A stretch of DNA of 64,000 nt from a virus: IMG/VR virus record IMGVR_UViG_3300028584_000072, positions 1 to 64,000 of that record; one strand, 5' to 3'. This document shows, in pieces, positions 1 to 64,000 of this stretch. Position 1 is the stretch's first letter. Every line of letters begins with the position of its first letter. The translations under genes were made by a program, and so were the position numbers. A model generated the notes under the pieces. The model was given only the letters and a program-made list of their open reading frames with translations, was not told the DNA's origin and searched no databases.

Positions 1-1
1 A

Positions 2-136
2 ATCTTAGAATACAATGGCACTTACTGGGAATTAATTGACATGATTAAAGTTGATTCTAAAACAAAATCAACTTTAAAGAGAAGTGTATCGCACCTTATG
101 GATAACGGTTTCGATACACTTAATAATGTATTATAG
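2..136 (+). CDS. hypothetical protein, C-terminal fragment (start upstream of window)
   Basis: The frame is open from the window edge to TAG 134-136 (...SVSHLMDNGFDTLNNVL*). It is tightly packed with the following + strand genes. Confidence 0.35.
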   Translation: MLEYNGTYWELIDMIKVDSKTKSTLKRSVSHLMDNGFDTLNNVL

Positions 137-145
137 GAGAATAAC

Positions 146-313
146 ATGGAACCTAAAGTAGAAATCAGTGAGTCAGTGTACCGAGAACTGTTAGAACGTG
201 ATGAATGGTTATCTGCATTAGAAGCTGCTGGTGTAGATAATTGGGACGGTTATGAAATTGCAATGGAAATTCAGCAAGAGTGGAATAACGAGCATACTGA
301 GGAGAATAAATAA
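146..313 (+). CDS. hypothetical small acidic protein (55 aa)
   Basis: ATG 146 is preceded by AGGAGA. It translates to MEPKVEISESVYRELLERDEWLSALEAAGVDNWDGYEIAMEIQQEWNNEHTEENK*. The stop overlaps the next start (TAATG). It is below the 60-aa cutoff of the ORF track. Confidence 0.5.
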   Translation: MEPKVEISESVYRELLERDEWLSALEAAGVDNWDGYEIAMEIQQEWNNEHTEENK

Positions 314-582
314 TGTTACCAAATGATCTGGATAAACGTAAGAAAGTAGTAGATGCACTAGAACGTGGTGTTTCATTGTTGAATGAGATACAAATGTTGG
401 AGTCAGACGTATCTGACCTCGCAAGCACACTACAAGACACCGAAGTAATGAAAGCTAAAGACTTTAAGAAACTACTTGCTGCTAAGTATGAAGGTCAAGT
501 GTTACTTCAGAAAGCTCAAGAGAAAGTGGCAGATGTTGAAGATAGCTTAGCAGCCGTTGACATTCTAGCTAAAATTAATTAA
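313..582 (+). CDS. hypothetical protein (89 aa, coiled-coil-like)
   Basis: ORF track. Translationally coupled to the upstream ORF and followed by a terminator hairpin. Confidence 0.6.
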   Translation: MLPNDLDKRKKVVDALERGVSLLNEIQMLESDVSDLASTLQDTEVMKAKDFKKLLAAKYEGQVLLQKAQEKVADVEDSLAAVDILAKIN

Positions 583-589
583 TCGTAGA

Positions 590-620
590 GGCTGCTATCC
601 GAAAGGATAGTGGCCTTTTT
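590..620 (+). terminator. rho-independent terminator
   Basis: GGCTGCTATCC-GAAA-GGATAGTGGCC stem-loop (11 bp including G:U pairs) followed by TTTTT. Confidence 0.6.
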
Positions 621-642
621 GCATTTATAGAGGAGAGAAAAT

Positions 643-960
643 ATGGGTATTGATATTGGTAATAAATTGATGTTAGTTCCAACAGACCAAGACTTATTAC
701 ACTCTGCAATTGAATTGATAGCTGATGAAGAATTTGATGGTGATTTTTATTCAGCTTTGGATAATTCAGGTTTAGATTATGCGAGTCCTTGGTACGATGC
801 CGATAGAGATTCTTGGGATATTGGTATTTCAATGCCAACACCAACATACGAAGATTTGATTGACCATGAATCTAGTTGGTTTGAAGCTTTACACGAAGCA
901 CAAGATAAACTGAATAGTATTCTTGGTGAAGGTGTAAGTACAAAGTTAGATAGTTTTTAG
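643..960 (+). CDS. hypothetical acidic protein (105 aa)
   Basis: ORF track. GGAGAG RBS upstream of ATG 643. Confidence 0.6.
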   Translation: MGIDIGNKLMLVPTDQDLLHSAIELIADEEFDGDFYSALDNSGLDYASPWYDADRDSWDIGISMPTPTYEDLIDHESSWFEALHEAQDKLNSILGEGVSTKLDSF

Positions 961-984
961 CATGTTTATTAAGGGGGAGAAATT

Positions 985-1161
985 ATGAGTGAACAAGATA
1001 AACATTTATTGCATTTGTCCAATAGAGTGCATCAATTAGAGCAACTACTGGAAGTTGAACGTGTGAAGAATTTTGAATTACGTAGGTTCTTAGTGGAGTT
1101 ACGATTCCTAGCAAAACCAGTATTGTCTAAATTAGAGAAGGTGAAAGGGGTGAAAGAATGA
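985..1161 (+). CDS. hypothetical small protein (58 aa)
   Basis: ATG 985 follows a GGGGGAGA RBS. It begins MSEQDKHLLHLSNRVHQLEQLLEVERVKNFELRRF... The stop overlaps the next start (ATGA at 1158-1161). It is below the ORF-track cutoff. Confidence 0.5.
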   Translation: MSEQDKHLLHLSNRVHQLEQLLEVERVKNFELRRFLVELRFLAKPVLSKLEKVKGVKE

Positions 1162-2201
1162 GCTTTAAACCTAGAGTCCAAGAAACAGTTTGTGATGGGG
1201 AGAATGGTAAGGCAGTGATTGACCTAGATTTCGTGAAGTACGCAATTGCGAGTGTAGGCGAGAGCAGGACTATTGAGGTCACTCACTTACCGTCAGGTAA
1301 AGTTAAATCTTTTAAAACAAGAACTGAATTCTATGGACACCATAGCAAGAAAAATGCTGGATGGCTCGGTGAACTAAATAAGAGTCGGTTAGAGTCAAAT
1401 AAGAAACCTTTTTTAGTGGAAGAATTCTCAATAGAAGATAAGCAAACTGTAAGTGAGCCTATTGAAAATCTTATGCACTCTGCTAAAACAATGGTAGAGA
1501 CCGCTCTCAAAGAGTCAGGTGCATCGAGTTACGTTGCATTCTCAGGGAAAGGTAATAGTTTCAGGGTGGACAAAAGTACTTTGTTGGAGTATAAAGGTAA
1601 CAGGTCTGATATGTTGAAGCCTTTACAACTGGATGAAGTGACCTCATATTTGAATATGAAATACAATGCTGAAATTATAACTAATTTAGAGGTAGATGAT
1701 GTCGTCACTATGGTAACTCATAAAGACAAAAACTCTTTTATCCTAGGTGTAGATAAGGACTATTATGGCGCAGGAACTCGATTTTACAACACCAATAGAC
1801 CAGAGGAAGGTATTGTAGATTGTTCAGGGTTTGGTTACTTAAAAGAAGACGGCAAGAAAATTCGAGGTGTAGGTAGGATGTTTAAGTACTTTCAAGTACT
1901 GTCACAAGACACCTCTGACAACTATGCAGCTAATTGCTTTTCTGATAAGAAATGGGCTGATAAATCTGCATACAAAGCATTGAAAGATTGTACCAATGAT
2001 ACTGAAGCTTTAGAAGCTCTTAGGGATTCATTTAAAATTCTATACCCCGAACCTAAAACGGTTATCGGTTGGCGAGGGGATGAAATACTTATAGATTGGT
2101 TGTATGTGCTGCAAGAATGTTTTACTATGGCACACATGTTAAGGTTCGATAATGATTTCATAGATGTGGCTAATTTATTACGGAGTAAGGGGTTAATATG
2201 A
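1158..2201 (+). CDS. 5'-3' exonuclease, T7 gp6-like (FEN/PIN fold)
   Basis: The motif order recalls T7 gene 6 exonuclease: YKGNRSDMLKP, LEVDDVVTMV, ILGVDKDYY, QDTSDNY, HMLRFDNDFI. Recognised by eye only. Confidence 0.55.
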   Translation: MSFKPRVQETVCDGENGKAVIDLDFVKYAIASVGESRTIEVTHLPSGKVKSFKTRTEFYGHHSKKNAGWLGELNKSRLESNKKPFLVEEFSIEDKQTVSEPIENLMHSAKTMVETALKESGASSYVAFSGKGNSFRVDKSTLLEYKGNRSDMLKPLQLDEVTSYLNMKYNAEIITNLEVDDVVTMVTHKDKNSFILGVDKDYYGAGTRFYNTNRPEEGIVDCSGFGYLKEDGKKIRGVGRMFKYFQVLSQDTSDNYAANCFSDKKWADKSAYKALKDCTNDTEALEALRDSFKILYPEPKTVIGWRGDEILIDWLYVLQECFTMAHMLRFDNDFIDVANLLRSKGLI

Positions 2202-3136
2202 AAATAGGAGATAGATATGGTAGGTGGTTAGTTTTATCCGAACCGTATGCCATAGAAGGTAAGAATAAAAGGGTTGATGTTGTTTGCGACTGTGGTACTA
2301 GAAAATCAGTAAGAGTCAGTTCTTTGCTTTCTGGAGACAGCACTTCTTGTCGATGTTTTGCAAAAGAAACTGCTAGGGAAAGAATGTCAACAAAAGGTGG
2401 TGAATCAAAACATTCGCTACACCAACGTTGGTATGATTTGAACAGACGTTGTTATGACCCACGAAGAAAGGATTATAAACACTATGGTGGTAGGGGGATA
2501 GAGGTTTGTGAAGAATGGCACAAAGATAATCCTGAAGGTTTCCAAAACTTTTTAAAAGATATGGAAAGTACTCATAAACCTAAGTTGGAAATTGACCGTA
2601 TAGATAATGATGGGAACTACTGTAAAGAAAATTGCAAGTGGTCTACAAGGTCTGAACAAGTACTAAATTCTAGGTATCTCGGTTCCAAAGTAGCTAATCC
2701 TAGATACTTAGATGATGGTGAAGATGTCCTTCATCTGGCGGCAATGGCGCGTAAACATGGGTTGAATGAGCGACTACTACAAGACCGCATAGGGAAGTTA
2801 GGGATGTCTGTGCAAGAAGCTCTTTCTTTACCAGTCAAGACGAGGCAGTATTTCTTAATATTTGACGGTAATGAGTATTCATTAAAAGATGTATTTACTA
2901 ATATATGCCACTTTATAAATCTTAGAACGAGAATTAAGGCTTCCACAGAGCAATTGATATACTACGTGTTCGGTGATAATGTGAGGGTAGAGGGTCTTGT
3001 GAATAAAAATAGGGTGGTTTTTGAAAAAGTTAACCTAGACTTATCAGGGTTTACTTTCAAATTACCGACAGTGTTCGAAGGGTTTACTAAGTATTATTCT
3101 GGGGAGTACAATCATAAGGAGTACTTACATGAGTAA
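2198..3136 (+). CDS. HNH-family (homing) endonuclease-like protein
   Basis: N-terminal Cys cluster (CDCG...SCRC). Core is RCYDPRRKDYKHYGGRGIEVCEEW...FQNFLKDM...IDRIDNDGNYCKENCKWST..EQ, the phage 'YGGRGI/DRIDN/NCRW' HNH family. Paralog of 6032..6835. Confidence 0.65.
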   Translation: MKIGDRYGRWLVLSEPYAIEGKNKRVDVVCDCGTRKSVRVSSLLSGDSTSCRCFAKETARERMSTKGGESKHSLHQRWYDLNRRCYDPRRKDYKHYGGRGIEVCEEWHKDNPEGFQNFLKDMESTHKPKLEIDRIDNDGNYCKENCKWSTRSEQVLNSRYLGSKVANPRYLDDGEDVLHLAAMARKHGLNERLLQDRIGKLGMSVQEALSLPVKTRQYFLIFDGNEYSLKDVFTNICHFINLRTRIKASTEQLIYYVFGDNVRVEGLVNKNRVVFEKVNLDLSGFTFKLPTVFEGFTKYYSGEYNHKEYLHE

Positions 3137-3668
3137 TACCCCATTTGAGCCTTGGTTGTGGTATCCAGATATTTGGCCTACTAAATCTAAGTTCTACACT
3201 TGGTTACGAGGTTCCTTACGTAAAGCTGTTTGGAATACATCTCCGATAAAGATTACATTTAAGAACCAGAATTGCTTTGCTCCGCCAGATGGGTATGACG
3301 GTAGAGCTAAATCTGGCAACTATTGCGCTTTATCGGGAGAATGGGAAGGTAAAAGTAAGCTTCAGGTTGATCACGTTTTAGGTAACGTACCGTTGAATGA
3401 AGAAGAAGATATACTTGGATTTATCCAGCACTTAATACCGCCACCGAACAGCTTACAATTGGTAAAAGCAGATGCGCATAAAATTAAGAGTTATGCGGAA
3501 AAACAAGGAATAACATTTGAGGAAGCTGTGCTAATTAAAAAATGCATAGAACTTGAAAACGATAAGCGAGATGTAGAGTTCATAAGGAATAGCGGGAAAG
3601 TGCCAGCTAGAAATAAGAAATCTAGGAGACTTCAACTAATTGAAATTATTAAAAGGTCTGAACGATGA
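3129..3668 (+). CDS. hypothetical protein with possible HNH motif
   Basis: LQVDHVLGNVPLNEEE...ADAHKIK gives a DH..N..H spacing. The assignment is weak. Confidence 0.35.
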   Translation: MSNTPFEPWLWYPDIWPTKSKFYTWLRGSLRKAVWNTSPIKITFKNQNCFAPPDGYDGRAKSGNYCALSGEWEGKSKLQVDHVLGNVPLNEEEDILGFIQHLIPPPNSLQLVKADAHKIKSYAEKQGITFEEAVLIKKCIELENDKRDVEFIRNSGKVPARNKKSRRLQLIEIIKRSER

Positions 3669-4234
3669 GAGATAGTATATTTAAGGTAGGCGATGTAGTA
3701 CCTACTAGAAACTGTGGGGATGTGGAGATTACCGAAATAATTGACGGTACAATGGTTTCGGTAATTTTTAAAAATACTGGGTTTGAAAGGGTTTGTCGAA
3801 AAAGCGATCTTTCGTTAGGAAAAGTGAAAGACCTGTTACAGTCAGGAAACTATGGAAGATATGTAGGTGTTGGTAATTACAACAGTACGGAACATACTGT
3901 GGCGTATAATGCATGGTACTACATTTTTGAAAGGGCAGGTGTACACGAGAACTATATCATTACTACTGTCGATGAGACATGGAAAGATTTCCAAGTGTTT
4001 GCCAAATGGTTTTACGAGAATCATGTTGACGGGTTTACTGAGATAGATAAAGATTTATTCGGTACAAATATGTACTCCCCAGACACTTGTGTTCTGTTAA
4101 ACAGGGAACTGAACATGTTAGAAAGAAATATGAGGGCACCATTGAATATCTTGGAAAAAACTAATAAGAACGGGAGTGTATCATACGTATCTAGATTTCT
4201 AGGCAGGTCTAAGTCTTTTTTCACAAGAAAGTGA
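3665..4234 (+). CDS. endonuclease-like/DNA-binding phage protein, paralog of 17814..18464 (apparently frame-broken at its 3' end)
   Basis: Shares W..F..F.KW....DKDL....YSP with 17814..18464. Homology continues in the +1 frame after a T6 run at 4215-4220 (see findings). Confidence 0.5.
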   Translation: MRDSIFKVGDVVPTRNCGDVEITEIIDGTMVSVIFKNTGFERVCRKSDLSLGKVKDLLQSGNYGRYVGVGNYNSTEHTVAYNAWYYIFERAGVHENYIITTVDETWKDFQVFAKWFYENHVDGFTEIDKDLFGTNMYSPDTCVLLNRELNMLERNMRAPLNILEKTNKNGSVSYVSRFLGRSKSFFTRK

Positions 4235-4238
4235 TGCT

Positions 4239-4487
4239 GTGGTTTATTCATCTTTGACAAGAATGCAACATTTTACAAGTATCTTGGAGAAGTACAAAGG
4301 TTTTGTCCCTGAGAAAATAATTACAAAATTTGAGGAGAGATTAGACCTTGAGAAAAAGGTCATTGCAATTATTAACTCGAAGAAGGAACGTGATGTTCTT
4401 ATCGAAGCGGGAATTATACCAGCCAGTAATGCAAAGAAACGTAGAGAGCAATTAGAACAATTATTAAAGGAGAATAAAATTGGGTAA
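4239..4487 (+). CDS. hypothetical protein; probably the frame-shifted C-terminal part of 3665..4234
   Basis: GTG start with no RBS. The frame is open from 4203. The upstream in-frame sequence FSQESDAVVY aligns with FYTELEAHKAW of the paralog. Confidence 0.35.
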   Translation: MVYSSLTRMQHFTSILEKYKGFVPEKIITKFEERLDLEKKVIAIINSKKERDVLIEAGIIPASNAKKRREQLEQLLKENKIG

Positions 4488-4827
4488 TATCACACTATCA
4501 AAACGTCTATTAGCTTTAGACGAAGCATCATTCATTGAGCTACTAGAAACTGGCAGCTTATACAAACTATACCCTGAATTAAAAGGAGAGTTATTCAACG
4601 TAGGTCAATTCAATCAAGCTAAAGAACAATATGAAAATAAGATTAAAGCCCAACAAGGTGCTTATGATTTTCTATCAAGTATTTGTAATTTTACTGGTCA
4701 AGATCCAGCAGACATTTACGAATTATTAGAGGAACATAGTGAGAACATCATTTTCATGTTAGAAGTAGAAGACTTAGATTTAGAAGATATTTTCAATGCA
4801 ATTAGAGAGGATGGTATTGAGCAATGA
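4480..4827 (+). CDS. hypothetical acidic protein (115 aa)
   Basis: TTG start 6 nt after AGGAGA. ORF track. Confidence 0.5.
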   Translation: MGNITLSKRLLALDEASFIELLETGSLYKLYPELKGELFNVGQFNQAKEQYENKIKAQQGAYDFLSSICNFTGQDPADIYELLEEHSENIIFMLEVEDLDLEDIFNAIREDGIEQ

Positions 4828-5021
4828 GTGTATGTGCAATTGTAAGAGATTTAAGTGACATCGAGACTGCTATCGAAGCATTGATTTGTCGCGCTGTAGA
4901 ATATGCAGTACAAGAGATTACAGATGAGTATGAATCTAAGATTAGCGATTTAGAGGACGAGAAATCTGAATTACGTCAAGCGATTCGTGATTTACAAACT
5001 GAATTAGATAGTATTGAGTGA
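4824..5021 (+). CDS. hypothetical protein (65 aa, coiled-coil-like)
   Basis: ORF track. ATGA overlap with the upstream gene. Confidence 0.5.
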   Translation: MSVCAIVRDLSDIETAIEALICRAVEYAVQEITDEYESKISDLEDEKSELRQAIRDLQTELDSIE

Positions 5022-5039
5022 TTAATTGAGGAGAATTGA

Positions 5040-6035
5040 ATGTTAGATTGGCAGAGTAAGGCTTTAGAGTTACGTGGTACTATGGGTAGTCGTGCAATCG
5101 GGAAGTTATTAGGTAAAGGTAAGAGCTCGATTAATGATTACTTCAAGCGATATGATTTACAACAACTAGGCGCTACTCAGGGTGTTGGTAAAAGTATTTC
5201 TGAGGAAGCAGCCTTACCTTACTACAGTATTCAGACAACACTAAATGTACCTGAGAATATCACCCATCTGATGATACCAGACACACAATGTAAACCAAAC
5301 ATCGACATGAGCTATTTAGATTGGTTAGGGTTATACCTCGTAGATAAGAAACCAGAGGTAATTGTACATATAGGTGATCATGCTGATATGGAATCATTAT
5401 CAAGTTATGATAAAGGTCAACGTACAGCGGAAGGTAAACGTGTAGTTAAAGATATTGATGCTGCTATCGAAGGTATGAATCGACTACTTAAACCTTTATA
5501 TGAACTTCAGCAACAAGAATTGAAGCAATACGGTGAGGTGCTTTATAAACCTAAAATGTTGATTACATTAGGGAACCATGAAGCAAGGATTAGTAGGCAC
5601 GTAAATGCTAACCCAGAATTACATGGGTTTCTGAGCTATGACAGTCTAAAATACAAAGAAATGGGGTGGGAGGTCTATGACTTCTTGGAGCCTGTCGTGG
5701 TAAACGGGGTTGCTTATGTCCATTATATGGCTAACCCTATGACAGGTAAACCTTATGGTGGCACAGCACTAAATATCCTGAAGAATGTAGGTGAGAGTTT
5801 CTGTATGGGACACAAGCAGTGTTTAGATACCGCTACCCGTTTTCTTCCCTCATCGGGTAAACAACAATGGGCTATCATTGCTGGCGCTTACTACGAACAC
5901 GACGAAGATTACAAAGGCTACCAAGGAAATCATCATTGGCGGGGCATTGTAGTACAACACAATGTCAAGGCTGGTAGCTTCAACCCAATGTTTGTTAGCT
6001 TAGAGTATCTGAAGGAAAGGTATGGGAAGTTATGA
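5040..6035 (+). CDS. calcineurin-like metallophosphoesterase with N-terminal HTH-like segment
   Basis: Motifs IPDTQ, HIGDHADM and LGNHE occur in metallophosphatase order. Confidence 0.65.
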   Translation: MLDWQSKALELRGTMGSRAIGKLLGKGKSSINDYFKRYDLQQLGATQGVGKSISEEAALPYYSIQTTLNVPENITHLMIPDTQCKPNIDMSYLDWLGLYLVDKKPEVIVHIGDHADMESLSSYDKGQRTAEGKRVVKDIDAAIEGMNRLLKPLYELQQQELKQYGEVLYKPKMLITLGNHEARISRHVNANPELHGFLSYDSLKYKEMGWEVYDFLEPVVVNGVAYVHYMANPMTGKPYGGTALNILKNVGESFCMGHKQCLDTATRFLPSSGKQQWAIIAGAYYEHDEDYKGYQGNHHWRGIVVQHNVKAGSFNPMFVSLEYLKERYGKL

Positions 6036-6835
6036 GGGTATTAGTTCATGAAGACTCCTTACTGTACCCACTTGAAAAGGAAATCATAGGTAATACTAGT
6101 CACCCGAAGGCACTTTGTTGTTGCAAAGTGTGTGGAGGCTTATACCTTGCAGATGTCTGGGGATTGAAAAGTGGTGCTATTAAATCTTGTGGTTGTTTAA
6201 GAAAGCTTCTACCTAAGAAAGACATTACAGGAGTAATGACTGATGCAGGTAATAAGGTTGTTGGTTACGTAGGAAATTCCTTTTGGAGGGTACAACATCA
6301 GTGTGGTCATACCAGCGACTTGAGGGCTTCGGCAATCTTCAACAGAACCACAGGACTGTGTAATTCTTGTAGTAAATCGAAAACTTGCGTAGATAGGAAT
6401 ACTTCCCACAAAAGAAGTAGGTCTAAGACATACAAGTGTTGGTTGTTAGTGAGGAGAAGGTGTTATGACCCAACTAACAACAGGTATTCATATTATGGTG
6501 GTAAAGGAATAACAGTCTGTGATAGATGGTTAAACTCTTTTGAAAACTTCTATGAAGATATGGGCGAATGCCCTGAAGGGATGAGCATTGACAGGATTGA
6601 TAATAGTTTAAATTACTCGCTGGATAATTGTAAATGGTCTACCCAGATAGAACAAGCGAACAATAAGACCAACAACCTATTGTTCACAGATGGTCATACT
6701 ACTTGGAGTCTTCGTCGCTGGTGTGAGCTATTTGGTAAAGATTATAAACATATCTGGTATTTATATAGAACTTGTGGTATAAGTATAGATGTATTATTTG
6801 ACGGAAAGCTATCAGCAGTGAAAGCTTACAATTAA
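6032..6835 (+). CDS. HNH-family (homing) endonuclease-like protein
   Basis: Cys clusters (CCCKVCGG, SCGC, CNSCSK). Core is RCYDPTNNRYSYYGGKGITVCDRW..FENFYEDMGECPEGMSIDRIDNSLNYSLDNCKWST. Paralog of 2198..3136. Confidence 0.65.
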   Translation: MRVLVHEDSLLYPLEKEIIGNTSHPKALCCCKVCGGLYLADVWGLKSGAIKSCGCLRKLLPKKDITGVMTDAGNKVVGYVGNSFWRVQHQCGHTSDLRASAIFNRTTGLCNSCSKSKTCVDRNTSHKRSRSKTYKCWLLVRRRCYDPTNNRYSYYGGKGITVCDRWLNSFENFYEDMGECPEGMSIDRIDNSLNYSLDNCKWSTQIEQANNKTNNLLFTDGHTTWSLRRWCELFGKDYKHIWYLYRTCGISIDVLFDGKLSAVKAYN

Positions 6836-6860
6836 ATGTTCTAAGTTAAGCAAATAACCA

Positions 6861-6889
6861 TTGACATCTTATCACTGCTCTTGTAAAAT
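6861..6889 (+). promoter_or_regulatory. sigma70-type promoter
   Basis: TTGACA (6861-6866), 17-nt spacer, TAAAAT (6884-6889). It is embedded in a 13-bp perfect inverted repeat (6863-6875 / 6903-6915). Confidence 0.6.
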
Positions 6890-6935
6890 AGCTGCCCATA
6901 AGGTGATAAGATGTCTTTAATTGAGGAGAGAGAAA

Positions 6936-7406
6936 ATGAGTTTAAAGTTTCCATTTAAGTTTAAACACGTATTGAGCGGTGATGAATATTTAGCAGACCA
7001 AGATATTAACAACACAGACAAGATTGTTGTTAGTTGGCTTGATGGTACCCAACATCCTCAAAGCTATATGTTAGGTGATGCTGAACACTACATTAAAAAT
7101 AATAACTGGGCAATCATTGAAGAACCTTCGCCAATTGTAGAGATTAGTCAGGAAGATTATGATAATCTCATAGAGGAAATTAACTTACTACAAGATTTGC
7201 TTGCTGAAGCTAATACACGTATTACTGAGTTGGAAGGTAAGTCAAAGTTTAAACCAGTTAAAAATATGACTTTTGAAGATTGGAAAGAAGCAAAAGCACA
7301 AGGGTACAAGTTTACAACCCGTTGTGGTCATACTGTCGGTGTTCTTGAGTTAGAGGGTCACTCTATTTGGGGGAGGTACTTACTGAAAATGGCTGGCACA
7401 GATTAG
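6936..7406 (+). CDS. hypothetical protein (possible frame break near 3' end)
   Basis: ATG 6936 follows a GAGGAGAGAG RBS. After the G5 run at 7369-7373 the -1 frame stays open to 7465 with protein-like sequence. Confidence 0.5.
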   Translation: MSLKFPFKFKHVLSGDEYLADQDINNTDKIVVSWLDGTQHPQSYMLGDAEHYIKNNNWAIIEEPSPIVEISQEDYDNLIEEINLLQDLLAEANTRITELEGKSKFKPVKNMTFEDWKEAKAQGYKFTTRCGHTVGVLELEGHSIWGRYLLKMAGTD

Positions 7407-7475
7407 ATGGGTCGTTTGATAGAGAACGTGACGTAGCAGAAGATATTATTGAACGTATTAGTTAAGGAGAGAAAG

Positions 7476-7892
7476 ATGAATGAATTACAACGCACGTTAA
7501 ATTGGTTTCAGTTAGCCGTTCCCACACCGACAGATAAAAATAAATCTGTGCAGATTGGTTGTTTCTATGAAGAAGTAAAAGAAGTAGGTGACGCCCTAGG
7601 TTATTACCCTATTGATGAGTTAGAGACTGTTGCTGACGAATATAAAACTTACGACGGTAAACTTCATTTAACTAACGAACAACGTCTTGAACTACTTGAT
7701 GGGTTGTGTGATACCCTTGTTACTGCTGTTGGTGTAGCTCATATGTTCGATATGGACATCATGGGCGCAATGTCAGAAGTCAATCGTAGTAACTTCAGTA
7801 AGTTTGTTGACGGTAAGCCTATATTCAATGAGCAAGGTAAAATTGCTAAACCAGCTACATATTCAGCACCTAATTTGGAGAAATTTGTATGA
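7476..7892 (+). CDS. MazG-like nucleotide pyrophosphohydrolase (putative)
   Basis: ATG 7476 follows AAGGAGAG. It has EEVKEVGDAL and LLDGLCDTLVTAVG...DMD acidic helices typical of MazG-type proteins. Confidence 0.5.
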   Translation: MNELQRTLNWFQLAVPTPTDKNKSVQIGCFYEEVKEVGDALGYYPIDELETVADEYKTYDGKLHLTNEQRLELLDGLCDTLVTAVGVAHMFDMDIMGAMSEVNRSNFSKFVDGKPIFNEQGKIAKPATYSAPNLEKFV

Positions 7893-8071
7893 TTGAACAA
7901 GTAGCAACAGAATATAAATTCCACTATGTGCATTCCAATCACTCTGTATTCAAAGGTGTGATTCGGGCAACAAGTATTAAGAATTTGCATACTCAAATGT
8001 TAAGTTTATTGTACGGACGTTACCGTAGACATTTGACGTTAGATGGTGTTGTGTTTGAAGAAGTAGTATAA
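7889..8071 (+). CDS. hypothetical protein (60 aa)
   Basis: ORF track. ATGA coupling to the upstream gene. Confidence 0.45.
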   Translation: MIEQVATEYKFHYVHSNHSVFKGVIRATSIKNLHTQMLSLLYGRYRRHLTLDGVVFEEVV

Positions 8072-8082
8072 GGAGTAGTAGT

Positions 8083-9012
8083 TTGATTGATTTAAATTTC
8101 CCATCTGCATTAATTGTAGCACACAGCAAAGCACCTAATGGTGAAGAAGTATTGACATATGAAGTAGAGCTACATCGTTTTATTCTAAGTCAATTAAATA
8201 CACATCGAGGTATTAGTAAAAACGTACAATCTAGTCGTGCTATACCCATCTCTAAAATGATTGACCAAGTGTTGAATGATCCAGCAATGCCGATTCATTG
8301 GGGTAAAAACCAGCGTGGAATGGTTGCAGAGGTTGAATGTAACACCCCTGTATACATTCATAGCGTTGGTGGTCAATACGAAGGTGAATACACACGAGAA
8401 GAGGCTTGGAAAGTTGCTGCTGAGTTGATGGCAACGGTTGCTAGTAGCTTTGAGTATAGTGGCTATTCTAAAGAAGTGATTAACCGTTTACTAGAACCTT
8501 GGATGAAAACCAAAGCTGTCATTACAGGTACTCATAAAACTTTTGAAGCATTTTTTAAGTTACGTTGTCACCCAGATGCTCAAGCTGAAATCCGAGTGTT
8601 AGCTGAACGTATGAAGGAAGCAATGTTACAAAGTGTTCCTAATGAATTGAAGTATGGTGAGCATCATTTGCCTTATGTAAATCATTCGGATTTCCCTGCA
8701 TCAGAGTTTGGATTGAAGAAAGATTTGATTGCAGCTAAGGTGAAGGTATCATGTAGTTGTGCAGCACAAGTGAGTTATCGTCGTTTAGATGACAGCTTAG
8801 AGAAAGCTTTGAAAGTGTACGATATGTTGAACTTACCTATTAATGGTCTTTATCCAGACGACCCACCACACTATTCTCCAACAGAGCATGTGGTTAAGAT
8901 TCAGGCTGTGGATAAAGAATTAAGTGGTAACTTTCACAGTAACACATTCTTCCAATATCGTAAGGCTTTGGAATATGGTATTGAAGATAAATTCTTGGAG
9001 AACACAAAATGA
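8083..9012 (+). CDS. thyX: flavin-dependent thymidylate synthase ThyX
   Basis: NTHRGISKNVQSSRA matches the ThyX RHRxxSxxxxSxR signature region. TTG start after AAGGAG. Confidence 0.75.
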   Translation: MIDLNFPSALIVAHSKAPNGEEVLTYEVELHRFILSQLNTHRGISKNVQSSRAIPISKMIDQVLNDPAMPIHWGKNQRGMVAEVECNTPVYIHSVGGQYEGEYTREEAWKVAAELMATVASSFEYSGYSKEVINRLLEPWMKTKAVITGTHKTFEAFFKLRCHPDAQAEIRVLAERMKEAMLQSVPNELKYGEHHLPYVNHSDFPASEFGLKKDLIAAKVKVSCSCAAQVSYRRLDDSLEKALKVYDMLNLPINGLYPDDPPHYSPTEHVVKIQAVDKELSGNFHSNTFFQYRKALEYGIEDKFLENTK

Positions 9013-9374
9013 AATTAGATAATTTACCAAACATTGATAAAAAGTTCTATGACCCAGATTACGTAGTATCAATGTCAGATATTGCACAAACTACTTTCTG
9101 CAAAGAAGGGTATTGTGATACAATGGATGATAAAGTATTGAAAGCTGTACTTTATTTATTTGGCGTTGATGTCAATCGTGATTATTCTGAATCTAGTTTA
9201 GGGGAAGCTTCTTTTAGAAGCCCCTTCACTAATCAAGTACAAACTGGTGGTAATATCTTTACAGGGTTTGAACGTACTGATCCTGCTTGGAAGAAACAAG
9301 GATACCAAATCACTAGAGATTACTTGTTCGGCAACAAATTGAATGAAGTTATTAAATTATTAGAGAAGGAATAA
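9009..9374 (+). CDS. hypothetical protein (121 aa)
   Basis: ORF track. ATGA coupling to thyX. Confidence 0.5.
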   Translation: MKLDNLPNIDKKFYDPDYVVSMSDIAQTTFCKEGYCDTMDDKVLKAVLYLFGVDVNRDYSESSLGEASFRSPFTNQVQTGGNIFTGFERTDPAWKKQGYQITRDYLFGNKLNEVIKLLEKE

Positions 9375-9377
9375 TAG

Positions 9378-9587
9378 ATGTTTGAAGAAGGTTTGATTGT
9401 ATTTAGTGGTAAAGATTGCAAAGCTTGTGAAACCTTAAAATCAACATTAAGTGTTAAAGGTATTGAATACAAGGAGTATGATATTTGGAGTAACGCTGAA
9501 GCCTTACGTTTCATTATGTCTAAAGGTTTACGTGGTATTCCTCAATTGTTTAAAGATGGTGTTAAGGTAGGTATTGAAGATGCCTAA
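9378..9587 (+). CDS. glutaredoxin/NrdH-like redoxin
   Basis: 69 aa with a CKAC active-site motif near the N-terminus and a GIPQLF motif. It lies immediately upstream of nrdB and nrdA. Confidence 0.7.
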   Translation: MFEEGLIVFSGKDCKACETLKSTLSVKGIEYKEYDIWSNAEALRFIMSKGLRGIPQLFKDGVKVGIEDA

Positions 9588-10554
9588 ACCTAGACTACTA
9601 ACTAAGAAAGATACCTACACTGTAGACTATCCTGAAGCTGTAAAGTTTGCTGAAACACAGAACTCAATCTTCTGGACAGATAGTGAAATTGATGTGTCAA
9701 AGGATATTCAAGATATTAAAGTTAATATGACTGAATCAGAAGCTCATGGTGTTGTGACAACATTGAAGTTGTTTACATTATATGAGCTACAAGCAGGTAA
9801 TGAATATTGGGGTGGTCGTGTGAAACGACTATTCCCTCGACCTGCTGATGTCCAACGTATGGCTAATGCTTTTAGTTTCTTTGAGTTGAACGTACATGCA
9901 CCATTCTACAATAAATTGAATGAAGCATTACACTTGAATACAGACAGCTTTTATTCCGAATATGTGAATGACCCTGTGCTGAAAGAGCGTATGGAGTTCA
10001 TTGATAGCGTAGTTTCAGATAAAGACCCTCTGGTAAGTTTAGGTGTATTCAGTATGGTGGAGGGTGCTATTTTGTATAGTAGCTTTGCTTACTTGAAACA
10101 CTTCCAATCAGAAGGTAAGAATAAACTGTTAAACGTAGTACGTGGTATTAACTTCTCTGTTCGTGATGAAGCATTACATTCCGAAGGCGGTGCTTGGCTG
10201 TTTAAAGAGTTAAAGAAAGAATCTAACCTCACTAAAGAACAAGAGGAAACACTACACGCTAAGATCCTTGCTTGTGCTGAGAAGATTATGGAACACGAAG
10301 CTTACGTAATCCAGAAGATTTTCGAGAAGGGCAGTATTGAAGGGATTACTGACCATCAGCTTTTAAACTTCGTCAAGAGTCGTGTCAATGTTTGCTTACA
10401 ACAGTTGGACTATGGTAAGCTGTATGAAGTATCTTATAACCCTATTGCTAAATGGTTTTATAAGAACATCAACACTGTTCAATTCCATGACTTCTTTACT
10501 GGTGTAGGTAACTCTTACAACCGAGATTGGGATGAAACGAAGTTTGTTTTCTAA
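9580..10554 (+). CDS. nrdB: ribonucleotide reductase class I beta subunit
   Basis: Ferritin-like RNR small-subunit pattern (EAHGV..., VEGAILYSSFA, RDEALHSE). The ATG at 9580 is preferred over the TTG at 9574. Confidence 0.85.
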   Translation: MPKPRLLTKKDTYTVDYPEAVKFAETQNSIFWTDSEIDVSKDIQDIKVNMTESEAHGVVTTLKLFTLYELQAGNEYWGGRVKRLFPRPADVQRMANAFSFFELNVHAPFYNKLNEALHLNTDSFYSEYVNDPVLKERMEFIDSVVSDKDPLVSLGVFSMVEGAILYSSFAYLKHFQSEGKNKLLNVVRGINFSVRDEALHSEGGAWLFKELKKESNLTKEQEETLHAKILACAEKIMEHEAYVIQKIFEKGSIEGITDHQLLNFVKSRVNVCLQQLDYGKLYEVSYNPIAKWFYKNINTVQFHDFFTGVGNSYNRDWDETKFVF

Positions 10555-10564
10555 GGAGTAAAAA

Positions 10565-12277
10565 TTGACAAGTATTATTGAGAAGTTGAGTAGGGAACGA
10601 AAGGATCTACAAGCACAAGGAGAGTTACCGGATTGGTTGACTACCCAAGCTTGGCAACTACTAAAAGATAAGTATCTGTGGAATACGAATAGTCTTAAAG
10701 ATACATTTAGACGTATTGCCCGTACATTAGCTAAGCATGCTAAGACTAAACCTGAGTGGTGGTTAGCCACAGATACGTGGGAAGATAAATTCTTTGATGT
10801 ATTGTGGAAAGGTCATTTAGCTGCATCTACTCCGGTACTATCTAACACAGGAACAACGAAAGGTTGTCCAGTTAGTTGTAGTGGCAATTATGTACACGAT
10901 AGTATTCATGGCTTCTATGATGCACGTAAAGAGGTCGCTATCCTCACTAAGAACGGTTTTGGGACGTCTTCTTACTTAGGTGATATTAGGGCAAGGGGTA
11001 GTAAGATTGCTTCTGGTGGTAAGGCTAGTGGTGTATTACCTGTGTTCAAAGGCTTTGTACAGGATATGCGAGATGTAGCACAAGGGACTTCAAGACGCGG
11101 GGCTTGGGCGGGATATCTTGAGATTGACCATGATGACTTCTACGAGTTAGTTGACCATGTGTATCACTACCCTGACGATGCTAACGTAGGTTTTATCTAC
11201 TCTGATGCTTTCATTGAACGATTAAAGACTGGTGATAAGGATGCTACTGAGCGTTATCAGCGACACATGAAACTTCGAGCCGTAACAGGCAAAGGTTATT
11301 TCATGTTCTCTGATAAAGTGAACCGTCTTAACCCGCCAATGTATCGTGATAGAGGTATCGAAGTTAAAGCCTCTCAACTTTGTTCTGAGGTACTACTGTA
11401 CTCTGGTCAAGATATGACTTACACTTGCGTACTTAGTAGTTTAAACTTAACTAAGTGGGATGAGTGGAAAGATACTGATTGTGTGTTTGTATCTACTGTG
11501 TTCTTAGATTGTGTTGCTCAAGAATTTGTTGAACTTGGAAGAAACATTGTAGGTTTAGAGAAGGCTGTTTTGTTTACTGAAAAGAGTAGGGCACTCGGTT
11601 TGGGCGCATTAGGGATGCACTCTCTATTCCAAAGTAAGATGTTACCTTTTGAAAGTATGGAAGCACACCTACTTAACTTAGACATCTTTGAACATATTCA
11701 GAAAGAGGCTGAGAAGGCTAGCGAATGGATGGCTAAGGAATGGGGTGAACCTGAGTGGTGTAAAGGATACGGTAAACGTGCTACGCACCTAATGGCTATT
11801 GCACCTAATACAAGTTCAGCCTTGATTTGTGGTGGTGTTAGTCAGGGTATTGAACCTATTGTAGCTAACGTATACACTCAAAACTCTGCTGGTGGTGAGC
11901 TAGAGCGTATGAACCCTACATTGATTGGTATTATGAAGGGGCGTGGTGTTTATGATGAAGACCACATCCACGATGTAGCAGTTAACAACGGTAGTGTTCA
12001 GCATGTTGATTGGCTAACTCCGATTGAGAAGCAAGTATTTAAAACAGCCTATGAGATTGACCAGAAAGCTATTGTACGTTTAGCAAACGCTCGTTCACAG
12101 TTTATTGACCAAGGCACTTCATTGAATTTATTCTTTGATGCTGACGAAGATGAAGCTTACATTAGTGAAGTACATAAGGAAGCAATTCTTAGTCCTTATA
12201 TTAAAACCTTATACTACATGCGCTCCAAAGCTGGTGTATCTGCCAGTAAAGGTGAGTGTGTAGCTTGTGAAGGATAA
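10565..12277 (+). CDS. nrdA: ribonucleotide reductase class I alpha subunit (no ATP-cone)
   Basis: ASQLCSEV active-site loop and C-terminal CVAC pair. 570 aa with no N-terminal ATP-cone. TTG start after AAGGAG. Confidence 0.85.
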   Translation: MTSIIEKLSRERKDLQAQGELPDWLTTQAWQLLKDKYLWNTNSLKDTFRRIARTLAKHAKTKPEWWLATDTWEDKFFDVLWKGHLAASTPVLSNTGTTKGCPVSCSGNYVHDSIHGFYDARKEVAILTKNGFGTSSYLGDIRARGSKIASGGKASGVLPVFKGFVQDMRDVAQGTSRRGAWAGYLEIDHDDFYELVDHVYHYPDDANVGFIYSDAFIERLKTGDKDATERYQRHMKLRAVTGKGYFMFSDKVNRLNPPMYRDRGIEVKASQLCSEVLLYSGQDMTYTCVLSSLNLTKWDEWKDTDCVFVSTVFLDCVAQEFVELGRNIVGLEKAVLFTEKSRALGLGALGMHSLFQSKMLPFESMEAHLLNLDIFEHIQKEAEKASEWMAKEWGEPEWCKGYGKRATHLMAIAPNTSSALICGGVSQGIEPIVANVYTQNSAGGELERMNPTLIGIMKGRGVYDEDHIHDVAVNNGSVQHVDWLTPIEKQVFKTAYEIDQKAIVRLANARSQFIDQGTSLNLFFDADEDEAYISEVHKEAILSPYIKTLYYMRSKAGVSASKGECVACEG

Positions 12278-12282
12278 CAACT

Positions 12283-12312
12283 AGCCCCGCTCATGCGGGG
12301 CTTTTTCTTTTT
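12283..12312 (+). terminator. rho-independent terminator
   Basis: AGCCCCGC-TCAT-GCGGGGCT followed by TTTTTCTTTTT. Confidence 0.75.
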
Positions 12313-12356
12313 GTAGAAAAAGAACTTTTTATTGCCTAAAATTTATCAATTCACTA

Positions 12357-12385
12357 TTGACTCTATTATCCACATCCTATACAAT
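12357..12385 (+). promoter_or_regulatory. sigma70-type promoter
   Basis: TTGACT, 17-nt spacer, TACAAT. Confidence 0.5.
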
Positions 12386-12638
12386 GAACATACTTAAACA
12401 AGAGAGGTGTTTCCTGTATACAGTTCGAGACAAGAATGGTATTTTTATTGCTAAAGTTGTTAGTAGTGTTGTGGATAAAATAGTACGAGAAAGTGATTGC
12501 ACTAGAAAGATAAAAACCTTTGATAGTGGTAGAAAGGTTTTATGTTTAATACTCAACGAAGATGGTATATATGTAAGTACCAACATCAGCGTATACTTCT
12601 GGGAAGGTACGTGTATTGAACTTTATGAAGTAGAATAA
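12384..12638 (+). CDS. hypothetical protein (doubtful)
   Basis: ORF track (MNILKQERCF...). The only ATG overlaps the predicted -10 box and there is no clear RBS. Confidence 0.3.
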   Translation: MNILKQERCFLYTVRDKNGIFIAKVVSSVVDKIVRESDCTRKIKTFDSGRKVLCLILNEDGIYVSTNISVYFWEGTCIELYEVE

Positions 12639-12650
12639 GAGGGGATAATT

Positions 12651-12941
12651 ATGGAACACGCTAAGTTCTTGAATACAGGCATAAACGCTATCAATAAGTT
12701 GGAAGTTGAAGGAAAGCTTTCTCATGAATCCAGTGTTGCCTTACTATGTAGGGAAAGTTTTAAGCATAGCGGTAAATTTGATGAGTACCAACTCGCTTTC
12801 TTGCATACGTTGTACGAGCTACACGATAGCTGCGAAAGCTTTATGACCTATGATGAGATAATCAACCGTATGCGCAAAGCAATTGCGGATTATAGTTACA
12901 CTCACATTTTTATTGCTTATGTGGAGAAACCAAATGGATGA
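12651..12941 (+). CDS. hypothetical protein (96 aa)
   Basis: ORF track. GAGGGG RBS. Confidence 0.55.
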   Translation: MEHAKFLNTGINAINKLEVEGKLSHESSVALLCRESFKHSGKFDEYQLAFLHTLYELHDSCESFMTYDEIINRMRKAIADYSYTHIFIAYVEKPNG

Positions 12942-13143
12942 AATTCTAGCTGAAGCTTGGGAAGTGTATAGAGAGCATCAACCTAATGTAAGATTAGGGC
13001 AATGTATTAGAGTGGTGTGTTCTCAGTTTGCTACTAAAGAACATAAACATTTAAGTAACCTTGACGACGAAGTAGCATTGTGTTATTTTAAACAACATTA
13101 CAATACTAACGCTGAACAGCAATTAACTTTATTAGGAGAGTGA
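12934..13143 (+). CDS. hypothetical protein (69 aa)
   Basis: Internal ATG (MDEILAEAW...) preceded by GGAGAAA. It overlaps the upstream stop. Confidence 0.5.
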   Translation: MDEILAEAWEVYREHQPNVRLGQCIRVVCSQFATKEHKHLSNLDDEVALCYFKQHYNTNAEQQLTLLGE

Positions 13144-13144
13144 T

Positions 13145-13561
13145 ATGGAATACATGGGACAACAAATGCAAAATCAGATTGAAGCTGGAATGAGCGAAGC
13201 AGCACGTTGTTATGATTTGATTGCGGAACTTAAAGCCGAGCGCGACCAAGCAAGGCTGCTGTCAATCAAGCAAACTGAAATGATTGAGGAGTTGGCTACT
13301 CATAATGAATTGCTAATATCCGCAATTTCAGAGCGCTTTACAGGCAAAGAGGAGCAACCAGACGGCTCAATTATTAGTGATGGCGCACCGTGGGCGCTTC
13401 AGCTTTTAAGAATTACACCACAGCAATGCCTAACCGAAATCCGCGCCGAGGCTGTCAGTGAGTTTGCTAACTGGGCTTTTGATACATGCCCAAACATTGA
13501 TTGCATGTTTGATGACAAAGATGATTACATTGCCAAAATCCGGCAAGGCGGTGCAAAATGA
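13145..13561 (+). CDS. hypothetical protein (138 aa)
   Basis: ORF track. AGGAGAG RBS. Confidence 0.55.
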   Translation: MEYMGQQMQNQIEAGMSEAARCYDLIAELKAERDQARLLSIKQTEMIEELATHNELLISAISERFTGKEEQPDGSIISDGAPWALQLLRITPQQCLTEIRAEAVSEFANWAFDTCPNIDCMFDDKDDYIAKIRQGGAK

Positions 13562-13986
13562 TTAAATTAATTATATCTTATTTAAAAGCAGCATTAGTGG
13601 GTATTGGGACAGCAATTACTCTGTTTACTTTTATAAACTTAGTAGTTTGGTTTGTTACATTTGAATTCCCAATAAAGGAGTTTGTAATCAATCAATGTGT
13701 AAGGGAAGTAATTTGTTGGATTGTAGGGATTTCTTGGTTATTAAATCTTATATGGCCTAGAGAAGATAACTTTGACCCAGATACATACTTAAAAGCTGAG
13801 AGGTTGATGTTATATCGTGATAATAAAGAACTTAAACAGAAACTTGATAATCCTCAACCTATTAATACTCAAGGTTGTCACCACACTACTATCAATAATA
13901 AAGGAACAAGTGCTTTAGACATTGCCGTAGGTGTAGGTACAGGTATTGTTGGTGCAGAGATAGTTTGTGATTTACTAGATTTATAA
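13558..13986 (+). CDS. membrane protein (2-3 predicted TM helices)
   Basis: Hydrophobic segments ALVGIGTAITLFTFINLVVWFV and VICWIVGISWLLNLIW. Confidence 0.55.
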   Translation: MIKLIISYLKAALVGIGTAITLFTFINLVVWFVTFEFPIKEFVINQCVREVICWIVGISWLLNLIWPREDNFDPDTYLKAERLMLYRDNKELKQKLDNPQPINTQGCHHTTINNKGTSALDIAVGVGTGIVGAEIVCDLLDL

Positions 13987-13997
13987 GGGGAAATTAA

Positions 13998-14198
13998 ATG
14001 AGATTAATTCTACAATTCTTAGTGTTATTAGCTTTGGTCCCAACAGATGCTTATTCAGCTAACAAAGGTGATAAGGTGGAAGTGAAGGGTAAAGTAGTGA
14101 AACAAGTGGTGGTGCGTAATAACAAAGGACAGAAACAAAAATGTCAGATTGTTCTTGACACTAAAACTAAAAAGAAAGTTACAGTGTGTAATCCTTAA
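13998..14198 (+). CDS. small secreted Lys-rich protein (66 aa)
   Basis: N-terminal signal-like MRLILQFLVLLALVPTDAYSA, then a K-rich body with 2 Cys. Confidence 0.5.
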   Translation: MRLILQFLVLLALVPTDAYSANKGDKVEVKGKVVKQVVVRNNKGQKQKCQIVLDTKTKKKVTVCNP

Positions 14199-14210
14199 AT
14201 AATAGACATA

Positions 14211-14234
14211 AAAAAGCCCTCGCAAGGAGGGCTT
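14211..14234. terminator. bidirectional terminator at convergence of + and - blocks
   Basis: AAAAAGCCCTC-GCAAG-GAGGGCTT hairpin. An A-run on one side gives a U-tract for - strand transcripts. Confidence 0.7.
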
Positions 14235-14248
14235 CATCTGTATACAAT

Positions 14249-14557
14249 CTAATTTTCTTGTACTAATGTGAATATGATAGCTTCATCTCTGACTCTACCA
14301 GCAGTAGTTGTATAAGTAAGAATTACTTTCTCTTTACCGCCAACTATGCCACCACTCACCCACAGAATTATTGCTCTACCTGCTGGATAAACGGTGCCCT
14401 CATCCAATACCACATCACCGGAGTTGGTTGTACAGTTATCAACTACCAACCCACCAAGACTATCTTGTGTATAGGTAACACTAACAATATCATCTTCGAC
14501 ATTACGAATGAAGACATAATCTAGTGTTTCGTTTATGTCTTTCTGCACGTAGATCAT
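14249..14557 (-). CDS. hypothetical protein (102 aa)
   Basis: ORF track. Last gene of the leftward block. Confidence 0.5.
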   Translation of the reverse strand: MIYVQKDINETLDYVFIRNVEDDIVSVTYTQDSLGGLVVDNCTTNSGDVVLDEGTVYPAGRAIILWVSGGIVGGKEKVILTYTTTAGRVRDEAIIFTLVQEN

Positions 14558-14571
14558 GTATCAATCCTTAA

Positions 14572-15015
14572 TTAGACATCAAAAAGCCCAGAAGTAGTGC
14601 TTACTTGGAAGGTGGAGTTAGTAGAGCTAACAGTCAAACCGCCACCTACGTTCAAATCACAGTAACCGATCAGACGGTCAGTACCTGCTAATGCACCAGC
14701 AGCACGTTTAACAATAGCTACATACTTAGCAGTAAGTGATACGTTAGTGCCGAAGCTAATATCAGCACAATCCCATAAGATAGTACCAGAAGTCATCACT
14801 GATGTCTTACCAGTAAGAACTACAGGAGCATATCCAGCGTCAGGGATAATGTTGGCTGACATTTCTGAGTAAACAGTGTGAGTAGTTAATGGCGTATAAC
14901 CAGTACCAAGCAATACAGCTACAATAGTATCAGCAGCCCAATCAATTTGGTTAGTATTGTCAGTCAGTAAAGATTCTTTACCAGTGTTGTATAAAGTGAA
15001 ATTGCCTAGAGCCAT
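14572..15015 (-). CDS. hypothetical (virion-associated?) protein (147 aa)
   Basis: ORF track. Gly/Thr-rich beta-type composition next to fibre-like genes. Confidence 0.5.
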   Translation of the reverse strand: MALGNFTLYNTGKESLLTDNTNQIDWAADTIVAVLLGTGYTPLTTHTVYSEMSANIIPDAGYAPVVLTGKTSVMTSGTILWDCADISFGTNVSLTAKYVAIVKRAAGALAGTDRLIGYCDLNVGGGLTVSSTNSTFQVSTTSGLFDV

Positions 15016-15033
15016 TTCTTAGTTCCTTTGGAG

Positions 15034-15978
15034 TTAATTTAAATAAAATTGTGTGTTTATAGGTTTCATTATATAAATAGTTTTTGTGTTCTGCATGATA
15101 AATGTTCTATCTGGTTCAAACACCAGAGGTTGAATGTAATCTACCCACTGTAATAGTTTGTAAGATACATTCATTGAAAGAGGGTGTATATCTTGATTAA
15201 AACCAGATACAATAAACAATTGTTTACGTACTAAATTCAATGTTGTTTTATTAATAGCGCCAGAGAACGACACATCAGTACCCACAGTAACATCTAACTG
15301 TCTACTGCTCAGAAGTAATGAAGTTTTATTCAATAATACATTAACTGGAATAATTGTACCAGTAACAACAGTGAGAGGTTTAGTGGATAACGAAAGTGAT
15401 TGTTTATTGATGTTAGAGACAAAACCTAACGTATTAGATAATTGTTCATCTGTTAAAGTAAGTGTGGTTTTAGAAAGATTAATGTTCCATCCAATTTTAC
15501 TACCTAACTGCTTACTTGTCAAGGATAAAGATTGTTTACCAATACTTCCAATGAAGGGTAAGTTACTTCCTGTGACAATTTCTAACTGTTTAACGGTTAG
15601 TGGTATAGTAGTTTTATTAGATGTATTTATAAAACCAAGAATATTGTTTGGGTTCTTAGGTGTGAGTATTAGTGTTTGTTTACCAACCCCTAACATTGTC
15701 CCTAGTTGAACAATTAGCTGTTTTCCGTTGGTAATTAGCGTAGATTTATTAGTTGATAAACTAAAACCAGCATTGACTGATTGTTGTTTAATGTTGAGAG
15801 CTAGGGATTGTTTATTGATAGATAGGTCATTACCTACTGTAACACTGAGTTGTTCTGTTGTTACAGATAAATTAATTTTACCAACTACACCAGTAAAAGG
15901 TGTTCCACCTCCCCCACCAGACTCAGGTACAAACACAACACCGTAAGGAAGTAAGCCATTAGGCATCAAACCATACAT
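15034..15978 (-). CDS. fibre-like protein with ten tandem ~22-residue repeats
   Basis: Residues 33-262 form 10 repeats with consensus NK-x-S/T-L-x-L-x-x-KQL-x-V-x-x-G. Confidence 0.55.
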   Translation of the reverse strand: MYGLMPNGLLPYGVVFVPESGGGGGTPFTGVVGKINLSVTTEQLSVTVGNDLSINKQSLALNIKQQSVNAGFSLSTNKSTLITNGKQLIVQLGTMLGVGKQTLILTPKNPNNILGFINTSNKTTIPLTVKQLEIVTGSNLPFIGSIGKQSLSLTSKQLGSKIGWNINLSKTTLTLTDEQLSNTLGFVSNINKQSLSLSTKPLTVVTGTIIPVNVLLNKTSLLLSSRQLDVTVGTDVSFSGAINKTTLNLVRKQLFIVSGFNQDIHPLSMNVSYKLLQWVDYIQPLVFEPDRTFIMQNTKTIYIMKPINTQFYLN

Positions 15979-15981
15979 AGA

Positions 15982-16488
15982 TTACTCCTTAAACTTAATG
16001 CTCCATAACTCAGGTAATCTATGATAATCCCCTGCATCTGGAAATGCTTGTACTAATTGTCTAGCTTTGTGTCTCAAACCTACATAGTACCCACTAGCTT
16101 GCGAGAAAGCCGCAGCATCTCTCAACACTCTCGACGCTAGGTCTGACACAGATATTCCACGCTGTAGGGCAATCATTGACAGTGTTGGTGTAACAGCTTG
16201 AAGGTTATCTTGCAATGCGAGAGCTTCAGCTTCTTGTTTGCTCCAAGTCTTAATTTCACCTTCAGGCCATCCAGCGGTTAGGGAATCAATATAGTGTTGG
16301 AAGTCAATATCAATTTCAGCAAATTTTTTAGCTTTTTCTTTAGGCCAAGGATTATATGCTTCAATTAGAACATTTACTTCTTCATCAGGTTTGTTGCAAA
16401 CCCACACACCGTCTTGTTCTTCTAGATAACATTGCTGTGTATTAAGATATGTATGTAAACCGTAACCCTTTTCAATATAATTAATCAT
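15982..16488 (-). CDS. tail-fibre-assembly/DUF4376-like protein (putative)
   Basis: The C-terminal segment EIKTWSKQEAEALA...TPTLSMIALQRGISVSDLA resembles the DUF4376 motif. Confidence 0.4.
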   Translation of the reverse strand: MINYIEKGYGLHTYLNTQQCYLEEQDGVWVCNKPDEEVNVLIEAYNPWPKEKAKKFAEIDIDFQHYIDSLTAGWPEGEIKTWSKQEAEALALQDNLQAVTPTLSMIALQRGISVSDLASRVLRDAAAFSQASGYYVGLRHKARQLVQAFPDAGDYHRLPELWSIKFKE

Positions 16489-17357
16489 ATTGCATTACCT
16501 CTTAGAAATATAGCAGGAGGGTTAGAGTTGGTAGAAGCTGTTAATGCACCGAATGATGTAGCGGGTAGGGCAGTGAAGTTGGCAGCATTTGCTGCTTGCT
16601 GCATCATAGCTACATGGTCTGTCATTGTCCCGCTGATACCAGTAAATACGGTATTAAATACGTTCTGTGAGTTATGTGCTAAAACTGAAGGTGTCCCATT
16701 ACTGATTGTAGCAAACATATAAGCCCCTTCAGGTAAATAGAAATCTGTGGTAATAGATTTTACACCGACACTGTTAGAGTCTACTGTACCGAAGTCAATT
16801 GCTAAAGGGAAAAATGTATCATAAGCAGCACCAGCGTCGGATTGACGAGTGATATTGTACAACCCTATTCTAACCTGAGAAGATGCTGATAGTGTGGTGA
16901 CATTTATACCTACTGCGCTTACTTTCATCGGGGTGTGTTGGATATGAGGGGCAAAGTATATAACGTTAGCCACCATAGCCCTCCCAGATTTATATCCGAT
17001 ACTATGTGGAGATGTTATCCAGTTTAGATTATTAACAGCAGAAGACCCTAATGCTCTTGCTTCTGTTGGCATGAACACGTATTTTTCCCCCGCAGGGAAG
17101 TTTATCTTGTTCATTGTACCTAACGAGTTATCTAAAACTACATTGCGTACAAACGTAGTAGGACTAGATAAATAACCCTTACCTTTTTCCCAATTACCGA
17201 GCTTGTCCCGTATCATGTACGGTACATGTAAATTTAGCATGATTCTAGGAAAGAAAGGTAAGTTACCTGTCATCATTGTGTCTGCTACGTTATATGCACC
17301 AGCTAACGTAAAGTTACCTGTTCCTGTGCTTGTACTTGTTTCAATGATATTATTCAT
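16485..17357 (-). CDS. putative tail fibre/receptor-binding protein
   Basis: N-terminal STSTGTGNFTLAGAY... with beta-rich composition. The call rests on context only. Confidence 0.35.
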   Translation of the reverse strand: MNNIIETSTSTGTGNFTLAGAYNVADTMMTGNLPFFPRIMLNLHVPYMIRDKLGNWEKGKGYLSSPTTFVRNVVLDNSLGTMNKINFPAGEKYVFMPTEARALGSSAVNNLNWITSPHSIGYKSGRAMVANVIYFAPHIQHTPMKVSAVGINVTTLSASSQVRIGLYNITRQSDAGAAYDTFFPLAIDFGTVDSNSVGVKSITTDFYLPEGAYMFATISNGTPSVLAHNSQNVFNTVFTGISGTMTDHVAMMQQAANAANFTALPATSFGALTASTNSNPPAIFLRGNAI

Positions 17358-17806
17358 TTACTATTGCCCCAAATCATCTCAGGAGTTATCCTCCCAAGAT
17401 TTATTAAATCCGCAGGTGATACTGAAGATGCTCTCTCTGGGTTAAATAACCCACATGCTGTAGCCACCAACTCGGCGCAATGGTATTTTCTGCGATTATT
17501 ATTTGTCATATTGAATATAGCAAAGAACACCCCACGCAAGTCGTACCCTAAATCAATACAAGAAGATAGAAAATCGAAACCTTTTTCTCTTGATATGCAA
17601 GGTATGAAAAGTTCTAAAGTTGACGAGTACCTGTTTTTAAAATCTTGCAAACTAGTGACTACTACTCCAGTACCCATTTTACTTTCAATTACAAAATTCC
17701 CTACAACAACGCCACAATGACTCCACTTGCAAAATGTTTTTGCTTGTATTAGTAAACTTACAGGTTTCCAGTTAGATCTGGCGAAAATTATTTTCAAACT
17801 TTCCAT
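17354..17806 (-). CDS. YiiX/C92-type permuted papain-like hydrolase (putative cell-wall amidase)
   Basis: WSHCGVVVG ... YHCAELVATACG pattern. Adjacent to the lysis cassette. Confidence 0.45.
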   Translation of the reverse strand: MESLKIIFARSNWKPVSLLIQAKTFCKWSHCGVVVGNFVIESKMGTGVVVTSLQDFKNRYSSTLELFIPCISREKGFDFLSSCIDLGYDLRGVFFAIFNMTNNNRRKYHCAELVATACGLFNPERASSVSPADLINLGRITPEMIWGNSK

Positions 17807-17813
17807 ATCTTAA

Positions 17814-18464
17814 TTAAGCCTTTGTCCAATCTTTATCGGGAGCGTAACGCAGACGCAAAGCGTCTGCTACGCGAGGATCTTCTTGCAGATCTGCTAATCT
17901 GCAAGCGTATTCATGTTTCTTGGCTTGCCAAGCTTTGTGAGCCTCTAGCTCTGTATAAAAATAACCGAGCCTTTCCTGTTTTAAAGTAAAAGGGTTTCTA
18001 CAAAGCGAGGCATATTTTCGGGGTTGGTTGCTTATAGATACCCCAATCATTGTATTTCCGCGACTGGCTTTATTGTCAGTGATGAATGTGTTGACCAAAT
18101 GAGTAACAAACACTACAGTTTCTGGAGAATAAAGTTTATTACCTCTTACTAGCAAATCCTTGTCCAAGTGACAATTCATCCAATCTTTGTTCGGTTGGGA
18201 ATCTACCCACTTTTTAAAATTAGAGAAACGTAACCACTCACTGGTTATAGAGCAACCAATATAAGATGGGTTATGTTTTATGAAGTTACTACACGTAGAC
18301 CGTTCCACCAGCCTTCGCCAAGTTGTTGCGTAAGGACACCAAACCCGCACTGTTTTATATCCTTGTGCGTCTTGTAAATACCAACTAGCTCTTTCATTAC
18401 TATCATATACACCAACATAGTGGTACACTACCCAACCATCCTCATTCCTAATTTGACTTCCCAT
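17814..18464 (-). CDS. endonuclease-like/DNA-binding phage protein, paralog of 3665..4487
   Basis: Shares SEWLRFSNFKKW...LDKDLLVRGNKLYSPETVVFV with 3665..4234. It is inserted between two C92-like paralogs with 3-nt and 7-nt gaps. Confidence 0.45.
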   Translation of the reverse strand: MGSQIRNEDGWVVYHYVGVYDSNERASWYLQDAQGYKTVRVWCPYATTWRRLVERSTCSNFIKHNPSYIGCSITSEWLRFSNFKKWVDSQPNKDWMNCHLDKDLLVRGNKLYSPETVVFVTHLVNTFITDNKASRGNTMIGVSISNQPRKYASLCRNPFTLKQERLGYFYTELEAHKAWQAKKHEYACRLADLQEDPRVADALRLRYAPDKDWTKA

Positions 18465-18467
18465 GTA

Positions 18468-18731
18468 TTACCTCCCTACTTCTCCAGCCAATCTATCGTA
18501 AGCATCAGCAACACTATCTCTGACGATAACATCAGCAAAAGCATAGTCATTGTATCTCTTAATGAAGTTATTGATTGGGGTTATGACAACACCTTTAGTA
18601 GCTGTGGCTTCAAACACCATATCACCAACAACAATACCACAATGACTCCATCTACTCCATGTGAAGATACGAATGAGCCACGAAAACGGTAAATGATTTT
18701 TACCAAAGATTACTTTAATTGTCGGTGACAT
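18468..18731 (-). CDS. truncated N-terminal paralog of the C92-like hydrolase
   Basis: 87 aa aligning to residues 1-~85 of 17354..17806 (IFGKN..WLIRIFTWSRWSHCGIVVG). It lacks the Cys-containing C-terminal half. Confidence 0.45.
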   Translation of the reverse strand: MSPTIKVIFGKNHLPFSWLIRIFTWSRWSHCGIVVGDMVFEATATKGVVITPINNFIKRYNDYAFADVIVRDSVADAYDRLAGEVGR

Positions 18732-18934
18732 TATTTATCACTCATCGGTGTAGTAGTTACAATCCTAAGCACTACGTTAATCATGGCAACTAACATAAAT
18801 ATAATACCGTAGTAGTCACCTAATGCTGCTTGGAATAAACCCATATTCAATTCCACAATACCCAATATGCCGACCAGTATATTGAATATCATTGTTTTAC
18901 TTTTGTGGATGTTCTTTAGCCAATTCATTTTCAT
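18731..18934 (-). CDS. small 2-TM membrane protein (holin/antiholin candidate)
   Basis: 67 aa with two hydrophobic helices, within the lysis cluster. Confidence 0.45.
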   Translation of the reverse strand: MKMNWLKNIHKSKTMIFNILVGILGIVELNMGLFQAALGDYYGIIFMLVAMINVVLRIVTTTPMSDK

Positions 18935-19187
18935 TCCTTGCTTTTATTGTTAAATTGCAAATAGCTAAATCGTTACGAAGGCGTCTCTCTGAAGTAATGT
19001 AGTCAATGACTTTCTCACCAGAGCGTATACTGACAGGACATTCTTGCATCAATTGAGGAGGTGTATTTACTGTAACTTCTACAATACGATCAACATAAAC
19101 TGTTTTAGTTTGGCACGCCACTAATAGAGGGGCTAACAGGCATATTAAGACAAGACTTTTCAAAGCCTTCAGGGAGTTGTTCAACAT
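18897..19187 (-). CDS. o-spanin (outer-membrane lipoprotein, Rz1-like)
   Basis: Signal peptide plus lipobox LLVAC. It starts inside the i-spanin gene in another frame and extends beyond it (overlapped architecture). Confidence 0.6.
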   Translation of the reverse strand: MLNNSLKALKSLVLICLLAPLLVACQTKTVYVDRIVEVTVNTPPQLMQECPVSIRSGEKVIDYITSERRLRNDLAICNLTIKARNENELAKEHPQK

Positions 19188-19473
19188 ACTTGATGATCTC
19201 TTTCTCAGAAGAATGTTGTTCTTCTTTTATTTTATCAATAGAATTCTGTAATGCAAGAAGTTTTTCATTTTGCAATTTATTACGTTCTTGTAATTCTAAA
19301 TACTTTTGTGTATTCTCATTAGCAATCGCTACAGCTTGTGCTGATTGCTGTTTATAAAGCTCTACAGAAGCTTCTAAGGTTTTATTATCTGCTTGTAGTA
19401 CGTAGATATATCCGTAGATAGATAAGCATACTAGCAACGCTCCTACGAGCTTTAAAATAGGGGTAGGAATCAT
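19105..19473 (-). CDS. i-spanin (Rz-like)
   Basis: N-terminal TM helix plus a coiled-coil periplasmic domain, directly downstream of the endolysin. Confidence 0.6.
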   Translation of the reverse strand: MIPTPILKLVGALLVCLSIYGYIYVLQADNKTLEASVELYKQQSAQAVAIANENTQKYLELQERNKLQNEKLLALQNSIDKIKEEQHSSEKEIIKYVEQLPEGFEKSCLNMPVSPSISGVPN

Positions 19474-19946
19474 TGGAATACCCCATTACTGACATAGTAC
19501 ATATCTAGACTACCATCTTTCATTGTTTTAGCGTGACGTAATGCTCGCTTGGGTGTTTGCTTAGTCCACAGACTATCTAACATTTGTTTAGATGCTTCTT
19601 CAAAATTACCAACTTCAATAGCAGCCCACATCTTTTTGAAGTTTAATACACCAGTCATACCTTGCTGGTATACCATTGACACAAGGATAGCTTGTCTTTG
19701 TTCGTTACACTTAGACCAAGCTAAATGTTTTTGTGTAGATAATTTAGCAATGGATTCTTGAATTCGTTTACGTAAGAACTCTAATTCTTCTTTTTCATTA
19801 GCGACAATGTTTGGTAATGGCGCATATTTGACATTTGATAACTTTCTCCCATAACCTATTGTAACGTACCCTTCCGTACAATAGTAGGGTTTCGGTGATA
19901 CTCCTTCTTCAATCTTCAGAATCATTTCTGCGAATTTGTTCTGCAT
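19470..19946 (-). CDS. endolysin, T4-lysozyme-like (GH24)
   Basis: EEGVSPKPYYCTEGYVTIGYG gives the E-x8-(D/C)-x5-T catalytic triad spacing. Confidence 0.8.
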   Translation of the reverse strand: MQNKFAEMILKIEEGVSPKPYYCTEGYVTIGYGRKLSNVKYAPLPNIVANEKEELEFLRKRIQESIAKLSTQKHLAWSKCNEQRQAILVSMVYQQGMTGVLNFKKMWAAIEVGNFEEASKQMLDSLWTKQTPKRALRHAKTMKDGSLDMYYVSNGVFQ

Positions 19947-20325
19947 ATTTTCTCCACTTACAATTGAATACTAACCCCCATAACATAATCTGCATAAGAA
20001 TGAATTGGATGTATGGGCGAAAGTCATAAAATATTGTTTGATAATAACTGAATTGTTCAATGATATTTAATAGAAAACTTATCATACAAGGTAATCCAAT
20101 AATTAAGGATTTCTTGGTATCATCTAATTTGAATACCACGATAAACATTAATATGTCTATTAAGGCTGAACGTATGTAATAGAAGTCTGTTTGGAATACT
20201 AACCAAGTTAGTATATCGAGAACAAGTACAACAGAAAGATACCTACTCACCTCAACAATATCTTTGTCTCTTATCAGAAATGAAATAATCATTAGAGTGA
20301 TAGGTGTGATGAGTAGGTACATCAT
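19909..20325 (-). CDS. multi-TM membrane protein (holin candidate)
   Basis: About 4 hydrophobic helices and a charged C-terminus (RKYAEQIRRNDSED). It overlaps the endolysin start. Confidence 0.5.
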   Translation of the reverse strand: MMYLLITPITLMIISFLIRDKDIVEVSRYLSVVLVLDILTWLVFQTDFYYIRSALIDILMFIVVFKLDDTKKSLIIGLPCMISFLLNIIEQFSYYQTIFYDFRPYIQFILMQIMLWGLVFNCKWRKYAEQIRRNDSED

Positions 20326-20432
20326 TACTTAGTTTCCTTTACAGGATCGCCAGATTCAGTCGGTTCAGTAGGAACTGAGTTCGGCTGCACAGGGGGCTTC
20401 TTCTTGTCAGGCTGCGGAGTCTCTGTAGGCAT
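20325..20432 (-). CDS. possible small Pro/Lys/Glu-rich protein (35 aa)
   Basis: ATG lies 1 nt after the REC stop, with AAGGAAG upstream. Sequence is MPTETPQPDKKKPPVQPNSVPTEPTESGDPVKETK*. The stop overlaps the next start (TAATG). Not in the ORF track. Confidence 0.3.
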   Translation of the reverse strand: MPTETPQPDKKKPPVQPNSVPTEPTESGDPVKETK

Positions 20433-20433
20433 A

Positions 20434-20865
20434 TTATACTTCCTTATTAAAATTAGTTAAATTACTTAACATACGCGACATTTTACCAATCATTGCCAAT
20501 GGTTTGACACGACTGAGTAAATCTTCTTTATTAAATGGCTTCCTAAAGAAATCTATTCCGCCACACATAAATGCTTTACAACGTGATTGCTCATCTACTT
20601 CAGCAGTGAGGAATACAGTTGGTATATCTTTTGTATTAGGGTTGAGCTTTAATTCTTCAGATACGTCATACCCAGTATATCCGTCATCTAATGAAATGTC
20701 AAGCACAATTACATCAGGTTTAAATTCTATAGCACTAGATAACGCAGCGTAGTGACCATACACAGGACATACATCATACCCGTGCTTCTCAAATAACTGT
20801 GTGAGGAATAATAGCATAAAGCCATCATCCTCCACAAGCATTATCTTAGGATTTATCGCTGTCAT
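20434..20865 (-). CDS. stand-alone response-regulator receiver (CheY-like REC) protein
   Basis: All canonical REC residues sit at CheY-like positions: E12-D13-D14, D56 (VLDISL), T87 (FLTAE), K109 (FFRKPF). 143 aa with no output domain. Confidence 0.8.
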   Translation of the reverse strand: MTAINPKIMLVEDDGFMLLFLTQLFEKHGYDVCPVYGHYAALSSAIEFKPDVIVLDISLDDGYTGYDVSEELKLNPNTKDIPTVFLTAEVDEQSRCKAFMCGGIDFFRKPFNKEDLLSRVKPLAMIGKMSRMLSNLTNFNKEV

Positions 20866-21145
20866 TCTTCATGCTCCACTTAGCATTAAGAACAGCTAAA
20901 TCCCTTACAAGCTGGTTCAACGTTATAGACATTTCACGAGTCATTATAATAACTTCTCGTTGGTCATCCTTGATACTAGATACTGACCTCGCTATCTCTT
21001 TTTCCATTTCTTCAAAGGTTGGTGAGTTAGCGAGTTTAGCAACAACAGACTCCATGACTTTATCATTCTTCTGCTTATCATACCAGAACCAAGCGGCTAT
21101 ACCCATCCACGAATACTTTAGTAGTGCAAATATTTCTATGTTCAT
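20846..21145 (-). CDS. membrane-anchored coiled-coil protein (99 aa)
   Basis: N-terminal TM helix (WMGIAAWFWY) then a helical region. Its 3' end overlaps the REC gene start by 20 nt. Confidence 0.5.
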   Translation of the reverse strand: MNIEIFALLKYSWMGIAAWFWYDKQKNDKVMESVVAKLANSPTFEEMEKEIARSVSSIKDDQREVIIMTREMSITLNQLVRDLAVLNAKWSMKNDSDKS

Positions 21146-21158
21146 TTAAGTTCCTTAA

Positions 21159-21498
21159 TTAAGTAGCACTGCTGTCACCACTGAAGATATATGTATTATC
21201 TCCATTTTTACGTAGTGTTAATGGACTACCCGATGGGGTAGATTGAATGTACTGACCACTGAATGCTTTGAACCAATCAGTTCTGGTACTATTCGCTATC
21301 GTATAGATGCTAGTAAATACAGCAGGAAACAAATTCTTGTACTGTGTCAGCGTTATATTCTGTGCAAGCCCCAAACCTTAAACGATTTCTATCCGAAGGT
21401 GGAGTTTGACCGAAAGGGCTTGGCAGGTCTGCGACAGCTTGGTCTATGATAGGGAATAGTTTTCTTTGGTTCGATGGAGGATAAGGAAGAAAAGACAT
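21159..21498 (-). pseudogene. frame-broken small gene carrying the tailspike N-terminal tag (MSFLPYPPSN)
   Basis: Two overlapping ORFs (21310..21498 and 21159..21374) in frames offset by 1 at a G4 run (21369-21372). The first 10 codons plus RBS are identical to those of 21520..23205. Confidence 0.4.
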
Positions 21499-21509
21499 GG
21501 TTTATCCTT
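21469..21509. repeat. 41-bp perfect direct repeat, copy A
   Basis: gttcgatggaggataaggaagaaaagacatggtttatcctt is identical to 23176..23216. Confidence 0.95.
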
Positions 21510-21519
21510 TTGTTATTTG

Positions 21520-23205
21520 TTACCATCCACTAACATTAATTTCAGACCGAATTGAGCCTGCTGTATTCGATTTAATAGTTACAGAGTCAGCCGATTGGTT
21601 AGTGATTAAAACCTTAAAATCTGCTCTAGGTATTTTGCCAGCAAAGCTGTAAGTGTGACAACGAATATCACCAGCCAATGTAATCTTCCTGCCTGCTCTG
21701 AATGAGCCGTAAACAACATCGTTTGATGTTGAATCAACAATTTCTACAAACACTTTTGAAATGTCTACATCTGCCGCAGTCCTTGAGATTGTCAGTGTTG
21801 CACTAACATCAATTTCAAATCCGCGATCAACCCAATTGGTTAACGCACTAAAAACACCAGTTGCGCTGTCGAATAGTAATTTATAAGTAAAGCCGCTATT
21901 TGCTGAAATGCTATTTTGCGTACGCTGAGTGTAAGTAGCAATAGTATTAGCACCAGCCGCAACAGAAACATCTGAAACTCTGCGAGACTTGGCAAATGAG
22001 TTGTCTAAATCTTGAGCCTGCAGGATTGCTTCAGCTCTATCAAATTTCGAGTTTTTGTAAATCACCATTGAAGGCGACCCGCTGTTAGGTGTGTTATTTA
22101 TACCTTGTGGGAAATAAACACCATCAAATACGCAATTGATCGCACCCTGTTCAATAATAGGTGAAGTTGAGCTAATCGTGCCACCGTTGAACATGACACC
22201 CTCACAACCGTTCAGAACAATTGGGCTGTAATAAAGCATGTTGCCATTGAATGACATATCAATAGCCGTTAACGTGTCACACTGAATGCCGATGGTACAA
22301 TGGTTTATGATGTTGTCATTGACCAGTGAATGGTCGCCATTTGTGCCAGTTTTAACCCACAAGCCACGAGTGTTGTTGCTTAGGCTGTTACCGATAATGC
22401 GCTGATTGCCGCCATCAATAACGACAGCTTCAGTATTGCCTTTAGCATTACAACCCATCATTAAGCAATATTCACCGCGATTACCAAACTCTGCACCGAC
22501 CAAGTTATCAATTAAATCACAGTTGATTAAATCAGAACCTTGATAATCCAAATAAAAGTTAGTAACCCACCAAGCCTTGCCACCTGCATTAGATAGTTTG
22601 CAATCAATTGTTCTAGATCTACCGACGGCAGGTACTTGCACAAGCACTTGACTGGTCAAACCGGAAGCCTTTCCGCTACCAACAATGTTTACACATTTTA
22701 ACGTTGATCCTTCGCTATGAGATATGCAAGTTGCGTTTGCAGTTGTTGAAATGTCAGTATTTTGACCAAACAACATGCCGCCTACAGGAACCGTGATACC
22801 TGTCAAAACCCAAGGGCGACCAATGTTAGGGAGGAAAACGTTATTACTAATTGCGAGAGCAGCCGCCACTGCACCACTATCTGTAGTTGGAGAAACTAAA
22901 TAGTCTAGTGCATTAACAAATGATTTAGATAAGTTACCTAATTGTTTAGCAGGTACACCACCAACTAATACATTAGAATTTACATTAGCTAAGTCACTTC
23001 TAAGACTAACATCAACTCCAGTTGCTGCTTGAACTTCGTCGTATACATTTTTTATTACTTTACTGAAAGAAGGTACTAAACCATTTTCAGTTAAAACATC
23101 CTGCTCATCATCACCATGAACTATCTCGTGTGCAAGGTTTATATCTTGCTTCAATACAGAGACAGCTTCTGTAGTGTTCGATGGAGGATAAGGAAGAAAA
23201 GACAT
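21520..23205 (-). CDS. tailspike with right-handed beta-helix (pectate-lyase-like) body
   Basis: The N-terminal ~90 aa are homologous to 23225..25003. The body is Gly/Asn/Ile-rich and periodic (NNIINHCTIGIQC, NGNMLYY..) as in beta-helix depolymerases. Confidence 0.6.
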   Translation of the reverse strand: MSFLPYPPSNTTEAVSVLKQDINLAHEIVHGDDEQDVLTENGLVPSFSKVIKNVYDEVQAATGVDVSLRSDLANVNSNVLVGGVPAKQLGNLSKSFVNALDYLVSPTTDSGAVAAALAISNNVFLPNIGRPWVLTGITVPVGGMLFGQNTDISTTANATCISHSEGSTLKCVNIVGSGKASGLTSQVLVQVPAVGRSRTIDCKLSNAGGKAWWVTNFYLDYQGSDLINCDLIDNLVGAEFGNRGEYCLMMGCNAKGNTEAVVIDGGNQRIIGNSLSNNTRGLWVKTGTNGDHSLVNDNIINHCTIGIQCDTLTAIDMSFNGNMLYYSPIVLNGCEGVMFNGGTISSTSPIIEQGAINCVFDGVYFPQGINNTPNSGSPSMVIYKNSKFDRAEAILQAQDLDNSFAKSRRVSDVSVAAGANTIATYTQRTQNSISANSGFTYKLLFDSATGVFSALTNWVDRGFEIDVSATLTISRTAADVDISKVFVEIVDSTSNDVVYGSFRAGRKITLAGDIRCHTYSFAGKIPRADFKVLITNQSADSVTIKSNTAGSIRSEINVSGW

Positions 23206-23216
23206 GGTTTATCCTT
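23176..23216. repeat. 41-bp perfect direct repeat, copy B
   Basis: Identical to 21469..21509. It covers the RBS and first 10 codons of 21520..23205. Confidence 0.95.
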
Positions 23217-23224
23217 AGTTTAAA

Positions 23225-25003
23225 TTACAATACACCGAAAGCTAACAAGTTAAAACCTGTGTTATCCGGCATTGTAGTTGGGTCAATCTCTGTACCTGTT
23301 GATCTATCAAAAACTCGCACCCGCACCTGCGCATTTCCTGCGCCTTGCGGAGTTGCTGCATAGATTGCCGCTGTGCTGCTGCCTGTCATTGACACCATTG
23401 GGCGGTTGACGCCGACGCTGAAGGTAACCCAAACACCCGTTGACGTTGCCACAACCGACGAAACACCTAGCGCTTGTGTTGTGGTTGTTGCTTGCCATGT
23501 GCCTGACACTTTCACAATATGACCGCCAAGCGCTTTTTCAACACCAGCCGATGGCTCTTGCTTCTGTGAGCGATAACCAATAATCGGATGAATATTACTG
23601 AACCCGCTATGCCTTGCGCCGTTAATACCATCAACACCATTTCTGACCCACAGCTTAACTAACGGTGAAACCGTCAAATCTAGTGCTGGATTGAAAACTC
23701 CAAATTGGTTTGACATGCCAAACTGACCAGATAAACCAACAGATGTTTCAAATTCGATTGATGTCGGTGCGCGATAGTTTGAACTGTAAGACTCGCCGTA
23801 AGATTCAACAGCAAATCCGTTGCAGTAAATTGGCAAATTGCAATCTGATAGCAACCGAGCAACATAGTTGTTGTAACCAGTTTTGTTAGGATGAACACCA
23901 TCGGCACTAAAGCGGGTATTTGTTTTAGTAGCATCAGCCGGATCAGCAAACCAAGAGTGAAAATCAAATGTGTGACAGCCATAAAGTGGGAGCACAGTTA
24001 AGATAAACTCGTTAATATCGTCTTGCATTCCGCGCTGTGTTACGTTGTGGGCATCAACGGGGCCGATAGTATTAAAGCCAATATTAACTCCTGCATTTAA
24101 CGCAAGCACCGCCATTTTAAGCAAGTTAGCTTTTGTTGTTACCACGCTAGTTAGCGCAGACACATCATTGATGCCTGCGTTTACCCAAACCCAAACAGGC
24201 TTTGCTGGCAGAGTTGAATCAGGACGCCCATCACCAACAGCAACAGTTTGACCTAAAGCATCACGAGTAAAGCGAGCTAAAATCTCAGTTGTGGTTTGTC
24301 CGCCGATACCTGCGTTGTACCAGTGCATGCCTGTACGCTGTGAAAGCGCATAAGCTGGTGTGCCATAGGCGTTAACTACTGCATCACTAAACGTAGGGTC
24401 AACATAAGATTGGTGCAACCGACCGTGCAAAGCCGGATGCCCTTCAGCAATAGAATCGCCAACCATGACACCGAAAGGCGTTAACACTTGCACCCAATTT
24501 GTACCCGTGAGAGAAGCCAACCAAGAGCGGTTACTTGCAGCGGTCGTACTGATGCCGCCTTCGCCGTTTAACTTTGTGTAATTATAATCAGCAGAAAGGC
24601 TCGCAGATTCTGCAACGCCTGTGCAATAACTTTTCAATGACTTCACTGTTAGATTTCTTGTTGTCTGTGCATCAATTGCAATTGCCGCTTCAGAAAGAAC
24701 CTCTGCTCCTATACCTCTAGAAATAACTGACGCGCGCACGTTATCGCCAACAACAGACGCCTCAACGCCGCCTACTAAAACAGTTGAGTTATCAACAGCT
24801 AAATCGCTACGTAAACTAACATCAACTCCTGTAGCATCTTCAACTTCTTTAATTAACTTAGCTATAGTAGGTACATCACCATTCTCTGTTGGAATGTCTA
24901 CTAACTCGCTACCATGAACAATATTGTGTAATATTTGAACATCTTGATTTAACACATTAACAGCTTCAGTAGTTCCGTTAGGTGGGTATGGTAAAAATGG
25001 CAT
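23225..25003 (-). CDS. tail fibre/tailspike with SGNH (GDSL) esterase domain
   Basis: GDSIAEGHP (block I), NAGINDV (block III) and DGVHPN (block V). It shares the N-terminal adaptor domain. Confidence 0.65.
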   Translation of the reverse strand: MPFLPYPPNGTTEAVNVLNQDVQILHNIVHGSELVDIPTENGDVPTIAKLIKEVEDATGVDVSLRSDLAVDNSTVLVGGVEASVVGDNVRASVISRGIGAEVLSEAAIAIDAQTTRNLTVKSLKSYCTGVAESASLSADYNYTKLNGEGGISTTAASNRSWLASLTGTNWVQVLTPFGVMVGDSIAEGHPALHGRLHQSYVDPTFSDAVVNAYGTPAYALSQRTGMHWYNAGIGGQTTTEILARFTRDALGQTVAVGDGRPDSTLPAKPVWVWVNAGINDVSALTSVVTTKANLLKMAVLALNAGVNIGFNTIGPVDAHNVTQRGMQDDINEFILTVLPLYGCHTFDFHSWFADPADATKTNTRFSADGVHPNKTGYNNYVARLLSDCNLPIYCNGFAVESYGESYSSNYRAPTSIEFETSVGLSGQFGMSNQFGVFNPALDLTVSPLVKLWVRNGVDGINGARHSGFSNIHPIIGYRSQKQEPSAGVEKALGGHIVKVSGTWQATTTTQALGVSSVVATSTGVWVTFSVGVNRPMVSMTGSSTAAIYAATPQGAGNAQVRVRVFDRSTGTEIDPTTMPDNTGFNLLAFGVL

Positions 25004-25016
25004 AATATATCCTTAT

Positions 25017-25634
25017 TTAAAGTGTTCTCAACCAAATGTTTACAACCTGATATGGGTTCATTAGGTTGAATGCTTGATTACTACCGGTAGCTTCTGTGGT
25101 ACGAGTATCTATACCAAAATAATCATTCTGTGCAACTTCACCAGCGCTAGCATAAGCATTACCTTCACTAGCTTTATTGTTGCCTTGGTATTCAAGTTTT
25201 AATTGGTGAGCATGGCTAGGTAATTCAGCAGTGGTGAGTTTGTGTTGATATTCACCACCAGTTTCACCCGCAGCAAATGTACGAGTGACTGCATTAGCAT
25301 CAGTGCCTTCACCACTACCAATTACTGTTCTACCTTCAGCAAACTTCACCCAAGTACCGTAACCATAAATGATAGCGGGGTTACGATCATCACCAACAAT
25401 ATGTTTCAACTCATTAACAGGTGTTTGTGACGGAGAAGCTAATTGAGTTTTTAATTCTAACAACTGTTCATAAAGATTATTGAATTGCCAGTTAAGATTT
25501 TGAGCAGTTGGTTCAGCGAAAGGTGTATAACCGTAATCACGTAGCGCTTCGTCTGGTCTAATCTTGTTAGGGGTAATACCATCGTCGTATGTATTCTCTA
25601 CGGCCCATTCAGGGTTGTATGTAGGGTAAGTCAT
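25017..25634 (-). CDS. tail-collar-domain fibre protein
   Basis: GETGGEYQHKLTTAELPSHAH is typical of the phage tail collar domain. Confidence 0.6.
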   Translation of the reverse strand: MTYPTYNPEWAVENTYDDGITPNKIRPDEALRDYGYTPFAEPTAQNLNWQFNNLYEQLLELKTQLASPSQTPVNELKHIVGDDRNPAIIYGYGTWVKFAEGRTVIGSGEGTDANAVTRTFAAGETGGEYQHKLTTAELPSHAHQLKLEYQGNNKASEGNAYASAGEVAQNDYFGIDTRTTEATGSNQAFNLMNPYQVVNIWLRTL

Positions 25635-26953
25635 TATAAATCTCTCTCTATTGTTACAGACATGTATACATCAACACTACGAGTGACGCTAATATCTGAT
25701 AACTTGAATATTGTAACTCTGTATGCACCACTTGTAGAGCTTGTAAATCTAGAAGTGACAGTTTGTGATAAGTTTAATGGTGTTGACAATGTGTGACTTA
25801 CATTAGGAGGTAATACGTCTAAATCATCACCGCTTACTGTTATATAGCGAATAGCATAATCCGCACCAGCTAATGCACCCGTTGTTGTAAGGTAAGTAGA
25901 ATAATCTATTGTACCATTAGCGTCAACTAAAGTGATTGTACCGTCATTTTCAAATGTAATACTGTGGGTTGCTGTAGCGAATGAACCATCATAGGGTTGT
26001 AATCTCCTTGAGTTAATGTCGTATAGCCCTAAATTCGCTGCCAGAGGGTCAACAGGGGGTATAACAGAAGATACCGATACTGTGTTACTATATATAACCA
26101 AAGTACCGTCTACGTTAGTTGCAGTTGTTTTAACAGTGATTGTTTTACCAGCATCACCAGACACTAATACATAAGTGTTATTTGTAGCACCACCAATATC
26201 TACACCGTCACGTTGCCATTGTTTAGTTACAGTGAGCGGTGTGACACCGTTAAATTCACCATTCACATAAGTTAATGTTTGACCTACCTCGCCAGCACCA
26301 TAAATGTACGGGGTAGTTTTAACAATAGGGCTATTGACAACTGGTGGAATATATTTCTCTGTAGGTAATGGGACAAATCTTGTGTCTGTAGCAATACCTA
26401 CATCATATAGTAGAATGCTATTCAAACTACCATTACCGAAACCTCTACCAGCCGTATTCAATCTGAATGGGGTAGTGTCTCGTTGTACAATAAGCTTTCT
26501 TGTGTTGATTGGAAATAACTCTGCTACTTCTGTCAACATTGAATCTTTAACGCCAAACAAATAACCTACAGCTTCTATTAAATATTTGTTTGGGTTATCT
26601 ACACGAAGTTCATCATCATTTGTTACATATGACAAAACTTTAATTATATCTTCTATTGTTGCTGAAGCTGTTTTCTTCAGCATAGCAATACGTAATATTG
26701 TTTTATAATCAGCATCACTAAAACCATAACGCTGAGTATCTAATTCTTCACCAATTCGATCTAACCACCAACCTTTAGCACCAGCTAGTGTACGAACTTC
26801 TTGTAGTTCGATAATAGTATTCTCTGTCTCTTGTAGTTCAGCAACCAACACATCAACTAAAGCATTAATGTTCGGTTTGTCTTTAAACTGGGAAAGGAGG
26901 TAGGATTTAGCTATCTCCACTCTATTATCGACTAACTGGATTTTGTTAGTCAT
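25634..26953 (-). CDS. baseplate protein (DUF2612-like N-terminus, Ig-like C-terminal region)
   Basis: N-terminal LLSQFKDKPNINALV...GWWLDRIGEEL pattern, directly downstream of the baseplate J-like gene. Confidence 0.45.
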   Translation of the reverse strand: MTNKIQLVDNRVEIAKSYLLSQFKDKPNINALVDVLVAELQETENTIIELQEVRTLAGAKGWWLDRIGEELDTQRYGFSDADYKTILRIAMLKKTASATIEDIIKVLSYVTNDDELRVDNPNKYLIEAVGYLFGVKDSMLTEVAELFPINTRKLIVQRDTTPFRLNTAGRGFGNGSLNSILLYDVGIATDTRFVPLPTEKYIPPVVNSPIVKTTPYIYGAGEVGQTLTYVNGEFNGVTPLTVTKQWQRDGVDIGGATNNTYVLVSGDAGKTITVKTTATNVDGTLVIYSNTVSVSSVIPPVDPLAANLGLYDINSRRLQPYDGSFATATHSITFENDGTITLVDANGTIDYSTYLTTTGALAGADYAIRYITVSGDDLDVLPPNVSHTLSTPLNLSQTVTSRFTSSTSGAYRVTIFKLSDISVTRSVDVYMSVTIERDL

Positions 26954-28458
26954 TAAATTCTCCTGAATGTAATATTATCAATCAGTAATCTTGGTTTCTC
27001 ATCATGGTCAGCAAGTAAATCAGTAGTAACAAACGATGGGGAAACTTGTGTTAAATCTTTCATTTTAAGACTAACAGATTTCAATCTACTAAATGATACC
27101 GATTGGTACACAATAGCATTCATCAAATTGTTGTTTAAGTAATCACCAATACTTGTTTGGTCAACCACTGAAATCAAAGATGTAATGATTTGTTGCTTTT
27201 CAGCATCACTTAACACACTACCATCTTTAGTTACATAGCCAACTTCTACAGCTACATCAAAGAATGAAGCTCTTGTATATTTAACTACTGTTGAATTACC
27301 TAAACCATTTGTTATTGTTGTACTGTACGTACCGTAGCGTTTAGTATTACCATACCCTTTACGATATATTGTGTCAGCTACTTCTGAATCTTTACCACCC
27401 ATAACAATTACATTATAAGTATAAGGTTCACAGACTAGATTACTACTCACATCGTAAATGAAGTCTTCTGTAGGATTCTCAAATACTTCAACAGAGGAAA
27501 CACCTTCTAGCTTTAACAATGCAGACTTCAATGAATCTGGTGTACCAGCAATTGAGTTGTCTTGTATCGACATTGCCGATAAACGGAATTGAGCATCTGT
27601 CTGTACTTCACTACCGCTATTCAAGTCAACGTAGTTGATAATAGAGCTATATCCAGTGTATGTAGGTGATAAACCAATTAGACCACTAGACGGTAGGGGT
27701 TTGTATCCAGCAACACTAGCTTCAATATCCACAGCATGACCTATAGTACCAGTCTTAGGAAATACATTAACGTATAAACGTTTATTAGGAAATGGTTGTG
27801 GGAGTAATGTAGAAGGGTTATAACCAACAAACAATGTACTATCTGATGTTACGAAAGCTTTAGCTGGAGTATCAACAATGACTTCATTAATGAAGGCAGC
27901 TAACTCATTCATCATTAATAATCTGTCCGAACCAGACAACGCTGTTCTTGTGAATATCTTAGTAGTTGGTGAGTTACTATTGTAAATAGTAAATGTGTGT
28001 GTGACACCAATTGCAATATCCGATGCTGCTATTTTATAACAACTTGCGTAATTGTCAATCACTGTATCACTTAAAGTGGTATATGTAATATTATTCTTAG
28101 CGGAGATTGTAGCACCAGATAATACATTAGTACCTAACGTGACAGTTGCTAGATTAGATTGGATGATGGCTTCACCGCCACCTTTTGTTTTATCTTGACG
28201 ATAAACACCTTGCTTATTCAATACATCATCTAAGTAAACAAATTCAGCACCAGCTAATGTTTGAGAAGATACTACACCTTCAATACCTTGCCAAATTTCA
28301 TCTGCTTCTTCAGCAAACACAGAGATAAATTGGTCTTCAATAGAACCTGTATCTGTATTCCAGTCAGCACCTAGTTTAGTTTTAATGTTGTTCTTCATTG
28401 AAGCAATGATTTCAGGTAATGTTTTTCTAACAAAACCAAACTCAGTAATTCCTGCCAT
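26953..28458 (-). CDS. baseplate J-like protein
   Basis: The size, N-terminus (MAGITEFGFVRKTLPEII...) and position after the gp25/W-like gene fit baseplate J. Confidence 0.55.
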   Translation of the reverse strand: MAGITEFGFVRKTLPEIIASMKNNIKTKLGADWNTDTGSIEDQFISVFAEEADEIWQGIEGVVSSQTLAGAEFVYLDDVLNKQGVYRQDKTKGGGEAIIQSNLATVTLGTNVLSGATISAKNNITYTTLSDTVIDNYASCYKIAASDIAIGVTHTFTIYNSNSPTTKIFTRTALSGSDRLLMMNELAAFINEVIVDTPAKAFVTSDSTLFVGYNPSTLLPQPFPNKRLYVNVFPKTGTIGHAVDIEASVAGYKPLPSSGLIGLSPTYTGYSSIINYVDLNSGSEVQTDAQFRLSAMSIQDNSIAGTPDSLKSALLKLEGVSSVEVFENPTEDFIYDVSSNLVCEPYTYNVIVMGGKDSEVADTIYRKGYGNTKRYGTYSTTITNGLGNSTVVKYTRASFFDVAVEVGYVTKDGSVLSDAEKQQIITSLISVVDQTSIGDYLNNNLMNAIVYQSVSFSRLKSVSLKMKDLTQVSPSFVTTDLLADHDEKPRLLIDNITFRRI

Positions 28459-28470
28459 TTATTTACCTTT

Positions 28471-28995
28471 CTATGTTGGCAACCATTCATACGGAGGTTG
28501 TAACGCCTCTGGCATATCCTCATGTACAATAGGGTGAATGTCTAAAACCCACTGACCTATATCATACAAAGGTGTAATATTGTTTGCTATGTACTCATAG
28601 CTCTCATCTTCCCAAGCATAGGTAGATGGATTGTTTAATGGTAAATTACCTTTACGAGATTTAACTTCAAAGGAAACACTATACCCTCTTACAGTTCTAT
28701 CCATTGTACTTTTAAAGTATTCAATACTTAATACATCAGGATCTTCTTTGATTGCGGCTATATACACCGCATCAATATCGCGTTGTGTAAAACCTTTACC
28801 TATGATTGCTTTACCATCACCTGTATCACGATAAGGGATGCCGAATGATGTATCTAAGAACCATTCACCTTTGTAAGCTTTTAATTTTATTTGTATACGT
28901 TGTTTGACGAGTTCTTGATATGTGACTAGACGTAACATTTTACCGCTACTGTCAACTTCAATATCTCCAAAATCGTCTAGCTTAAATCCAGCCAT
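28471..28995 (-). CDS. baseplate wedge protein (gpW/gp25/XkdS-like)
   Basis: QELVKQRIQIKLKAYKGEWFLDTSFGIPY motif. Confidence 0.5.
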   Translation of the reverse strand: MAGFKLDDFGDIEVDSSGKMLRLVTYQELVKQRIQIKLKAYKGEWFLDTSFGIPYRDTGDGKAIIGKGFTQRDIDAVYIAAIKEDPDVLSIEYFKSTMDRTVRGYSVSFEVKSRKGNLPLNNPSTYAWEDESYEYIANNITPLYDIGQWVLDIHPIVHEDMPEALQPPYEWLPT

Positions 28996-29003
28996 GATAT
29001 TTC

Positions 29004-29681
29004 CTATGGAGTTGTTGTGTCTATGATTAAGCCATAGTTTTGTAATTGCGTAAGAAGTAAAGCTAAAGCCGCATTACCAGATCTGCTACCAGACACTATA
29101 GGAAGCTCTACAGGCTCTTTACCGTTGAACCCTACCTTACCCGTTACTTTAGTATTTGGAGCGTCTATCGTTGCACTGGAAGCGTTTAATTGGTATTCTT
29201 GAGTGTCAATGTACACACCATCTTCTTTCACAACAATCTTAGTAGACTTATTGGCTATTACAATATTATCTGGATCTGTTTCTAAACCATCAGCATCTGT
29301 TACAAACGAAGGGATACAGAAACAGTCAGATAAGTCATGAGTAACGGTTGTACTAATATCTACCGTCCCTAAGTTCATGAGAGAGGATACATCACGTTCA
29401 GATACTACAGCCCATACCTTATCACCAACTTTATAAGGAAGGCTTATAAACACACCTCCAGCATTTACAGAGATGTGTTGAATTCTAACTTCAGGGATTT
29501 CAGGGTAAGGAATGATTTGACCAGTTGGTCTGCGAGTGGATACTAGAGGTTGTATGTCAACTACACCTGAACGTACAATACGAGTGATTACTGCGGGGAA
29601 TGATGTATGCACAAAGTCTCTTAGACGTTTATCAAAATGTGCATCCATTAAATCTTTTTGTGTGATTGTTGATGTAGACAT
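29004..29681 (-). CDS. baseplate hub/spike-like protein (gpV/Mu gp45-like)
   Basis: Called from position in the baseplate module. The start at 29681 (TAATG coupling, GGGAGA RBS) is preferred over 29693. Confidence 0.45.
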   Translation of the reverse strand: MSTSTITQKDLMDAHFDKRLRDFVHTSFPAVITRIVRSGVVDIQPLVSTRRPTGQIIPYPEIPEVRIQHISVNAGGVFISLPYKVGDKVWAVVSERDVSSLMNLGTVDISTTVTHDLSDCFCIPSFVTDADGLETDPDNIVIANKSTKIVVKEDGVYIDTQEYQLNASSATIDAPNTKVTGKVGFNGKEPVELPIVSGSRSGNAALALLLTQLQNYGLIIDTTTP

Positions 29682-30658
29682 TATTTCTCCCATCCATCTA
29701 CAGGCTTTAATCCTAATGAAGAACTCCAGTCAGAACCTTCATATGTACCTTGATGTGTGACAGATTCAATTTCGTAAACACCTGTATGATATTTACTTTT
29801 CAATTTTACTTTAGCACCAATAGTGTAAGCACCGTTCAACGTTGTTGTCACTGTAACATTCTGTCTATTACCAGATGATTGTTCTGATTGACCACTATCG
29901 GCAGTCTCAACACTTGGCGCACCAATCATATTCATATCTGAGTTAATTTCAAATGCTTTAGCGTATGATACATTTATTAAATCATTAGGTGCAGCATTAA
30001 TCAAACCGTCTTCAATCCAAACTCTCATATTGTTTTCTTTAGCAAACTTTCTAAGGAACTCAATAGTCGAACCTGTATATACGATAGGTTTTTTATTAAC
30101 TTCGGTCATCGGTGTAGGGAAAGATATTGTACCTTCTGGTAACTTCATATCTTTTACAAACTGCATGAATATATCAGATAACTTAGTTCCGGCACGATAA
30201 GCTTTAGCTGAATAAGCTTCTTGAATAGCGTTAGTACCAGAAGCACAAGTAAGGGAAGTCTTTCTTGTATTACCATCAAAGGTATCTACAACTAATATAA
30301 CTTCACCAGCAAATATGATAGGAAGTTCTTTATCTGTTTCATATCCAGCTTTCAGTAAGATATTTGGTTTCTTACCATTGTTCTGTTCTAAGAACTTTCT
30401 TACTGTATCTGAAATATTGTAAATTGTTATGTTAGTGTCACTCGAAGCATCTTTACCTTTAGTAACACTGAAGGACATATTGTGATTAGCTAGTTTGACA
30501 ATACCATTAGTATTCTGTTCTAAGTACCTATTGGTTCCTGTACGATAATCTGGACTACCAGCTAATTCATCAGTGACAGGAACAATAGGGTTTACTTCAT
30601 AGAAAGATACTGGTTGACCAAACTCTAATACATATTTATGAATAAATTGTTCAGCCAT
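29681..30658 (-). CDS. tail/baseplate hub protein (P2 gpD / XkdQ-like)
   Basis: 325 aa with C-terminal ..YHTGVYEIESVTHQGTYEGSDWSSSL, typical of late-control-D-like proteins. Confidence 0.5.
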   Translation of the reverse strand: MAEQFIHKYVLEFGQPVSFYEVNPIVPVTDELAGSPDYRTGTNRYLEQNTNGIVKLANHNMSFSVTKGKDASSDTNITIYNISDTVRKFLEQNNGKKPNILLKAGYETDKELPIIFAGEVILVVDTFDGNTRKTSLTCASGTNAIQEAYSAKAYRAGTKLSDIFMQFVKDMKLPEGTISFPTPMTEVNKKPIVYTGSTIEFLRKFAKENNMRVWIEDGLINAAPNDLINVSYAKAFEINSDMNMIGAPSVETADSGQSEQSSGNRQNVTVTTTLNGAYTIGAKVKLKSKYHTGVYEIESVTHQGTYEGSDWSSSLGLKPVDGWEK

Positions 30659-30667
30659 AAAAGTATC

Positions 30668-31090
30668 TTATAATCTTGTTGAGGATTTTGTGAATCTAAT
30701 ATCATCTTCGACATCAATAGTGATATTCAAATCGTCTGATGTCAAACTATTAGCGATTGCGGAGTTGTAGGTATCTTCACTAATGTAATATAGTTGCCAT
30801 CTTCCTGATGACCAACCATTTCTAGTTACTCTACCATAACTTTTCATAGTGTCAAGAACTATTAATGCACCTTTAGGAGAAACTTCTAAAGCTCTATGAG
30901 CTTTAAGTAAGTCTGTCATTGTGGTGATTTTGGTTTTGAATAGAAAGTCTTGGTTTTGTTTACCTAAAGAAAGATACCATGCTTCATCACGAGGATTCCA
31001 TTGTAGTAACATATCATACGCTACATTGTCCAATATTGCAGTGAATAATACATTTGGACTATCTGGTATAGATAATCTAAAAACTTCCAT
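30668..31090 (-). CDS. tail module protein (140 aa), function unknown
   Basis: ORF track. Coupled within the tail operon. Confidence 0.5.
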   Translation of the reverse strand: MEVFRLSIPDSPNVLFTAILDNVAYDMLLQWNPRDEAWYLSLGKQNQDFLFKTKITTMTDLLKAHRALEVSPKGALIVLDTMKSYGRVTRNGWSSGRWQLYYISEDTYNSAIANSLTSDDLNITIDVEDDIRFTKSSTRL

Positions 31091-31710
31091 TATTCACCTG
31101 CCTTAGACTTGAGGGCATTGTCAAGTGCATCCGTATCCCCTGTAGTGCCAAATATAAATGTATCTTTAACAATGGTTCTCTCTGTTGAAGATTTACCACC
31201 ATTACTTGTAGAGCTACTGGTATCTTTTTTACCATCGACAACTCTTGTAGCTGATAACAGATTAACAGTCTCAGTGGTTGCTTTGCGTATCTGCACTATA
31301 GATATATCGAAGTATAAACTGTTAGATGACTCTGGATTGGCGGGGATAGATAGACTCTCCACGACACAATCATAATACGTGTCATACTTACTAACTAACG
31401 TGAAGGTTAGTCGTTCATCACGAAGTTTACGGAGGAAAGAGTACGCTTGAGGAATACGATCTGCTGTACGAGTGAGGGTGTCAGCTTGGAAATCATTAAT
31501 ACCATATTGACCAAAGATACCAGATACAGTGAAACGGTTATTTTTTAGCTGTACATGATCGGAGAATGACACGCCAGTTTCAACAGGATGTTCTGTAACG
31601 CTGTTGGAGAAGTCATGAGAAATACTCACAGTGCAATCTGCAAAGTATTTCTCACCAGCAATCTCACTCACGCCAGCTTTGAATTTATTAGCGACGATGA
31701 ATGTAATCAT
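31090..31710 (-). CDS. tail module protein (206 aa), function unknown
   Basis: ORF track. ATGA/TAATG-type coupling to the tape-measure exon 2 stop. Confidence 0.5.
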   Translation of the reverse strand: MITFIVANKFKAGVSEIAGEKYFADCTVSISHDFSNSVTEHPVETGVSFSDHVQLKNNRFTVSGIFGQYGINDFQADTLTRTADRIPQAYSFLRKLRDERLTFTLVSKYDTYYDCVVESLSIPANPESSNSLYFDISIVQIRKATTETVNLLSATRVVDGKKDTSSSTSNGGKSSTERTIVKDTFIFGTTGDTDALDNALKSKAGE

Positions 31711-32649
31711 TATTGACTTGTCTCCATTTGGTTGACGGCGTTGGTCGAGAGGGTTCTGTTGTCAACTGCGGCTGAAATAACTTTACTGAATTCACCGTCC
31801 TTGACTGTAACCGTTACATTAACTGGCTCTGTTGAACTAAAAGGATTCACTGCTCTAACAGCACGTTGCCATTGGTTCCCGAAAGAGCTAAAACCCTCCC
31901 TGTTGAAACCTACTTTACCCCCTAGAGTATCCGCACCAGTACCTAACAGAGAATCCTTACCTTTTAAAAAACCGTAGGTATCTTCAATTGCTAAAGGTAT
32001 TAATGCGAACCTTGCCATGTTCCGCATTAAGGCAATGAGTGTTACGTTAGCGCCACCTATGACATTTTGCAGTAGCTTGAATTTAGTAGCCAATATTGCT
32101 AATGTCCCCCCAGCACCTATGACAGCCCACATCTTACCACCAAGACCGAATGTGTCGGCACCTAATGCCCCCCATAACGTAGAGATGACATCTGTCAATA
32201 TTTCAAGAGGCGTTAATGCCAGTTTAATAGCACCTGTAAGTATGGAAATGGCCCCTTTAAATATACCGCCTAAAGCTTTAGCTAAAGGTTTTAATGTTTC
32301 GATGGAATCTGTAAATTTCTCAAACATATAAGAAAGTCCAGAGTCCATTCCACCCTTGAACATTTCCACTTTACCTTCGTCAAGTACGTTGAAGAATCGA
32401 GTCATCTCTGCTCTTGTTTTACCAAGCACAGCGCCCAGTGCCCCACCTTCCCTCGACATCCTTTTCATTTCTTCAGCAAACTTAGGTAAAACACCCTTCG
32501 ATTTAACTGAACCAGATTCTACGGCTTTAAAGAATGCGGTAATATCATCACCGTACCCTGCTGCACGAGACATAGCATCTACGCTGCCCCCTAGTGCCTC
32601 ACCCAGCTGCCCCGTAAGCTCCTCTTTATAGATTTGCCCTTTAGATGCC
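31710..32649 (-). CDS. tape measure protein, exon 2
   Basis: It starts (G)GCA TCT AAA GGG = ..ASKGQIYKEELTGQLGEALGG. Joined to exon 1 it gives ALQQ-M-ASKGQIYKEEL. C-terminal Gly-rich TM-like segments are typical of TMPs. Confidence 0.7.
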
Positions 32650-33547
32650 CATTTGTTCAAACTGAGTCGTTAATTCAGTCCCGCTTTATTTAAGCTGCTA
32701 TATGTTTCCATATAAGTTCAGACTATATCTTCACCCTCCAGTTAAGGAGGGGTTCCACGTTTCGAGCCACTTGGCTCTACTCCCCTTGGGGATAGTCGTT
32801 GGGAAGAATATCAGGGTATAACACAGTAATGTGTTTCCAAGTGGCACGATACCGAATTTTAGAAACTTGCTTCTGAGTGAGTCCCATACGTTTAGCTATG
32901 GATGCACTCGATGGTGGCTTCTTGCCAACATGTTCTACGAAATATATTCTACAAACTTCGTGAACTTGTTCTTCGGTCATACTGCACATACCATGATTAG
33001 TTCCAAACAAGATAAGGACTAAACCATCTCGCCTAGCATCTTCTAGGTTAGATAAGTTGGTTCCGTATTCAAGATTGGTATAATGGTTGTTTGTTTTATC
33101 GTTATCTTTGTGTTTAACGACAACAGTTTCACCATTGTAATCTTCGGTAGTGTAATCTAAGTGTGCCGGAAGTTCTACAAAACAGTCAGCTACCGCTCTG
33201 TGGACTTTCCTTGTAAACCTCTTACCTTTTAAACAGTATTGGAAATAAACGTAACCATCTTTGTTTATCCTGCAATACCATCTTGTCATTGTTTTTGAAT
33301 TAAATAGCTTACCGCATTGAGATACCAGAATCTTTTGGTATTCAGGCCAAGGTTTTAATTCACCCTCATAATCGTTCTGCTGATTGCCCATTTCTCCCTC
33401 CTATACTAAAAGGAAAGATCATATCACCAACTTTTCAAACTGTCAAGCTTATCGTCACCGATTACTTTGTAGTGTGGGATCTTTAGGATGTTCCAGCATA
33501 TAATGGAATTTTTCACTACACATTACTGTATAGGCAGACAACATTCT
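32650..33547 (-). mobile_element. group I intron (898 nt) with internal HNH homing-endonuclease ORF
   Basis: P1 pairs exon GCAGAU with intron GUCUGC (U:G at the splice site). P10 pairs AUGUU with the 3' exon GGCAU. The terminal base is G. It has GAAGAUAUAGUC (32721-32732), a J8/7-P7-like core, and a GAAA-capped hairpin. The junction restores the frame (1995 nt). Confidence 0.7.
32777..33391 (-). CDS. intron-encoded HNH homing endonuclease (HNH_3 type)
   Basis: KDGYVYFQ...KVHRAVADCF...VKHKDNDKTNNHYTNLEYGT. It has its own RBS GGAGGGAG inside the intron. Confidence 0.75.
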   Translation of the reverse strand: MGNQQNDYEGELKPWPEYQKILVSQCGKLFNSKTMTRWYCRINKDGYVYFQYCLKGKRFTRKVHRAVADCFVELPAHLDYTTEDYNGETVVVKHKDNDKTNNHYTNLEYGTNLSNLEDARRDGLVLILFGTNHGMCSMTEEQVHEVCRIYFVEHVGKKPPSSASIAKRMGLTQKQVSKIRYRATWKHITVLYPDILPNDYPQGE

Positions 33548-34602
33548 ATCTGCTGCAACGCACGAAACGCACGTTGATAATCTTCTTTTGATGCGCCAAG
33601 AACTGTAGCATATTCACTTACACCAGTAAACAAACTACGTTGCTGGTCTTTAGTTAGTGATGTCTTAGTTGCTATACTAAACTTAGTAAATTCTTTAGTC
33701 GCTGAACGTAAGTCAACACCTAACCTCATTGCTTCATCACGAATGAAACTCATGTGTTCAGCCACACCCGCATCATCTTTAGCAAACACTCTAGCTGATG
33801 CAGATAAACCCTCAAATTCCATCGCAGTGGTGGAAATATTCTGCACAACACTAAACGCCGTATAAGCAGCAGTTAATTGTACAAGCTCATTACGTAATGA
33901 TCTAAATGATACAGCATTAGCTCTAGTTACTCTGTCAGAGTTAACCATTTCATTCTTTGTTTCATTTAGGCGTTGTCTAAATGTTTCAAGAGCGCGAGGT
34001 TGGGTAGGGTCAATAACTCTTAATGCTTCTTCCTTAGCAGCACCAAGGCGACTTTGCATTTCATTACGTTCCGCTTGACCTATACTTCTTTGAGTGAAGT
34101 ATTGTCTCAGTTGACTCTCTTTAATCTTGTAAAAGTTATCAACACCAGCTTCAAAGTCTGTTCTATTTCTCTTAGCTCTAGCAGTTTGTTTAGCTTGCTG
34201 TGCATCATGCTTATCTTTTTGTTTAATAAGATTAGCGGCTGCTCTGTCCTCATCCCTTAACATCTGAGCAAACATTGTTCTACTTGCTGGACTAGATAAA
34301 GCTGTTGCTGGAAATAAATGAGCAAGTCTACCGCTCATGTCAGCATTTTTATTTGAAGTTCTTACATTACCACTATACTTCTGTGTAGCTGCTGCTACTT
34401 TCTTTTCAGCATTTACTGTAGCATTAGCTACTTTATTTATTTGTTGAACGACAGCATTAACTTTAATGGACTTATCCATACCTGTCATCTGTCGTTTGAT
34501 TGAAGTAAGTTTAGACTGGAATAACGCTAAGTTGTCCCATGATTTCTTATCAATGTTAAATCGGACTTTCCCGACTACACTACCGACTACGTTTTCTGCC
34601 AC
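33548..34602 (-). CDS. tape measure protein, exon 1
   Basis: GTG start, long alpha-helical sequence, ending ..QRAFRALQQ(M). The in-frame run-on into the intron stops after 8 codons. Confidence 0.7.
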
Positions 34603-34630
34603 GAGTTACCTACCTTTAGATTTTGGCTAG

Positions 34631-34903
34631 TTATTTTCTTTGCCTCTCAGCTTGTTTATTCATATCCACCTCTATCATGTTCATAGCATCTAAGTAATCA
34701 TTTATTTTAAGAAGGTATTCTAAGTCTTGTGATTCTAAAGACATGGCAGTTTCACCGCCTTCCTTTACTGCTCTCATAAACAACATATCTATGGGAGTCA
34801 ACATCGAATACTTCTCAATGTGAGCGATAACCCGCTTACTGGGTTTTATGCCAGTTGATGCAGTGGAATCATCATTGAAAACAACTGACTGAACCCCTTT
34901 CCC
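34631..34903 (-). CDS. tail assembly chaperone, -1 frameshift extension (GT-like product)
   Basis: The -1 frame is open from the slippery site to 34631. It has no start or RBS of its own. Confidence 0.6.
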   Translation of the reverse strand, partial: GKGVQSVVFNDDSTASTGIKPSKRVIAHIEKYSMLTPIDMLFMRAVKEGGETAMSLESQDLEYLLKINDYLDAMNMIEVDMNKQAERQRK

Positions 34904-35271
34904 TCGATTAAGCACCCATAGTGTTGTTTCAACACGAGAGATGTTAACTGAAGAAGTTCATCAATATTTTCTAAATCGGTTTCAATATTTAATGCTTTGT
35001 CTGAACTCTTAGACCATACGTCTTGTAGTATCAGTGAAAATAATTCTGTGATGTCTTGTTCTTCAAGTTGTTCAAATAACATGAACATAGCTTGAGGGAT
35101 AGCTGATTGGATATTTTCACCACCAGCGATAAGGAAAGAGATAGGTACGGCGAATGCTTTACCAATCTTAGGAAGGTTCTTAGCAGCTTTCATTGGCGAC
35201 CAAGAAGCAGAGATGTAGGCTTTACCACCTACATTGAAGATTTCTTTTTTACGTTCTAAATTTGTTGTCAT
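34846..35271 (-). CDS. tail assembly chaperone (G-like)
   Basis: Located between the tube and tape-measure genes. It contains GGGAAAG near its 3' end. Confidence 0.65.
   Translation of the reverse strand: MTTNLERKKEIFNVGGKAYISASWSPMKAAKNLPKIGKAFAVPISFLIAGGENIQSAIPQAMFMLFEQLEEQDITELFSLILQDVWSKSSDKALNIETDLENIDELLQLTSLVLKQHYGCLIEGKGFSQLFSMMIPLHQLA
34897..34903 (-). other. -1 programmed ribosomal frameshift slippery heptamer G_GGA_AAG
   Basis: The heptamer is in the zero frame of 34846..35271. It is the same sequence used by the lambda G/GT pair. Confidence 0.65.
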
Positions 35272-35314
35272 GTTTATTTACTCTGTTGATGTGTCATGCT
35301 GTTTATACTAAAAC

Positions 35315-35336
35315 TATGCCACATCCTTGTGGCATA
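35315..35336 (-). terminator. stem-loop/attenuator after tail tube gene
   Basis: TATGCCAC-N6-GTGGCATA hairpin followed by a U-rich tract on the - strand. Confidence 0.4.
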
Positions 35337-35352
35337 CATGACAAACTTTATG

Positions 35353-35847
35353 TTAGAATGATGGTAAATTAATACCAAGGATGTTACCAAGATTCTTAGC
35401 AGCAGCCCAAGACTCGTTAGTCTTAGGTAATACATCAGCTAAGTGCAGAACCCATTGTAACTCACCAGTTTCTTGAGCGATAGATACACTAGGTACTTGC
35501 TCTAACCAACATGTAGTTTCAATAGACAAACCTGATGGATCGCGGAAACTAAATGGTGCAATTGGTAATACAGTTGAACTAAAACCATTCTGATAACTTT
35601 CAGCCCAAGTATACAGAACTTTGTTGAACGGACTAGTATGTTGCAGAGGGATTGTAGCAGTACCGTCACGCATTGGATTGATGTTAACAGTCATGTCACG
35701 ACCATCTAAACCACGAGTGGTACTAGTTGTTTGGTCTGCTTTACTGAACTCAATCATTGAACCTTCAGCCCAACCGTATACTTCTTCACCACCAATAGTG
35801 ATAGTAATTTTACGTGGGTCATATACCCAAGTATGATTAGAAGCCAT
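35353..35847 (-). CDS. tail tube protein (DUF3277-like)
   Basis: YDPRKITITIGGEEVYGWAEGSMIEF...GLDGRD...TATIPLQHTSPFNKVL pattern. Follows the sheath gene. Confidence 0.6.
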   Translation of the reverse strand: MASNHTWVYDPRKITITIGGEEVYGWAEGSMIEFSKADQTTSTTRGLDGRDMTVNINPMRDGTATIPLQHTSPFNKVLYTWAESYQNGFSSTVLPIAPFSFRDPSGLSIETTCWLEQVPSVSIAQETGELQWVLHLADVLPKTNESWAAAKNLGNILGINLPSF

Positions 35848-35858
35848 TAATTATCTCC

Positions 35859-36929
35859 TTATACTGTTACGTATGCACGTACAATAACTTTATGTACAGC
35901 ACTAGAATATGGAACTTCAACAACAAGATTTGGAAGAACACGATTCATACGATCCGCTTCTAAAATCTCACTACGTTCTGGTGTACGTACAATAGCTTCA
36001 CTATCTAAAGAGATAGCACCGTTAGCACGACCAACTTCAATTACCCGACGGCAAGCCTGACGGATCTTAGAGAAACCAGCTTCATCGTATGATACCTTAC
36101 GACCTAAATCAGATTCACGTTTCAGTAAACCGTATAGTTCTTCAGATACACGAGCTTTCAACCAATCTGCAAATACGATAGTATCAAAGAATTGACCTGA
36201 AGCTACTTTAGAATTGAACACTGAATTTACACCAGCGATAGGCATGTAGTAAGCTACGTTCTTAGCTTCACATGAACTACGTTGAGTAGCGTTTAAGCTG
36301 TCAACAGTAACACCTACCATTGTCTTATCTTCTAATGTAGAAGTACCAGCAGAGATAGCAGCCATAGCACCTACAACACCACCTTCAGCATAGCTAGAGT
36401 CAGCCGTTGCATTGTAGATAGTTAGTACGTGATTGTACGAAGCATCTTGCAATGTACTACCGATGTCAGTAGTAGTTGCTGGAACTAACACACCAGCTTG
36501 TTGTGTAGCATGTACATACATCTTATCCAATGATTCAGAGAATGCAGCTAAAGCAGCTACGTTCACATCAGAGTGAGAACTACAACCAACATAATAAGCT
36601 GTGTCATCAACATTAAATAAATCAGTTAATGCTTGTACTGGAGTTTTTACTGTAGCAACACCAGTGCTACCGAATTTAACTACATATAGTTTGTTAGCTC
36701 GGAAATTACCGCCGAATACTAAACTAGCATACTTGTACGCTGTTGAAGTAGTTAAGAAACCATCAGTGACCATTTCTTTTACTGAGGTATAAATTTTATA
36801 ATCTTGTGCAAATGCAGCGTCAGTCAACTCAGCAGCAAATACTGCACTGTCAAATGATGCTGTTGTTAAAGGTTGTGTGCCTAATGACACAACAACGTCG
36901 ATACGACTTTCGATAGGAACGTCAGCCAT
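35859..36929 (-). CDS. tail sheath-like protein (DUF3383-like)
   Basis: 356 aa, immediately upstream of the tube gene. The N-terminal pattern resembles DUF3383 structural proteins. Confidence 0.5.
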   Translation of the reverse strand: MADVPIESRIDVVVSLGTQPLTTASFDSAVFAAELTDAAFAQDYKIYTSVKEMVTDGFLTTSTAYKYASLVFGGNFRANKLYVVKFGSTGVATVKTPVQALTDLFNVDDTAYYVGCSSHSDVNVAALAAFSESLDKMYVHATQQAGVLVPATTTDIGSTLQDASYNHVLTIYNATADSSYAEGGVVGAMAAISAGTSTLEDKTMVGVTVDSLNATQRSSCEAKNVAYYMPIAGVNSVFNSKVASGQFFDTIVFADWLKARVSEELYGLLKRESDLGRKVSYDEAGFSKIRQACRRVIEVGRANGAISLDSEAIVRTPERSEILEADRMNRVLPNLVVEVPYSSAVHKVIVRAYVTV

Positions 36930-37503
36930 TGTTAACTCCTGTTGGATAAGTTATTGTACTAGAGGATGGAATATTATTTGCAGATAACGATAGTTCTATT
37001 GTTTCAATATAACCTACATCGGTACTGTCTGTTTCTACAACTACCACTTCAAAGATACAACTAACAGAACTGCGTTCTTCTAATTGGTTTTTATCTATTG
37101 GAAAGTGTCTTTGTGTTACGCTACTACTTCTGAGGTATGAGATATTGTTATCAGCAAATGAATCAAAGTATGTTCCTGCTGATGCCTCAAAAGCGTTAAT
37201 GATTCTGTTTAAAGCAACTGAGGTTGTACCCACAGTAGATGTTGCTGATGGTGGGCGATGTATTGATATGTCTACAATGACTTCATATTTAACTACATAA
37301 GTGTTAGTATCTACTTTGTCGTATTTACCAATCTTATTCCAATCTTTAATCCACAACTGAATATATGGTTCATTTAATTTCTGATTACTAGCACCACGTA
37401 TTGTGTACTGTAAGTTAGGAACTAATGTTTTATCACATAATACTTTAATTCGTGATTTTAATTGGTCATAGATTTCTTGATGATTGTATACAACTGCTGT
37501 CAT
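36922..37503 (-). CDS. tail completion/terminator-like protein
   Basis: Called from its position between the head-tail joining genes and the sheath. Confidence 0.4.
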   Translation of the reverse strand: MTAVVYNHQEIYDQLKSRIKVLCDKTLVPNLQYTIRGASNQKLNEPYIQLWIKDWNKIGKYDKVDTNTYVVKYEVIVDISIHRPPSATSTVGTTSVALNRIINAFEASAGTYFDSFADNNISYLRSSSVTQRHFPIDKNQLEERSSVSCIFEVVVVETDSTDVGYIETIELSLSANNIPSSSTITYPTGVNNG

Positions 37504-37871
37504 ATTAAACCCTCATCTTTCTCTATAACCACTACTTCGTAATGTTTTAATAATGTTTGCCAGCGTTTTACTTTAACAACTTTAAACCATTTACCTTCAA
37601 TCATTACTTCGTCAGGTTTACGGTTAGTACCTTCTTGACCTACTTTTAATTCAGTCTCAGTAAACACTGTAAATACATCTTTGTCTGTATAACCTAATAC
37701 ATCAGGAGTGAACATATCACCCTCATAGGGTTGTACAGTACAGTATAGAGCTTGAAAGTTTGTTTCTGTTATACTAGTTACTTCGTTGAACTCATTTCTA
37801 ACTTCTACATTACGTTTTGCTGGTAATGTTTTTCGAGGTATACCGCCTCTACGTTTAAAGGAGGATGACAT
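37500..37871 (-). CDS. head-tail joining (head closure) protein
   Basis: Called from position and size (123 aa). Confidence 0.4.
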   Translation of the reverse strand: MSSSFKRRGGIPRKTLPAKRNVEVRNEFNEVTSITETNFQALYCTVQPYEGDMFTPDVLGYTDKDVFTVFTETELKVGQEGTNRKPDEVMIEGKWFKVVKVKRWQTLLKHYEVVVIEKDEGLI

Positions 37872-38355
37872 TAGATTTTACCACCTTAGATTTAACACTT
37901 TCATATAATTCTTGTGAAGCAACCAAAGGTGCAGATTGTTGATACTTCTCAAACTTAATCTGCTTCCACCATTCAACGTTGTCTACCCATTCACCAGTGT
38001 CTATAGATGCTTGTACGTATGTTTCACCGACTCTACCAAACTGCTTCAATAAGGTTTTGATAGTACCTACACCACACAAGTATTGCCATATTTCAACACC
38101 ATGTTTCTTGCTTATTTGAAAGTGTCTGTCAACCATATCACCAGCTAAATCCATGAACGGACGAGCAGGAATATTCTTGTTACCATAATTCAATGTAGCA
38201 GCTAACCAAGCAATATCTAATCCTGAATCTTGGTGTGTGTCACCTTCAAAGTACCCGTATTGAACTTCGTGAGTATTTAAATCTCTCAGTCTGTTCAAGA
38301 ACTTCGTCATTTCTTTTGTGTCAATAGTGGAGGTAGATGATATTTTAAATGTCAT
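37855..38355 (-). CDS. HK97 gp10-family head-tail protein
   Basis: NKNIPARPFMDLAGD motif. Confidence 0.5.
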   Translation of the reverse strand: MTFKISSTSTIDTKEMTKFLNRLRDLNTHEVQYGYFEGDTHQDSGLDIAWLAATLNYGNKNIPARPFMDLAGDMVDRHFQISKKHGVEIWQYLCGVGTIKTLLKQFGRVGETYVQASIDTGEWVDNVEWWKQIKFEKYQQSAPLVASQELYESVKSKVVKSNVILL

Positions 38356-38358
38356 ACA

Positions 38359-38829
38359 TCACCCGTTGTTTGGTAAACCACCAATATCTTCCATGTAAAT
38401 TTCGTATACTGATTTATAACCAAGAGACTCGCTGTGCCAATGAGCTAAGTCGTACATACTGAAAGCATCTTCACTTTGACGGATAGCATCTTTCTGTGAG
38501 CGAGACACACCGCCTATGATAATAGGCATAAACGCTTTGTTAGAAGGAGTAATACTAGCAGACCCAGATTTGAAGTCTTTCAGACGTTCACTATAACGCT
38601 CGTAGAGCTTCGTATAATAGATTTCTACCTGACCCTCACGCTCTCTATCAGCTAATGTACTAAAACGTGTTAGCATTGCTTCCATGAGCGCTACAGAGGC
38701 ATTGTATACATTGTTATTGAAAGCAACTAACGCACTGTTAATTGAATTGTCAGAAACAAACTCTGTACTAGGATCACCAATATTCAATCTTACTTGGTCG
38801 TGGGGATTTTGAAAATCAACGTCAATCAT
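38359..38829 (-). CDS. head-tail connector protein
   Basis: First gene after the capsid-gene terminator. 156 aa. Confidence 0.4.
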   Translation of the reverse strand: MIDVDFQNPHDQVRLNIGDPSTEFVSDNSINSALVAFNNNVYNASVALMEAMLTRFSTLADREREGQVEIYYTKLYERYSERLKDFKSGSASITPSNKAFMPIIIGGVSRSQKDAIRQSEDAFSMYDLAHWHSESLGYKSVYEIYMEDIGGLPNNG

Positions 38830-38848
38830 TTATAGCTTTCCCCTAATC

Positions 38849-38873
38849 GAAAAAGGGGAGACTAGCTCCCCTT
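38849..38873 (-). terminator. rho-independent terminator after major capsid gene
   Basis: - strand AAGGGGAG-CUAGU-CUCCCCUU followed by UUUUU. Confidence 0.6.
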
Positions 38874-38885
38874 AAAATAAAGCAA

Positions 38886-39965
38886 TTACGCTTTGGCTAA
38901 CTTTTGAATCAACAGTGGGTTGAATGGAACCATCAAGCGGTTAGATTCAGAGAACAACTGAGTACCTTTAAACTCGTCACTCACTTCCCACATATACTCT
39001 GGAGAAGCTACAGTGTTGATGTATGACTTAGTTTGTGCTGGAGCGAATACTTCAGTGAACAAATCTACACCTAACGGGATCATGTACGCTTCGTTATCTG
39101 GAATCAGAGCAGCGCCACCGATTTGACCAGCGTATTCAACGTAAACTACGTTGTCAGCGAAGCGAACCATTTGATACTGTTCTTTGAAGTTCTCAAAGCG
39201 TTTGATCAGTGGGTCTTGACCATCTAAACCAGCACGATCAACCATTGCTTGAATCCACAGTGGGTGAGTGGTTAGGTCAGCCCAGAAGTTCTTACCACAC
39301 AGAACTACGAAACCAGAAACACGTTGACCTTCGTACAGGTTGTCTAAGATACGACGACGAGCTACTTCACCATATACTTTTGGATGAGTAGTGGTGTTAG
39401 ACAGTGTGTACGTAACTACAGGACGAGCGCCACCAGTGTATTCTTGGTAGAAGTCAACTGAAGGTACAGTAGCGTTAGGAACGTATGAAGTACCGTTAAC
39501 GATAGAGTGAGCTAATGCCACTTCACGTAACATATCCCAACCACGCATCAGAGATGCTTTATCTTCAGCAACTACTTCAGCTTCAGCAGCTAATTGGTCA
39601 ACACTACCAGCTTTACGACGACGTAATACGTCTTCTGGGCGAATGTGCGCTTGTAAGCCGAATGAAGGGATTTTGTGGAAGTGAGTATCAGTCACAGGGC
39701 GAGCATCAATCACTTCACCACGTTCACCATATGCTTTGTCAGAAGGCATAGCATTTTTGTAATGTGTGAAGTCATGTTCAAAGACGTTGGTTTGTAAGAA
39801 CACTTGGTTCGGGTTAATCATCGAACTAATCAGATCAGGCACATTAGGACGTTCTGCGATTTCAGCAGTTACATCATGCAGACCGTTTAAGTTACCTAAG
39901 TCACGAACCAGTGCTTTAGTCAATTCTAAGGTTTGACCGCGACCTACGTTAAATTTTACAGACAT
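38886..39965 (-). CDS. major capsid protein (lambda gpE-like)
   Basis: 359 aa, preceded by decoration-like and scaffold genes and followed by a terminator. Overall resemblance to the Phage_cap_E family. Confidence 0.75.
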   Translation of the reverse strand: MSVKFNVGRGQTLELTKALVRDLGNLNGLHDVTAEIAERPNVPDLISSMINPNQVFLQTNVFEHDFTHYKNAMPSDKAYGERGEVIDARPVTDTHFHKIPSFGLQAHIRPEDVLRRRKAGSVDQLAAEAEVVAEDKASLMRGWDMLREVALAHSIVNGTSYVPNATVPSVDFYQEYTGGARPVVTYTLSNTTTHPKVYGEVARRRILDNLYEGQRVSGFVVLCGKNFWADLTTHPLWIQAMVDRAGLDGQDPLIKRFENFKEQYQMVRFADNVVYVEYAGQIGGAALIPDNEAYMIPLGVDLFTEVFAPAQTKSYINTVASPEYMWEVSDEFKGTQLFSESNRLMVPFNPLLIQKLAKA

Positions 39966-40015
39966 TGAAATTTCCTTTAATTATTCTTGTCAAGATATGC
40001 AGTAAACGGCTACTA

Positions 40016-40519
40016 TTAGTAACCGTATAAGCTAGATGTTTTCTGTGCAGCAACGGCTTTGATGTCAACGCCTTTAGCTTCCAGTTGACGTTTGATTAAA
40101 CCTTTACGAGCAGCAACTACGCCAGCATCAAAGATTAAACCGCCATCAGCGTGAGTGTCTTTAACACCTACTGGACCACGGAACAGAACGAATGCTTTAA
40201 CAGCAGTAGTACCAACAGTAGCAGTGTATTCACCACCAATAGAACCGTTGAAACCAACAACGATACCGATAGCACCGCCATCTGGTAAAGATGGAATACC
40301 AGCAGGAGCAGTCAATACTGTATCAGAAGTGAAGTCAGTGTTTTTCAGAATACGATATGCGTCAGTGCCGTTATAAACAACAACTTGGCCTAATTTTAAA
40401 GTGGTGTCAGAAGCTTCTTTTAAAGCAACTTCAGCATAGTTAAAATCTGGAACCAAAGAAGTTGAATCAGACATCAACACAGTAGATAAAAATGGTAGAG
40501 TAGTAGCAATTTTAGCCAT
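40016..40519 (-). CDS. head decoration-like protein
   Basis: 167 aa, Gly/Ala/Val-rich, immediately upstream of the capsid gene. Confidence 0.45.
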   Translation of the reverse strand: MAKIATTLPFLSTVLMSDSTSLVPDFNYAEVALKEASDTTLKLGQVVVYNGTDAYRILKNTDFTSDTVLTAPAGIPSLPDGGAIGIVVGFNGSIGGEYTATVGTTAVKAFVLFRGPVGVKDTHADGGLIFDAGVVAARKGLIKRQLEAKGVDIKAVAAQKTSSLYGY

Positions 40520-40534
40520 TATAGTTTTTCCTTA

Positions 40535-41476
40535 TTATTTGATATGTTTGAAGATTGCAGCGCGAGACTTAGCTAACTCTACGGCTTCTGAATCTTTAAC
40601 TTCATTGTGACCTTTTTCAACGGTCAATTCTTGTTCGACGACTGTTGCGTTAGCAGATTGTGCTTGCTTCGCAGATTTCAGTACATCTAATTGCACAGCA
40701 ACGACATCAGCGTTAACTTTGCTCATTTCATACATAGCTTTAGCTACGTTCTCAAATTTATCGTCAGCTACTAAACCTTTAAGTTGAGCAGCAAATTCGT
40801 CAAACTGTGCTTTCTCCTCAGCAGCTTTAACAACAGCCAGTTGAGATTCCAACTCTGTTACTTTCGCTTCCAAAGATTTAACCAGATCGACTTGAGTTGC
40901 TAGTTCAGCTTCTTTTGCAGATAATGCCGATTTAGCAAGTTCTAGTTCTTCCATTTGTTTTTCCTTTGTTGTAAAATGCTCAGTAAGAGCGGTTTCAATT
41001 GATTGCTGTAATGCAACAATCTCGTTAAATGTAGACTTAGTAATATTCTCAACTTTGCCTTCATTCATTGATTTCATAATAGTGAATTGAGATAAACGAG
41101 ATTCTAACCATTTAGTATGTTCAGCTTCCCAATCATAATTATCTTCACTATCTTTACGTTCTTTATTTGCTTTAACGTAAGCTTCGTGTTCTGTTTCAAA
41201 ACCTAATAACTTAGTTAGAATTTCAGCATCATCACTCCACATATCAAAAAACTTACGTAGAAATTCTTCCATTGAAAGTTTTAATGTGATTTGTTCTAAT
41301 GCTTTTTTAATTTCGATTGTTTCTTCGACTGGGTTCGCCTGTTTTAAAATAAGAACTTTATTTTGATTTGCAGCAGATCCAACTTCAGGCCCAACTAATG
41401 ACACGTTATGTGTGTCTTTATGAAACTTTAAGTTTCGTAGCAACTTAGTTGCTTTCTGTGTAATTTTATTCGACAT
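40535..41476 (-). CDS. scaffolding protein
   Basis: Long acidic coiled coil (..EELELAKSALSAKEAELATQVDLVKSLEAKVTELESQLAVVKAAEEKA..) between the protease and capsid genes. Confidence 0.6.
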   Translation of the reverse strand: MSNKITQKATKLLRNLKFHKDTHNVSLVGPEVGSAANQNKVLILKQANPVEETIEIKKALEQITLKLSMEEFLRKFFDMWSDDAEILTKLLGFETEHEAYVKANKERKDSEDNYDWEAEHTKWLESRLSQFTIMKSMNEGKVENITKSTFNEIVALQQSIETALTEHFTTKEKQMEELELAKSALSAKEAELATQVDLVKSLEAKVTELESQLAVVKAAEEKAQFDEFAAQLKGLVADDKFENVAKAMYEMSKVNADVVAVQLDVLKSAKQAQSANATVVEQELTVEKGHNEVKDSEAVELAKSRAAIFKHIK

Positions 41477-41951
41477 CTAATAAGTACTCCACCCCTGAGC
41501 ATTCAATACTAATACCATCGTAAGTGCCATCCACGACTTTATTCCATTCATCATCATTCGGGAAATGTAACCACATCAACCAAGTACCTTTCTGAATGTA
41601 TTCACCATCTTCTGTAGTAAAGTCGCAAGGAGCAATATAGGATTCAACTACATTAACATCGTTTTCAGTCAGTAATGACTTGTGCATTGTACCTACTTGA
41701 CCACAATGGACGTTGTAATCATGGCAGGCTTTTGCGATAGTCTCGACATCATACCAATGTCCATGTAAGTCAGTGGTTTCTCCTGTCATTGGCTGCGGCT
41801 CTAAAGCCACAAATAATGCGAGTTTTTGCATCTCATTGACAGATTTGACTACTTGTACAACTTCAGGGGTATCTGGGGTAGGGTTTGAATTATCACCTAC
41901 TAAACTATCTAAGAAGTCAAGTAGTTTCTCAAACATTTGTTCTTTATTCAT
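41466..41951 (-). CDS. XkdF-like prohead serine protease (putative)
   Basis: DLHGHWYD..IAKACHDY...VVESYIAPCDF...KGTWLMWL..DDEWNKVVDGTYDGISIE follows the XkdF/S78_2 pattern. Confidence 0.55.
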   Translation of the reverse strand: MNKEQMFEKLLDFLDSLVGDNSNPTPDTPEVVQVVKSVNEMQKLALFVALEPQPMTGETTDLHGHWYDVETIAKACHDYNVHCGQVGTMHKSLLTENDVNVVESYIAPCDFTTEDGEYIQKGTWLMWLHFPNDDEWNKVVDGTYDGISIECSGVEYLLDVE

Positions 41952-41963
41952 TGTTATGCCTTG

Positions 41964-43487
41964 TTACGCAGCGTTGTCGCTATTGGTTGCACTATTATTT
42001 CCCAGTGAACTTCCAGTTCCACTGTTTAATCCCTCGCTCATGCCGTCTCCGGCTCTTGAGGTATGTGCTGTTAGCATTTGCAACAACTCATCTTCTGATA
42101 GGTCTTCTAATGATTCAGTGTTCAAGCCACATTTACCCCAGAAGTCAATTAGGAATTGTTTCTGCAATGGCATTAATCCCACCGCACCCAACCGCTGCCC
42201 TAGCTTACCAAACTCGTCAGGATTAACTTCATCCAATGCTGCAAGGACTAGAGTAGGAATATCATCTTCTTCAAGGTAAACTCTGTTGATTTCCATAATC
42301 TGTTTAACTAAATCATTCTGAATAACTGATTGGATAAACAGCATGTGTTTTTCCATAAAGAAAGCATGTAGGCTTGTCTTAGCATCAGCTAAAGAATAAC
42401 TACCAGAAGCATCATTACCTAAGTTAATAAAACCAGCACCGAATACATCTAGGATTGCTTTCTTTCTCTCAGAAATAATGTTCTCTGTAGAAACAGCATT
42501 AGTTGCAGTACCGCTTACACCTTTAAGCTCAAAGTCATAAACATACTTACCGCTACCTGTACCTGTTGTGTCAGAAGTGTCTGAACCAAGCATGATGAAT
42601 GTTTGGTCGCCATTGTGCATTAATGCTGCTTGATTTTGCAGAGCCATTAATGTAGCATATTCATTCGACGTAGGGTCTTCAGCAGCTTTATTGATATGTT
42701 CAGTAGGTACACGAAGTACCACCAACCCATTGAGTCCTTTAGAAGCGCCAGTAACTTCCATGGCCTCTATTAACACTTTCTCTTTCCATGCTTTATAACA
42801 AGCATTCAGTGGAGAAACACCAATAGGTGAACTATTTTTACTGTCCCACGAAAACAACATGAACTTATTACGCTTCATATAATCTTCAGGATTCATTGAT
42901 ACAGGTTTAACACTGGTGTACCCTATATTCAATGCTTGTGCTTGGTATTGACGTAAACCAATTACTGTTCTACTATCTACATCAAACTTCCATTGCTCAA
43001 CAGAATGTTGTGAACGAGGAGCAAGCTTCTTTAATTTCCAAGGATATTTAGAATACTTCTTAGAGAAGTTTGGTTCATAGACTTTCTCAAGCCAAGAGAA
43101 ACCATATTGAAGATAACTTAGAATATTAATGCAACTATCATACCACGTTACATCTTTAAGATTCTTTAAGTTCCAGTTAAGGTATTCACAGAATTCTTTA
43201 GCTTGTGGATTTTTAGAGTTTGTAGTAAACTTAGCTTTTGCTAGAGCTTTAGTTAGGAATGCTTCAGCAGTACCTAACGCTGCACCAACAGTTGCGTCTT
43301 GTCGCATTTTCTCGTATGTTACGAGATTGTAGGGAGGGGTTAACTCTCTACGCATTTCATTCTGAATCCAAGATCCTACAGCACGAAGGTTTGGCGTACC
43401 AACTTCACCAGTGCGAATGCGTTTTGCTTCAACTGATGCGGATGCTTCTGCTTTAGTGATCTCGATTTGATCCGTATTATCGGACAT
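41964..43487 (-). CDS. portal protein
   Basis: 507 aa, directly downstream of terL. YEKMRQDATVGAAL motif as in DUF935/Mu gp29-like portals. Confidence 0.7.
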   Translation of the reverse strand: MSDNTDQIEITKAEASASVEAKRIRTGEVGTPNLRAVGSWIQNEMRRELTPPYNLVTYEKMRQDATVGAALGTAEAFLTKALAKAKFTTNSKNPQAKEFCEYLNWNLKNLKDVTWYDSCINILSYLQYGFSWLEKVYEPNFSKKYSKYPWKLKKLAPRSQHSVEQWKFDVDSRTVIGLRQYQAQALNIGYTSVKPVSMNPEDYMKRNKFMLFSWDSKNSSPIGVSPLNACYKAWKEKVLIEAMEVTGASKGLNGLVVLRVPTEHINKAAEDPTSNEYATLMALQNQAALMHNGDQTFIMLGSDTSDTTGTGSGKYVYDFELKGVSGTATNAVSTENIISERKKAILDVFGAGFINLGNDASGSYSLADAKTSLHAFFMEKHMLFIQSVIQNDLVKQIMEINRVYLEEDDIPTLVLAALDEVNPDEFGKLGQRLGAVGLMPLQKQFLIDFWGKCGLNTESLEDLSEDELLQMLTAHTSRAGDGMSEGLNSGTGSSLGNNSATNSDNAA

Positions 43488-43505
43488 TTCTTTCTCCGAT
43501 TAAAT

Positions 43506-44566
43506 TTACATATCAGCTAAAGCTATAGCTTTAACACTTATAGGAGGCGCAGAGAATGCGCCGAGTTTTGGGACTGTGTATATCTTAGCTGTGTTAAGGT
43601 AGTTGAATGCCGTGCCAACCGCATCGACGAAATCATCGTGTCTAGTACGTGTTGATTTGGTAACACCATCGAAGTTTTCACATTCTCTGTAGAAGTAATC
43701 TAGTGTCTTTCTATCCCAACCAGACTCAACTATAAATACCAAACCATTCTGTACTGCTGTAAAGAAAGGTTCTGATTTCTTAATCTTACTGGCTGTAGAA
43801 CTAGAAGTATCTTTCTTAGGGATTAAACCTTCGGACATGATATACTTTGAGAGGTATTCAAATGCTGCTGCACCCCCCGCACCGTTATCTTTAGGGATTA
43901 CAATGTGAACGTCACTACCATCACGTTTACCTTGAGCGACTATTGTAGCATCTCTGTCACCAGTACGCTTACGGTAATATTCACCATTAAGTAAGTAGTA
44001 ATACCCGTCTTTAGATTTGGCAACCAGAACACTTGCGGTGGCGTCACAGCCTACCGTAGCCGGAGTATCGTCAGCAGTTGATGCTAAGTCATACCCGCGA
44101 GCTAACATGCAGCCCATAGGCATCTGGGATGCTTTCTTTAGGTCTTCTCGTTTGAAGAAAATTCCAGTATCATCGGTAGAAGCCCAACAGCCCATGAGAA
44201 GCTGTTTACGTTTACCTTCTGGCATACTGTCTAGTTTCTTGCGATACGAACTATCGAGCGTATCTAGAGCCTCGTTGTCGTCCAATGTTGCAGGTATATA
44301 AGTGTAAGTCTCAGGGTCTTTACCCCAAGTATCTCTTAACTCTTGTTCATCCCAAGACGTGTACAAGACACCTTCAACGACAACGAAGTATCTAGTTTTA
44401 CCAGATAACTCTTTACGAGGAAAATCTTCATCATCTAAGTAGGGTTTAACCCATTCATAAATAAAACTGTTTGGTGAAGGGTTAAGAGTGCATCGAATTG
44501 ATTTGGGAATACCAGACATTGAACGGTTACGAGAACGTATTACGTCAAATTGGTATTGACTTCTAA
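43506..44566 (-). CDS. terL: terminase large subunit, exon 3 (nuclease domain)
   Basis: It begins (F)RSQYQFDVIRSRNRS...IRCTLNPSPNSFIYEWV. The C-terminal RNaseH-like nuclease region has GYDLAST and HDDFVDA. Confidence 0.75.
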
Positions 44567-44854
44567 CATTGTATTTACTACCACTCGCTACTGTGATAGC
44601 CATATGGCTTTAACTTTCGCTAAAGATTAGGTCATATCTTCACTTCTAAGAAGTGCCTTCCGTTTCGCTGCGCTTGCAGCTACGAGCATTGCTCTGACCG
44701 TCGAACGTTCTCCTATTCGGAGCTTCGCTGCTGATTGCCTAATACACTTAATTTTCAAACATTCACGCTCAGGTTTATTTCATCCTCACGTTGTAGTTTA
44801 AGTGTCTTAAAGGGTTTCCAGCAATTAAAAAGGTTTACCCTCAGCATAGAGTCT
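44567..44854 (-). mobile_element. ORF-less group I intron 2 in terL (288 nt)
   Basis: P1 pairs exon CUCAGU with intron GCUGAG (U:G). P10 pairs UCUA with exon-3 UAGA. The terminal base is G (44567). It has a P8-like hairpin plus GAAGAUAUGACC (44630-44641). Its core is homologous to intron 1. Confidence 0.65.
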
Positions 44855-45170
44855 ACTGAGCTTCTTCAAAAAACGCACAGTTAATTTCTGTACCGTACCA
44901 AGCATCTGCATCTTTATCTGTGCTAAGATATGAAAACGTAGTCCTTGCACCAGATGGAAATGTGATTGTTTTTTGTTGTTCGTTTACCTTAGCTTGACCT
45001 AAGAATCTACCTGTAGTATCTACGAGGTAAGGCATGTACATACGTTTTGCATCAACCCAAAGACCTTTATCAATCTCTGTAGATGTGGTACGATAGAACA
45101 CGCTAAAGTAAAGAGGATCATGAATACCTAGGAGATTTACGCAGAGCGCACCATAGGTCTTACCACCACC
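44855..45170 (-). CDS. terL: terminase large subunit, exon 2 (Walker A lysine to Walker B)
   Basis: GGGKTYGALCVNLL...ITFPSGARTTFSYL...INCAFFEEAQ. An in-frame TAG immediately precedes GGT at 45170. Confidence 0.75.
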
Positions 45171-45411
45171 CTATTAATTTTACAGTCGCTACACTGTTTC
45201 CACCATTTCTGGCGTAATTGGATCATATCTTCCATCATAAGATGGCTTCCTGTTTGGAGTAACCAATAGCTTGTTACCCTACGTCCGTACACTCATCGGG
45301 ACTGATCTCTACACGTTCTCTATCAAGAGCTTCGCTCGGTATTGCCTTCAACTAAATGGTAAGGTTTCACCGAATTAAGGAAGTTGATTAAGGTGGAACC
45401 AGTTATGGTTT
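45171..45411 (-). mobile_element. ORF-less group I intron 1 in terL (241 nt)
   Basis: P1 pairs exon GGUGGAGCU with intron GGUUCCACC (9 bp, U:G at the splice site). The terminal base is G (45171). It has a P8-like hairpin plus GGAAGAUAUGAUC (45221-45233). Confidence 0.65.
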
Positions 45412-45534
45412 AGCTCCACCGCCAAAGAACACAATACTTTCTTTGGCATTAGCAAACTCTAGCTGCTTAGGTTGTAATTTGATTTCAGGTATATTTCGGA
45501 TAGGGGTCTTTCTGATATTATGTTGTTTTGTCAT
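45412..45534 (-). CDS. terL: terminase large subunit, exon 1
   Basis: The RBS GAAGGA and the ATG 45534 both lie inside the 3' end of the HNH ORF. Sequence is MTKQHNIRKTPIRNIPEIKLQPKQLEFANAKESIVFFGGGA. Joined to exon 2 it gives the Walker A sequence FFGGGAGGGKT. Confidence 0.7.
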
Positions 45535-46231
45535 ATATTTCCTTCATAAACTTATCGAATACATCTCTCCGTCTGCTACCATTAACTATCCTACTAATTT
45601 GTGCAGCAGATAACTTATATTCTTCACATAAAGTTTTCTGAGGTATATTATTACAATGAGCTTTGATTAAAAGCTCTAAGATTAAATCATCATCGTGTTT
45701 GGCTGTTGTACGCTGTTCAAATTTATCTGATTTTACGATTCCAGTAATTTCAGAAAATCTACGTCCAGTTACAATCTCACTAATTGCATCAGCCCTGCAC
45801 TCTAAGTTATATTTTTCTTTAAGATCTTTATGTGAAGCACCATTTTTGTAGTCTGATACAACAGACAACATTTCTTCTTTAGTTAAAGAAGATAGTGTTC
45901 TTTTCCCAATACCATTAACGTAATAATGTACAGTATTGTGAGTGTAAGTACACCACTCTAAATTAGAGTAATGGTTATTACTTACGTTCAAATCTTTATG
46001 ATTTATAATTGGTAGATTATTTTGGTTATCTAGAAATGCTGAAGCGACTAAACGATGTACTCGTAGGTCGTGTCTAACTTTATTCTCAGTAAGATTTACA
46101 GCCAGATACCCATCTTTATCTAATTTAGGTTTCAGCATTTTTCCAGATTTGTAATAGCTATAAATATCTCCATATTCAGAGATTTTATACATAGGGAAAT
46201 CTGGGATAACTCGCCACTCAATATTGTTCAT
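45518..46231 (-). CDS. free-standing HNH homing endonuclease (I-HmuI-like: NUMOD4 + HNH_3 + HTH repeats)
   Basis: WRVIPDFPMYKISEYGDIYS, DGYLAVNL...RVHRLVASAF...INHKDLNVSNNHYSNLEWCT. The 3' end overlaps the terL start by 17 nt. Confidence 0.8.
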   Translation of the reverse strand: MNNIEWRVIPDFPMYKISEYGDIYSYYKSGKMLKPKLDKDGYLAVNLTENKVRHDLRVHRLVASAFLDNQNNLPIINHKDLNVSNNHYSNLEWCTYTHNTVHYYVNGIGKRTLSSLTKEEMLSVVSDYKNGASHKDLKEKYNLECRADAISEIVTGRRFSEITGIVKSDKFEQRTTAKHDDDLILELLIKAHCNNIPQKTLCEEYKLSAAQISRIVNGSRRRDVFDKFMKEIYDKTT

Positions 46232-46727
46232 TTAAAATCCTATTAATCAGTTACCCTCGCCTATTGGCGCAGAGTTAATCGCTTACTCTTAAGCAAAGAT
46301 AACTGTTAATGGAATCTTTGAGACTATTAATTCTTCAGACCTAAGTCTACGGAAACGCCAATTCCCGCTTCTAAGATATTACAACAAAACCCTCTATATT
46401 GCAAGAGGGCTTTATCTTCCTCACATTTCAAATCGTAATGCTTGAATATGTTTTGGATTAGTAAAACGAAACTCAACATGATGGCAACATCAGAGGTTGA
46501 GTGTTCTTATAACTTATTTCAACTTCACCGAATTAAACAATCTTACCAGCATTTCGCTTGACCTTGTTACAGGTGCTGTATGGAACCTTAGTGATACCTG
46601 AAGCCTATTATCTTCAGTGGGCTAAGGGACGGTTCCTCATTTTTGTTAACACCGATATTCACTCCTAGTGGAGTCTAGCGAATGCTAAATTAATCCCCCA
46701 ACCACTCCTGTGTGAAGGGGAAATTCT
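46232..46727 (-). ncRNA. 496-nt ORF-free, hairpin-dense segment (intron-like or leader RNA?)
   Basis: No ORF longer than 12 codons. Several extended hairpins are present. It shares a 13-nt motif UUAAUUCGGUGAA with terL intron 1 and has GAGGAAGAUAAAGCCC resembling the introns' J8/7 motif. Confidence 0.3.
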
Positions 46728-47183
46728 TTACTTAGCTACAGCTTTACGACCACGTTGCTTTGGTGAGGTAGCTTCAATCGCTACATCTTCAACAACAGAA
46801 TCCATATTACTAGCCTCTTTATCAGATGTCAAATCTTTTTCTACTGTAAATTCCGTTACATCATAAGCAATAGCAAAGAATGGAGTACGTACAGATGTGT
46901 AACGTAAGCTAATCTTATCCAATTGACTAGCAATTGTCTCAGCTTCATCTAATGTAAATTTACCAGCTTTAGCGGTATTGAATGTTAAATCAAGTAGTGT
47001 TCTACCATCAACCACATCTTCTTCTACACCACCAATAACTAGCTTCATATTTAAGCGCGTTGCAACAAGCAAACGACAATAAGATGACCAACCAGCTTCT
47101 ACTGTTGCCAAATTACTACCTTGCTCGATAATACCTTTGAAGTAACTACGGCTTCCACCGTATGTTAAGTTTACTAAATTCAT
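46728..47183 (-). CDS. hypothetical protein (151 aa, basic C-terminal tail)
   Basis: ORF track. Lies between the terS-like gene and the HNH/terL region. Confidence 0.5.
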   Translation of the reverse strand: MNLVNLTYGGSRSYFKGIIEQGSNLATVEAGWSSYCRLLVATRLNMKLVIGGVEEDVVDGRTLLDLTFNTAKAGKFTLDEAETIASQLDKISLRYTSVRTPFFAIAYDVTEFTVEKDLTSDKEASNMDSVVEDVAIEATSPKQRGRKAVAK

Positions 47184-47311
47184 TTATAATTCCTTGTGTG
47201 ATTCTTCTATGCATGGAGAAGAAATCTCCCTAGAGTGGAGAGGTGCAGAGGAGAAGCTGCCTCTAGGGAGATGAGGGAGAGGTATACAAGAGTATACGCA
47301 TGTAGTTTTAA

Positions 47312-47743
47312 TTATTCGTTGACGGCACTGCCAAATGTAACAATTACATTTTGGAATGTTGAATCTTCTTCAGAATCTTCATCACGTTGTTGCTGTGCTT
47401 TCAGCTTACGCTGTTCTTCGTCTTTAATAGCTTGGATTTCAACCTTGTCGTTGTGCATAACAAGTTGATAATATTTATCAGCAATAAACACATAACATTT
47501 GAAAGCGTGATTCACATTACCTTTGGCTAATTCGTCGTCTGCCATCTTCTTGATGGCTTTAAGTGATGCTAATCCGCTAGATAATAACATTGTTTCTAAT
47601 GTTGCTTTACTATGTTTATGTTTGTTGCCTTTTGTTCCGCGTGGGCGTCCTGCCTTGTTTCCGCTAACCCCACGTTTAAAACGACCTTTATCGTCGCGTA
47701 CTTCTAAAGGAACAATTGTGTCTTCATTTTCTACATCAGACAT
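47312..47743 (-). CDS. terminase small subunit-like protein (DUF5681-type N-terminus)
   Basis: GRFKRGVSGNKAGRPRGTKG motif. Upstream of terL. Confidence 0.5.
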   Translation of the reverse strand: MSDVENEDTIVPLEVRDDKGRFKRGVSGNKAGRPRGTKGNKHKHSKATLETMLLSSGLASLKAIKKMADDELAKGNVNHAFKCYVFIADKYYQLVMHNDKVEIQAIKDEEQRKLKAQQQRDEDSEEDSTFQNVIVTFGSAVNE

Positions 47744-47784
47744 GTGATGTCCTTAATTCTTTACATATAATACAATCTACAGGG

Positions 47785-47813
47785 ATCTTAACACCATGTA
47801 TTGCATTTGTCAA
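47785..47813 (-). promoter_or_regulatory. sigma70-type promoter (leftward)
   Basis: - strand TTGACA, 17 nt, TAAGAT. The CCTATTGACAA context recurs at 48124-48134. Confidence 0.5.
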
Positions 47814-47833
47814 TAGGTGATACTTTGAAAATG

Positions 47834-48067
47834 TTAGAGATTTTCATCATAAGAAGGGAGATTGTTAATTGAAGTTGACTCTGTTAACGCTTGATGCTCG
47901 AACTCGTAACAGTAAGAATGATCTTTAGACTTGTGTAAGCATGTATTGCAGAGAGCAACTAATTCTGGTGACTTGGGAAAGGTGCGGGTTTGTTCAGCCC
48001 CAGACAATGAACGTCCACAGCTTAAACAATGAAAGCATATCCCTGTTAGGATGCGGTTAGATGACAT
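47834..48067 (-). CDS. zinc-ribbon protein (77 aa)
   Basis: CFHCLSCG...CNTCLHK (2x CxxC). The internal ATG at 48067 with an AGGA RBS is preferred. Confidence 0.45.
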   Translation of the reverse strand: MSSNRILTGICFHCLSCGRSLSGAEQTRTFPKSPELVALCNTCLHKSKDHSYCYEFEHQALTESTSINNLPSYDENL

Positions 48068-48251
48068 GATGAAAATCCTAATAAGTAGAGTGGTAAAATG
48101 AAAGAATAACATGACAATCGCAATTGTCAATAGGGGATTTAAAATAAATATTATCTTGGGTAGGGCATTCTCCTACTCGCGGTCATACAGTGGCTTTTAT
48201 CGGCATGTACGTCTTAGGCTCCTCTAAGCAGCCAAGATAATATTTAGTAAA

Positions 48252-48329
48252 TGGTAGCCCCTGAAGGATTTGAACCTATCTACCTTTCCCTTATGAGGGG
48301 ACTGCTCATACCAAATGAGCTTAGAGGCT
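48252..48329 (-). tRNA. tRNA-Met-like (anticodon CAU; could be Ile2/fMet), CCA encoded
   Basis: Acceptor AGCCUCU/AGGGGCU, D arm GCUC..GAGC, anticodon loop CUCAUAA, T arm GA(U)AGG-UUCAAAU-CCUUC with one bulged U, then ACCA. Confidence 0.6.
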
Positions 48330-48415
48330 AGAATAAACATAGCCCCGCAATGGGCTATCAATACAATTGTAATTTAAAACAAACTACGATTGCTCAGACT
48401 CGTTAATATTAGTTT

Positions 48416-48536
48416 AGTGTTTGGTAGGATTTGAACCTACGAACTTATGCTTCTGTGGCTTCTGGTAGTCGCCGTGCTTAATAAGGAGTTGAACCTTTAC
48501 CAGAAGTAGCTTGCTAAACCGTCCAGCTTCAAACAC
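48416..48536 (-). ncRNA. aberrant 121-nt tRNA-like element
   Basis: Perfect acceptor GUGUUUG/CAAACAC, D arm (GCU-GGACGGUUU-AGC) and T arm GUAGG-UUCAAAU-CCUAC. About 44 extra nt form a 9-bp helix (CUUCUGGUA/UACCAGAAG) that encloses a second T-arm-like hairpin AAGG-UUCAACU-CCUU. Confidence 0.4.
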
Positions 48537-48663
48537 TAAAGTAATACATCTCGGCTAGGACTTACATAAAACAACTTATGAACCCAACATCTTACGATTA
48601 AAAGTCGTACATTTTATTTAAACTACGAGATATAAACACATAATAACACAACTTTGTTATCTG

Positions 48664-49569
48664 TCAAGCTTTATGTGGAAGTATTTTTCCATCATTTAAA
48701 GCTTGTTCAAATTTACCATAAAAACCTTTCACACGAGAATAATACAGCTTACAACACAAACCATAATTCTCCCAAGCAAATTCTCTGAACCAACCAGATG
48801 TAATACTCGTACACACTTTCATTAAACTATAGCGCCACACTTCATGTTCAAGTTCATAAGGATTGTCTACGTGAATCAAACTACGTTCAATAGACAACAC
48901 CATAGCTTCTTCTAATACAGCGTTTAATTTTGTATTAAACGATTGCTGTTCAAATAACTTCTGACACGTTTTCACTTCACCCGCCAAGAAACTCTGATAC
49001 GCTGGATTATCTTCAATTGCTACAGCTTCGTGAGTACTGTCATGGTCGTGAATATACGTTACACCTTTTGTATCAAAGAATTCTTCCTTACTCTTATTTA
49101 AGCTTGGATGATTGTAGTAATATGTTTCTTTCTCTCGTCTACGTAGCCAGATACTCAAACAATCTGGGATTTTAGCACCAAGCTTACGTAAGGCTTGAAT
49201 ATCTTTCAAAGTCTTCTCAAAGTGTGGACTGTTACGCAAGAATCTGTGAGACATCTTTAACGTATAAGCCAAGTCAATGTTACTAACTTCATTGTGTGTT
49301 AAGATCCTCAACAATCGTTCAGCTACAGAGTTCTTAGTAGCAATCTCAACTTCTATAACGTCACCTGACTTATGTTTAACAACATAAGATTTACGGATAG
49401 GATGACCGCCATCAATGATTTCAGAATTAATCCATTGTGGATGTTCAATCATATCTATAAACGCTTTCTCTGTGCAAATAACATCATAATCTGATTTAGG
49501 TGAAGGTTGACGTACACCTTCGATACCGCGTAGTAAATTACTACCTACAACTTGTTCTTGTAACATCAA
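48664..49569 (-). CDS. hypothetical protein, possible nucleotidyltransferase fold
   Basis: The N-terminal VGSNLLRG...SDYDVI resembles a GS...DxD NTase motif. HDHDSTHE occurs later. The call is weak. It lies next to the tRNA-like cluster. Confidence 0.3.
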   Translation of the reverse strand: MMLQEQVVGSNLLRGIEGVRQPSPKSDYDVICTEKAFIDMIEHPQWINSEIIDGGHPIRKSYVVKHKSGDVIEVEIATKNSVAERLLRILTHNEVSNIDLAYTLKMSHRFLRNSPHFEKTLKDIQALRKLGAKIPDCLSIWLRRREKETYYYNHPSLNKSKEEFFDTKGVTYIHDHDSTHEAVAIEDNPAYQSFLAGEVKTCQKLFEQQSFNTKLNAVLEEAMVLSIERSLIHVDNPYELEHEVWRYSLMKVCTSITSGWFREFAWENYGLCCKLYYSRVKGFYGKFEQALNDGKILPHKA

Positions 49570-49587
49570 CCCTCTCCTTATTTCAGA

Positions 49588-49845
49588 TTAACAACTTTGA
49601 CTTGAAGCGTTCCACACGTAAGGGCGTTCACCTTCTTCATCAGAAGAAGCATCCCAATCTTCTGAGTACGTGCCACCCATTCCGTATGTTAATCCCATGT
49701 TTAAATAAAACTTATTAGTCTCAGCTAACACTTCAGCTTCCGCAATAGCTGCATAAGCTAAATCCATTAAAGCATCTGCTTTAAGTTTAGGTGTTACATC
49801 TTTGAAATCTAAGATTTCTTGAATTGTTTGTGCTTTTTTAAGCAT
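49588..49845 (-). CDS. hypothetical protein (85 aa)
   Basis: ORF track. A promoter lies upstream. Confidence 0.5.
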   Translation of the reverse strand: MLKKAQTIQEILDFKDVTPKLKADALMDLAYAAIAEAEVLAETNKFYLNMGLTYGMGGTYSEDWDASSDEEGERPYVWNASSQSC

Positions 49846-49882
49846 TTACTTTCTCCTTTGTTTAGCGTTATTGCTGTGGGTT

Positions 49883-49910
49883 ATTATACAGATTTTGTTT
49901 AGTGTGTCAA
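49883..49910 (-). promoter_or_regulatory. sigma70-type promoter with extended -10 (leftward)
   Basis: - strand TTGACA, 16 nt, (TG)TATAAT. Confidence 0.55.
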
Positions 49911-49913
49911 GAG

Positions 49914-50117
49914 TTATTTGTAATCATTCTGAATAACATAATATGGAAGTACTTCAAATTCATAGAAAGAATAAGCAGGTATACCTATCTCATGAAAACC
50001 TTTAGCTACGTAGGCTATGGCATCTTCCTCACTCTCGTGATAACCAGACCACATTCCTGAACATTCCTTATCCACTGGCTCAGTTCTCCAATATTTAGTG
50101 ATTTTCACGTCTTTCAT
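49914..50117 (-). CDS. hypothetical protein (67 aa)
   Basis: The internal ATG (MKDVKITKYW..) with an AGGAGA RBS is preferred. Confidence 0.5.
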   Translation of the reverse strand: MKDVKITKYWRTEPVDKECSGMWSGYHESEEDAIAYVAKGFHEIGIPAYSFYEFEVLPYYVIQNDYK

Positions 50118-50238
50118 ATTATCTCCTATCAATTTTAATCGCTATACAGCAACGTACAAGCCATTATAACATATACTCAGTACGTATGCCTACCTCTACC
50201 TATTTAATCGCTTCTACGTTGTTCTGAGAGTGTTTAAA

Positions 50239-50499
50239 TCAACACTCATCCATAGCTTTACGGACAGCACGTTTAGCATAGAAATACTTGTGGAAACCAC
50301 TACGCTCGATACTTAATTCTCTTTCAACTTTGCGTATTAGTATGTTTGTAGATAAGCCATCTGACAGTTTATCCATCACACATACTTGCTCATAGTCATC
50401 TGTAGCCTGCAATTCAGATGCTAGACTAGACACAGCAATTTGGTCTAGCACAAAGACCAACAATGCAGATGCGAGCATAATCTTAAATTTACTATTCAT
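50239..50499 (-). CDS. small secreted protein (86 aa)
   Basis: ATG with an AAGGAGAG RBS. Signal-like MNSKFKIMLASALLVFVLDQIAVSSLA. Confidence 0.5.
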   Translation of the reverse strand: MNSKFKIMLASALLVFVLDQIAVSSLASELQATDDYEQVCVMDKLSDGLSTNILIRKVERELSIERSGFHKYFYAKRAVRKAMDEC

Positions 50500-50561
50500 A
50501 ATTCTCTCCTTAATTAATTTGTTTGTATAGTGTACATAAGACAAGTTGGCTTGTCAAGGGG

Positions 50562-51239
50562 TTATTGTGTCCTCTTTGCTTTCTTTCTCTGCATATTTAC
50601 AGCAGTGAGAACTACTCGATATTCCGCATTAGATAAATGGTAATCATAAAAGTCATCAGCAAGCCAAGTGTCTTTTAGGAAATCTTGCATGTCATTATCC
50701 TTAGATGGCAATAACTCTATATCATCCAGTTTCAACCCTTTCTCTTTCAACCAATCAGCAACAAGCTCATCGAATTGTTTCGGATAGTGGTCTAGGTGCG
50801 ATGTCTTTCTAGTTATCTTTAATCCAGTTTCATGGCAGATACAATACACACCTTTCGCGTTTTCTTTAAAGTAGTTCTCTTTAAAAGTTATTGCTTGGTC
50901 TTTTACATAGTCCCTCAATGCTTTCTTGACTTCTGTTTTGTGGCTCTTAGCATATAGAGCTTTGATGTAACTAAAGTCTGTGGAGCTACCATCTTCACGT
51001 AGTACATAAAAATGCCTATTCTTCGGGTTCACTGGACAAGTAGTGACACCTATCTGGTAAGTACCTTTACCTACCTTAGCTTTATAATTACTGTGGTCTT
51101 TAAGTACGTCATTAACCACTTCATACCATTTACCGGATAACATCTTATCAATGTTCTGATTGTTTAAAACAAATTTTACATAGTTTTTCAACTTTTCTTT
51201 ACTTTGAAAAGTCATACCACCTTTAACGATTTTTGCCAT
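50562..51239 (-). CDS. DUF3223-like protein with C-terminal HNH-like motif
   Basis: GTYQIGVTTCPVNPKNRHFYVLREDGSSTDFSYIKA, then CICHETG...SHLDH. The start at MAKIVKGG has a GGAGAGG RBS. Confidence 0.4.
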   Translation of the reverse strand: MAKIVKGGMTFQSKEKLKNYVKFVLNNQNIDKMLSGKWYEVVNDVLKDHSNYKAKVGKGTYQIGVTTCPVNPKNRHFYVLREDGSSTDFSYIKALYAKSHKTEVKKALRDYVKDQAITFKENYFKENAKGVYCICHETGLKITRKTSHLDHYPKQFDELVADWLKEKGLKLDDIELLPSKDNDMQDFLKDTWLADDFYDYHLSNAEYRVVLTAVNMQRKKAKRTQ

Positions 51240-51240
51240 A

Positions 51241-51726
51241 TCAATAACCTCTCCACTCTTGTTCATCTTCTGGGTTTACATATACACGACCTAGGAAATA
51301 GTCTTCATCTTGTTTTGGTTGCACTACTGGATTTACAGTAGCTTCTTTTGTCTCTAGATTAACTATCGTTGTGTAGTTAGCCTGATTACCTATAAAATTC
51401 ACATAGTCAATATAACCATGCTCTTTCCATTTCTTCACAAATCTAGTAACAGTTTTAGTGCTAACACCACACAACTTAGCTACTGCACTGTGACTGTCAT
51501 AATATGTACTACCTACTTTGTTTGGTACTTTTGTTGCATTAAAATGTTCAAATCTCTTACACATGGTCAAGTATAGTAACTTATCAGTACAAGTAAATTC
51601 TACTTGAGTAGGTTTACCGTCTTCATCTTTCTCGGTAAGTGATGGTAAATGAGTCATAGCTAGTATGTCATTATGCACCATCAAGAAAGGTTTACTGCTT
51701 TCTTTATTAGTACTAGGTTTCTTCAT
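51241..51726 (-). CDS. winged-helix/HTH DNA-binding protein (possible replication-initiation or regulatory role)
   Basis: AVAKLCGVSTKTVTRFVKKWKEHGYIDYV HTH segment. It lies next to the palindrome/AT-rich array. Confidence 0.4.
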   Translation of the reverse strand: MKKPSTNKESSKPFLMVHNDILAMTHLPSLTEKDEDGKPTQVEFTCTDKLLYLTMCKRFEHFNATKVPNKVGSTYYDSHSAVAKLCGVSTKTVTRFVKKWKEHGYIDYVNFIGNQANYTTIVNLETKEATVNPVVQPKQDEDYFLGRVYVNPEDEQEWRGY

Positions 51727-51899
51727 AGTTCTATTCCTAAAGTTCTAGATGTATCTACATCTTCTCTATTTCCTTAATCTTAACCAGACAGTTCACAATG
51801 AAAGCCTGTCTACTAAGACCGCCTCTACGACTATCTATCCACACAAGAACGTGTTTAGGTAGTAATAATTCCATACAAATCTCCTCATTTGGTGTACTA

Positions 51900-52089
51900 G
51901 GGACAATATGTCCGTGGTTTATCTTTTTCTCTTTATTCTATTTTATAAATAATCTTTCTCTTTTCTTCTTTATCTATTTACTATCTCTCTTAAGAGAACA
52001 CCCATTATGTCCTATCTAAAAGGTACAATATGTCCTATCTACTACGGACAAGATGTCTGTGGTACTGGTATAACCTAGGACATAATGTC
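51900..52089. promoter_or_regulatory. array of GGACA-N3-TGTCC palindromes flanking an AT-rich tract (operators or origin)
   Basis: Sites: 51900-51912 GGACAATATGTCC, 51999-52011 (half site), 52022-52034 GTACAATATGTCC, 52045-52057 GGACAAGATGTCT, 52077-52089 GGACATAATGTCC. Positions 51913-51998 are AT-rich and polypyrimidine. Confidence 0.55.
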
Positions 52090-52103
52090 CTTTCTGAGAT
52101 AAA

Positions 52104-52319
52104 TCACTCATCTCCCTCTTTCTGCACAAACACTTGCACTTCATAACCAAGTGCCTTCATCAATTCAAACAACTTGTCATACGTAACACAGCTTGTTGTT
52201 AGCCATTGATTTACAGCTTGACGACTAACGCCAATCTTCCTAGCAAATTGACTAGCATTTAAATCAGCTTCTCGCATCAGCAACTCAATTGCTGCTTGTA
52301 ATTCTTTCTTATTTTGCAT
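52104..52319 (-). CDS. XRE/Cro-like HTH transcriptional regulator
   Basis: LNASQFARKIGVSRQAVNQWL HTH. 71 aa. Confidence 0.7.
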   Translation of the reverse strand: MQNKKELQAAIELLMREADLNASQFARKIGVSRQAVNQWLTTSCVTYDKLFELMKALGYEVQVFVQKEGDE

Positions 52320-52374
52320 AACCTCTCCTTACTCTTTTATCTTAACACAGGAACGTATATTGTCAAGTAGTTAC

Positions 52375-52542
52375 TTACTTGGTAAACTTCTCATCAATAC
52401 ATGTCTCGACCAGTAGAGCTACATTTTCATCTCTAACCTCATCATTATGCCACTTTATTACATTCCAAATCAGAGCTACTTGTTCTAGTGGTAACTCGCA
52501 TTGAGTAGCAATCTCTTTTATCCATTGTGTATCAGTTTGCAT
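52375..52542 (-). CDS. hypothetical small protein (55 aa)
   Basis: ATG 52542 with a GGAGGTG RBS. First gene of the leftward block. Confidence 0.45.
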   Translation of the reverse strand: MQTDTQWIKEIATQCELPLEQVALIWNVIKWHNDEVRDENVALLVETCIDEKFTK

Positions 52543-52570
52543 AAACACCTCCATCAATTAACAAGCCCAC

Positions 52571-52599
52571 ACTCTACACTCACCAATTCCAAATGTCAA
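52571..52599 (-). promoter_or_regulatory. leftward sigma70-type promoter
   Basis: - strand TTGACA, 17 nt, TAGAGT. Confidence 0.5.
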
Positions 52600-52613
52600 C
52601 AACAAAATACTTA

Positions 52614-52642
52614 TTGACATTCACTACACACTCATATACAGT
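52614..52642 (+). promoter_or_regulatory. rightward sigma70-type promoter
   Basis: TTGACA, 17 nt, TACAGT. It diverges from the leftward promoter, with the two -35 boxes 14 bp apart. Confidence 0.5.
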
Positions 52643-52671
52643 GTGCTTATTGAAATTGAGGAGACACTAAC

Positions 52672-52896
52672 ATGAACCAATTACTTTTAGACTTACTAAC
52701 ATTCACCAGAATGTATGCACACATTCCATACAACAGTATCTACACATTTGTAGCATTACCAGAATACAGAACACTTGACTTCTTTGAAAAGAACATATAC
52801 TCTGTAATGAGTTCCAAGAAAACATTTGGTGATGATTGGTGGGTGATGGAAGTATTGGATGGGATTAAGAAAGAATTAGAAACTGTAGTTTCATAA
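52672..52896 (+). CDS. hypothetical protein (74 aa)
   Basis: ORF track. GAGGAG RBS. Confidence 0.5.
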   Translation: MNQLLLDLLTFTRMYAHIPYNSIYTFVALPEYRTLDFFEKNIYSVMSSKKTFGDDWWVMEVLDGIKKELETVVS

Positions 52897-53092
52897 TAGC
52901 TGAATAAATGAAAATATAGTTTCTAACAACCTCATAACGAAATAACACATCGCATATAGCATTTAAACACTGTACAAGCGTTGAGAATGGTGTTATCATA
53001 TGTAAGATGATAAATCGTATTCGGTAAGAATAAAACGGCTTGTACACGCTTGTACGTAGCTTAAAATTGATGTGTTAAATAAGGAGTAATTT

Positions 53093-53458
53093 ATGAAACC
53101 AATTAATCAAGAATTTACACCTATCGTTGGTATGGCATTAGCCACTAAAGACGGACAGCGTTGCGGTAATGGGTATGTAATTAACAAAGAAACTAAGACA
53201 TATAAAACTCAACGTGCTTCTCTTAACTTAGTTGAAGAAGTATCTTTTGAGTTGTTCCATGTTATTACCGACTATGGTAATGTTATGAAATTAACTGATG
53301 AGGAAGTTAATGAGTTGTTTGAGATTGCTGGATGGTGGTGCGAACAAGAAGATACGAAGATTGAAGGTGGTTGGTATCAAACAGATTTCATGTGTCCTGT
53401 AGCTAGAATTAAACGTCAGATTGAATTATTAACAGATGTATTGAAGGAGATTGAGTGA
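53093..53458 (+). CDS. hypothetical protein (121 aa)
   Basis: ORF track. AAGGAG RBS. Confidence 0.55.
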   Translation: MKPINQEFTPIVGMALATKDGQRCGNGYVINKETKTYKTQRASLNLVEEVSFELFHVITDYGNVMKLTDEEVNELFEIAGWWCEQEDTKIEGGWYQTDFMCPVARIKRQIELLTDVLKEIE

Positions 53459-53838
53459 TGGCTATGAAAATTATCCTTGAGGAAGGTTTCAATAAATATA
53501 CACAAGCCCTCGAAGTTGCTGATTACCAAATCAAAGAATTAGAGTCACAGCTTACGAGTCTGCGTGAGTATAAAAAAGACTTGATTAATAAGAAAGAGGA
53601 ATGTGTAATTTACTATTTAGACACACCTACATATTCACATTCAATAGAATTAATTGATAAATTTATTAAAGATACTAATTTTAATGGTGTTTGGAAGGAT
53701 AAATGGTATTATGAGAGATATTTCTATTTACATGATAAGTATGGTTGGAATATTGGAGAATACAGTAATGATAAGGTAGTGTACTATAGGGAAGTTGAAA
53801 TGAGATACCAAGATTTAAAACGAGAGTGGAAATTATGA
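53458..53838 (+). CDS. hypothetical protein (126 aa)
   Basis: ORF track. The ATG overlaps the upstream TGA. Confidence 0.5.
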   Translation: MAMKIILEEGFNKYTQALEVADYQIKELESQLTSLREYKKDLINKKEECVIYYLDTPTYSHSIELIDKFIKDTNFNGVWKDKWYYERYFYLHDKYGWNIGEYSNDKVVYYREVEMRYQDLKREWKL

Positions 53839-53895
53839 TGAAAGAACGTAAAAAGGTACAAGAAGTAATAGCTGCGCACAACAAAGGAGAATAAT

Positions 53896-54135
53896 ATGTA
53901 CGACCACTTATACAGTTATGATAAGATTTACAAATACGAGATTGTTGTAGAACCTATTCCAGATTCGAGCAAATACAGGGGGTTTGTATACTTAAATTCC
54001 TCTCGTCTTGTTCTTAAGTCAGAACCTTATCGGGAACCTGAAATGTTAAGAAAAGAACTAATCAATGATGTAAATAATTATTTAGACTCTTTCGGTGCTA
54101 TCCCATTGACAAATACAGTTTCAGTGATAGAATGA
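53896..54135 (+). CDS. hypothetical protein (79 aa)
   Basis: ORF track. AAGGAGA RBS. Confidence 0.5.
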   Translation: MYDHLYSYDKIYKYEIVVEPIPDSSKYRGFVYLNSSRLVLKSEPYREPEMLRKELINDVNNYLDSFGAIPLTNTVSVIE

Positions 54136-54162
54136 TTTCTATGTTTAATTAAGGAGAGAACA

Positions 54163-54558
54163 ATGAGTGAAATTCAAGAACAACTGATTGAAATATTTCA
54201 GTTAGATGGTGCTGCTAGTGTTGCTGAATACTTAGCAGATTATGCAGATAGTACGAAGCAATTATGTACTAATGATACCCAACGCGAGTTGGTAGATGAA
54301 TATAGTCGTGAACTGTATGATAAATTCAAGATGGACAGTACACAATACCCAATTGTGCAACGATTGGAAGAAACACTATTATTGAACATGGATGAAGACA
54401 CGATTAAAGAGCTTCTGCGGGTCATCAAGAGTCCTCAGTATAGCAAACTATATGAGTGTATGTCTATTGTATTAGATGAATTTAAATATGGTTTAGATGA
54501 TATCGACAGTGTTGTCGATATTGAACCAGTTGAACGTGAAATTAAAATATTAATGTAA
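54163..54558 (+). CDS. hypothetical acidic protein (131 aa)
   Basis: ORF track. AAGGAGAG RBS. Confidence 0.55.
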   Translation: MSEIQEQLIEIFQLDGAASVAEYLADYADSTKQLCTNDTQRELVDEYSRELYDKFKMDSTQYPIVQRLEETLLLNMDEDTIKELLRVIKSPQYSKLYECMSIVLDEFKYGLDDIDSVVDIEPVEREIKILM

Positions 54559-54569
54559 GGAGAGAATAA

Positions 54570-54908
54570 ATGACTTCAGATTTAGAGTATATTGTACAAA
54601 CAGTGATGAAAGTGTTCTTGTCACAAGTAGCTAACACAATTAAATCATTAGGTTTAGCTGAGGATAAAGTAAATACACTTTTAGATTGGGCTGAAGATAC
54701 GTATAAACTTAGCGATGTCTATCGAGAAGTATTATCTAATGAATTCTCTGGTAAAGAATTGAAAGAAGTGCGGAACTACTTAGGTATTTATCAAGCTCGC
54801 ATGGAATCTTCAGGTGTAGAAGCTGGATTGAAGTTACAAAAGATTTTAGAAGGTGCAGAGAATTCTTTTGAAAATAAAATTAAAGAATTATTAAAGGAGA
54901 ATAACTAA
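54570..54908 (+). CDS. hypothetical protein (112 aa)
   Basis: ORF track. AAGGAGAG RBS. Confidence 0.55.
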   Translation: MTSDLEYIVQTVMKVFLSQVANTIKSLGLAEDKVNTLLDWAEDTYKLSDVYREVLSNEFSGKELKEVRNYLGIYQARMESSGVEAGLKLQKILEGAENSFENKIKELLKENN

Positions 54909-55123
54909 TGTATTTCACATACCCAACTGATGTATTCTTATTAGCTTGTGATACATTCCTCACTAACTTTGAGAGCAATAAAGCAGCACATGAAGAAATT
55001 CCTGATATGTTAAATTATGAACATATCTTACGTAATTACCAGACAACGTTAAAAGCTAAGAGTAAACCGTATAGTGTTATGTTGTGTGAATATGAGTTAG
55101 AATTATTAGGGGGGTATTTATAA
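54908..55123 (+). CDS. hypothetical protein (71 aa)
   Basis: ORF track. TAATG coupling. Confidence 0.5.
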   Translation: MYFTYPTDVFLLACDTFLTNFESNKAAHEEIPDMLNYEHILRNYQTTLKAKSKPYSVMLCEYELELLGGYL

Positions 55124-55287
55124 TGTGGTGGCTACATATTAAATTTACCCTCGCTGTATTGTTATTGACATTAATCCTAGTGTTGATGTACCCATTAGCT
55201 AAGATTACTAAGCGATATAATCCTGCAAGCTTTGATGAACTTAAAGAAGCTTACTCTGGTTTAAGAAATGACGTTTATTTTCGATAA
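55123..55287 (+). CDS. small membrane protein (54 aa)
   Basis: TAATG coupling. MWWLHIKFTLAVLLLTLILVLMYPLAK... forms a single TM helix. Below the ORF-track cutoff. Confidence 0.45.
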   Translation: MWWLHIKFTLAVLLLTLILVLMYPLAKITKRYNPASFDELKEAYSGLRNDVYFR

Positions 55288-55301
55288 ATAAGGAGATTGT
55301 T

Positions 55302-55535
55302 ATGATAACAGGTGCTATAGCAATATTAAACATACTTCTTTTTGCAGTTTGTTGGTTATTTACCATTAAAATCAGAGAGCTTGTTGTATTAGCTGAAGCG
55401 TATAGAGATGATTACTATGCACTGATGGAAAAACATGACCATGTATTAACTCAGTTAGGTAGTCATGGACTCAGGATTAGGTATCAAATGCGCTCAGCTT
55501 GTTATATTGAAGTAGTTAAAGAAGGAGAAAAGTAA
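55302..55535 (+). CDS. small membrane protein (77 aa)
   Basis: N-terminal TM helix ITGAIAILNILLFAVCWLFTI. AAGGAGA RBS. Confidence 0.5.
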   Translation: MITGAIAILNILLFAVCWLFTIKIRELVVLAEAYRDDYYALMEKHDHVLTQLGSHGLRIRYQMRSACYIEVVKEGEK

Positions 55536-55903
55536 TGTGGAATTGGTTATTGCCTAAATTTAGTAAATTGTTTTCATCTGGTAAAGATATACAAGGGTTA
55601 CCTAATGTTGTTGTAACTCAACAACTCCCTGTTACTAAGACAGAAACTCCTATACCGAAAGTAAATACTCCGGCTAAGACAAAGGTTGACAAGCATATTA
55701 AGCCATCAGAGAGTAAGTATAAATCTACGGTTCAATCTGAGAGCAATGCTATCAAAGTGGATAATAGTAATACCCTAAATCCGTATACATCTGCAACTCA
55801 TATCTTATATGGTAGTGATGATAGTTCTTGTCCATCCAAGAGTTATAGTAATTCTGATTATTCAAGTAGCTCAAGTAGTAGTTCATCAAGTAGTTGTGAT
55901 TAA
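55535..55903 (+). CDS. hypothetical protein with C-terminal poly-Ser tract
   Basis: ORF track. It ends ..SNSDYSSSSSSSSSSSCD. Confidence 0.5.
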   Translation: MWNWLLPKFSKLFSSGKDIQGLPNVVVTQQLPVTKTETPIPKVNTPAKTKVDKHIKPSESKYKSTVQSESNAIKVDNSNTLNPYTSATHILYGSDDSSCPSKSYSNSDYSSSSSSSSSSSCD

Positions 55904-55915
55904 GGGGGGTGATAA

Positions 55916-56716
55916 ATGGAACATTCATCAAATGGTAAACAACGTGTAAAACGTACTCGTCGTACAGCAGAACAAGTACGTGCTGATAAGGTTAACGCTG
56001 GTGTGCGCGAAATCAAAGAAAAATTTTTAGATGAGCGTAAGGCTATTAAACCTGTACAAGCTAAGAATGATTTCCAGAAAGCGGTATTACGTGCATTAGC
56101 TACTAAACAAGTCGTGGTTATTTCAGCCCCTGCTGGTGTTGGTAAATCATTTCTAACTATGTCGATGGCTTCTGATGCACTGGTGAAAGGTGAAACAGAT
56201 AAACTATTCCTAGCTCGTCCTGCTGTCGGTATGGGTAACAGTTTAGGTATGCTAAAAGGTACTTTACGTGAGAAGTACGAACCTTACTTAATGCCACTGA
56301 TTGAAGTGTTAGTTGATCGTCATGGGCGGGGTGTATACGAATCAGGGCTAAACACTGGCAGTATTGAGTTAATCCCTTTTGAATACATGCGAGGGCGAAA
56401 TTTATCTGGTTGGGCTGTTGTTGACGAAGTTCAGGGATGTTCTTCTACTGAGATTTATTCAGTGTTAACTCGTATCACAGAGGGTGGTAAGCTCATACTA
56501 CTCGGCGATAAGACACAATCGGACCTGAAAGGTATTGATGGTATGTCTTGGTTGCATGACTTTGTAGATCGTCATAACCTTCACGACACTGTAGAATTTA
56601 TCGAAGGTACTTCGGATGATATTGTACGTTCTGGTTTTGTTAAAGCTATCGTAAAAGCTAAAGAACAAGACACTGGTATTTACACTAACAAGTGGAAGGA
56701 GAATGTTAATGAGTGA
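55916..56716 (+). CDS. phoH: PhoH-like ATPase
   Basis: Walker A APAGVGKSF, Walker B WAVVDEVQ. The size and order fit the PhoH family. Confidence 0.75.
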   Translation: MEHSSNGKQRVKRTRRTAEQVRADKVNAGVREIKEKFLDERKAIKPVQAKNDFQKAVLRALATKQVVVISAPAGVGKSFLTMSMASDALVKGETDKLFLARPAVGMGNSLGMLKGTLREKYEPYLMPLIEVLVDRHGRGVYESGLNTGSIELIPFEYMRGRNLSGWAVVDEVQGCSSTEIYSVLTRITEGGKLILLGDKTQSDLKGIDGMSWLHDFVDRHNLHDTVEFIEGTSDDIVRSGFVKAIVKAKEQDTGIYTNKWKENVNE

Positions 56717-57443
56717 TTTCGATAAACCAAACAAAGATGTAGTATACGCACAACCACGAGCTTTCGAGTTTACATATTATTTATCTGATTGTGTACAAGA
56801 TTCACACGAATACCACGAATTACTACAATTATTGGACACAGCATCAGAAAATGACTTAATCCGGTTAGTCATTAATAATTATGGCGGCGAGGTTGGTTCT
56901 ACTGTGCAATTGGTAGACCACGTTCGCAGTTCTAAAGCTACAGTAGTTGGCTTAATCTCCGGTAATGCTTTCTCTGCTGCTGGTGTAATCTGGATGGCTT
57001 GCGATATACAGGAATTCAGTGAACATTGTATGCTGATGATTCACTGTGCTGTTGGTGGGTCATCTGGTAAATACTCAGATATTGAAAAGTATATCAAAGT
57101 GGCTAACAAGCGCACCCGTAAATTATATGCTGACATCTTTGAAGGTTTCTTAACCGAAGAAGAATTAGAATCAGTAGCTAAAGGTGAAGAACTTTGGATT
57201 TTAGATGATGAATTAAAAGAACGTCTATCTAAACGTGATGAAATGTTTGCAGCTAAACAAAAACAGTCACAAACTAAACCTTTCAACTTGGAAGGTTTAT
57301 ACGAAGAAGTGCTAACAAGAGAACAGTTGTTAAAATTAACTAAACCACAGTTAGCTCAATATGTATTAGGTGAGATTTCTGTTGATGTTGATGATAATGG
57401 AAAATTAGTTATCACTGCTCTTGACAATAGTGTACCAGAGTAA
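56709..57443 (+). CDS. ClpP/SppA-family serine peptidase-like protein
   Basis: LVINNYGGEVGSTVQLVDHV...GLISGNAFSAAGVIWMACD...MIHCA follows the ClpP-like pattern. ATG 56709 is spaced 7 nt from AAGGAG. Confidence 0.55.
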   Translation: MSDFDKPNKDVVYAQPRAFEFTYYLSDCVQDSHEYHELLQLLDTASENDLIRLVINNYGGEVGSTVQLVDHVRSSKATVVGLISGNAFSAAGVIWMACDIQEFSEHCMLMIHCAVGGSSGKYSDIEKYIKVANKRTRKLYADIFEGFLTEEELESVAKGEELWILDDELKERLSKRDEMFAAKQKQSQTKPFNLEGLYEEVLTREQLLKLTKPQLAQYVLGEISVDVDDNGKLVITALDNSVPE

Positions 57444-57450
57444 TATACTT

Positions 57451-57479
57451 AGCCTCAGTCGAAAGATTGGGGCTTTTTA
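57451..57479 (+). terminator. rho-independent terminator
   Basis: AGCCTCAGTC-GAAA-GATTGGGGCT followed by TTTTT. Confidence 0.65.
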
Positions 57480-57496
57480 ATTTGTAGGAGGGAATA

Positions 57497-57772
57497 GTGA
57501 AGAACATTGCAGTTGTTTGTAACAATTTTGTCGAATGGCGACACTTCGTAGACACGTTACAATTTACATTGTCTAAAGACAATAAGCCATACAAAGCTGT
57601 AGCAGCGTCTATTATTGACATTGAGAAGCAAGTGAAGTATATCCTAGTACATAATTCGTATCAAGGTATTGACAATATGTGCGGGTATAAAATCAGTGAC
57701 TATCTAACAATGGCTAGTATTGTCGATAATGATGTACATGAATATTTAATGACTAATATGAGAGGAGAATGA
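57497..57772 (+). CDS. hypothetical protein (91 aa)
   Basis: GTG start after AGGAGGG. ORF track. Confidence 0.5.
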   Translation: MKNIAVVCNNFVEWRHFVDTLQFTLSKDNKPYKAVAASIIDIEKQVKYILVHNSYQGIDNMCGYKISDYLTMASIVDNDVHEYLMTNMRGE

Positions 57773-57773
57773 G

Positions 57774-58358
57774 ATGAGTAAAGTAATTATTTTGAATGCA
57801 CCACCGTCTAGTGGTAAGGATATTGCAGCAGATTGGATTGTAGCAAAATATGGCGCACAGCATTTACGTTTTAAAGACCAATTGTATCGTGTAGCTGCAC
57901 AAGTTGCTGATATTGATTTAGACTGGATGATTACTTTAGCTACAAGTCGTGAACTAAAGGAGGTTAACTCCATTTACCTGAGATTGAATGCTCTCGATGT
58001 AAGTCCTCGCCAATGGCTTATTCATTGTTCAGAAAATATCGTTAAACCTTTATTGGGTAAAGATTTCTTTGGTAAAAGTTTAGCTAATTCTATTGAATTA
58101 GATTTAGTTGTGGTATCTGATGGTGGATTTGCTGAAGAATTGGTTCCTGTATTAACAGCAGGACACGATGTTTACGTGTTGCGTATTGTTCGAGATGGGT
58201 ATACATTTGAAGGTGATAGTCGTAACTACTTTGAAACTTCACCACTATATAAGACTATCCTGATTGAAAACAACGGGACATTAGACCAATACCAAAATAA
58301 AATTTACAGTGTTATAGATGGTATTGTTGGTATTTCTGGATTGAGTGGTGCATTATGA
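57774..58358 (+). CDS. P-loop kinase, dNMP-kinase-like
   Basis: LNAPPSSGKD P-loop (GKD variant as in phage dNMP kinases). 194 aa. Confidence 0.5.
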   Translation: MSKVIILNAPPSSGKDIAADWIVAKYGAQHLRFKDQLYRVAAQVADIDLDWMITLATSRELKEVNSIYLRLNALDVSPRQWLIHCSENIVKPLLGKDFFGKSLANSIELDLVVVSDGGFAEELVPVLTAGHDVYVLRIVRDGYTFEGDSRNYFETSPLYKTILIENNGTLDQYQNKIYSVIDGIVGISGLSGAL

Positions 58359-58636
58359 CACTAAACTTATTCATAGCAATCTTTGCTGTAAACTTTGTGT
58401 ACGTGATGCTAAAATCAATGCAACAAAAATCCGTAGTTGCCGACAAAAAGCTATTCATTGTACCAACATCTATGGCAATGGCAGGTTGCGAAACATTTAT
58501 GATTGGAACTATTGCTACCCTTGTAGTAGCTAGTGGTTCTTACTGGGCGTTTATCCCTGCTGGTCTTGGTGGAGGTACAGGGTGCTTAATTGGTATGGAA
58601 CTGTTTAACAGATTAAACAAAGGAGAAACAAAATGA
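58355..58636 (+). CDS. membrane protein (93 aa, 3 TM)
   Basis: Hydrophobic segments. ATGA coupling. Confidence 0.5.
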   Translation: MTLNLFIAIFAVNFVYVMLKSMQQKSVVADKKLFIVPTSMAMAGCETFMIGTIATLVVASGSYWAFIPAGLGGGTGCLIGMELFNRLNKGETK

Positions 58637-58893
58637 GCGAACAAATGCGGGAAGATTTTACAAAGTTTGCAAATCACTGGCGTTATGATTTGACACTTGA
58701 TGAAAATGATTTTTATCAGTGTGCTGTAACCCAAAGAGTTTGGGATTCTTGGAGTTCAGCATGGCAAGCTAGCCGATCGGCGATTGTTGTTGATTTATCA
58801 GACTTATGCGAAGCAAGCTACACATATTCAGGTACTTGCTATAAATCAGATGTTGAATATCGCTTAGAACAGACAGGAGTGCCATACAAATGA
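58633..58893 (+). CDS. hypothetical protein (86 aa)
   Basis: ORF track. ATGA coupling. Confidence 0.5.
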   Translation: MSEQMREDFTKFANHWRYDLTLDENDFYQCAVTQRVWDSWSSAWQASRSAIVVDLSDLCEASYTYSGTCYKSDVEYRLEQTGVPYK

Positions 58894-59087
58894 GCCACTA
58901 CGACACCTTAAGAGAGTATATGATTATTCCAGACGATAAAGAAACTATCCGACAGCTAGAACTCCGCAACAAAGAGTTGCAAGAGTATACTAAAGTGTTG
59001 GAGAATCAGATCGATAGTTTGTTAAAAGCTAATAAACTCTATCGTGAAGCATTAGATGACTATAGAAATGAAAAAGCCCGCATTTAG
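58890..59087 (+). CDS. hypothetical coiled-coil protein (65 aa)
   Basis: ORF track. ATGA coupling. Confidence 0.5.
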   Translation: MSHYDTLREYMIIPDDKETIRQLELRNKELQEYTKVLENQIDSLLKANKLYREALDDYRNEKARI

Positions 59088-59100
59088 CGGGCTTTTGTTT
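59071..59100. terminator. bidirectional rho-independent terminator
   Basis: AAAAAGCCCGC-ATTTA-GCGGGCTTTTGTTT, at the convergence of the + genes and the inverted fibre island. Confidence 0.75.
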
Positions 59101-59102
59101 AT

Positions 59103-59648
59103 CTAAATTCCAGAGGATAACCTAACAATCATATAACTAACATCATACACTTGGAAGTTACCACTGCCTGATGAGAATTTAACCTCTAAACCATTATTAA
59201 TTAAATCTTGTCCGATGAATAAGGGTACTGATACAGATACAAATTGTTCATTGTTAGCTGCTTTAGGTACACCGAATGTTTGAGCATTTATCGGGTTGAA
59301 TCCAAATGTAGGAGCTTCCAATAAAACATCAGCATGTCCATTCTGACTACTGCATTTAGCTTTAAACCGTATTTCAACTAAGAATACATCATTCAGAGTA
59401 GTTGGAGTGAACTTCTGTAATGTGTAATCATAATTTATAACTAAATCTCTACCAGCTTGATATGAGATGTTGCTTGATTGGAACGTTATTTTAGATGTAG
59501 AGCCTTGGTTCACCACTAAAGGAGATGCTGAAGTATAATTACCTAATTGAAGAAACCTCCAATCCCCATTAGCAAGTATGTTATCTACTCTACGTTCCCT
59601 CCCTGTGGCCCATGACATTAAGTAATATAGGATTTTACGGTACTGCAT
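59103..59648 (-). CDS. hypothetical protein of fibre island (181 aa; possible fibre tip/chaperone)
   Basis: ORF track. Last gene of the inverted 4-gene cassette. Confidence 0.45.
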   Translation of the reverse strand: MQYRKILYYLMSWATGRERRVDNILANGDWRFLQLGNYTSASPLVVNQGSTSKITFQSSNISYQAGRDLVINYDYTLQKFTPTTLNDVFLVEIRFKAKCSSQNGHADVLLEAPTFGFNPINAQTFGVPKAANNEQFVSVSVPLFIGQDLINNGLEVKFSSGSGNFQVYDVSYMIVRLSSGI

Positions 59649-59649
59649 A

Positions 59650-60438
59650 TTATAGACCTAAATACACAAACTCTGTTTTAGCAGAGTATGCAGGTAAATG
59701 CGCTGTTTGAGCAACACCACCGTTAATACTTGATGTTGTATAACTGTGAGTGTGTGTTGAGTTGGCTGTACCAGAAGTTTTTATAGGTACGTTGATGGTG
59801 ATAGCATGACTATGTAATGTACTTGCGTCAGATACGGCTCTGTCTATACCATCTAGTGCTAGAAATGAGTAATCATTCCCTGCTAGAGCCGCCCCATTAT
59901 CAGAAACAACTGTACGTGCTGAAGGGAAAGAAATTACGTTCGGATTAGTCACATCCGTAGCATAATCAGCAGCAGTATTCTCTGAGATAGTATATGCAGC
60001 AGTAGTGTGGGTATGGCTCGCAGACTCATTACCAGTGTTGCCAGTTAAGGTAAAGTTAGGTAATGCCGATCTAGCGATGTTATTATTACCACCAATAGTA
60101 CCAGAGGTAATTGCAGAACTGGCAGCTAGAGGAAATAGACCTTTAGTATTAGGTATACTGATAGTCCAACCTAAAGTAACAGCAGCAGCTTGAGTTGTTG
60201 TGCTGAAGCTAGAAACTAGACGACCATCTAGTATGTACCAACCATCATGGTCAACCGTCTTGTAACTAAATTTAGTATCACCGATAATAGCGCCAACGAT
60301 AGCGTTACTGCTAGCGTTCTCTAAAGTAGTTACTCGCACATCCAAACCTGTCACTGGATGACTTACTGCTGTGTTTAAAGTAGTAACTGTATTACTGACA
60401 GTGACTACTTGTGCTTGCGTTGCTAAATATGTTTTCAT
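59650..60438 (-). CDS. tail fibre protein with collar-like motif
   Basis: The N-terminal coiled segment then DHDGWYILDGRLV resembles the tail-collar GW..CDG motif. It also has repeated HTH/HSH motifs. Confidence 0.5.
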   Translation of the reverse strand: MKTYLATQAQVVTVSNTVTTLNTAVSHPVTGLDVRVTTLENASSNAIVGAIIGDTKFSYKTVDHDGWYILDGRLVSSFSTTTQAAAVTLGWTISIPNTKGLFPLAASSAITSGTIGGNNNIARSALPNFTLTGNTGNESASHTHTTAAYTISENTAADYATDVTNPNVISFPSARTVVSDNGAALAGNDYSFLALDGIDRAVSDASTLHSHAITINVPIKTSGTANSTHTHSYTTSSINGGVAQTAHLPAYSAKTEFVYLGL

Positions 60439-60440
60439 TG

Positions 60441-61994
60441 TTAAACTCCATCAGTCCAGTAGATACCGATATCATCAATTCCGAAGAACCCCTCTACTAA
60501 AGTATTGTCGTGGATAGTCTTGATTTGCTTTTGGTTGTAGTCCCCTATTGCCGGAACGACAGCACCATTACGTCCTTTGAAACTAACAACATTAGTTGCT
60601 ACAACGCCAATCTGTTTCCAATTAGCTTCTACAGAAGTATCTTGATTAGCTTCAATACCATAAGTGAAACCACTATCTTGTTGGATAGCTAATAACGCAC
60701 CAGTGGATTGAGGGGTAGTTAATCTCCCTGCTTGGTTAGCTACAATCTTAATTCCAGTAGGAGATACCGCAACTTCAGCTACACCGTTGCCATCAATACT
60801 TAAAGTGGTTCCTAGTTTAATAGTACCTGAGATGGTTGGAGAAGCTACAGGATAATCTTTGATTGCTGCACCACTCAAACGGTCAGCACCAGTAAGTGTT
60901 TCCAGAGTTCTAGCAGTTAAGGTGATGTTACCTTCATGTAGAACTCTTTTATCCGAGAAGGTACGGTAATAAGATTCACGATACGGTTGTGTACCATCAA
61001 CGTTAGAAGCTACACGCAAGAATGCACCATTAGGTTTCTTGATAGTTGCTTTGAATTGTTGACCATTGAACATCCATAATGGATACTTAAAAGGAACACG
61101 AGCCTTAACACCATTCACATAATTAGCATCAAACTCAAATCTACTGATCTCTTTGTTATTGGATGTTTTTGTTACAGTGAGAATTAGTTTACCCGAATAA
61201 GTTTCTTTTGGGAAAAGGTCTATATACAGAAAAACAACATCGTCGGAACAAGTAAATGAACTGTTGTAATCGATGGTACTAGCACCAAGAGAACCTGCAA
61301 GTTGTACCATTTGAATGTTACTTGCGTGTACACGAGCAGACTGCTCAACTACTTGAATACCGTCTGCACTAATAGCCCCCCAACAAGGGTGCCAAGCTAA
61401 TGTACTATCTTCGTTCTTGAAGATAACATTCTCATTCGCACTACCTATAGAATGTAGTTCTCCTAGATGAATACTACCTGTACCAGTAGACACACTGTTA
61501 ATGATCCAACTACCATACTCATCAGCCTCTTGAATGATAGTACTACCTTTCAGTAACTGAAGTTTCCCGTCCCCACTGAGTTGATATTCAAATGGAGCAG
61601 GAATACCAGTGCTAGAGTTTACAGCATTAAATTTAGCAACATTAGGTTGTTCTGGTGTCCATGTTGCGCCGTTATCTGTAGACCATCTCCAATATTTATG
61701 TGTAAGACTGTTTAATGTGGAAGTCCAACCAGTGAGACCATCAGCAGAATAGTTAATTATTAATGATGGCGCTGGTTCACCTTGTTGTCCTTGGATAATC
61801 ACAGAGGTGTCTACCCAAGTACCACTGATCCGTTTTTGTAGCACCCCTGCTGTAGATATATTTAAATCTTCAACTAACTCTGAGGGATTGTTAGAGAAGT
61901 ATGTGTCCCTTGCTGTAGCGTTAGCGAAGATTTGGTCATTCCGCACAGAAAGACTACCACCTCCACTACCACCTCTACCTAGTTTAATACCCAT
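60441..61994 (-). CDS. tail fibre protein (517 aa)
   Basis: Gly-rich N-terminus (GRGGSGGGS) and an Asp-box-like STDNGATW. Beta-rich. Confidence 0.5.
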   Translation of the reverse strand: MGIKLGRGGSGGGSLSVRNDQIFANATARDTYFSNNPSELVEDLNISTAGVLQKRISGTWVDTSVIIQGQQGEPAPSLIINYSADGLTGWTSTLNSLTHKYWRWSTDNGATWTPEQPNVAKFNAVNSSTGIPAPFEYQLSGDGKLQLLKGSTIIQEADEYGSWIINSVSTGTGSIHLGELHSIGSANENVIFKNEDSTLAWHPCWGAISADGIQVVEQSARVHASNIQMVQLAGSLGASTIDYNSSFTCSDDVVFLYIDLFPKETYSGKLILTVTKTSNNKEISRFEFDANYVNGVKARVPFKYPLWMFNGQQFKATIKKPNGAFLRVASNVDGTQPYRESYYRTFSDKRVLHEGNITLTARTLETLTGADRLSGAAIKDYPVASPTISGTIKLGTTLSIDGNGVAEVAVSPTGIKIVANQAGRLTTPQSTGALLAIQQDSGFTYGIEANQDTSVEANWKQIGVVATNVVSFKGRNGAVVPAIGDYNQKQIKTIHDNTLVEGFFGIDDIGIYWTDGV

Positions 61995-62008
61995 TACTTA
62001 TTTCCTTA

Positions 62009-62290
62009 TTAGTCAGAGACAATTAAACGGAGGGTTTTATTTTGTTCAGCAGGACGTACCCAAATCTTCAATGATCCTGAGTCAATTCTAGCAATAGATA
62101 GGTCTTCGTAGTTTGGGGTAAATAACACGATACCGTCAGTGCGTACAGGTTTAGTAGATGAATCTACCATATATGCGTTACAAGATGAAATGTTTTGAAT
62201 TACAATCGCTGCTCCAACGGCAGCACCAGACAGAGTATTTAGATCTACCCAGTCATCAATAGAACTAACAACAGTCGTATAGACAGCCAT
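62009..62290 (-). CDS. hypothetical protein, first gene of fibre island (93 aa)
   Basis: ORF track. Confidence 0.45.
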   Translation of the reverse strand: MAVYTTVVSSIDDWVDLNTLSGAAVGAAIVIQNISSCNAYMVDSSTKPVRTDGIVLFTPNYEDLSIARIDSGSLKIWVRPAEQNKTLRLIVSD

Positions 62291-62424
62291 AATTTATTCC
62301 TTTTATTTTAGCTAAAATATTGTGTAAATATACTTGACATACAGCGCAACGTATGCCTACTGCAATATTATCAGTGATTTACTAAAATGCAACCGGATTT
62401 TAGATTAAATTTGTAATTTATATC

Positions 62425-62452
62425 TTGCACACAATACGGATTCGTGTATAAT
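62425..62452 (+). promoter_or_regulatory. sigma70-type promoter with extended -10
   Basis: TTGCAC, 16 nt, (TG)TATAAT. Confidence 0.55.
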
Positions 62453-62483
62453 AAATCCTATCAAAACATGAAGGAGAAAATAA

Positions 62484-62683
62484 TGTATAAGAAGAAAGCT
62501 ATTGAAGTGGTAGTTGTAACCTATGAGGAATATGCACAAGATACTTTTGTCTACCCTAGCAAGTATTGCATTCGTAGTTGGGATGGTACATTTATCTTCT
62601 ATAAAACTAGCAAACGAGTATTAGCACAAGAAGCCGTTGATGCTGAGTATGGGTCTGGTATGTATTCTATTCGGGAGGTGTAA
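62484..62683 (+). CDS. hypothetical protein (66 aa)
   Basis: ATG 62484 after GAAGGAGA (MYKKKAIEVV..). Confidence 0.5.
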
Positions 62684-62685
62684 TA

Positions 62686-63029
62686 TGAAGAACAAACATA
62701 AACGTCAATTCCTTAACAATTACAAATGGTACGACTACAGTTTCTTGCTGATGGCTATGGAAGATTGGTTAGATAATGCTTCTAAAGTTACAATGAAAAA
62801 AGGTACGCACCTTAATGCTGATAAGGTAGCTAAGAAGATGAAGATTTGTGCTGAATTGTGTAAACGTGTATGGGAAGATGACCCACAGAGGAATGAAGTA
62901 TTCACTGAAAGGAATTACGCGGGCGGTTGTACTACAGAACGACATAGTTACCATGAGAAACGCAGAAAAGCAAATTTGAGTTTGCTTACAACTATGCTGA
63001 ATAAACATTTATTAAGTTTTTGGGATTAG
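62686..63029 (+). CDS. hypothetical protein (114 aa)
   Basis: ATG 62686 after GGGAGG (MKNKHKRQFL..). Confidence 0.5.
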
Positions 63030-63031
63030 CT

Positions 63032-63292
63032 ATGAAACCATCACTAGAAAATAAATGTTATTCTGATTGGCGTAGACGAGAAGCGTATGCTATCCCTGTC
63101 ACAGAAGAAGGGCAACGTAGGGCAGAAGAACGCTATACTGAATTTAAGAAAGGATGGGAATATGGATTACGTCATGCTGTATTCCTAATTGAGCAAGAAC
63201 ACAAAAACAGTAAACATTTACACAAGTTTTATTTATTGTTGACAGAGAAATTAAGAGAGGAAATGAAGAATGAACCTCAACAACCAAGCTAG
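63032..63292 (+). CDS. hypothetical protein (86 aa)
   Basis: ATG 63032 (MKPSLENKCY..). Confidence 0.45.
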   Translation: MKPSLENKCYSDWRRREAYAIPVTEEGQRRAEERYTEFKKGWEYGLRHAVFLIEQEHKNSKHLHKFYLLLTEKLREEMKNEPQQPS

Positions 63293-63587
63293 AGTAGCGT
63301 ATAAGCAATCACCATCTAGTGCTGTGTATTACGTAGTATTAGCTAGTTACCTTTACTATGTGAGGTTTGAGAGTGTTCTAAGTGATGATGTCTTTGATAA
63401 AATGATGAAACTAATACTTGACAAAAATATCAGACATAGTAAACTCTCACATCTCATTACAGATGATGATCTGCGTGCGGGTAGTTTGTTTAGATTGAGA
63501 GCTACAGATTACCCAGATTTTATTATCGACCAAGCAGAGAAGATTTTACGAGGAGTGAATAATTGTGTTATACAAGAGTTGGAATAA
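63270..63587 (+). CDS. hypothetical protein (105 aa)
   Basis: ORF track. GAGAGGAAATGAAG context. Confidence 0.5.
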   Translation: MNLNNQARVAYKQSPSSAVYYVVLASYLYYVRFESVLSDDVFDKMMKLILDKNIRHSKLSHLITDDDLRAGSLFRLRATDYPDFIIDQAEKILRGVNNCVIQELE

Positions 63588-63792
63588 TGATGTTAGTGCT
63601 GCATACGATAACTGGATTAGTTATGATGCTGAGGGTGAACGTGCAGCTTACGAAGAATTTAAATTTGAGAGTGATATGTTGTGGATTGAATCTATGATTC
63701 GCATGACACATCCACACTTAGATGAAGAAGCTATACATATCCTTGCACACGAACGCTATGAATCTAAATTCTACGACTATACAGAGTTTTGA
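63565..63792 (+). CDS. hypothetical acidic protein (75 aa)
   Basis: GTG start 9 nt after AGGAG. ORF track. Confidence 0.45.
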   Translation: MLYKSWNNDVSAAYDNWISYDAEGERAAYEEFKFESDMLWIESMIRMTHPHLDEEAIHILAHERYESKFYDYTEF

Positions 63793-63851
63793 TGTAAGCT
63801 ATTTATCTTACAATTGATAATGTAATCAAATTTAATTACAAAGGAGAGAAT

Positions 63852-64000
63852 ATGAAACGAATGAATGAGATTTTTGAGTTGCCGATTGATACTGTAGCAG
63901 CTTTTACTTATGGCTTTAACACCATAGCTGAAGCACATAAAATCGGAAGGTGTCTTTCAGCCAAACACGCAGCAAGCGCGTCAACGTGGTTGATTGCGCT
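63852..64000 (+). CDS. hypothetical protein, N-terminal fragment (continues beyond window)
   Basis: ATG 63852 after AAGGAGAG (MKRMNEIFELPIDTVAAF...). The frame is open to the window end. Confidence 0.45.
   Translation, partial: MKRMNEIFELPIDTVAAFTYGFNTIAEAHKIGRCLSAKHAASASTWLIA

Follow-up and report, generated by a model that had tools for sequence, protein, structure and literature searches.

The DNA analysed here is a window of 64,000 nucleotides from a viral genome in IMG/VR (record IMGVR_UViG_3300028584_000072, positions 1 to 64,000). On the minus strand of this window, a gene predicted to encode a nuclease of 237 aa lies directly upstream of the phage packaging gene terL, which is divided into three exons by two predicted group I introns. 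From upstream to downstream, the features of the locus are:

46390..46409, minus strand: GC-rich hairpin followed by a U-run, terminator-like, directly upstream of the cassette
45548..46378, minus strand: endonuclease cassette, an insertion/deletion unit of about 831 nt delimited by blastn borders and junction sequences
45518..46231, minus strand: nuclease ORF, 237 aa, with a NUMOD4 beta-domain, an HNH motif and two C-terminal HTH-like modules
45540..45545, minus strand: terL Shine-Dalgarno sequence GAAGGA, 5 nt before the terL ATG and within the final nuclease codons
45412..45534, minus strand: terL exon 1, 41 codons ending in ...IVFFGGGA, collinear with L094 3487-3623 and supported by the PT11-V22 TerL alignment
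45171..45411, minus strand: predicted group I intron 1, 241 nt, ORF-less, splitting the Walker A/P-loop codons GGGA|GGGKT
44855..45170, minus strand: terL exon 2, GGGKTYGAL ... AFFEEAQ plus the first base of the following codon
44567..44854, minus strand: predicted group I intron 2, 288 nt, ORF-less, just past Walker B (FFEEAQ-F)
43506..44566, minus strand: terL exon 3, the nuclease/RNaseH-like half, Terminase_6C

The terL introns and the upstream nuclease

The exact borders of the introns were taken from L094, an intron-less relative with 93% identity in TerL. The spliced terL gene contains 499 codons and matches L094 TerL at 464 positions with no gaps. The uninterrupted P-loop fragment of L094 is gaaagtatagtattcttcggaggtggagct|ggtggcggtaaaacctacggtgcgctttgc and the spliced-junction DNA of the window is gaaagtattgtgttctttggcggtggagct|ggtggtggtaagacctatggtgcgctctgc. 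Intron 1 begins 123 nt into terL and its P1 is formed by GGUGGAGCU/GGUUCCACC with a U.G pair at the 5' splice site; P1 of intron 2 is CUCAGU/GCUGAG, and the final base of both introns is G. Both matched the Rfam model Intron_gpI (RF00028), intron 2 with 67.5 bits, which is above the gathering cut-off, and intron 1 with 37 bits (E 3.6e-7). The intron borders given by Rfam were rejected as wrong at the ends: the model assigned P1 to a hairpin in the exon and stopped intron 2 about 40 nt before its actual 3' end. The consensus for intron 1 contains compensatory changes in 23 of the 39 predicted pairs, and its P1 co-varies with the exon sequence. The core, the U.G pair in P1, the terminal G and the in-frame exons identify both interruptions as group I introns. 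Intron 1 is a candidate self-splicing ribozyme, indirectly supported by the Rfam match, the covariation, the in-frame junction and homology to the terL intron of ICP1 (nhmmer E 7e-30).

A first-pass annotation had described both introns as ORF-less, and this held: the only ORFs within or across them are short and unannotated (43 and 51 aa), and neither intron contains an ORF of the size of a homing endonuclease. Two details of that annotation needed correction. By comparison with L094, exon 3 starts at 44566 and not at the ATG at 44603, and intron 2, previously placed in Walker B coding DNA, interrupts the codon following FFEEAQ after its first nt, just past Walker B. Intron 2 is missing in L094 and L005, and there are same-site copies in L176 (92% identical) and L099 (87%). 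Because exon 1 and the intron went unnoticed, terL is annotated as a truncated gene in the Barba phages and in many metagenomic relatives.

The nuclease ORF had been described as a 237-aa endonuclease with NUMOD4, HNH_3 and an HTH repeat, and we re-found it exactly (46231..45518, minus strand). The NUMOD4 match is significant (Pfam E 4.9e-9, 36.7 bits versus a cut-off of 23.4). This module, with strands at residues 6-57 in an AlphaFold model, aligns to residues 2-104 of I-HmuI. HNH_3 is weak in this protein (E 1.8e-3, 18.3 bits, under the cut-off of 24.8) and is backed by matches in 21 of 21 aligned relatives, by PHROG 59 'HNH endonuclease' (1.5e-42) and by similarity to I-HmuI (PDB 1u3e) at the level of both sequence (E 5e-14) and fold, where 1u3e was the sole significant PDB match (E 7e-8). 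All 21 relatives share the HNH residues H78, N85/N86 and N99, which line up with the motif of I-HmuI; N77 occupies the position of I-HmuI D74.

The HTH repeat stood in part. The AlphaFold model of the C-terminus contains two three-helix modules at about residues 118-154 and 181-217, and relatives of the nuclease gave weak HTH_28, HTH_3 and HTH_7 matches; the window protein gave only a sub-threshold HTH_3 match (E 0.057) and none at E<=0.01. A repeat at the sequence level is not supported, as BLASTP of the two C-terminal halves against each other found no significant similarity, and the domain search of the protein gave no match to NUMOD1 or IENR1. The dN/dS of the nuclease is 0.05-0.14, with synonymous divergence saturated in most pairs, indicating that the gene is under strong purifying selection. 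The ORF sits outside both terL introns, upstream of exon 1, and is thus not intron-encoded. Intron-encoded relatives of the nuclease do exist, in L164 and in an intron of the tape-measure gene of the window. Together, these comparisons identify 45518..46231 as a free-standing gene for a homing endonuclease of the I-HmuI (NUMOD4-HNH-HTH) type that is predicted to be functional.

The cassette and its distribution

The overlap between the two genes had been described correctly as well. The nuclease stop codon (TAA, 45520-45518) lies beyond the terL ATG (45534-45532), giving an overlap of 17 nt, and the predicted ribosome-binding site of terL lies within the 3' end of the nuclease gene. Comparison with relatives showed that a cassette of about 830 bp is inserted between the terminator hairpin and the terL start codon, displacing the ancestral terL leader. 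L096 and L097, which have no nuclease gene, contain a terL leader of about 54 nt in place of the cassette. Between L176 and these two loci, an 827-nt cassette is present or absent with flanks that are 96-97% identical, and the cassette is likewise cleanly present or absent between the window and L094/L096. The terminator-like hairpin region is 97.5% identical in L096, a genome without the nuclease gene. We rejected the idea that the nuclease gene lies inside a third intron, or that the 496-nt upstream gap is an intron, because Rfam returned nothing at E<=10 and comparison with the gene-less relatives reveals a simple insertion ahead of the terL start. In the Barba phages of Rheinheimera and in L143, the nuclease gene has decayed to a C-terminal remnant. 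Synonymous divergence between the window and L004 is 0.14 for the nuclease and 0.66-0.68 for the portal and DUF5681 genes. Judging from the presence/absence pattern, the remnants and the low divergence from L004, the nuclease gene is a discrete mobile cassette.

An HNH gene directly upstream of terL might instead encode a packaging accessory that, like HK97 gp74, works with the terminase in genome-end cleavage. We consider this very improbable and rejected it on architecture and dispensability. The protein combines NUMOD4, HNH_3 and HTH regions in about 237 aa and is I-HmuI-like by sequence and fold. A gene of the packaging module should be conserved and indispensable, but this one is missing in L094 and L096/97, although their packaging genes are close relatives (TerL 93% and 84% identical in amino acids), truncated in the cultured Barba phages and substituted by an unrelated T5orf172 nuclease in other relatives. 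This pattern of presence and absence comes close to refuting an HK97-type role. Barth et al. point out that packaging and homing readings need not exclude one another (PMC10448857).

Our comparison set comprised about 100 related loci, cited here by L numbers. In the INPHARED phage collection, megablast gave no match to the 4.4-kb region; relatives were reached via proteins, and a specific degenerate DNA pattern served to locate IMG/VR copies of the nuclease. Of the 15 lineages with the I-HmuI-type HNH family, 14 have the Walker A intron. In these 14 lineages, full-length members of the nuclease family, down to 37% identity, are followed directly by a short exon 1, then by the P-loop intron and the remaining terL sequence, and the lineages span at least three terL types of about 30% amino-acid identity. 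The slot before terL holds the NUMOD4-HNH gene in the window and 13 other lineages, a remnant in Barba and L143, and nothing in L094 and L096/97. A T5orf172/MUG113-type gene occupies it in L095, L099, L150/151, L153, L161/162 and ICP1. An endonuclease gene of either family lies upstream of 9 of 16 intron-bearing terL genes and 5 of 64 others (Fisher p 6e-5 raw, p ~0.02 after rough de-duplication) in a sample of IMG/VR loci picked by terL similarity. These phages are generally rich in introns and endonucleases, with a second case in the tape-measure gene.

The nuclease and intron 1 are also found apart. Intron 1 occurs without an I-HmuI-type nuclease gene in L096/L097 and L108, and with a remnant only in Barba and L143. 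An HNH gene of matching architecture overlaps the start of an intron-less terL in L100, and T5orf172-like genes lie upstream of intron-less terL in L113, L120 and L170. Pairwise nuclease similarity goes with that of the portal protein (Spearman 0.44) but shows no such relation to the intron or to the terL exons (-0.18 to 0.10), indicating that the nuclease follows the phage backbone and the intron follows the terL allele. Since these patterns of similarity are decoupled, the nuclease gene and the intron have not travelled together recently as one unit. Near-identical nucleases (85-97%) adjoin type A and type B terL, in which the P-loop DNA and intron positions differ. Between the window and L005, the block from the left end of the cassette through exon 2 is 80% identical, the downstream DNA is 71% identical and the upstream DNA has hardly any detectable similarity, with a single 67-nt match. 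Two close intron-less alleles were sampled (L094 and L120), and the nested pattern has little within-clade power. Inheritance of the nuclease independently of the introns, which the first-pass annotation had named as counter-evidence to its own reading, is thus partly seen, in intron 1 without the gene and in the tracking of the portal; yet the two co-occur in 14 of 15 lineages.

The Walker A site as candidate target

That reading was collaborative homing, with a nuclease target near one of the two intron insertion sites in terL. The layout agrees with it, as the nuclease gene ends 17 nt into exon 1 and the ORF-less intron 1 lies in the same gene, and so do the association with the Walker A intron and the enrichment of endonuclease genes at intron-bearing terL. 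The part concerning intron 2 fell away. Intron 2 is missing at most nuclease-positive loci and is present in L099, which has no I-HmuI-type HNH gene. We rejected it as a partner of the nuclease since its distribution shows no association, and this narrows the two candidate sites to the Walker A site.

We regard collaborative (trans) homing at the Walker A site as the best single model and hold it tentatively, at slightly less than an even chance. The nuclease would nick or cut the uninterrupted Walker A (P-loop) terL DNA of co-infecting relatives, at a target about 125 bp downstream of the nuclease gene itself. In the resident terL, this target would be split by group I intron 1 and hence protected. 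Repair from the nuclease-bearing genome would always copy the intron and would often copy the cassette. Between very different terL alleles, repair would resolve only in the conserved flanks, leading to replacement of the whole of terL. Intron 2 would be a bystander.

Several observations favor this model. Related introns are inserted between 1 and 5 codons ahead of the Lys codon of the P-loop, all within about 15 nt, so that any of them would break a single recognition site of 25-35 bp. Whole-terL swaps start at the end of the nuclease gene in two independent pairs. We also count for homing the enrichment of two unrelated endonuclease families upstream of intron-bearing terL, the ICP1 precedent and the 80% identical block that the window shares with L005 from the cassette to exon 2. 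Against it we count the tracking of the portal by the nuclease and its decoupling from the intron and terL exons, the near-identical nucleases beside type A and type B terL with differing P-loop DNA, and the endonuclease genes upstream of intron-less terL in L100, L113, L120 and L170. I-HmuI itself reportedly cuts intron-containing alleles as well, which also counts against homing, and because these lineages are rich in introns and endonucleases the co-occurrence of nuclease and intron could be a lineage effect.

In a close rival of collaborative homing, the interval before terL would be a preferred landing site for several endonuclease families that turn over there and home independently of the intron. 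The enzyme would then cut the terL leader, the 5' region or elsewhere in genomes without the gene, whatever their intron state. Shared history, or a general enrichment of mobile elements in these lineages, would account for its co-occurrence with intron 1, and an older, intron-encoded gene may have given way to the free-standing one. This explanation fits the varied content of the slot (NUMOD4-HNH, T5orf172/MUG113-type, remnant or empty), the filled slots before intron-less terL in the four loci just named and the decoupling of nuclease and intron similarity. The cassette displaces the conserved 54-nt leader of L094 and L096, which could be the target, and L164 contains a related HNH gene within a related intron at the Walker B site. 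Barth et al. put forward just such a turnover alternative (PMC10448857). We judge the explanation quite possible but on balance doubtful: the association with the P-loop intron in 14 of 15 lineages, down to 37% nuclease identity and across at least three terL types, argues against it, as does the enrichment of both unrelated endonuclease families at intron-bearing terL.

It is also conceivable, but improbable in our view, that the nuclease is a competition weapon or a domesticated enzyme, kept for excluding co-infecting relatives by nicking the essential terL gene, through interference competition or marker exclusion, with its own spread secondary. Such a role would be consistent with purifying selection over the long term (dN/dS 0.05-0.14) and with a nuclease that tracks the backbone vertically. 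Repeated replacement of the whole of terL would be expected if terL is under attack, and this is seen between Barba and L143, which are otherwise 99% identical, and between the window and L004 (82-85%). We also count in its favor the marker exclusion by I-HmuI and I-HmuII in SPO1 and SP82, and a 2024 report in which an intron HNH endonuclease reportedly acts in competition between jumbo phages. However, the cassette is missing in close relatives and decayed in Barba, as expected of a dispensable selfish element, and a weapon overlaps with both homing at Walker A and an intron-independent landing site while excluding neither.

The P-loop intron family occurs at five staggered P-loop positions in at least three terL types with only about 30% identity to one another, and it lies downstream of free-standing endonucleases from two unrelated families. 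There is some chance, though a rather small one, that this intron is a portable immunity element against terL-targeting nucleases and that terL is a hot spot of nuclease-driven diversification. The guide sequence of the intron would be re-adapted at each staggered position. If this is true, attack on Walker A would select any intron insertion that breaks the recognition site and, without homology inside terL, would drive the swap of whole alleles between phages that are 99% identical (Barba31A versus L143).

Collaborative homing is a proposed route to mobile introns that very few cases support, and for terL it has so far been deduced only from the gene layout of ICP1. With the present locus, the slot next to this intron family is seen to hold endonucleases of two unrelated families. 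Natural genomes that are 93-97% identical and differ in whether they have the nuclease or the intron provide ready substrates and controls. The material includes the cultured Rheinheimera Barba phages with a decayed nuclease gene and the 99%-identical IMG/VR locus L143 with a swapped terL. Cleavage at Walker A, protection by the intron and nuclease-caused exchange of the whole of terL can be tested now.

Relation to known systems

Loci of the HK97 gp74 type resemble the window in that an HNH gene immediately precedes the terminase genes. Their HNH protein has another architecture, and the window gene, by contrast, is dispensable and polymorphic among close relatives. In T4, as described in PMC2790892, the free-standing HNH endonuclease MobE mobilises the neighbouring nrdB intron (I-TevIII), which has no working endonuclease. 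According to this account, the nrdB intron retains a defunct endonuclease ORF, whereas both terL introns of the window hold none; the gene and phage group also differ from those of the window.

Two further cases are known from accounts in PMC3984707 and PMC10448857, which cite Zeng et al. 2009 and Bonocora & Shub 2009 as primary sources. In cyanophage S-PM2, F-CphI targets the insertion site of the psbA intron, and in T3/T7-like phages free-standing HNH genes lie beside ORF-less DNA polymerase introns and target the insertion site. By these accounts, the interrupted genes are psbA and DNA polymerase, whereas that of the window is terL, and F-CphI belongs to an Endo VII-like family, unlike the window HNH. 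Cleavage at the insertion site is described there as demonstrated, whereas that of the window nuclease is predicted.

I-HmuI, from the DNA polymerase intron of phage SPO1 (PDB 1U3E), is the best and sole significant structural relative of the window nuclease. The two share a NUMOD4-like N-terminal sheet, an HNH motif with aligned His and Asn residues and a C-terminal helical DNA-binding region. I-HmuI, at 174 aa, is encoded within an intron, whereas the window nuclease, at 237 aa, is free-standing and has two C-terminal helical modules. They are 27% identical in the fold-search alignment, with D74 replaced by N77.

In Vibrio phage ICP1, a terL intron with an adjacent free-standing endonuclease gene was termed collaborative homing by Barth et al. 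2023, who verified splicing of the intron by RT-PCR (PMC10448857). Like the window, ICP1 has a homologous TerL (34% identity), an intron in the P-loop codons (FYGGA|AGGGKS) and an endonuclease gene directly upstream that overlaps the start of exon 1. Counted from the Lys codon, the intron lies 4 codons upstream in ICP1 and 3 in the window. Splicing is experimentally established in ICP1 and predicted in the window, and ICP1 terL contains one intron whereas window terL contains two. The ICP1 nuclease, gp130/tcgB, consists of CapR and T5orf172, whereas that of the window is an unrelated NUMOD4 and HNH protein. The window locus is thus a new example of the layout published for ICP1, with a nuclease of another family, rather than a new kind of system.

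The endonuclease gene at the start of terL

Every gene in the endonuclease-terL region lies on the minus strand, and a Mu-type portal gene is located downstream of terL. The 237-aa endonuclease ORF claimed by the first-pass annotation at 45518-46231 was found at 46231..45518. Its TAA stop (45520-45518) follows the terL ATG at 45534, which bears out the proposed 17-nt overlap, and the terL ribosome-binding site, GAAGGA (45545-45540), sits as predicted in the last codons of the ORF. The overlap is 17-20 nt in the window and in the related loci L004 and L005. It is not conserved, and the two genes are 1-49 nt apart in the checked relatives L006, L007 and L009-L013.

The protein matches PHROG 59 'HNH endonuclease' (1.5e-42) and its residues 5-107 match I-HmuI (1u3e, E 5e-14), which was also the only significant PDB fold match of an AlphaFold model with a mean pLDDT of 84 (E 7e-8, 169 aligned columns). 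H78 and N99 align to the I-HmuI motif, N77 aligns to I-HmuI D74, and all three are invariant among relatives. The annotation had assigned NUMOD4, HNH_3 and helix-turn-helix (HTH) repeats and had suggested HMM searches that included IENR1. NUMOD4 was significant with Pfam; HNH_3 was below threshold in the window protein and matched in 21/21 aligned relatives, and the HMM search gave no NUMOD1/IENR1 match in the window endonuclease. In the model the last 120 residues fold into a pair of three-helix modules with a weak resemblance to bipartite HTH domains, and BLASTP gave no support for an internal repeat in this part of the protein. Full-length relatives recovered by protein search are 37-97% identical, with dN/dS of 0.05-0.14 among intact copies. 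These data show an intact endonuclease gene of the I-HmuI type that evolves under purifying selection.

Two group I introns in terL

Downstream of the endonuclease gene, terL is in three pieces (Terminase_6N/6C matches). Rfam detected group I introns at 45452-45199 (37 bits, E 3.6e-7) and 44893-44608 (67.5 bits, exceeding the gathering score). Borders from Rfam are imprecise, and exact ones were set by blastn against L094, an IMG/VR contig with an uninterrupted TerL 93% identical to that of the window. The gapless alignments pair window 45547-45412 with L094 3487-3623, 45170-44854 with 3624-3940, and 44555 onward with 3951 onward, and give the following coordinates.

Exons and introns of terL in the window
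45534..45412, minus strand, exon 1, 123 nt
45411..45171, minus strand, intron 1, 241 nt
45170..44855, minus strand, exon 2, 316 nt
44854..44567, minus strand, intron 2, 288 nt
44566..43506, minus strand, exon 3, 1061 nt

The spliced gene has 499 codons with no internal stops, and 464 positions match L094. The insertion sites had been placed in Walker A and Walker B coding DNA; junction 1 (FFGGGA|GGGKT) is indeed within Walker A, and junction 2 (FFEEAQ-F-RSQ) is just past Walker B, consistent with PT11-V22 (FEECQFRSW). The P1 helices are GGUGGAGCU/GGUUCCACC in intron 1 and CUCAGU/GCUGAG in intron 2; in both introns the U before the 5' splice site pairs with G and the terminal base is G. Both were correctly described as ORF-less: they have no room for an endonuclease ORF, and only spurious 43- and 51-aa ORFs lie within or across them.

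Intron 1 is homologous to the terL intron of Vibrio phage ICP1 (nhmmer E 7e-30), whose splicing was demonstrated by RNA-seq and RT-PCR (PMC10448857), and an alignment of 13 intron members has compensatory changes in 23/39 consensus pairs. What adjoins the endonuclease gene is an intron that has no ORF and is homologous to one of verified self-splicing. The intron family is not fixed in place and occupies five positions, 1 to 5 codons before the P-loop (Walker A) Lys codon.

Positions of the P-loop intron in related terL loci
5 codons upstream of Lys: L095, L096/97, L013, L143, L150
4 codons upstream: ICP1
3 codons upstream: window, Rheinheimera phages (Barba)
2 codons upstream: type B terL
1 codon upstream: L005, L099, Pseudoalteromonas phage J2-1
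Intron coordinates: L004 6839, L005 6836, L013 6855, L095 1993, L096 1993, L099 2368, L174 2727, window 45411

The guide sequence is altered to suit the local exon (GCCGCC/GGCGGU, GCCACG/CGUGGU and, in L011, GCCUCG/CGAGGU). Introns of the window and L005 lie 6 nt apart in position yet share 91% identity.

Intron 2 is absent from L094, L005, L095 and L096/97, as well as from every type B or type C locus examined. L099 and L176 have it at the site used in the window (87% and 92% identical, respectively); upstream of terL, L099 carries a T5orf172-type gene and L176 the HNH gene. Across the loci compared, intron 2 had no association with the endonuclease gene.

Other terL genes are also interrupted. 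That of L177 has two intron 1-family copies (2211-2415 and 2678-2901), and that of L176 has three introns (5405-5647, 5943-6110 and 6220-6508), at the P-loop, near residue 132 and at the intron 2 site of the window. Related phages have other introns in or close to the Walker B region, some with endonuclease ORFs. The one in L164 (1746-2583) belongs to the intron 1 family and encloses a 218-aa I-HmuI-like HNH gene, and the one in L108 (2355-3158) contains a 215-aa Cys/His-rich ORF, HNH-like by a family assignment made by eye only. The J2-1 terL (L003, MF370964; 632-852 and about 1400-2060) is split by a same-family P-loop intron (nhmmer E 3e-18) and has another gap, ~900 nt long; its GenBank annotation covers the last piece only. 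In Barba31A (L001, MK719750, region 3430-4061; also L098), GenBank starts terL (gp103) at VFVRTT. The real exon 1 is gp102 (3633-3779). A group I intron of 236 nt (3756-3991), missing from the annotation, comes after it, and a 57-codon HNH endonuclease remnant comes immediately before.

Elsewhere in the window, a 204-aa HNH_3 endonuclease gene (ORF 33391..32777, minus strand, within 32698-33522), 27-37% identical to the terL-adjacent family, separates two putative tape-measure pieces named by eye from sequence (33523..34602 and 31710..32660). A group I intron match (32963-32698; Rfam 38.4 bits, E 6.9e-8) covers its 3' end. The arrangement resembles that of a textbook intron-encoded endonuclease, such as the one reported in the ICP1 tape-measure gene. 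Beside a tRNA-Met gene (48252-48329), a tRNA-like sequence at 48416-48536 on the minus strand (Rfam tRNA, 30.2 bits; 85% conserved in L010) has acceptor, D and T arms, 66 nt in place of the 17-nt anticodon arm, and no ARAGORN call. The sequence may represent a tRNA that is interrupted or has degenerated.

Gain, loss and intron association of the endonuclease gene

Relatives that lack the gene keep a terminator hairpin (window 46458-46379; L096 97.5% identical) and the terL start, with ~54 nt between them in place of the 831 nt (46378..45548) of the window. L176 and L096/L097 differ by an 827-nt presence/absence between flanks that are 96-97% identical. Similarity to gene-less genomes restarts 13 nt ahead of the terL ATG; therefore, the last ~10 endonuclease codons overlie the terL ribosome-binding region of these relatives. 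In cultured Barba phages and L143 only the last 57 codons remain (60% identical), the nuclease half being deleted. This presence, absence and decay among relatives demonstrate a discrete insertion. Between orf151 and this insert, ~350 nt of non-coding sequence (46379-46727, minus strand) with the terminator-like hairpin at its end folds far better than shuffled sequence (z = -3.8, 0/100 shuffles equal). It is part-conserved in L004, L096, L097 and L176, has no Rfam match and could be a structured RNA or 3' UTR.

Gene order was judged in contigs of sufficient length (L004, L005, L006, L007, L009, L011, L013, L169, L176, L177, L181, L183, L184). All have the endonuclease, a 32-51-aa ORF, a gap of ~200-310 nt, the remainder of terL and the portal gene, and a profile made from these gaps finds the same intron in every one of these endonuclease-positive contigs. 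The slot upstream of terL can also hold a T5orf172/MUG113-type gene with zinc-finger domains, as in ICP1 (gp130/tcgB) and in L095, L099, L150/151, L153 and L161/162, all of which have the P-loop intron; for L095, Pfam gives zinc-finger domains only and grouping is by phmmer similarity to L099. Among 80 IMG/VR loci sampled by terL, an endonuclease gene was upstream in nine loci with the P-loop intron and five without it; seven and 59, respectively, had none upstream (Fisher p 6e-5, or ~0.02 with duplicates roughly removed, neither being phylogeny-corrected). L094, L096/97 and L108 have no endonuclease gene in the slot. There are exceptions: the intron-less terL of L100 overlaps at its start with a gene of 218 aa that shares the architecture of the window endonuclease (32-36% identity), and L113, L120 and L170 combine an intron-less terL with an upstream T5orf172-like gene. 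The HNH endonuclease family is tied to the P-loop intron strongly, though not absolutely.

Exchange of terL alleles and possible homing

Pairwise identities among eight endonuclease-positive loci showed that intron similarity tracks the terL exons (Spearman about 0.50) and endonuclease similarity tracks the portal protein (0.44, p 0.018). No such tracking by the endonuclease was seen in these loci for the terL exons (0.10 and -0.16) or for the intron (-0.18). The annotation had named inheritance of the gene independent of the introns as a refutation of its homing proposal; the decoupled similarity points partly that way, and the strong family-intron association points the other.

The window and L004 are 96% identical in the endonuclease and 91% in the portal protein but only 36% in TerL; the TerLs are of different types, both genes have the intron, and there is no nucleotide similarity across 45525 to 43586. 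Synonymous divergence drops towards the junction, from 0.68 in the DUF5681 gene to 0.30 in orf151 and 0.14 in the endonuclease, and is 0.66 across it in the portal gene. In Barba31A and L143 (IMGVR_UViG_2974647707_000001) the sequences flanking terL at either end are 98.7-99.2% identical, but the terL alleles between them are unrelated (types A and C, ~30% identical in amino acids) and have separate P-loop introns; the swap runs from 12 nt past the start to ~50 nt short of the stop (L001 3645-5294). On these two comparisons, terL is exchanged as an entire gene, and each allele keeps an intron of its own. The left border is the end of the endonuclease gene, which fits what Barth et al. (PMC10448857) state in general, that nuclease genes lie at borders of genetic exchange, though it may merely be where homology ends.

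Our tentative model, which falls a little short of probable, is that the endonuclease targets uninterrupted Walker A coding DNA, that the intron shields the resident copy, and that the resulting breaks would drive the spread of intron and cassette as well as whole-terL swaps. A somewhat less likely explanation is a hot spot with turnover, where the enzyme would cut a target that does not depend on the intron; the decoupled histories and the intron-less exceptions favor it. Use of the enzyme as a competition weapon overlaps with both the Walker A model and the hot-spot explanation. A packaging-HNH role is essentially excluded.

In a small literature sample we found no earlier description of staggered, guide-compensated intron positions, of a single slot filled by either of two endonuclease families, or of near-clean terL swaps, including those of cultured Barba phages versus the 99%-identical L143. 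The layout itself was rightly recognized as of the collaborative homing type, a free-standing endonuclease gene adjoining an ORF-less intron, and is published for the homologous terL and intron of ICP1 (PMC10448857). Cyanophage S-PM2 and T3/T7-like phages are described as having it at genes other than terL (PMC3984707, PMC10448857). The window locus is a further example of this published layout, with a different endonuclease family.
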